Source of the DNA: a phage | Length of the DNA: 937 bases | Reading direction: 5' to 3' (one strand) | Sequence record: M16226.1 | Shown here: piece after piece, positions 1 to 937 of the stretch | Position numbering within the stretch: the first letter of the stretch is position 1 | Layout of the letters: every line of letters starts with the position of its first letter | Notes under the pieces: generated by a model | The model's database searches: none | What the model saw: the letters and a program-made list of their open reading frames with translations, nothing else | What the model was told of the DNA's origin: nothing | Program-made: the position numbers and the translations under genes

Positions 1-14
1 CCCGAGGGGGATTT

Positions 15-128
15 ATGAAACGATGGTTTAATCACTGGTATAAACGGTTTTTAGTACGGCATCGCAAGTCTAGACAGCAAGATGATTGGCGGGAAATGGC
101 AAAGCGTAACAATTGCCCACTTCTCTGA
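15..128 (+). CDS. Short ORF encoding a 37-aa strongly basic peptide (MKRWFNHWYKRFLVRHRKSRQQDDWREMAKRNNCPLL); alternatively the C-terminal end of a longer CDS that begins upstream of the window
   Basis: ATG at 15-17 is preceded by a purine-rich Shine-Dalgarno-like GAGGGGG (4-10) with a short spacer; TGA stop at 126-128; a strand-specific intrinsic terminator follows 7 nt later. The frame has no stop between position 3 and the ATG, so an upstream start cannot be excluded. Absent from the supplied ORF track, presumably below its length cutoff. No homolog recognised from memory. Confidence 0.3.
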   Translation: MKRWFNHWYKRFLVRHRKSRQQDDWREMAKRNNCPLL

Positions 129-134
129 TAACCG

Positions 135-157
135 ACGGGGATCAGCTCCCCGTTTTT
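135..157 (+). terminator. Rho-independent (intrinsic) terminator
   Basis: Perfect 7-bp GC-rich stem ACGGGGA (135-141) / TCCCCGT (147-153) with 5-nt loop TCAGC, immediately followed by a T run (153-157). The reverse complement has no downstream U-tract, so it is + strand specific. It sits just after the stop of the 15-128 ORF. Confidence 0.55.
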
Positions 158-269
158 CACGCCTCCAGTTAAATCCCCCTTTGTTTTAGTATCCCCATCA
201 AAATTAAACGCGTTAGAATGCGATCTAGGACGTTTTAGGCATATATTAGAATTATTCACTGCGTAGGAA

Positions 270-289
270 TACTGTATAAATATACAGTA
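270..289. promoter_or_regulatory. LexA (SOS) box, CTGT-N8-ACAG type
   Basis: TACTGTATAAATATACAGTA matches 19 of 20 positions of the E. coli-type LexA consensus TACTGTATATATATACAGTA, with both CTGT (272-275) and ACAG (284-287) arms intact and an AT-only spacer. A -10-like TATAAA lies inside the box (275-280), but no convincing -35 was found on either strand, so the regulated transcript is not identified. Confidence 0.6.
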
Positions 290-297
290 GGATAACC

Positions 298-319
298 TGG
301 GGATAAGTCTGTTGATAAC
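298..319 (-). promoter_or_regulatory. DnaA box doublet (module copy 1)
   Basis: TGGGGATAA (298-306) and TGTTGATAA (310-318) each match 8 of 9 positions of the reverse complement of the DnaA box TTATCCACA. Start-to-start spacing is 12 bp. The 22-mer TGGGGATAAGTCTGTTGATAAC is repeated at 359-380 with 3 differences. Confidence 0.5.
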
Positions 320-358
320 GCTTCAAAATGGCTAGGATTTTGTCAAGGCGAATCGTGC

Positions 359-380
359 TGTTGATAAGTCTGTGGATAAC
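359..380 (-). promoter_or_regulatory. DnaA box doublet (module copy 2) including one perfect DnaA box
   Basis: TGTTGATAA (359-367, 8/9) and TGTGGATAA (371-379, 9/9, i.e. a perfect TTATCCACA on the - strand), again 12 bp apart. Second copy of the 22-bp module at 298-319. Confidence 0.6.
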
Positions 381-403
381 TTAAATAACAGTGTTTCTCA
401 CTT

Positions 404-515
404 CCGTTTTTAAATACGAATCATTATCATTCGTATTCCGCTTTTAAATGAGAATCATTATCATTTGCATTTCACTTTTTAAATGAGATTGATTCTCATT
501 ATCATTCGCATTCAG
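404..515. repeat. Three tandem ~35-bp AT-rich direct repeats; candidate DNA-unwinding element
   Basis: The unit is approximately CG(C)TTTTAAAT-RMG-AATCATTATCATT-YGYATTYC. The TTTTAAAT cores end at 415, 449 and 484 (periods 34 and 35 bp); the ATCATTATCATT cores are at 420-431, 454-465 and 496-506 (copy 3 has a ~6-bp insertion). Each core matches the Fur-box 19-mer GATAATGATAATCATTATC at 13-15 of 19 positions. Confidence 0.6.
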
Positions 516-519
516 GCGA

Positions 520-537
520 GCAGGGCAATTGCCCTGC
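520..537. other. Perfect 18-bp palindrome GCAGGGCAATTGCCCTGC; candidate operator for a dimeric DNA-binding protein, or hairpin/terminator
   Basis: Exactly self-complementary over 18 bp, centred on CAATTG. On the + strand it could form a 7-bp GC-rich stem with a 4-nt loop followed by GCTTTTG (a weak T-tract). It lies exactly between the AT-rich repeats and the first 15-mer direct repeat. Confidence 0.45.
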
Positions 538-542
538 GCTTT

Positions 543-766
543 TGTGCAAATCCGACATTTGCCCCCATGGATTACGCGTGGGCGTGTATGTGCAAATCCG
601 ACAATTTTTGGTAGTGTGCGAATCCGACCCGAAAAATTTTTATAGTGTGCAAATCCGACAATGAATTTTCCCAAAAACTCCAGCAATCACGAACTGCGTT
701 CGAATCCTGTGGAATTAGCTAGAGTATGTGCAAATCCGACATGTGTTGAGATGTGCGAATTCGACA
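543..766 (+). repeat. Array of six 15-bp direct repeats (iteron-like), consensus TGTGCAAATCCGACA
   Basis: Four exact copies at 543-557, 589-603, 646-660 and 727-741; variants TGTGCGAATCCGACC at 615-629 and TGTGCGAATTCGACA at 752-766; a degenerate copy around 694-710. All are in the same orientation. Start spacings are 46, 26, 31, 81 and 25 bp. Most copies are followed by a short T/A tract. Confidence 0.6.
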
Positions 767-894
767 AGATTTTTGTGACTTCGATGGGAGGGTGTGTGAT
801 TGTATGGGTTTGAGGGGAAGATGAGAGAGCGAGAGAAATTTGGGAGGCTAGAAGGATATGGGCGCAGGATTGGTGCGGAGACGATTTGCGGGGA

Positions 895-934
895 TTTTGG
901 GGAAGAGTTGAGATAATTTGGGGAAGATTTGAGT
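895..934 (+). repeat. Second direct-repeat family TTTGGGGAAGA-K-TTGAG (two copies, 21-bp period) within a purine-rich, C-depleted tract
   Basis: TTTGGGGAAGA occurs at 896-906 and 917-927, each followed by (G/T)TTGAG. Related degenerate copies are TTTGAGGGGAAGA (809-821) and TTTGGGAGGCTAGAAGGA (839-856). The array reaches the window edge and may continue beyond it. Confidence 0.45.
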
Positions 935-937
935 AGG

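Follow-up and report, generated by a model that had tools for sequence, protein, structure and literature searches.

The window analyzed here, a stretch of 937 nucleotides of phage DNA (sequence record M16226.1), was matched by 508 phage records in a megablast search, the best match being Escherichia phage T5 at 99% identity. [quoted passage not shown] T5 is a virulent phage that injects 8% of its genome, pauses and expresses its pre-early genes, with A1 and A2 being needed for transfer of the rest. The elements that characterize the T5 injection stop region, namely the non-coding stretch at the inner end, the arrangement IRD'-spacer-IRC', the repeats DRC/DRE and the repeat DRD, are all present, and all of the sub-features map onto the window, with one 70-bp repeat unit of AY587007 (9504-9573) being absent from it. 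The features are listed below in window coordinates, with the strand given where one applies.

134 to 153, plus strand: palindrome C, which would act as a rho-independent terminator at the end of the rightward pre-early operon (T5 annotation)
251 to 278, minus strand: weak promoter-like hexamers TATACA-16-AATAAT, with the -35 within the LexA box, reading leftward (inward) (9 of 12 matches)
270 to 289: LexA box, or palindrome D (consensus match, matrix score, T5 annotation and family-wide conservation)
290 to 297: 8-bp linker GGATAACC from the LexA box to the first DnaA box (length 7-9 bp across the lineages examined)
298 to 318, plus strand: first DnaA-box pair TGGGGATAA-gtc-TGTTGATAA, with 3-bp spacing, inside inverted repeat D' (272-312)
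319 to 358: conserved DNA between the DnaA pairs (column conservation over 29 distinct sequences)
359 to 379, plus strand: second pair of DnaA boxes, TGTTGATAA-gtc-TGTGGATAA, within inverted repeat C' (364-402)
408 to 519: A+T-rich direct repeats and palindromes (DRC/DRE and palindromes E-I; T5 annotation)
532 to 539: counterpart of the T5 major single-strand nick 1, at 7.9% of the genome (T5 annotation mapped onto the window)
543 to 766, plus strand: six copies of the 15-bp iteron DRD TGTGCAAATCCGACA (motif count and T5 annotation)

The annotated "palindrome D" of AY587007 (9330-9349) is the LexA box, and it overlaps inverted repeat D'. The initial annotation had placed the box 8 bp ahead of the first DnaA box and downstream of the terminator of the preceding open reading frame, and both statements are correct, with the box ending at 289, the DnaA box starting at 298 and palindrome C being the terminator in question. 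The four DnaA-type boxes (298-306, 310-318, 359-367 and 371-379) all lie on the plus strand, and none of 200 shuffled sequences reached four, just as none of 200 reached the six copies of DRD. DnaA in vivo prefers box pairs that are spaced by 2-3 bp (PMC11317965), a rule that the 3-bp spacing of both pairs in the window fits. Between the two inverted repeats, IRD' and IRC', lies a spacer described as a constant 52 bp (Davison 2020), while in the DNA between the DnaA pairs TGTCA at 341-345 is invariant and, together with T340, reads as TTGACA on the minus strand. The blender-shear point estimated for the first-injected DNA (T5 9618) corresponds to window position 488. This estimated point is about 160-290 bp away from the LexA box and the DnaA pairs, which lie inside it and are thus among the last DNA to enter before the pause.

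LexA-like sites in the terminal repeat

The sequence at 270-289, TACTGTATAAATATACAGTA, differs from the LexA consensus TACTGTATATATATACAGTA only at the central position 10, where A replaces T. The 19/20 match reported in the initial annotation was thereby reproduced, and both shuffles and simulations place it far beyond chance. When the window was searched for the LexA consensus with up to 3 mismatches, 270-289 was the sole match, and in 200 dinucleotide-preserving shuffles no match was obtained. Less exceptional is the bare core CTGT-N8-ACAG, which, with at most one mismatch, is expected 0.10 times per shuffle. For scoring, we built a weight matrix from an informally compiled set of 24 E. coli LexA sites, and made it symmetric. 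The box, for which such scoring had been proposed as a check, reached 25.8 bits and exceeded every one of these training sites (13.4-24.0 bits). When the 10.1-kb T5 repeat was simulated 2000 times with a first-order Markov model, sites of at least 20 bits occurred at a rate of 0.0005 per repeat, with a top score of 21.5. The box presents the 16-bp dyad CTGT-N8-ACAG with an A/T-rich spacer and, on this informally compiled matrix, a score in the range of validated sites. We therefore agree with its earlier assignment to the gammaproteobacterial type, and consider the sequence to be of operator quality.

Scanning the whole T5 genome with the same matrix revealed strong sites in the terminal repeat only, two in each repeat, at 9330 (25.8 bits) and at 6135 (20.8 bits; CACTGTATAAATATACAGGG), while the best LexA-like score in the unique region of about 100 kb was 16.1 bits. 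The window element has an inverted partner, IRC-spacer-IRD, whose right end is the site at 6135. This mirror unit lies 3.2 kb to the left of the stop-region unit and in the opposite orientation, in a long intergenic region, with its box between the divergent pre-early promoters T5P3 and T5P4. As the site at 6135 ends the inverted partner, the two boxes face each other across the rightward pre-early operon, with the DnaA pairs outermost. A similar restriction is seen in the complete genome of Vibrio phage VF16, where the sites above 13 bits (25.1, 24.2 and 14.4) are all in the repeat and the best score elsewhere is 12.5. The mirror copy is absent from Providencia phage PR1, and in VF16 it has no adjoining DnaA pair. 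Since it also lies 3.2 kb from the stop point, a single mechanism may not cover both copies.

Recurrence in T5-like phages

To collect close relatives, protein A2 was used as an anchor in IMG/VR, which yielded 40 loci; a prior scan by the DnaA-pair pattern had given mostly unrelated contigs. Both boxes are present in 39 of the 40 A2-anchored loci, the exception (L159) holding too little upstream DNA. Scores in this set range from 23.8 to 25.8 bits for the stop-region copy and from 16.5 to 25.8 bits for the mirror copy. Beyond the close relatives, two boxes were found in phage My1 of Pectobacterium (25.0 and 23.9 bits), Roth37 of Klebsiella (25.7 and 25.8 bits), AAS21 of Pantoea (25.0 and 23.6 bits) and Stubb of Proteus (19.1 bits, near the repeat end, and 24.2 bits). 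PR1 of Providencia has the stop-region copy alone (19.4 bits), and the boxes of the Vibrio phages AG74, VF16 and 70E35.5a score 22.2-25.1 bits. The unit of DnaA pair and LexA box recurs in T5-like phages of Escherichia, Salmonella, Klebsiella, Pectobacterium, Pantoea, Proteus, Providencia and Vibrio. For protein A1, identity between the Vibrio phages and T5 is only 31-34%. In every lineage in which the DnaA pair adjoins the box, the order of DnaA pair, 7-9 bp and LexA box is kept in constant orientation. When the box and the first DnaA pair were searched together as one 57-bp query, 699 phage records matched, and in 575 of them at least 80% of the query was covered. Shewanella phage KASIA, which has an A1 homologue and lacks the T5 genome layout, has no box, and phage pVp-1 was left out of the box comparison, as its record starts elsewhere in the genome and the repeat is not captured.

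In a set of 29 distinct close relatives, no block is more conserved than the box, with a mean column identity of 0.96 and 14 of its 20 columns invariant, but the whole non-coding region is also strongly conserved (0.87-0.95), and conservation at this depth is therefore not specific to the box. When the whole repeats of T5 and VF16 are aligned, the top DNA alignment is the box together with the DnaA pair (79% over 52 bp), which ranks above the coding DNA of A1 and dmp. These comparisons support the composite LexA-plus-DnaA unit as a probable hallmark of the first-injected DNA in the T5 family.

Changes that were tolerated within the box are also informative. Among 22 distinct variants, CTG...CAG is kept in 20, and at positions 6-15, apart from a flip of the central AA/TT, every change breaks the dyad and is left without compensation on the other arm. 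The tolerated variants CTGG, GTAC and CACAG are known from natural LexA sites. As single-stranded DNA, the palindrome folds weakly (-5.1 kcal/mol). A hairpin or cruciform was rejected on the basis of this weak fold and of the lack of compensatory substitutions, and the substitution pattern points to readout by a LexA-like protein rather than to selection for a hairpin.

Alternative readings of the box

A LexA box is ordinarily sought next to a promoter, and promoter-like hexamers do overlap the box in T5 (9 of 12 matches). The window contains 3 such pairs against 2.3 expected, and in these regions pairs of this quality arise by chance about 3 times per 700-900 bp. At the mirror box of T5, the hexamers TATACA-16-TATTAT lie on the plus strand and also read inward, so that both T5 boxes overlap TATACA-16 followed by a -10 with 5 of 6 matches, aimed inward. 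By our estimate, chance would be unlikely to produce such an inward arrangement at both boxes, provided that these are independent of each other. In relatives the picture varies. The stop-region box of the Vibrio phage AG74 has TATACA-17-TATTAT, and in VF16 and Stubb promoter-like hexamers overlap the left boxes and are aimed at the same operon as in T5. The box overlaps the -35 in T5 and Stubb, and the -10 in VF16, while in AAS21 no promoter-like site overlapping the box was found. A -10 with at least 5 of 6 matches is present in 13 of 30 distinct modules and is not kept in the Epseptimavirus-type, My1, AAS21, Stubb, PR1 and L163/L164 lineages. A conserved inward promoter was rejected on these grounds, with the -10 in 13 of the 30 modules and the geometry differing by lineage, and a LexA-repressed weak promoter, which T5 itself may have, is not the conserved property of the element. 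Candidates for what such a promoter might serve fared no better. A minus-strand open reading frame (32..259) was rejected as a gene under the box, being variable in length and interrupted in relatives, and a structured RNA was rejected after an Rfam search of the region, in which the best E value was 0.35 or higher. The alternatives offered in the initial annotation, a small RNA or a minus-strand transcript, may still apply to T5, although its weak hexamers are not conserved in relatives. The view of the initial annotation that the box has no obvious protein-coding target in the window was borne out, there being none downstream and the minus-strand frame not being conserved.

These observations bear on the most conventional explanation, a classical SOS operator, in which LexA would repress a weak sigma-70 promoter that has its -35 (TATACA) within the box. 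At the stop region this promoter would read leftward and give a transcript, antisense or non-coding, across the 3' end of the pre-early operon that runs rightward, the mirror-copy promoter would read rightward into that operon, and breakdown of host DNA by A1, or prior DNA damage, would lift repression. To our knowledge, all characterized LexA boxes of such quality are transcriptional operators, which counts against any non-operator role, and the identical 20-mer is found just upstream of tumA in a temperate phage. The hexamers at both T5 boxes and in AG74, and those over the left boxes of VF16 and Stubb, agree with this explanation, as does the dispensability of the rightward operon, by which LexA control there would be compatible with growth on recA hosts. 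Joint repression by LexA and DnaA is moreover known for the host genes uvrB, recN and dinJ (PMC6015884). Against this stand the loss of the -10 in many lineages, the dependence of the geometry on lineage, the abundance of chance hexamers and the absence of a conserved downstream open reading frame or RNA family, while strong pre-early promoters, annotated or predicted, lie about 110-230 bp from the mirror box. We consider an operator rather unlikely, though the most likely of the rival readings. Another explanation is that the palindrome is read by a phage protein, either A2 or a complex of A1 and A2, or acts as a DNA structure, so that its likeness to a LexA site would be incidental or a form of mimicry. 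Palindrome D is among the candidate cleavage sites for a hypothetical A1/A2 endonuclease (Davison 2020), A2 is essential for second-step transfer, its family is annotated as "DNA binding protein", and the central A/T tract of the box is more uniform than that of host SOS boxes. However, the 19/20 consensus is kept from Escherichia to Vibrio phages, whose hosts all share the LexA motif, and LexA would bind regardless of any phage reader; the tolerated box variants are those known from natural LexA sites; and the weak hairpin and absent compensatory changes speak against a structural role for palindrome D. Nor does A2 resemble LexA. A Pfam search of 18 pre-early open reading frames gave a LexA-like domain in none, A2 had zero matches among PDB sequences, and its AlphaFold model (pLDDT 82) is all-helical, with a best Foldseek match at E = 0.48, which is not significant. 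A phage mimic of LexA was rejected on these domain, sequence and fold comparisons, and nothing in the sequence or the predicted model speaks for binding of palindrome D by A2, which is not supported as its reader. Altogether, readout by a phage protein or as a structure appears improbable.

The initial annotation had proposed a LexA-repressed promoter reading into an origin, by which replication of the element would be coupled to DNA damage, as in the induction of prophages and islands. In the corresponding model, an origin would be made up of the DnaA boxes, A+T-rich repeats and iterons, and its firing would be tied to DNA damage by the LexA box. The layout does resemble that of oriC-type arrays and iteron plasmid origins, with co-oriented DnaA pairs 3 bp apart (four DnaA boxes in all), A+T-rich repeats and six 15-bp iterons. 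Davison described the region as reminiscent of oriC, one T5 protein is annotated as "replication origin binding protein", and the T5 gene exo2 contains two more copies of the iteron (79019 and 79034). Unlike those origins, the region is not the mapped start of T5 replication, has no Rep or initiator gene nearby and shows no plasmid similarity at megablast sensitivity. Electron-microscopy studies put the T5 origins near the genome center, and at the time of first-step transfer the cell does not yet contain the replication genes (both Davison 2020). An origin of a plasmid or island was rejected, as T5 matches and megablast gave nothing among 72,556 plasmids or in the complete genomes of 5,426 E. 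coli, and a plasmid-like carrier lifestyle that would need an origin was rejected in view of the persistent fraction of the T5 cluster, which is only 0.03, this cluster being under-represented among "persistent" phages in bacterial assemblies. What remains of the resemblance to an origin is the sequence layout alone. Nor is an SOS-inducible switch of the prophage or island type supported, as the window is the iss of virulent T5, of the virulent family Demerecviridae, the T5-like phages have no lysogenic switch and no gene lies downstream of the box. Given the central origins, the lack of an initiator gene, the virulent family and the low persistence, the origin-switch reading is unsupported, and we regard it as highly improbable. 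Processing or packaging of the terminal repeat offers a different kind of explanation, in which the box and the DnaA sites would form a host-factor site that bends or marks DNA near the repeat boundary, in the manner of IHF at lambda cosB. The 15-bp iterons would then be terminase or nickase sites, and the element would serve the injection pause only secondarily, if at all. Between the box and the inner repeat boundary there are 200-1030 bp in all of the phages whose repeat is annotated (T5, My1, VF16, Stubb and PR1), the iterons straddle that boundary in T5, and iteron-like motifs also flank the AG74 element. The distance from box to boundary is nonetheless variable, the mirror copy sits in mid-repeat, far from any end, and LexA might be depleted by late infection, if our inference is correct. 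We give a packaging role little credence.

A possible role in two-step DNA transfer

The reading that we prefer, and hold tentatively at somewhat less than even confidence, is that 270-289 is a candidate host LexA site that has been kept by selection at close to maximal quality and that, with DnaA, would form a host-factor complex at the edge of the first-injected DNA. LexA dimers and DnaA, both already in the host, would occupy their sites once the first 8% of the genome has entered, and this occupancy would precede any phage protein. At the inner edge of the stop region, the resulting nucleoprotein complex would have an architectural role: it could form a boundary or roadblock, or belong to a host-factor complex that holds the DNA at the pause until A1 and A2 act. 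Under this model, the complex would be neither the operator of a gene nor a switch on an origin, and phage growth would proceed with no requirement for RecA-dependent cleavage of LexA. An objection to such an architectural model is that proteins bound to DNA that has already entered would have to stop the DNA behind them, and this speaks against it. A bolder version, in which LexA and DnaA are the long-sought host factor of T5 two-step injection and the DNA is caught, or its entry gated, in a manner that reports the DNA-damage and replication state of the host, seems to us quite doubtful.

The need for LexA cleavage can be judged from the recorded hosts. T5-like phage ESCO40 carries an intact box, and its recorded host is E. 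coli DH5alpha, a recA1 strain. The occurrence of a box-bearing phage on this host indicates that RecA-dependent LexA cleavage is not needed for productive infection. Obligatory cleavage of LexA as the trigger of the second step was accordingly rejected, and the simple model in which breakdown of host DNA induces the SOS response and so releases the pause is argued against.

The locus itself has been described before. Palindrome D and the arrangement IRD'-spacer-IRC' of T5 (Heusterspreute et al. 1987; Wang et al. 2005; Davison 2020) are the same locus as the window, for which the palindrome, the inverted repeats, the DnaA boxes, the iterons and the nick have all been annotated or described, and in the stop-signal literature consulted palindrome D has been treated as an unexplained palindrome or a possible cleavage site, where we find the identity of a LexA box. 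The only host factor named there for the T5 stop region is DnaA, with IHF and Fis mentioned in passing, and T5-family papers from 2023-2026 describe the stop signal in terms of repeats, palindromes and DnaA boxes, with no experimental test. The terms "LexA" and "SOS" have 0 occurrences in Davison 2020 and in three of these later papers. Our literature search found no work linking LexA or SOS boxes to T5 or its relatives, with an earlier mention in Heusterspreute 1987 or Davison 2015 being possible. The locus, the palindrome and the DnaA boxes were thus already known, and what appears to be new, no earlier mention having been found, is the identity of palindrome D as a LexA box.

The stop of T5 transfer after 8% of the genome and its restart have been a puzzle since the 1960s, and the LexA box offers a second host-factor candidate that is specific and easily manipulated, as lexA(Def), lexA(Ind-) and recA hosts exist and reverse genetics of T5 is now available. 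If the proposed role is true, it would be unusual for a strictly virulent phage family to keep high-affinity LexA sites that have no obvious gene.

Two known systems come close to the T5 unit. At uvrB, recN and dinJ, LexA and DnaA boxes are adjacent or overlapping, which resembles the T5 unit, and both proteins bind there (PMC6015884); those sites overlap mapped promoters of protein-coding genes, whereas the T5 unit has no conserved promoter or gene. The other is the tum operator of temperate P2-like phages of the 186/PSP3 type, with which the T5 box shares an identical 20-mer. In the P2-like phage PSP3, TACTGTATAAATATACAGTA lies 21 bp upstream of tumA, which the record annotates as serving UV induction of the prophage. 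Unlike the tum operator, which stands upstream of a gene and acts in prophage induction, the T5 box has no downstream gene, belongs to a virulent phage and is joined to a DnaA pair. The 20-mer occurs by itself in 600 of 5426 E. coli genomes, in none of which the DnaA pair accompanies it, and in the one context that was checked (H149) it lies upstream of tumA-like and DinI-family genes in a P2-like prophage.

Sites adjoining the LexA box

The LexA box (window 270-289) and the adjoining DnaA pair (298-318) are accompanied by a further site:
Window 287-295, minus strand: TTATCCTAC, a third DnaA-like 9-mer, degenerate

This 9-mer overlaps the final three bases of the LexA box (287-289) and is separated from the DnaA pair by 2 bp, so that LexA binding and extension of a DnaA oligomer could compete with one another in the T5 group. 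It is absent from the Vibrio phages compared. In the stop region of these phages, the second DnaA box is also adjoined by a degenerate LexA-like box:
L172 6914-6933: CCATGTATAAATATACAGTT, 14.4 bits
L168 410-429 (phage AG74): CAATGTATAAATATACAGTT, 16.3 bits (written with its DnaA side upstream)

As the second DnaA box thus has its own LexA-like neighbor, the LexA/DnaA unit is duplicated in tandem in the Vibrio-phage stop region.

Conserved non-coding motifs

Inward of the LexA boxes, the non-coding DNA holds a family of deeply conserved motifs (CTAAAACGYCCTAG, AAACGCTCTR and TTCTAAGCG; window about 195-240), which accompanies both the box in the window and its mirror copy from T5 through the Vibrio, Proteus and Providencia phages. 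In the loci L163-L167, L172-L174 and L176, the distance from each LexA box inward to the motifs is about 45-60 bp. Conservation is also seen halfway between the two DnaA pairs, where all of 29 sequences share TGTCA (window 341-345) and about 90% have T340. Read on the minus strand, positions 340-345 give TTGACA, a perfect -35 hexamer. The mirror module likewise has a TTGACA in its spacer, at T5 6077-6082, and neither hexamer is followed by a recognizable -10 element.

Repeats and divergence from the T5 records

Downstream, the window carries a short iterated element:
Window 543-766, + strand: 15-bp iteron TGTGCAAATCCGACA, six copies

In T5 (AY587007), copies of this iteron occur at 9672-10409, on both sides of the repeat boundary, with an additional copy at 12073 and a tandem pair within the exo2 gene (79019 and 79034). 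A closely related motif, TGTCGGATTTGCACC (other strand), is repeated in Vibrio phage AG74 (L168 1-190), where the repeats adjoin the LexA/DnaA unit of that phage.

Compared with all three T5 genome records, the window is one 70-bp unit short in the A+T-rich DRC/DRE repeats:
Window 443: missing DRC/DRE unit, corresponding to T5 AY587007 9504-9573

Besides 12 substitutions, the majority of which are clustered at 923-933, the window has one base pair inserted at 523 and three deleted at 880. Because of the missing unit, these indels and the substitutions, the window is a T5 variant or an older version of the sequence.

Pre-early protein A2 and a small basic ORF

One of the pre-early proteins needed for second-step DNA transfer is encoded as follows:
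L003 3726-4133, minus strand: T5 A2, essential, Pfam PF26822

Its predicted fold is all-helical and two-part (pLDDT 82), and the model has no significant match among solved structures. Six A2 homologues (P0008, P0012, P0023, P0026, P0029 and P0054) are database entries under bacterial isolates, labeled Salmonella, Citrobacter, 'Brucella melitensis' and 'Enterococcus faecalis'. The contigs bearing them are about 51-123 kb long, most being 110-123 kb, and are T5-like genomes within bacterial assemblies, reflecting either a carrier state or contamination.

The window further contains an unannotated, very basic ORF of 37 amino acids (MKRWFNHWYKRFLVRHRKSRQQDDWREMAKRNNCPLL; 15-128, + strand), whose product has no match in Pfam or PHROG. 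The ATG of this ORF and the T5.017 stop codon overlap as ATGA, and 5 bp separate its end from the putative palindrome C terminator downstream. The ORF is present in five relatives, with amino acid substitutions.

Follow-up and report, generated by a model that had tools for sequence, protein, structure and literature searches.

The window analysed here, a stretch of 937 nt, belongs to bacteriophage T5. Database comparison aligned its whole length at 99% identity with positions 9140-10149 of AY543070 and 9061-10069 of AY587007, collinear with the region that AY543070 labels, for precisely this stretch, "injection stop signal (iss)". According to the same record, the iss occupies the inner end of the left terminal repeat, within the first-step-transfer DNA that is first to enter the cell. 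Relative to the T5 reference genomes the window lacks approximately 70 nt, amounting to one repeat unit to the right of the box pairs described below (one unit of repeat C, or DRE; window ~435-459 compared with 1960-2004 of locus L001). Since this unit is present in three complete T5 genomes, the window derives from a variant or older partial T5 sequence. Neither the window nor its segment 262-405 returned any similarity in searches (megablast and blastn) of 72,556 plasmids and 5,426 E. coli genomes.

T5 annotations place no gene between palindrome C (134-153), a terminator-like palindrome located where the rightward genes finish, and the inner limit of the terminal repeat. The module of interest within this tract spans 131 bp (272-402, + strand; AY587007 annotation, Davison 2020) and is organized as IRD'-spacer-IRC' in the naming of Wang 2005 and Davison 2020, with inverted repeat D' at 272-312 and inverted repeat C' at 364-402 in the AY587007 annotation, which is attributed to Wang et al. 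2005. Several other readings of the module and its surroundings were rejected. Merely short mechanical ORFs overlap it, e.g. one of 24 aa at 252-326 on the - strand, and the T5 annotations are gene-free here. No Rfam family was recovered, the sole match being mir-1252 at 447-500, with 23 bits against a gathering score of 70. When 265-405 was folded as a single strand (z = -2.6), the only hairpin was that of the LexA-type palindrome described below, which is the source of this value; the DnaA boxes contribute none, and a local DNA structure at the boxes was discarded. A promoter at the LexA box was likewise set aside, as a scan of the window yielded three promoter-like sites against 2.3 expected, none of them convincing.

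The module contains two copies of the 22-mer TGKKGATAAGTCTGTKGATAAC, as the first-pass annotation had described: TGGGGATAAGTCTGTTGATAAC at 298-319 and TGTTGATAAGTCTGTGGATAAC at 359-380, with starts 61 nt apart. Both fit TGKKGATAAGTCTGTKGATAAC and are identical at 19 of 22 positions; copy 1 reads gTTATCAACAgacTTATCCCCAg on the - strand. A repeat search recovered the same pair one base longer (297-319 and 358-380, 87%), and these longer intervals are "direct repeat B" copy 1 and copy 2 of AY587007. Each 22-mer does comprise two DnaA boxes of one orientation, 12 nt from start to start and separated by a 3-bp gap. When 9-mers were compared against TGTGNATAA, the reverse complement of TTATNCACA, one mismatch was found in box b1 (298-306, TGGGGATAA), in b2 (310-318, TGTTGATAA) and in b3 (359-367, again TGTTGATAA), and none in b4 (371-379, TGTGGATAA); all four lie on the + strand. 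The gap is GTC in both copies (307-309 and 368-370), and each copy ends with a trailing C (319 and 380). Together with its flanks, b4 forms the 11-mer CTGTGGATAAC, which is found identically at R1 and R4 of oriC in MG1655. Five sites with at most one mismatch are present in the window against 0.93 expected, a number reached in 0 of 200 dinucleotide shuffles.

Recent ChIP-seq work in E. coli (Stringer, Fitzgerald and Wade 2024; PMC11317965) found DnaA almost only at same-orientation boxes with a gap of 2 or 3 bp. Either box may be imperfect, yet both are needed; mutating one of them, or widening the gap by 1 bp, abolishes DnaA binding (PMC11317965). The 13 E. coli double DnaA boxes tabulated there, which lie at ChIP-seq DnaA-bound regions, served to build a double-box position weight matrix. 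The pair at 359-379 scores 25.98 bits and that at 298-318 scores 23.46 bits, against 18.98 for the best of 200 shuffles; the T5 pairs would rank second and fourth among the 13 native sites, even though it was the native sites that trained the matrix. Box by box, the same-strand 9-mers match TTATCCACA at 8/9 and 8/9 in the first pair and at 8/9 and 9/9 in the second, so that the T5 pairs reach 16/18 and 17/18, compared with 13-17/18 for native E. coli sites. Across 11.5 kb of T5 terminal repeat, double boxes of at least 19 bits are confined to the module and its inverted copy. These data support both pairs as good candidate DnaA boxes that score like the best native sites. Moreover, same-orientation pairs with 3-bp gaps match the in vivo rule of E. 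coli (PMC11317965), and by this analogy the arrangement appears fit for cooperative DnaA binding, as the first-pass annotation had proposed.

The native double boxes (polA, purH, nrdA, DARS1/2, datA, mioC and oriC C1-R4; PMC11317965) resemble the T5 pairs in their single orientation and 2-3 bp gap, and in both sets one perfect box is usually joined to a weaker one. Native sites, however, occur one pair at a time, in chromosomal promoters or DnaA-control loci, and have demonstrated binding, whereas the T5 pairs are predicted sites, placed two at a time 61 nt apart on incoming linear DNA, with a second module in inverted orientation and each module beside a LexA box.

This LexA/SOS-box-type palindrome, TACTGTATAAATATACAGTA, occupies 270-289, 8 nt upstream of b1, and corresponds to "palindrome D" of AY587007. 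It matches TACTGTATATATATACAGTA at 19 of 20 positions and has the CTGT-N8-ACAG form by which LexA operators of Gammaproteobacteria are recognized, making it a putative operator. The centre of the palindrome (272-287) reads either ATAAATAT or ATATTTAT, switching from phage to phage and also from the left to the right copy of the module; the two versions are mutual reverse complements, which suggests exchange between inverted copies or hairpin-mediated inversion. Between the palindrome and b1, the first-pass annotation had placed a weaker site, GTAGGATAAC (287-296, + strand), extending the phased DnaA array into the LexA box. This site departs from TGTGNATAA at three positions and is separated from b1 by 2 bp, and when combined with b1 it scores 12.66 bits, which falls inside the range of the shuffles (mean 10.0); a third phased DnaA site is not upheld. 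Almost every one of the 49 modules aligned below retains it as GTAGRATAAC; it is missing from the module of a Proteus phage (GTTATAACC) and from the second copy of a Pectobacterium phage. The overlap of this site with the LexA box does exist, but it extends merely to the last 3 nt of the palindrome. Because the weak site is not separable from chance by its score, the competition between LexA and DnaA suggested on its basis is conjecture.

The module recurs as an inverted copy ~3.2 kb to the left in T5, outside the window (AY543070 ~6098-6231), where it carries TTTTACACAgacTTATCCACA and CTGTATAAATATACAG. This left-hand module lies between divergent pre-early promoters, at 5938-6012 (- strand) and 6411-6489 (+ strand) of AY543070. 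CTGT-N8-ACAG motifs, like the double boxes, are confined to the two modules within the 11.5 kb terminal repeat. The shear point has been estimated at AY587007 9618, which alignment offsets convert to ~489 of the window; the pairs of the right-hand module, that of the window, are located ~110-190 nt inside it.

Further repeats follow the module to the right. The AT-rich repeats at 413-509 ("direct repeat C", palindromes E-I) hold palindromes resembling Fur boxes, e.g. GAGAATCATTATCATTTGC, which match GATAATGATAATCATTATC at 15-16 of 19 positions; the best are found at 485-503, 444-462 and 450-468, and the observed number was reached in 0 of 1000 local shuffles. Similar palindromes come after the module in most relatives, Klebsiella phages among them, although the control region was not clean. 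Units like those of T5 repeat C occur in Escherichia phage anhysbys (NC_052656, Phapecoctavirus), a member of an unrelated 150-kb myovirus group, as three tandem copies of AAATGAGAAT(C/G)ATT(A/C)TCATTT (~700-790 of locus L206, compared with window 382-473), and DnaA and LexA boxes are absent near them. That unrelated coliphages have these units in common hints at a site for a host protein. Further right still, the 15-mer "direct repeat D", TGTGCAAATCCGACA, is present at 543-557, 589-603, 646-660 and 727-741, with variants at 615-628 and 752-766. Its opening TGTGCAAAT differs from the relaxed DnaA box TGTGNAWAA at a single position. No copy has a partner 2-3 bp away, however, so the double-box rule makes these repeats unlikely DnaA sites.

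To follow the module beyond T5, where 600 phage records match window 200-540, loci were gathered with a pattern independent of the boxes (the 15-mer repeat further right) and with blastn hits in a phage collection. The resulting alignment holds 49 distinct modules, both right-hand and inverted left-hand copies, from Tequintavirus, Epseptimavirus, Sugarlandvirus and Pantoea phage AAS21, with the features in the same order. Relative to TTWTNCACA, at most one mismatch is found in b1 of 47 modules (27 exact), b2 of all 49 (22 exact), b3 of 43 (9 exact) and b4 of 48 (39 exact), and b4 is exactly TGTGGATAA in 37. The specified box positions have an entropy of 0.25 bits, compared with 0.80 for the spacer between the pairs and 1.05-1.17 for the flanks, and the box position that varies most is the N of the consensus (1.05 bits). 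The inverted copies often replace b2 by TTTTACACA or TTTTGCACA, two or three bases away from TTATCCACA and still within the consensus. In every module both pairs have a 3-bp gap, which is free in sequence in pair 2 (1.25 bits) and almost invariantly GTC in pair 1 (0.10 bits). The distance from pair to pair, measured from b2 to b4, is likewise constant in 49/49 modules, including those of Klebsiella phages with a diverged spacer. The 39-nt spacer itself (320-358, + strand) keeps its length and is mostly free in sequence, except for GTCAA at 342-346, which is conserved in 100% of the modules. In short, box identity, the 3-bp gap and the pair distance are kept in the 49 modules while the spacer sequence drifts.

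Some positions in this alignment are less readily ascribed to DnaA. Three of the four T5 boxes are off-consensus, which counts against a DnaA reading. One change, G to T at box position 4 (TTATCAACA, 0.80 bits), is recurrent at a position where the strict consensus permits no variation. After b4, a conserved tail, TTAAATAACAGTGTTTCTCACT (381-402, + strand; 0.23 bits), completes inverted repeat C' and holds a small inverted repeat of the form AGTG-N5-CACT; this element, AGTGTTTCTCACT (390-402), is nearly invariant in the 49 modules. To our knowledge, neither GTCAA nor AGTGTTTCTCACT matches any host-factor motif that could be named.

The LexA-type box is as conserved as the DnaA boxes. Its CTGT and ACAG arms have an entropy of 0.09 bits across the 49 modules, and its adjacency to the boxes is real and conserved. 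Among the analysed loci, boxes of this type were located at 6211-6230 of L200, 5749-5768 and 5820-5839 of L201, 5165, 8262 and 8939 of L202, ~4069-4088 and 8042-8061 of L204, and 10004-10023 of L205. More distant relatives, which were found through the A1 protein, retain a recognizable module. Pectobacterium phage DU_PP_V carries two LexA boxes, each followed by a pair, with another copy elsewhere in the first-step region. In Proteus phage VTCCBPA139, a LexA box precedes a pair with a 2-bp gap, the only other spacing that DnaA tolerates in vivo (PMC11317965), followed by one more perfect box and by GTGTTTCTCACT, which is shared with the tail of the aligned modules; AGTGTTTCTCACT is present there too. 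Vibrio phage Brizo, with an A1 protein 31% identical, has TTATCCACAaccTTATCCACC, then 9 nt, then TACTGTATAAATATACAGTG. In Vibrio phage D411, 7 nt separate a LexA box from a lone perfect DnaA box; LexA boxes but no high-scoring pair were found in the 15.8 kb examined, which counts against a model based on pairs. Overall, a near-consensus LexA operator stands beside DnaA boxes in at least five lineages of Demerecviridae (Markadamsvirinae, Sugarlandvirus, Mccorquodalevirinae, Novosibvirus and Ermolyevavirinae); in the phages of enterobacteria, palindromes resembling Fur boxes come after it.

Double boxes as such are less distinctive. Perfect TGTGGATAA-N3-TGTGGATAA pairs occur in at least 120 viral contigs of all sizes, with CTC, ACC and GTC as the preferred gaps among the matches listed, and double DnaA boxes thus seem, from sequence matches of this kind, to be widespread in phage genomes generally. 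No LexA motif was found within 60 nt of any of the 134 perfect DnaA pairs among the matches listed, in 120 other viral contigs, which suggests that the combination of LexA and DnaA sites is specific to the T5 phage family.

The duplicated 22-mer itself is already known as direct repeat B of the T5 iss region. It is the same object as direct repeat B of the T5/BF23 iss, with coordinates that correspond one to one, the same four boxes, the same 3-bp pairing and an existing hypothesis of a DnaA tether. As cited by Davison (2020; 10.1101/866236), three of the four boxes noted in the sequencing paper of 1987 were variants (two of them TTATCAACA, the other TTATCCCCA), the fourth being the consensus TTATCCACA. 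For 25 T5-like phages, the Davison preprint (bioRxiv 10.1101/866236) described eight boxes in each first-step region, paired at a distance of 3 bp, together with a spacer constant at 52 bp and, near 6 kb, the module in inverted copy. It proposed that membrane-bound DnaA grips the boxes and thereby halts injection, and argued against a role in replication. It also stated that the T5 origins are located close to the genome centre and that the replication genes lie on second-step DNA, unexpressed when the iss DNA enters (10.1101/866236). Later papers repeat this account of the DnaA boxes, as a proposal. LexA, SOS and Fur are not mentioned in the text of Davison 2020, and we found no paper linking T5-like phages with a LexA box or raising a part for Fur, the older subscription literature lying outside the search; nor did the searchable literature yield any report on T5 growth or transfer in dnaA mutants. 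As worded in the first-pass annotation, then, the finding adds nothing to the published description. The present analysis goes beyond that account in the scores of the sites relative to native pairs, the constraint across 49 modules and the LexA box in distant relatives; the LexA box beside the pairs is possibly the new part.

Two chromosomal loci of E. coli invite comparison with the module. In oriC, two arrays with gaps of 2 bp face each other, and the locus also has an unwinding element and an IHF site. The T5 module recalls it in the 11-mer CTGTGGATAAC shared with R1 and R4, and, in most right-hand modules, in the strong outer boxes (b1, b4) that enclose a weaker b2 and b3. Unlike in oriC, all T5 boxes run in one direction with 3-bp gaps, and the T5 origins have been mapped elsewhere (Davison 2020). 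Same-orientation pairs at up to one mismatch were not found in oriC or in the dnaA promoter. The second locus is the uvrB promoter/DARS1 region; uvrB carries a LexA operator, and the region is a natural case of DnaA boxes close to an SOS box, as in the T5 module. DARS1 is listed upstream of uvrB (PMC11317965). The uvrB/DARS1 locus is a chromosomal regulatory region with another arrangement of boxes, and no sequence similarity between it and the window was found.

Taken as a whole, we lean, with moderate confidence, towards the view that each box pair of the iss direct repeat B binds a cooperative dimer of host DnaA as the DNA enters, with a role in two-step transfer and not as an origin. Each pair would be occupied by the host initiator upon entry, before any phage protein exists. 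The pairs, the neighbouring LexA-type box and the inverted module 3.2 kb leftwards would then form a complex of host protein and DNA just inside the first-step pause point, and the most likely role of the pairs would be in two-step DNA transfer. The steps of this reading are not equally firm. The sequence comparisons establish that the window matches the T5 iss, that the sites are of high quality and that they are conserved. That host DnaA binds the pairs is likely, given the ChIP data from E. coli; that its binding causes or controls the pause in injection is offered purely as a hypothesis. The stop in DNA transfer needs no protein synthesis, according to the literature on T5. A sequence-specific reader must therefore pre-exist in the host or in the virion, which fits a host protein. 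Against the role of a brake, a protein bound to DNA that is already inside the cell would pose no obvious block to the entry of further DNA.

A reader encoded by the phage is one alternative. In this case a protein such as A2, which together with A1 is needed for second-step transfer, would recognize the repeats, and their likeness to DnaA boxes would be coincidence or mimicry. According to published descriptions, A2 binds DNA as a dimer and associates both with A1 and with the membrane, and the conservation of the module exceeds what DnaA needs, at the GTC gap of pair 1, the trailing C, GTCAA and AGTGTTTCTCACT; these elements imply that DnaA cannot be the sole reader. The T at position 4 points the same way, being a stable departure from consensus in b2 and b3 of right-hand copies. 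Nevertheless, we consider it improbable that a phage protein explains the boxes themselves. In score the pairs are on a level with the best native sites of E. coli, variation is concentrated at the N of the consensus, and even the TTTTACACA and TTTTGCACA replacements fit TTWTNCACA. The gap is only ever 3 bp or 2 bp, the two lengths that DnaA accepts, and its GTC sequence is the third commonest among the 134 perfect pairs in unrelated viral contigs among the matches listed, so that it is not specific to T5. The pause, moreover, occurs without synthesis of phage protein.

The sites might instead regulate or insulate pre-early transcription, with DnaA and LexA acting as repressors or roadblocks that end the first-step units and exert no brake on entry. 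The setting of both modules lends this idea some appeal: the inverted copy sits between divergent pre-early promoters, that of the window comes after palindrome C at the end of the rightward genes, and DnaA is described as a transcription regulator and roadblock (in PMC11317965). However, neither module overlaps an annotated promoter, promoter-like sites in the window are at the level of chance, and the terminal repeat has no gene downstream of the right-hand copy. We accordingly regard a purely transcriptional role as unlikely.

It is less probable still that the sequence is kept only as the long inverted repeats IRD' and IRC', pairing with the copy at ~6 kb in recombination, circularization or a DNA knot, with the resemblance to DnaA boxes lacking function. 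The whole 131-bp module is indeed found inverted 1.9-4.3 kb away in most T5-like phages, and a knot or circularization role was discussed by Davison. Left and right copies are, however, only 71-78% identical overall, and the boxes are retained: among the 18 rows of the alignment binned as left-hand, two of which are right-hand copies, TTWTNCACA is exact in b1 of 13, b2 of 17 and b4 of 16. Retention of the boxes at this level of divergence argues for selection on the boxes and not on the identity of one arm with the other, and the single-strand fold of 265-405 contains the hairpin of the LexA palindrome only. Least probable, and the weakest rival on context, is a DnaA-dependent replication origin of plasmid or iteron type, for which the anatomy is superficially suitable (boxes at 298-380, AT-rich repeats at 399-510, and four to six copies of the 15-mer direct repeat TGTGCRAATCCGACA at 543-766 as iterons) and for which the paired DnaA boxes of oriC R4-C1 and of the origin of plasmid RK2 offer a precedent (PMC11317965), but which is contradicted by the want of any match in the plasmids and E. 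coli genomes searched, by the absence of an initiator gene among the window ORFs and neighbouring T5 annotations, by a module duplicated in inverted orientation within one terminal repeat, which is not an origin-like layout, and by the T5 origins reported near the genome centre, with replication genes on second-step DNA (Davison 2020). With no initiator ORF and no plasmid or E. coli homology found at the locus, the replicon context implied by the first-pass annotation gives way to the T5 iss.

The reading of the pairs as sites for host DnaA in two-step transfer may extend beyond T5. Across the family the module could serve as a landing pad for host proteins, at which the regulators LexA and DnaA, and Fur in addition, would pause the entry of DNA or gate the second step according to the state of the host; the states so sensed may be DNA damage, replication status and iron. 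We raise this extension tentatively and think it rather unlikely. The halt of T5 DNA entry at 8% has been a puzzle since the 1960s, and the box pairs are the leading candidate for its cis signal. The rule established in 2024, that DnaA in vivo binds almost only at pairs 2-3 bp apart, makes this old sequence observation sharply testable.

Follow-up and report, generated by a model that had tools for sequence, protein, structure and literature searches.

The tandem AT-rich repeats of the injection stop region of phage T5 resemble arrays of Fur operators

The stretch of phage DNA analysed here (937 bp, hereafter called the window) carries three AT-rich repeats, which are the direct repeat C units of the T5 injection-stop region, at the inner end of the terminal repeat, and which as such are already catalogued. 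Judged by their sequence, these repeats belong to the Fur-operator class, and the Fur protein of the host is predicted, with good confidence, to bind this DNA in vitro. The evidence for this assignment, the other readings of the array and its likeness to known systems are discussed below.

Identity and position of the DNA

Aligned over its full length, the window corresponds to positions 9140–10149 of phage T5, with 926 of its 937 bases identical and a 70-bp gap within the array. A feature of the left terminal repeat annotated as 'injection stop signal (iss)' has exactly these coordinates. The differences from T5 amount to a 70-bp deletion in the array (T5 9583–9652), which takes out the second copy of direct repeat C and some partial units, a 3-bp indel and 11 substitutions. 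The three AT-rich units of the window are therefore copies 1, 3 and 4 of T5 direct repeat C. In this region, the annotation of AY587007 comprises palindrome D, two copies of direct repeat B, four copies of direct repeat C with palindromes E to I, palindrome J, the major 7.9% nick, nine copies of direct repeat D and direct repeat A. The names 'direct repeat C' and palindromes E to I (annotation AY587007) reportedly go back to Wang in 2005, and the region of repeats and palindromes is said to have been described by Heusterspreute in 1987. The two-step injection of T5 DNA has been known since the 1960s.

The same repeats are called 'Repeat Region 3' in Davison's naming. A comparison of 25 T5-like phages found the region to be highly conserved, described DnaA boxes in it and proposed that membrane-bound DnaA sitting on these boxes stops injection, a stop that requires no new protein synthesis (Davison 2020). 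The role of the region in the injection stop, acting in cis at 7.9% of the genome, has been assigned in the literature from position only, and a paper of 2023 states that the exact position of the stop signal is undetermined in most phages. The end of the DNA transferred in the first step is estimated from the T5 literature at shear point 9618 in AY587007 coordinates (Davison 2020), which corresponds to about position 488 of the window, inside the third unit.

The iss region is non-coding, and its second copy is located about 0.5–0.7 kb from the right end of the T5 genome. The array lies 500–670 bp from the terminal-repeat boundary at T5 10219, and copies of direct repeat D are found on both sides of this boundary. 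As the window lies within the terminal repeat, a second copy of the array is equally far from the right genome end.

Two other identities were considered for this DNA and rejected. A coding region is not indicated, as the ORFs of the window are only short and overlapping (at most 80 aa), no CDS is annotated here in RefSeq T5 and the length of the indel that separates the window from T5, 70 bp, is not divisible by 3. For an RNA element, Rfam gave mir-1252 only, with E = 0.35, well under its threshold.

Organization of the window

The leftmost element of the window is a terminator-like hairpin. Palindrome D (270–289, no strand assigned) is an AT-rich sequence of 20 bp that reads as a LexA SOS box, TACTGTATAAATATACAGTA. 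It matches 19 of the 20 positions of the LexA consensus, a level reached by none of 200 shuffles. Two copies of direct repeat B follow, of 23 bp each (297–319 and 358–380). Each of them carries two DnaA boxes, on the minus strand, namely TTATCCCCA at 298–306, TTATCAACA at 310–318 and 359–367, and TTATCCACA at 371–379. At no more than one mismatch, there are 10 DnaA-box matches vs 2.2 expected. The three units of direct repeat C come next, all on the plus strand, with borders that were set by a profile search: unit 1 (T5 copy 1) at 407–441, which includes palindrome E at 413–437, unit 2 (T5 copy 3) at 442–475, and unit 3 (T5 copy 4), which has one additional hexamer, at 477–515. The GC content is 0.27–0.32 at 391–510 vs 0.38–0.57 in the flanks. 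The right border of the array is formed by the GC-rich palindrome J (520–537), directly past which lies the major 7.9% single-strand nick (about 539–540). Six copies of the direct repeat D 'iterons', TGTGCRAATCCGAC, then occupy 543–766 on the plus strand (starts at 543, 589, 615, 646, 727 and 752), and the window ends on the right in a G-rich tail that contains two to three short repeats.

The elements that surround the array are widely kept. The LexA box is found at the same offset in all 16 of the other T5-like loci, with 18–19 matches out of 20, and is doubled in phiR201. LexA-type and DnaA boxes have also been retained by Proteus phage 1 and by Chloris, a distant phage of Vibrio. The direct repeat D iterons are kept, almost invariant, among the sampled enterobacterial T5-like phages, and rearranged copies of them are present in a Vibrio relative.

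It can be observed that the 250 bp at 270–515 hold consensus-grade predicted sites for three host DNA-binding proteins, LexA, DnaA and Fur. The accessible literature on this region deals only with repeats, palindromes and DnaA boxes, and the words 'Fur' and 'LexA' are absent from the text of Davison 2020. Neither the reading of the repeats as a Fur array nor the LexA box was found in the searchable literature, which does not extend to Heusterspreute 1987, Wang 2005 and Davison 2015.

Structure of the repeat units

Three tandem AT-rich repeats had been described at 404–515 in an earlier note made from the sequence alone, and the array does consist of three units of 34–41 bp at 407–515. Tandem Repeats Finder (TRF) gives it a period of 34 with 2.9 copies (407–507), and a repeat search finds three copies spaced by 34 and 35. 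The match counts given by the same note for the Fur consensus GATAATGATAATCATTATC are exact (13/19 at 410–428, 15/19 at 444–462 and 15/19 at 485–503). The motif AATCATTATC, said to be contained in every repeat, is indeed found in copies 1 and 2, but copy 3 reads TCTCATTATC past a 6-bp insertion. The description of the three sites as 'phased' does not hold, as the units are tandem but, being 34–35 bp apart, out of helical phase.

Each unit is itself an array in a 6-bp register, AAT-N3-AAT-N-ATT-N3-ATT-N3-ATT. In terms of sequence, this arrangement is the F-F-x-R-R architecture of Fur operators. Over 17 loci (the window, T5 and 15 others from Tequintavirus, Epseptimavirus, Sugarlandvirus and phages of Enterobacter and Pantoea), the unit follows the pattern xxA-AAT-GNG-AAT-x-ATT-NTC-ATT-YGC. 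The AAT and ATT triplets in the 6-bp register are nearly invariant over these 17 loci, in contrast to the variable triplets that separate them and to the central base 'x', which is free. The consensus of the 21 distinct units is TTAAATGCGAATCATTATCATTCGCATT. Unit lengths vary by 6 or 12 bp, and half-units are present. The commonest hexamers are GCGAAT and GAGAAT, not GATAAT. Conservation is also fair in the outer GCG/CGC arms, which change in pairs (ACG/CGT vs GCG/CGC), beyond what recognition by Fur would need.

Match to Fur operators

The strength of the resemblance was evaluated with a Fur position weight matrix (PWM) built from 10 natural Gram-negative iron boxes (PMC10665472) and symmetrised; in leave-one-out scoring, these true sites themselves reach 2.7–23 bits. 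Unit 1 holds Fur-like sites at 410–428 (14.1 bits) and 416–434 (10.7 bits). Unit 2 holds two at 444–462 (20.2 bits) and 450–468 (18.9 bits), together with a 7-1-7 core, TGAGAATCATTATCA, at 449–463 that matches at 14 of its 15 positions. Unit 3 holds three, at 479–497 (11.7 bits), 485–503 (20.3 bits; 16/19 on the minus strand) and 491–509 (13.3 bits). Inside the units, the matches are thus separated by exactly 6 bp (410/416, 444/450 and 479/485/491). Clusters of Fur sites have been described as overlapping dimers 6 bp apart, with a 3/6-bp signature (Chen et al. 2007). Furthermore, one of the published iron boxes, GATAATGAGAATCATTATT, contains the 15 bases of window positions 447–461 (AATGAGAATCATTAT) without any change (PMC10665472). 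The Fur-box resemblance of the cores put forward in the earlier note is therefore borne out at the level of real operators, with top scores of 18.9–20.3 bits.

The same note had suggested a comparison with shuffled sequence, and the scores stand above that background. In dinucleotide shuffles of 404–515, the maximum is 7.7 bits on average and reaches at least 18.9 bits with P = 0.0018, and shuffles of the single units give P = 0.0085, 0.0001 and 0.0003. Without the two GAGAAT-containing training sites, the PWM still gives best scores of 19.1, 19.1 and 18.9 bits. Simpler patterns give the same picture: the 7-1-7 pattern TGATAATNATTATCA has four matches at no more than three mismatches vs 0.07 expected, and the triplet skeleton AATNNNAATNATTNNNATT has five at no more than one mismatch vs 0.02 expected. 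Over bases 1–62000 of T5, scores of at least 18 bits are reached at five positions only, three of which are these repeats, and the other T5 windows with a GC content of 0.30 or less (n = 190) have a maximum of 15.3 bits. The shuffles, the natural AT-rich DNA of T5 and the scores of the reduced PWM together indicate that the Fur likeness does not come from AT-richness, contrary to the more conservative reading of the earlier note. When the profile of the 21 units is compared with the Fur profile, the correlation is r = 0.59 at offset 0 and 0.60 at offset 6; it is weaker at offsets 3, 9 and 12 and no higher than 0.16 at all others.

The repeats had also been considered as possible IHF or Fis sites or as analogues of the 13-mers of oriC, readings that the consensus scans do not support within the repeats. 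The IHF consensus WATCAANNNNTTR has no match at up to one mismatch in the whole window vs 2 expected; the Fis consensus GNNYAWWWWWTRNNC has none in the repeats and a single one at 104–118, outside them; and the oriC 13-mer consensus GATCTNTTNTTTT has none in the repeats at up to two mismatches.

The core of the repeat at bacterial iron-uptake genes

Positions 447–465 of the window are an exact instance of the 19-mer AATGAGAATNATTMTCATT; a scan for it over one genome per bacterial species gave at least 120 matches. Among these, 82 sites in 80 loci were considered, of which 77 are located outside any ORF of at least 200 aa, and many of the 82 are AT islands in genomes of 60–68% GC. Among 30 flanking genes that read away from the 19-mer, at least 17 have metal or iron uptake functions: six TonB-dependent receptors, two Peripla_BP_2 proteins, one FecCD protein, two FecI-like sigma factors, one PepSY_TM protein, three Fe3+-type binding proteins and two members of the ZnuA/SitA family. 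Since the 19-mer thus precedes iron-uptake genes, this core of the T5 units falls within a motif class that bacteria use as Fur operators.

Conservation and spread among phages

Of the 16 other T5-like loci, 15 have Fur-like sites of at least 12 bits in their array, mostly in pairs 6 bp apart, and the exception is Enterobacter phage KKP_3711, whose array has no match at this level. In the Vibrio phage Chloris, the place of the array, flanked by the iterons on one side and the LexA and DnaA boxes on the other, is taken by unrelated repeats, and no Fur-like match was found in the region equivalent to iss. The units of Proteus phage 1 are diverged and score about 14 bits.

Units of this type are also carried by other phages. 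ESCO13, a Phapecoctavirus unrelated to T5, has three to four of them, scoring up to 23.2 bits, in an 800-bp stretch free of ORFs; they are followed by other iterons and then by a tail like the 3' end of the window. The Pseudomonas phage PsgM04F harbours the same module as ESCO13. A tblastx comparison of the neighbours of the ESCO13 and PsgM04F modules with T5 1–62000 revealed no common protein. A scan of viral contigs found the motif in at least 120 of them, and 4 of the 120 loci are T5-like among those listed. Also among the matches listed, 16 non-T5 loci have at least three separate Fur-like clusters within 400 nt, and some of these 16 contain 18/19 boxes or a run of seven GAGAAT hexamers. 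A large terminase gene is located within 2.5 kb in 7 of the 11 independent lineages that have informative neighbours, a proximity that is suggestive only, as short viral contigs are biased towards hallmark genes.

These arrays might be viewed as a recurrent non-coding module of phages, located near genome ends or packaging genes, at which host Fur would be a cofactor, either architectural or iron-sensing, in a manner comparable to IHF at lambda cos, and which in T5 would form, with LexA and DnaA, the injection stop complex. Such a broad reading is rather unlikely to be correct in full. It takes in not only the T5-like phages but also Phapecoctavirus and seven or more further viral lineages in which a terminase gene lies at no more than 2.5 kb. 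If Fur-box arrays near phage termini were to prove general, they would represent a new use by phages of a metal regulator of the host.

A possible role for host proteins at the repeats

The following model can be drawn for T5. Two or three host Fe2+-Fur dimers would bind to each unit, their sites overlapping at a distance of 6 bp. Along with the proteins on the adjacent LexA box, which is as well conserved, and on the four DnaA boxes, Fur would be one of the host proteins that cover the trailing end of the first-step DNA. All these proteins would already be in the cell at phage arrival, so that the complex could assemble without new protein synthesis, as the injection stop requires. The complex would then pause or anchor the DNA, which would extend the DnaA model of Davison; alternatively, it might act at the nearby genome terminus during packaging. 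Both the binding of Fur and the part of the complex in pausing, anchoring or genome-end handling are what we infer, and the function of the complex is the most speculative element of the model. The link to pausing is its weakest step, as proteins that bind DNA already inside the cell would be expected to help its entry rather than halt it. As a whole, the proposal that Fur on the direct repeat C units is part of a host-protein platform contributing to pausing or anchoring or to genome-end handling is put forward tentatively, its chances being judged slightly less than even.

The array is not a conventional Fur-regulated operator, as it lacks a downstream gene and a convincing promoter. According to the T5 annotation, there is no ORF downstream of the array on either strand and no initiator gene adjacent to it. 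The count of promoter-like matches in the array does not exceed that of shuffled sequences, and the sole match (478–505) is weak. The model would make the injection pause of T5 testable through the host proteins Fur, LexA and DnaA; if Fur does not bind, the finding comes down to a repeat that is already catalogued.

Other explanations of the array

The repeats might instead be the operators of a dimeric protein that is encoded by the phage or carried by the virion and recognises AAATGCGAAT...ATTCGCATTT, the likeness to Fur boxes being a coincidence or mimicry. Candidates would be the DNA-binding pre-early protein A2, the terminase small subunit or another factor. The GCG/CGC arms are conserved though they lie outside the Fur consensus, and TGCRAATC is common to the repeats and to the strongly conserved direct repeat D iterons. 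In addition, the array is the fastest-changing part of the module, with other repeats in Chloris and diverged ones in Proteus phage 1, beside LexA and DnaA boxes that are kept in both, which would fit co-evolution with a phage protein. However, homologues of A2 are detected only in T5-like genomes, of the size found in Demerecviridae, whereas the motif is also present in Phapecoctavirus and in many unrelated viral contigs, the flanks of the ESCO13 units share no protein homology with T5 1–62000 and the exact 19-mer marks bacterial iron-uptake promoters. Given this distribution of A2, a host protein would be the simplest common factor across the phages. Furthermore, A2 cannot cause the stop, as injection halts without new proteins being made, but it could act at the restart. 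No Pfam match was found that would place A1 or A2 in a recognisable DNA-binding family. An operator of a phage protein is thus considered a minor possibility. The structure of the DNA itself would be a still less probable basis for the array. Palindromes E to I, as hairpins or cruciforms, or a bend would impede translocation or mark a processing site without any sequence-specific protein. The palindromes have long been proposed in the literature as the stop signal. The single-strand fold of 400–540 reaches -29.3 kcal/mol vs -10.9 +/- 2.4 for shuffled sequences (z = -7.7), the arms 413–424/426–437 and 447–466/481–500 are complementary at 90–92%, and the perfect 9-bp stem of unit 1 is kept by paired changes in three lineages. 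However, units 2 and 3 are individually poor palindromes, the nearly invariant feature is the set of AAT/ATT triplets in their 6-bp register rather than the pairing, and palindromic arms can stay alike through template switching without selection. Moreover, incoming T5 DNA is linear and nicked, so that it would have no supercoiling from which a cruciform could be extruded.

The earlier note had placed the repeats in a putative origin, where they would be the DNA-unwinding element, and had raised the possibility of an iron-responsive occupancy of the unwinding region. The layout is origin-like: the array has the low GC content given above, four DnaA boxes lie immediately upstream of it and six iterons downstream, and a likeness to oriC was remarked by Davison. 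However, the window is the injection-stop region of T5, a phage whose replication origins were placed around the middle of the genome by the mapping studies that Davison reviewed; according to the same review, the replication genes have not yet entered the cell at the time of the first-step transfer. The array also lacks an adjacent initiator gene, the 13-mer consensus and any plasmid homologue, and a melting element would not need a palindromic pattern in a strict 6-bp register with a free central base. The origin of a plasmid or iteron replicon, considered as a separate candidate, was rejected after a megablast search against 72,556 plasmids gave no match. An unwinding element is therefore a quite improbable reading, and an iron-responsive occupancy of it loses its basis, since this DNA is not an origin. 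The explanation to which least credence is given takes the Fur likeness for an accident of AT-rich, repeated sequence, or the units for ordinary IHF or Fis sites. In its favour, the three copies are not independent events, given the AT-rich and repetitive nature of the region. However, even the shuffles of single units give P = 0.0001–0.0085, the AT-rich windows of T5 do not exceed 15.3 bits, the scans found no IHF match in the window and no Fis match in the repeats, and the sites are kept in 15 of 16 relatives. Binding of host Fur to the direct repeat C units thus appears as the preferred reading, and it is this reading that is compared with known systems below.

Comparison with known systems

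The enterobacterial Fur operators, such as those of iucA (aerobactin), fepB and entS, are made of clustered overlapping sites, and the T5 units show the same 6-bp-phased F-F-x-R-R arrangement. They match the operator models that have been formulated for Fur, namely the hexamers of Escolar, the 7-1-7 model of Baichoo and Helmann and the clusters of Chen et al. 2007. The array is further like these operators by its PWM scores, which lie in the range of true sites, by its identity with 15 nt of an iron box and by a 19-mer that it has in common with iron-uptake genes. Unlike them, it has neither promoter overlap nor a gene, it lines up three to six putative operators in tandem, it prefers GCGAAT and GAGAAT, and it is located in the terminal repeat of a lytic phage.

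In cosB of lambda, next to the cut site, the sites of the terminase small subunit are mixed with one for the host factor IHF. The T5 region likewise is a non-coding array of putative protein sites located a few hundred bp from a terminus, in which phage repeats are combined with sites for host factors, and the Fur-like arrays of other phages that are located beside terminase genes are comparable to cosB in the same way. T5 differs from cosB in that the predicted host factor is Fur and not IHF and that the terminase genes are not adjacent. With the origins of iteron plasmids and oriC, the window shares AT-richness and the order of the elements (DnaA boxes, AT-rich element and iterons). However, it contains no initiator gene, has no plasmid homologue and lacks the 13-mer consensus, and the origins of T5 map elsewhere.

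Variation of the Fur-like array and its surroundings

Direct repeat C, the array of tandem Fur-like units at 407–515 of the window, lacks copy 2 and partial units that are present in phage T5, i.e. 70 bp (T5 9583–9652) that would fall in a gap at 443/444. The window makes up its source record in full, and this shorter form may stem from a natural or cloning deletion or be a stand-alone sequence of older date. Whichever its origin, the array varies in copy number. TGCGCT (535–540) is the position of the major 7.9% nick of T5, in agreement with the annotated nick consensus Pu-pGCGC. It lies directly past palindrome J, the GC-rich palindrome bordering the array on its right, and directly between the array and the first iteron of direct repeat D. 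These iterons carry ATTTGCACA on the minus strand (543–551, 589–597, 646–654 and 727–735), with one mismatch to the relaxed DnaA-box consensus TTWTNCACA. TGCRAATC is common to the iterons and the left arm of direct repeat C.

On the other side of the array, a near-perfect LexA SOS box (270–289, 19/20 matches to the consensus) is annotated only as 'palindrome D' and is not mentioned by Davison (2020). All 16 other T5-like loci keep it at an identical offset, and LexA-type boxes are also found in T5-like phages of Vibrio and Proteus. In these distant relatives, the position of direct repeat C is occupied by CTTCTATCCATCCAGA-type tandem repeats (Vibrio phage Chloris, L263 230–330) or by 46-bp units with AGTGATTATCATTACT (Proteus phage 1, L264 2320–2500); the LexA and DnaA boxes are retained.

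Fur-like sites outside the array

A scan of T5 1–62000 with the Fur weight matrix identified a sole cluster of at least 18 bits besides the direct repeat C array. This perfect 7-1-7 Fur box, TGATAATCATTATCA (T5 228–252; 21.0 and 19.7 bits), is located within the 3' part of dmp, some 230 bp in from the genome's left end, and may merely be a consequence of the coding of an acidic tail. Several T5-like phages carry an extra lone palindrome, TCAAATGAGAATCATTCTCATTTGA (L004 2–26, L006 4–28, L008 4–28, L016 4–28 and L011 245–270; at best 17/19 and 22.7 bits), about 330–370 bp upstream of copy 2 of direct repeat B, the DnaA-box repeats; it is absent from T5 and from the window.

Dense near-consensus Fur-box arrays were also found in unrelated viral contigs (L143 5700–5960, L164 4030–4290, L191 20–380, L196 5780–6000, L250 150–480, L254 2940–3260, L163 2540–2830, L209, L211 and L218). 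They are often adjoined by iteron-like repeats and, in seven lineages, a large terminase gene is no more than 2.5 kb away; a (GAGAAT)x7 hexamer run stands at the extreme start of L191, a 41-kb contig.

The same Fur-like units as in the window are carried by ESCO13 (L015 601–710 and L020) and PsgM04F (L019 640–1000), unrelated 150-kb myoviruses, within a long ORF-free stretch. There, the units are followed by different iterons and then by a 'GGGATTTTTGAGATAAT...AGATTTGAG' tail, which is similar to direct repeat A in the 3' tail of the window (885–937).

Follow-up and report, generated by a model that had tools for sequence, protein, structure and literature searches.

The DNA analyzed here, a stretch of 937 nucleotides to which we refer as the window, contains no open reading frames (ORFs) of more than 80 amino acids and carries a perfect 18-bp palindrome, GCAGGGCAATTGCCCTGC, at positions 520-537. 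What does this palindrome do? The initial annotation proposed that it might serve an iteron replicon as an inverted-repeat operator or as a partition site, with a plus-strand terminator hairpin as the fallback. Database searches identified the window as a part of bacteriophage T5: it shows ~99 % identity to T5 over all 937 bases, with three complete T5 genomes as the best matches, and coincides exactly with the "injection stop signal" (iss) feature in the left terminal repeat of this phage (AY543070). In the alignment, 70 nt of the AT-rich repeats of the complete T5 genomes are absent from the window, and the 3' end of the window differs slightly from these genomes. Altogether, 508 phage records were similar to the window (508-557 T5-like phages across searches), and neither megablast nor sensitive blastn detected any plasmid resembling it among the 72,556 PLSDB records. 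According to Davison (2020), the iss region was first sequenced by Heusterspreute et al. (1987). The pre-early genes T5.012-T5.017 lie upstream, on the plus strand (AY543070), and the next gene is located ~1.2 kb away on the opposite strand. Pfam searches with the flanking T5 proteins and the longest ORFs of the window yielded no domains, and thus no initiator-type domain, and an Rfam search for known RNA families at a permissive E-value produced only a chance match to a miRNA at positions 447-500. The 18-mer is almost certainly palindrome J of T5 (hereafter palJ), a feature already annotated in GenBank.

The palindrome, annotated as misc_feature 'palindrome J' in AY587007 and recognizable by its self-complementarity, conservation and predicted folds, occurs once in the window and consists of two 9-bp arms with zero spacer, in the context ...TTCAGGCGA GCAGGGCAATTGCCCTGC GCTTTTGTGCAAATCCGACA... 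Its exact self-complementarity over 18 bp was claimed at the outset for a somewhat longer range and is confirmed for positions 520-537; the remainder of that range, positions 538-545, reads GCTTTTGT. One G is missing from the AY587007 record, which makes palindrome J an imperfect 17-mer there; AY543070 and the window both have the perfect 18-mer. Perfect palindromes of at least this length appeared in 17 of 5000 (0.34 %) dinucleotide-preserving shuffles of the window, in which palJ is the longest perfect palindrome and the runner-up has 5-bp arms. The centre is CAATTG, with perfect two-fold symmetry, and the sequence can be folded as a 7-bp G+C stem capped by the loop AAUU. The GC content over positions 520-539 is 0.70, and the description of palJ as the only GC-rich element in AT-rich surroundings holds for the upstream side but not downstream, where positions 540-630 have ~50 % GC. 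The palindrome is thus real and non-random, and it is not new, having already been annotated as palindrome J at the 7.9 % nick.

The placement of palJ between AT-rich repeats and 15-mers was likewise borne out. Upstream, at positions 399-507 of the plus strand, are three ~35-nt AT-rich repeats (GC 0.28) that AY587007 labels direct repeat C and palindromes E-I; downstream, our repeat scan and AY587007, in which they are labelled direct repeat D, agree on six plus-strand copies of the 15-mer TGTGCRAATYCGACM (544-558, 589-603, 615-629, 646-660, 727-741 and 752-766). Within direct repeat B of AY587007, in the interval 298-379, there are two pairs of DnaA-box-like 9-mers on the minus strand, with 3 bp between the two members of a pair: TGGGGATAA (298-306) with TGTTGATAA (310-318), and TGTTGATAA (359-367) with the consensus box TGTGGATAA (371-379). 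These DnaA boxes of T5, their pairing and their oriC-like arrangement have been described by Davison (2020). Farther upstream, at positions 136-157 of the plus strand and 380 nt from palJ, palindrome C (palC) with a run of T (T5) is annotated in both AY587007 and AY543070 as the rho-independent terminator at the end of the rightward pre-early genes.

Two independent T5 records put a major interruption of the DNA at palJ. In AY587007, the 'major single-stranded nick 1, 7.9 %' is annotated on CCCTGCGC, overlapping the right arm of palJ; in AY543070, a 'major DNA single-chain interruption' is given as complement 9748..9749, which corresponds to positions 2109-2110 of sequence L002 in our set and, with the L002-to-window offset of 1570, to the minus-strand phosphodiester bond between 540 (A) and 539 (G). 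Across the annotated nick, the minus strand reads 5'-CAAAA/GCGCAGGGCAATTGCCCTGC, the nick products being, by annotation, 5'-CAAAA-OH and pGCGCAGGG, with the break 2 nt outside palJ. The recognition motif of this major interruption, 5'-GCGCAGGG-3' on the minus strand (CCCTGCGC on the plus strand), occupies positions 532-539, and the right arm of palJ supplies 6 of its 8 bases. Read along the minus strand, positions 540-533 are A/GCGCAGG, followed by G, which fits the T5 nick consensus 5'-R/GCGCRGG-3' given in PMC3517423. That source further states that the consensus 7-mer is also present five times on the un-nicked strand of T5, that nicking is controlled by two late genes, sciA and sciB, and that viable nick-less T5 mutants exist. 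The other major nicks of T5 read, on the minus strand, GA/GCGCAGGGG (18.3 %), GA/GCGCAGGGC (32.6 %) and GG/GCGCGGGC (64.7 %), and the 99.7 % nick (nick 5) is the right-terminal-repeat copy of nick 1, with the same motif. Because the mapped position, the motif match and the conservation in relatives described below point in the same direction, the right arm of palJ together with the next two bases (minus-strand 5'-R/GCGCAGGG) is very probably the nick site, as judged from the annotation of the records and from conservation.

To follow palJ across related phages, we gathered relatives with palJ-free probes, namely the 15-mer repeat in IMG/VR and two gapped 15-mers in metagenomes, and added divergent Klebsiella phages and BF23 from BLAST matches. 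The T5-like phages of Escherichia and Salmonella and those from metagenomes have the palindrome, including sequences in which the flanking DNA has diverged to ~75 % identity. In its commonest form, shared by BF23, the perfect palindrome spans 22 bp (GCGCAGGGCAATTGCCCTGCGC), and each strand then carries the nick consensus. The GCGC to the right of palJ is invariant wherever the junction exists and is followed by TT(T/A)TGTGC, except for L099, which has only TT; the CCTGCGC at the junction is kept in the Tequintavirus-, Epseptimavirus- and Sugarlandvirus-type sequences examined, and Escherichia phage fp01 reads GCGCAGA on the nicked strand. On the left side, the outer bases are GAGC in T5, GTCG in the L018 type and GGCA in the L016 type, so that the 7-bp core alone is complementary, and the 5 nt immediately left of the stem come in at least four versions, with the right-hand GCGC fixed. 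The spacing of the arms also varies: across the relatives, 8-nt arms flank a spacer of 2, 3 or 9-10 nt, the longest being a T-rich insert in the four genomes of the L016 group; L095 has a 5-nt loop, and the loop of L099 is AAAT. In L104, a 4-bp remnant of the palindrome is left (GGGCCTTTGCCC). The junction of the Klebsiella Sugarlandvirus phages, ...CCGACCCCCGGCCCTTCCTGCGCTTATGTGCGAATCCGACA, keeps the nick motif and the 15-mers and has neither the palindrome nor its left arm, and the distant Pectobacterium phage My1 keeps the AT-rich repeats, the 15-mers and the overall layout, with neither palindrome nor nick motif at the junction.

Changes within the core of the stem are matched on the two sides. 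An A-T pair is replaced by G-C in L029 (GCGGGGGC...GCCCCC(C)GC, with one extra C in the right arm), a G-C pair by A-T in fp01 (GCAGAGC...GCTCTGC), and a G-C pair by T-A in L093 and L107 (GCAGGTC...GACCTGC). Across 14 distinct stem-bearing haplotypes, 3 of the 7 core pairs have changed on both sides and none on one side only, a pattern reached in 0 of 500 shuffles; the lone unpaired cell among these haplotypes is the bulge of L029. The nick-2 site of fp01, within dnk, still reads GCGCAGGGG, and co-evolving specificity of the nickase, which we considered as the source of the two-sided changes, is ruled out for this phage by the retention of the canonical nick-2 motif.

The comparison thus separates two constraints that appear to be superimposed at this junction: the nick motif would be the older and more general one, and the complementarity of the left arm would have been added in the Escherichia and Salmonella T5-like phages. 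What is new here is that motif and stem can be told apart, with the motif persisting without the stem in Klebsiella phages, that the left arm tracks changes of the right arm, and that many relatives are fully symmetric, with the nick consensus on both strands. In the Sugarlandvirus and My1 lineages, from which the hairpin is absent, the function of the stem would be dispensable or replaced.

The maintenance of the left arm in a form complementary to the right arm suggests that a stem-loop formed in a single strand, and not only the duplex sequence, has probably been under selection. We favour such a stem-loop over a rigid site for a dimeric protein because the spacing of the arms varies (by 1 and 7-8 bp) and the positions of the two arms co-vary. 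All stem-bearing variants are predicted to fold, with energies from -17 to -22 kcal/mol, and the Klebsiella junction lacks this hairpin. In the BF23 type, the stem is extended to 10 bp, with a 4-nt loop, and directly abuts UUUUGUG.

Several features suggest that such a stem-loop might be used in RNA. On the plus strand, the stem and the adjoining GC are followed by a short T-tract, TTTT, at positions 540-543, and then by GTG, so that the U-tract of T5 is UUUUGUG after a GC spacer and is found on this strand only; the relatives mostly have TTTT, some have TTAT, and L099 has TT with the stem still kept. In a consensus scan of the window, palJ was the sole terminator-like site, with a chance expectation of 0.7, and the independent annotation of phage VAH1 (MK373792) marks exactly these 18 bases as 'putative transcriptional terminator, -15.70'. 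In unrelated viral contigs, a textbook terminator is built around the identical 18-mer (...GGTAGCAGGGCAATTGCCCTGCTACCTTTTTTTGTG). Because a G+C stem followed by (GC)UUUUGUG occurs only on the plus strand, downstream of the plus-strand pre-early genes, we infer that a plus-strand terminator-type hairpin is the likeliest use of the stem, an assignment that we nevertheless make only tentatively. Several observations speak against it: the pre-early genes are already separated from palJ by a stronger terminator, palC; the depositors of the T5 records gave the terminator annotation to palC and not to palJ; and in T5 the T-tract is short and offset from the core stem by GC. No promoter-like sites beyond chance were found between palC and palJ in a consensus scan. 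The fallback reading of the initial annotation, in which a hairpin with a weak T-tract terminates plus-strand transcripts, survives as a prediction and is strengthened by the compensatory changes and the variation of the loop.

On balance, we lean towards an interpretation of palJ as a nick target combined with a selected stem-loop and a plus-strand terminator-type hairpin. Under this scheme, a strand-specific late nicking system would target the right arm plus two bases, leaving the interruptions at 7.9 % and 99.7 %; the left arm would pair with the right arm to give a stem-loop in a single strand; and this stem-loop would act as a rho-independent-type RNA hairpin on rightward (plus-strand) transcripts, possibly as a back-up stop or a stabilizer of 3' ends just where the first-step-transfer DNA ends.

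Davison considered the roles of such iss elements to be beyond guessing, and several other readings deserve to be weighed against the one that we favour. The operator or partition site proposed in the initial annotation, with an initiator dimer bound to palJ and monomers bound to the 15-mers, has in its favour that the succession of DnaA boxes, AT-rich repeats and direct repeats resembles F ori2, and that an oriC-like arrangement of the DnaA boxes has also been remarked upon by Davison. We nevertheless consider it almost certainly incorrect: the DNA around palJ is the terminal repeat of a virulent phage and not a plasmid, with 0 matches among the plasmid records searched; the Pfam searches detected no initiator domain near palJ; not a single 5-mer of the arms recurs in the 15-mer repeat; and, according to Davison (2020), the replication origins of T5 have been placed around mid-genome and the replication genes stay silent as long as this DNA alone has entered the cell. 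The absence of the palindrome from relatives that retain the 15-mers had been named beforehand as an observation that would tell against an operator, and this is what is seen in Sugarlandvirus and My1, which keep both the AT-rich repeats and the 15-mers. The iteron of F RepE given in the initial annotation, TGTGACAAATTGCCCT, is correct (F ori2 sequence in a vector appendix), but the 9-mer shared with it, AATTGCCCT, is within chance, given that 10.5 % of shuffles share a 9-mer with this iteron. A symmetric site of another kind, at which a dimer (the nicking enzyme, the pre-early DNA-binding protein A2 or a 'restriction' activity of A1 put forward as a hypothesis by Davison) would read both half-sites, is suggested by the perfect two-fold symmetry around CAATTG, by the BF23 type, in which this symmetry covers 22 bp and each strand has the complete nick consensus, and by the inclusion of palJ among the candidate cleavage palindromes in the speculative restriction model of Davison. 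Such putative binding seems quite improbable to us in view of the shifts in arm spacing, by 1 bp in L095 and by 7-8 bp in the L016 group, which leave the arms intact and would rotate the half-sites by ~250-290 degrees relative to each other. It is also at odds with the changes at three arm positions on both sides, with another nick site of the same genome unchanged in the case of fp01, and with the lack of conservation of the outer GCGC in the left arm (GAGC, GTCG, GGCA).

The variable loop and conserved stem would suit any single-strand hairpin, in DNA as well as in RNA, and the hairpin might accordingly be coupled to the nick at the DNA level, with the end or a nicked cruciform folding back and acting mechanically or enzymatically. 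An 18-bp cruciform is, however, unfavourable in nicked, torsion-free DNA. A hairpin of this type could mark the site for efficient nicking, shield the 5' end from a 5'-3' exonuclease or flap endonuclease, or aid the pause at 8 %, and the geometry is suggestive: the minus-strand fragment with its 5' end at the nick opens with 5'-pGC and continues into the 18-nt self-complementary sequence, 2 nt separate the nick from the base of the stem, palJ lies 32-48 bp from the estimated shear point of first-step transfer (9618 vs 9650-9666 in AY587007), and the pauses of T5 ejection in vitro are reported to coincide with nick positions. Still, this geometry is not common to the nicks, as nicks 2 and 4 have no hairpin and the motif of nick 3 is in the other arm, the Klebsiella relatives keep the nick motif without a hairpin, and nick-less T5 mutants are viable according to PMC3517423; a DNA-level role is therefore unlikely in our estimation. 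We also regard it as rather unlikely that the left arm has no function, the nick motif alone being functional and a local inverted duplication being kept perfect by hairpin-templated correction and not by selection. Quasipalindromes are known to undergo mutational correction by template switching, and compensatory changes in a DNA palindrome can arise by such hairpin-templated strand switching without selection. The persistence of the motif without the palindrome in Sugarlandvirus fits this possibility, and the 4-bp remnant in L104 could represent either decay or an intermediate. What argues for selection, and hence for the stem-loop that we favour, is that the 14 haplotypes contain no uncompensated change of the left arm while the adjoining 5 nt vary freely, that the arms have been kept through two independent changes of the loop, and that the palindrome spans the T5-like phages of Escherichia, Salmonella and metagenomes down to the low flanking identity noted above.

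As such, the finding of palJ is the rediscovery of an annotated feature, to which the comparative evidence is a small addition. The stop of T5 DNA transfer at 8 % and the self-nicking of this phage are questions more than 50 years old, and palJ sits where the two meet. A far more consequential, and very improbable, scenario is that palJ is the cis element at which the first-step-transfer DNA is physically processed, or that the nick-adjacent hairpin is a part of the 8 % transfer plug. Were this the case, a plus-strand cut in the BF23-type sequence, opposite the pre-existing minus-strand nick, would break the DNA in a staggered fashion and leave self-complementary 5' overhangs of 22 nt; with the site present in both terminal repeats, the break would free the stalled DNA and one genome-length unit could circularize; and palJ would be the 'restriction site' required by the model of Davison. 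The comparative pattern defines a simple set of mutants, in the left arm, in the right arm and in both with compensation, by which the functions of nick and hairpin could be separated.

Set beside known systems, palJ shows likenesses and differences of several kinds. F ori2 has the same order of elements as the window, and its iteron has one 9-mer (AATTGCCCT) in common with it. The F operator, however, consists of inverted half-iterons (TGTGACAA...TTGTCACA) and is located directly upstream of repE, whereas palJ has no relation to the repeats, precedes them and is not accompanied by an initiator gene. Among the major nicks of T5 itself, nicks 2-4 have the same minus-strand motif as nick 1, but only nick 1 and its copy, nick 5, are embedded in a perfect palindrome. 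At nicks 2 and 4, which fall within the genes dnk and exo2, respectively, there is no hairpin, and the proposition that every major nick requires a hairpin is thereby ruled out. Nick 3, like nick 1, is found within a hairpin, which in this case is annotated as a terminator; the motif constitutes the 3' arm of the hairpin on the nicked strand at nick 3 and the 5' arm at nick 1. Beyond T5, phiKMV-like phages are nicked at CGACNNNNNCCTA/CTCCGG and Pseudomonas phage tf at TACT/RTGMC (PMC3517423). As in T5, these nicks are strand-specific, are present in virion DNA and occur at a short consensus (PMC3517423), but the consensus sequences are unrelated to that of T5, and a palindromic context is not mentioned for them in PMC3517423. 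From intrinsic terminators, finally, palJ differs in its short U-tract (UUUU G U), which in T5 is offset by GC, and in the presence of a stronger terminator upstream; with them it shares a G+C-rich stem of 7-10 bp and a 4-nt loop.

Palindrome J, the 18-mer at window positions 520-537 whose right arm overlaps the T5 nick motif at 7.9 % (nick 1), is perfect both in the window and in the complete T5 genome record AY543070 (locus L002, 2090-2107). The corresponding segment of another complete record, AY587007 (9650-9666; L001 2090-2106), reads GCAGGCAATTGCCCTGC; because one G is missing, the 'palindrome J' of this record is imperfect, and the difference is either a polymorphism between strains or an error of sequencing. 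The window itself differs from the complete records at several other positions: the AT-rich repeat block is shorter by 70 nt (at 443/444) than in both AY543070 and AY587007, there is a 3-nt gap near 870, the sixth of the 15-mer direct repeats carries one substitution (TTCGAC vs TCCGAC), and small differences occur at the 3' end (925-937). The window may represent an older or variant T5 sequence.

The commonest variant of palindrome J is a 22-bp palindrome, GCGCAGGGCAATTGCCCTGCGC, found in BF23 (L089 1366-1387) and also in L007, L020, L028 and others, and at this length each strand carries a complete nick consensus, A/GCGCAGGGC, the two copies being 22 bp apart. Given that both strands carry the motif and that nicks have been reported for one strand only, either the motif alone does not determine strand choice in the BF23-type phages or their DNA has a staggered double nick. 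Another match to the nick consensus R/GCGCRGG, G/GCGCAGG, is located at window 861-868 on the plus strand, which is the un-nicked one, and is also kept in BF23 (L089, around 1712). The base that follows this match is A instead of G or C, a possible sign that the true consensus is longer, R/GCGCRGG[GC]. In the dnk gene (locus position ~483), the counterpart of T5 nick 2 has GCGCAGAGG in place of GCGCAGGGG in 7 of 28 T5-like genomes (L110, L116-L119, L121 and L127), a synonymous change in an Arg codon. Either A is tolerated at consensus position 7 or nick 2 is absent from these phages.

In Pectobacterium phage My1, neither the palindrome nor the nick motif was found where the AT-rich repeats meet the 15-mers. 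Just upstream of the My1 AT-rich repeats (L012 13601-13625) lies TTGCCCTGCGGGGCA, which comes close to the motif and contains an inverted repeat of 4 bp. The window contains, at 536-547, a small imperfect inverted repeat around a T-tract, GCGCTTTTGTGC, whose arms are the GCGC of the nick site and the GTGC with which the first 15-mer begins; the junction in the Klebsiella phages folds into a small GCGC/GTGC hairpin in place of palindrome J.

Elsewhere in the window, a perfect 11-nt inverted repeat, AGGGGGATTTA / TAAATCCCCCT (5-15 and 170-180; distance 154 nt), flanks the palC terminator on both sides. The DnaA-box-like 9-mers at 298-379 form two pairs, 52 bp apart, with exactly 3 bp (GTC) inside each pair; these paired 9-mers have already been described (Davison 2020).

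The major nick 3 of T5 (32.6 %) falls within an annotated rho-independent terminator hairpin (L003 18140-18200; AY587007 39659-39686), AGCCCTG...CAGGGCT followed by TTTTCTG on the minus strand, and therefore, of the four distinct major nick motifs, two make up the arm of a hairpin. Such a placement may simply reflect the concentration of G+C-rich 8-mers in terminator stems of a genome with 39 % GC. The identical 18-mer of palindrome J also constitutes the core of longer hairpins in unrelated viral contigs (L137 2968; L140 876; L141 3730; L139 336), one of which is a textbook terminator, AAGGTAGCAGGGCAATTGCCCTGCTACCTTTTTTTGTG.

Follow-up and report, generated by a model that had tools for sequence, protein, structure and literature searches.

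In bacteriophage T5, the stop in DNA transfer requires a cis signal and its restart requires the proteins A1 and A2, of which A2 binds DNA, and the mechanism of both is still called poorly understood in papers from 2026. The closest described system to the repeats analyzed here is found in this phage, in the form of the direct repeats DRD1 to DRD9 of Repeat Region 3, the injection stop signal or iss (Heusterspreute et al., 1987; Wang et al., 2005; Davison, 2020), and it is the same element at the same coordinates. The nine DRD repeats have been listed in Repeat Region 3 without any role (Davison, 2020, 10.1101/866236).

A second described system is that of the plasmid- and P1-type iterons, such as those of pSC101, R6K, RK2 oriV, and P1 oriR. 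These resemble the DRDs in being co-oriented direct repeats with DnaA boxes and a block of AT-rich repeats as neighbors. They are 17-22 bp in length and spaced at about 22 bp, whereas the DRDs have a core of 13-15 nt and gaps of 25-81 nt. The DRDs also differ in having no adjacent rep gene and in their location, which is the terminal repeat of a virulent phage, at the point where injection stops.

Identity of the Locus

The window, which is the whole stretch of 937 nucleotides that was analyzed (record M16226.1), matches Escherichia phage T5 with 99% identity over its full length, and megablast searches matched it to 508 phage records. Its counterpart in T5, AY543070 9140-10149, is exactly the interval annotated as "injection stop signal (iss)" in the left terminal repeat (TR). 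Annotation of the stretch in AY587007 (Wang et al., 2005) is dense, comprising palindromes C-J, inverted repeats C' and D', and direct repeats A-D. The six copies found in the window coincide with "direct repeat D copy 1-6" of that record (9672-9895), and copies 7-9 lie beyond the TR end. The six repeats are therefore direct repeat D copies 1-6, in the non-coding right end of the T5 terminal repeat (Table 1). Since the element has already been described and annotated, the reading of six irregular repeats as iterons adds nothing beyond the T5 annotation.

TABLE 1. Features of the window, with positions counted from its first nucleotide.
Feature	Position	Strand	Remarks
End of gene T5.017	1-18
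Rho-independent terminator (palindrome C)	136-157	+	End of the rightward pre-early operon; annotated, AY543070 9275-9296
Palindrome D	270-289		Perfect match to the LexA/SOS-box consensus, which is CTGT-N8-ACAG, at 272-287
Four DnaA-type boxes	298-306 (TTATCCCCA), 310-318 (TTATCAACA), 359-367 (TTATCAACA), 371-379 (TTATCCACA)	-	Scan; Davison, 2020
Three AT-rich repeats of about 34 nt ("direct repeat C", palindromes E-I)	399-507		Fur-box-like palindrome in each; 70 nt of the wild-type array absent
Palindrome J (GCAGGGCAATTGCCCTGC), then GCGC of the major 7.9% single-strand interruption	520-539
DRD copy 1 (TGTGCAAATCCGACA)	543-557	+	3 nt past the GCGC of the major nick; "direct repeat D copy 1" of AY587007
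ATTACGCGTG	571-580	+	Proposed second element of the nick signal CCYGCGC-N30-RTTACRNRTG; between DRD1 and DRD2
DRD copy 2	589-603	+	Position 6 is A in T5, G in most relatives
DRD copy 3 (TGTGCGAATCCGACC)	615-629	+	Scan and AY587007
DRD copy 4	646-660	+	Unrelated sequence takes its place in two related contigs (L018 and L030)
DRD copy 5	727-741	+	Shifted by 10 nt in one sub-lineage, where an indel of 10 nt on its other side compensates
DRD copy 6 (TGTGCGAATTCGACA)	752-766	+	C-to-T at 761 gives an EcoRI site (GAATTC) at 757-762
G-rich "direct repeat A" copies (TTTGGGGAAGAGTTGAG at 896-912 and 917-933)	891-933	+	Lead toward the TR end, about 75 nt past the window

The copies were located by a pattern scan of the whole window that allowed up to three mismatches, which recovers TGTGCRAATCCGACA six times in the same orientation on the + strand, four times exactly and twice (at 615 and 752) with a single mismatch. 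The number of matches expected by chance is 0.06, and six were reached in none of 200 shuffles. The six 15-bp direct copies reported in the initial annotation, with start-to-start gaps of 46, 26, 31, 81, and 25, are thus real, and the same applies to the TA that precedes the copies at 589 and 727 and to the T/A tracts that follow most copies. In a logo of 38 copies, the conserved unit consists of a 13-nt core, GTGCAAATCCGAY, together with a weak TA on its 5' side and a weak T-rich flank on its 3' side, and the invariant part of the core is GCAAATCCGA. Position 6 tolerates either A or G, and among 23 relatives the two bases swap between copies in different phages.

The initial annotation had also described pairs made of an exact copy followed by a G variant, taken as a sign of a duplicated two-iteron unit, and had placed a degenerate copy near 694-710. 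Relatives do not keep the A-then-G order in the first pair, as most of them carry G in DRD2 and A in DRD3, and G is present in DRD6 in nearly all of them. As the pairs are 61% alike outside the repeats (family D3) and their A/G order is not conserved, a duplicated unit appears doubtful. The stretch at 694-710 matches the motif at 9 of 15 positions and varies among relatives, and therefore it is not a conserved copy.

When aligned with both complete T5 genomes, the window is seen to have lost 70 nt of the AT-rich "direct repeat C" block, after position 443, and to differ also by the one C-to-T at 761 and at a few positions in 880-933. As it has the same extent as the annotated iss feature, M16226.1 is probably the iss sequence entry of 1987. 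In wild-type T5, copy 6 reads TGTGCGAATCCGACA and ends in ...AATCCGACA, and the T at 761 is peculiar to the M16226.1 sequence. EcoRI-sensitive "ris" mutants of T5 were reportedly used in the original 1987 work on the iss sequence.

The major nick next to the array lies on the - strand, between window positions 539 and 540 (annotated at AY543070 9748/9749), and palindrome J with the T-run that follows it scores as terminator-like. Among the 17 CCYGCGC sites of T5, the proposed second element of the nick signal occurs only at the five annotated major-nick sites. The DRD itself was rejected as part of this signal, since it is absent from the other three major nick sites and is thus not needed for nicking. 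The longest open reading frame in the window, of 80 amino acids, overlaps the repeats, and a promoter scan found no promoter in 543-766. Structured RNA was also rejected, with a sub-threshold miRNA match in the AT-rich repeats as the sole result from Rfam.

Comparison With Plasmid Iterons

The iteron reading stands insofar as the repeats are co-oriented and direct and are adjoined by DnaA boxes (298-379) and an AT-rich region (399-507), but other defining features of an iteron origin are missing. No Rep gene was found in or next to the window, which is flanked by short hypothetical genes of the pre-early and early classes, there is no plasmid relative even at low stringency, and the 13-15 nt cores are not arranged on the two-turn lattice of about 22 bp that is occupied by iteron repeats of 17-22 bp. 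A plasmid or host origin of the sequence was rejected, given that 72,556 plasmids (megablast and blastn) and 5,426 E. coli genomes (megablast) yielded no match. The repeats are most likely not plasmid-type iterons.

Distribution and Conservation of the Array

The whole 121,750-bp T5 genome was assembled and scanned with the 15-mer, allowing up to two mismatches. Sites occur at 9752, 9798, 9824, 9855, 9936, and 9961 (DRD1-6) and at 10305, 10340, and 10477 (DRD7-9), and DRD1-6 recur at the same six positions of the right terminal repeat. Additional sites lie at 12153, inside gene T5.019, and as a tandem pair at 78935/78950, inside D13. The D13 pair encodes VQILQVQIRQ with the codons CTA and CGA, which we take to be rare, and is kept in five related contigs. 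The - strand of the genome holds no match under the same threshold, so that all 12 distinct sites fall on the + strand (two-sided chance of about 5e-4). With nine sites at the TR end, one at 12153, and the pair in D13, the motif is clustered in T5 and is not the genome-wide dispersed repeat that the initial annotation had named as grounds against its own reading.

An exact-match scan of IMG/VR returned 65 loci, in which multiple matches are confined to contigs of 104-123 kb, a T5-like length; single matches lie in contigs of other sizes and are as expected by chance. A scan of IMG/VR with the 14-mer GGTGCAAATCCGAC gave, among the matches listed, mostly single occurrences in unrelated contigs, including real tRNA T-arms, and these are consistent with chance.

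Most Tequintavirus/Epseptimavirus-type contigs that hold the whole left array have gaps of either 46, 26, 31, 81, and 25 or 46, 26, 31, 71, and 35, and the left array is followed in the same contigs by gaps of about 343, 35, and often 137. Alignment shows that the second pattern results from the loss of 10 nt on the left side of DRD5 and the gain of 10 nt on its right side, by which DRD5 is displaced by approximately one helical turn and the distance from DRD4 to DRD6 is held constant at 106. Among 23 distinct relatives, the mean column entropy is 0.119 in the repeats and 0.362 in the spacers (Mann-Whitney p = 2e-8, a value that overstates independence because the sequences are related). DRD1 is among the best-kept copies, being identical in 21 of the 23.

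T5-like phages of Escherichia/Salmonella, Klebsiella, Pectobacterium, and Vibrio all carry the 13-nt core at the corresponding location, in 7-11 copies per phage. In T5, Klebsiella phage AmPh_EK80, Pectobacterium phage My1, and Vibrio phage Athena, it ranks first among the repeated words of the homologous region, with 7-10 copies in each and almost no occurrence on the opposite strand. AmPh_EK80 (Sugarlandvirus) has an A2 that is 67% identical to that of T5, and Athena (Ermolyevavirinae), with an A2 of about 40% identity, has a full array. The search of related genomes that the initial annotation had called for thus shows an array whose spacing is fixed within a genus and changes between genera, with gaps of 15-143 in the others. 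The departure from a 22-bp lattice, which had been noted in this sequence, extends to every lineage examined.

Proteus phage Stubb (Novosibvirus) lacks the array, as a single degenerate DRD-like sequence and no further repeated word were found in its homologous region; it retains the DnaA boxes, a LexA-like palindrome, and the GCGC site. The modules are otherwise arranged in the order LexA-like palindrome, DnaA boxes, AT-rich repeats, GCGC nick, DRD array, G-rich stretch, TR end, and further DRDs, and this order is kept fully or largely in Tequinta-/Epseptimavirus, Sugarlandvirus, My1, and Thalassavirus.

A Tentative Role in DNA Transfer

The conservation of the core above that of the spacers, the single orientation, the fixed genus-specific spacing, and the compensated 10-nt shift together argue for a protein-binding array, whose proteins, when bound, are likely to interact at defined relative positions. 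As to the purpose of such an array, a role in DNA transfer ranks above a role in packaging, which in turn ranks above a replication origin and a platform for host proteins, the last of these overlapping with the first. It is possible, and our tentative preference, that the DRDs form a polar set of protein-binding sites that takes part in the pause and restart of DNA transfer at the iss.

In the proposed mechanism, each DRD copy would be bound by one sequence-specific DNA-binding protein, in the form of a monomer or a flexible dimer in view of the asymmetry of the site. Once the first 8% of the genome has entered, the filled array would constitute a polar nucleoprotein complex on the DNA at the cell envelope or the tail. 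This complex may help to hold the DNA there, or it may capture the DNA for second-step transfer after the pre-early proteins A1 and A2 have been made. The binder could be A2, which binds DNA, or a host factor already present in the cell. The position of the array is consistent with such a role, as the shear point of first-step-transfer DNA has been estimated at approximately 9618, i.e., 7.9%, and DRD1 (T5 9752) is located some 130 bp past it.

A known system with some of these properties is FtsK KOPS, an 8-mer dispersed over the chromosome. KOPS resembles the DRD in being a short asymmetric motif that occurs in one orientation on DNA that is moved directionally. Unlike KOPS, the DRDs are 13-mers, packed within about 750 bp, and their spacing is conserved.

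Several observations weigh against the transfer role. The iss is placed at this region by position only, and the DnaA-box inverted repeats to the left have been preferred as the stop signal (Davison, 2020). A role in transfer does not account for the three extra copies, at 12153 and 78935/78950, and the straddling of the TR cut site by the array fits packaging equally well.

The identity of the binder can be considered separately. The A2 family has a conserved N-terminal helical domain, Myb/HTH-like by eye, that is followed by a basic stretch. A structural model of A2 (pLDDT 83) gave no significant match in Foldseek (best E = 0.88), with HTH, Myb, and homeodomain-type structures among the top ones. 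Against A2 as the binder is the absence of co-variation with the array: in Stubb, A2 is well conserved and there is one degenerate DRD, and in Athena, where the array is full, A2 is more diverged. Presence or absence is uninformative on the binder, as A2, TerS/SciB, and the T5.108 C-terminus are all present in Proteus phages without the array. The motif is near-invariant, while A2, TerS, and T5.108 are only about 40-47% identical, and thus a host factor fits better than a phage factor. No other E. coli regulator is known to us whose motif fits the DRD.

Possible Alternative Roles in Packaging and Replication

The array could instead be an assembly site for the small terminase subunit (T5.156, also SciB) that directs the cut at the right end of the TR and perhaps the nearby nick, and we regard this as unlikely but as the strongest of the alternatives. 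It draws on the location of the TR end (T5 10219), which falls between DRD6 and DRD7 inside the largest gap of the array. The six copies on its left are 244-467 bp away from it, and the three on its right are at 86-272 bp. The same end is marked by independent records that begin 209 nt past the match. Straddling is also seen at the conserved "...TTGACA...CTGTGGCTC" end in the Klebsiella phage (five copies on the left and five on the right) and in My1, and Athena has copies on both sides of its assembly-defined repeat boundary. However, the array and the TR end share the sole large non-coding gap, of about 1.8 kb, so that straddling would by our estimate be about 40% likely by itself, and the other cut site, at the left end of the TR, has no DRD copies nearby.

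The T-tracts that follow many copies recall bent pac sites, and T5.156 is annotated both as the small terminase and as SciB, a nicking gene, with the major nick only 3 nt from DRD1. Yet the other major nick sites are without DRDs, TerS is present in the Proteus phages that lack the array, and T5.156 (TerS/SciB) gave no Pfam match. We know of no binding of TerS to a DRD. The polarity of packaging is likewise unsettled, in that "last in, first out" predicts that the right end is packed first, but the left end of T5 has been described as packed first (PMC3517423). Compared with the R sites of lambda cosB and the pacL/pacR boxes of SPP1, the DRDs are similar as short repeated boxes with A/T tracts on both sides of a terminase cut. 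They differ in lying 86-467 bp from the cut, in having a single orientation, and in being absent from the other genome end.

A replication origin is less probable than packaging, and we consider it improbable. The DRDs would in this case be iteron-like initiator boxes for the PrimPol-helicase T5.108, acting with the DnaA boxes and AT-rich repeats, with an origin in each TR and possibly an internal one at D13. Its attraction lies in the order of the modules, as four DnaA boxes, AT-rich repeats, and co-oriented direct repeats follow one another as in many origins, and in the properties of T5.108. This protein carries the Pfam domain Herpes_ori_bp, and its family alignment has the invariant aspartates D110 and D112 in an AMDVD-type stretch, which we take to be the primase-polymerase motif. 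[quoted passage not shown] T5.108 is the "D2" protein, a relative of UL9 that has been proposed as an initiator (Wong, 2013). [quoted passage not shown] As about ten look-alikes were tried, of which this is one, the agreement is weak.

Sequence homology between T5.108 and UL9 is, moreover, confined to the first helicase domain. Homology to the UL9 DNA-binding domain was found in T5.108 neither by phmmer nor with a family profile, and the RVKNL recognition motif is not visible in the family consensus. What is reported on T5 replication also argues against the proposal, as three studies cited by Davison (2020, 10.1101/866236) place the origins near the genome center, and replication genes are not expressed during the first-step stage (Davison, 2020). 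The spacing has no two-turn iteron lattice, and Proteus phages keep T5.108 in the absence of the array. In a fuller version, the DRD arrays would be T5.108 initiator boxes, the iss region would double as a TR origin that consists of DnaA boxes, an AT-rich unwinding block, and initiator boxes beside a pre-formed nick, twice per genome as with HSV OriS, and the D13 pair, conserved in five relatives, would mark an internal origin; this is about as improbable as the simpler proposal. The parallel with HSV-1 OriS/UL9 (PMC12543377) is that the phage encodes a UL9-like helicase and that the candidate sites are in repeated genome segments, but the boxes of OriS are inverted around an AT spacer, unlike the co-oriented array of DRDs.

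Host Proteins as Possible Binders

Least favored, and in our judgment improbable, is the proposal that the DRDs are extra weak DnaA boxes or other conserved sites for host proteins, which would extend a DnaA/LexA/Fur-type cluster that ties the incoming DNA to host proteins before any phage protein is made. The T5 transfer stop is independent of phage protein synthesis, and a perfect LexA box and Fur-box-like palindromes occupy the same region. The near-invariance of the motif over hosts from Vibrio to Escherichia is likewise a property of DnaA and LexA boxes.

With regard to DnaA itself, the reverse complement of T plus the core, ATTTGCACA, fits TT(A/T)TNCACA, the consensus quoted by Davison (2020), at 8 of 9 positions and is co-oriented with the four DnaA boxes on the - strand. 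The DRD does not, however, attain the full 9-mer. The fit is 8 of 9 in T5 and in the Klebsiella phage, and it falls to 7 of 9 in My1 and Athena, which have A or G in place of the completing T. The equally conserved CCGAY lies outside the DnaA 9-mer. Position 1 is invariably A, a base that the relaxed DnaA consensus does not admit. Variant DnaA boxes have been searched for in T5, and the DRDs were not listed among them (Davison, 2020).

Other look-alikes, namely IHF, Fis, CRP, sigma-54, PhoB, the marbox, PurR, the NtrC half-site, and the LacI operator, were weak or failed, and the same judgment was reached for a tRNA T-arm look-alike (GTTCRAATCC, 9 of 10 positions).

Implications for T5 Biology

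The new results are the comparative ones, on conservation, orientation, and spacing, and they sharpen the question of the stop region without solving it. Why T5 DNA entry stops after 8% of the genome, and how it restarts, has been a question since the 1960s. A conserved, co-oriented array at the stop point offers a precise target for mutation through T5 genome engineering and a probe for the protein that binds it.

Comparison With Wild-Type T5

The window differs from both complete T5 genomes. A C-to-T change within the sixth copy of direct repeat D (DRD) creates an EcoRI site, GAATTC, at window 757-762, and the alignment places a 70-nt deletion after window 443. Taken together, these differences suggest that the window does not represent wild-type T5 but stems from a mutant kept in the laboratory or from a sequence deposited early on.

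Fur-Box-Like and LexA-Type Palindromes

The AT-rich copies of direct repeat C carry palindromes resembling the Fur box, as exemplified by AATGAGAATCATTATC, which agrees with the Fur consensus core AATGATAATCATTATC at 15 of 16 positions. A pattern scan allowing at most three mismatches found six matches to the Fur core against 0.05 expected. A scan of the whole T5 genome for sites fitting the Fur box at 14/19 or better gave 10 within the terminal repeat, which is 10.2 kb long, and 3 within the unique sequence, which spans 101 kb. FhuA, the receptor to which T5 adsorbs, is itself under Fur regulation. Further to the left, palindrome D contains tACTGTATAAATATACAGTa (window 272-287), in perfect agreement with the LexA/SOS-box consensus CTGT-N8-ACAG, and LexA-like palindromes occupy the equivalent place in T5-like phages of Klebsiella, Vibrio (two copies), and Proteus. 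Neither Fur and iron nor LexA and SOS are mentioned in the study of the T5 repeat regions by Davison (2020; 10.1101/866236).

Coordinates of the sequence features in the window and in T5 (AY543070)
Feature	Sequence	Position	Remarks
Fur-box-like palindromes	window	413-428, 447-465, 485-506	one per AT-rich direct repeat C copy, inside 399-507
Palindrome D	window	270-289	LexA/SOS box at 272-287, adjoining DnaA boxes
Two-part nick signal	window	533-539, 571-580	CCYGCGC, RTTACRNRTG
Major nick sites with two-part signal	T5	9748, 22336, 39746, 78573, 121279	
Extra DRD copy	T5	12153	1 mismatch; inside T5.019, gene read on opposite strand
Extra DRD tandem pair	T5	78935-78964	inside D13, 362 bp right of 64.8% major nick
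T5.156	T5	107934-108416	labelled "terminase small subunit" or "SciB"

DRD Copies Beyond the Array and Insertion Within It

The extra DRD copies of T5, one single and two in tandem, are co-oriented and all lie within coding genes. The tandem pair in D13 is kept in at least five relatives, and a counterpart of the single copy occurs at a similar distance past the array in most Tequintavirus- and Epseptimavirus-type contigs that reach far enough; none was found in the examined parts of the Klebsiella and My1 (Pectobacterium phage) loci. Among the matches listed, the DRD core also coincides with the T-loop and 3′ T-stem (GTCGG-TGCAAAT-CCGAC) of some viral tRNA genes on IMG/VR contigs unrelated to T5 (L102 and L131). 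The general tRNA T-arm GTTCRAATCC is one base apart from the DRD sequence GTGCRAATCC, with the variable purine at the identical position, and this likeness may well be a coincidence.

In some Salmonella T5-like phages (L042 and L055; KR233164 and MK972708), a gene encoding an HNH homing endonuclease sits inside the DRD array, leaving gaps of 616-699 nt at the usual place of DRD4 and its neighbouring copies. Thus, the array tolerates a large insertion.

Terminal-Repeat Ends and the Major-Nick Signal

At the right end of the T5 terminal repeat (AY543070 10195-10240), the repeat closes with ...TTGACAAGTGAAAATTTCTGTGGCTC and the sequence continues as TAAAAACTCAGGCAATCA. A look-alike of this end, CCCAAAAACTCCAGCAATCA, lies between DRD4 and DRD5 at window 671-690, and the end motif ...CTGTGGCTC is kept in the Klebsiella T5-like phage. 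In Proteus phage Stubb, the terminal repeat predicted by PhageTerm stops exactly within a conserved ...CCCTGCGC site (L072 6414-6416; record 11415), which in T5 is the major nick site. The predicted end in Stubb may be the nick rather than the true terminus.

The major nick sites have in common CCYGCGC immediately before the interruption, followed 30-32 nt on by RTTACRNRTG, an element that occurs nine times on one T5 strand and five times on the other. This second element accompanies only the annotated major-nick sites, 5 of the 17 CCYGCGC sites in T5, a test of specificity that is partly circular since the pattern was derived from those same sites. Some phage records name the T5.156 protein as a terminase small subunit, and others name it as SciB, a single-chain-interruption gene. 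This double annotation hints that nicking in T5 is possibly a terminase activity.
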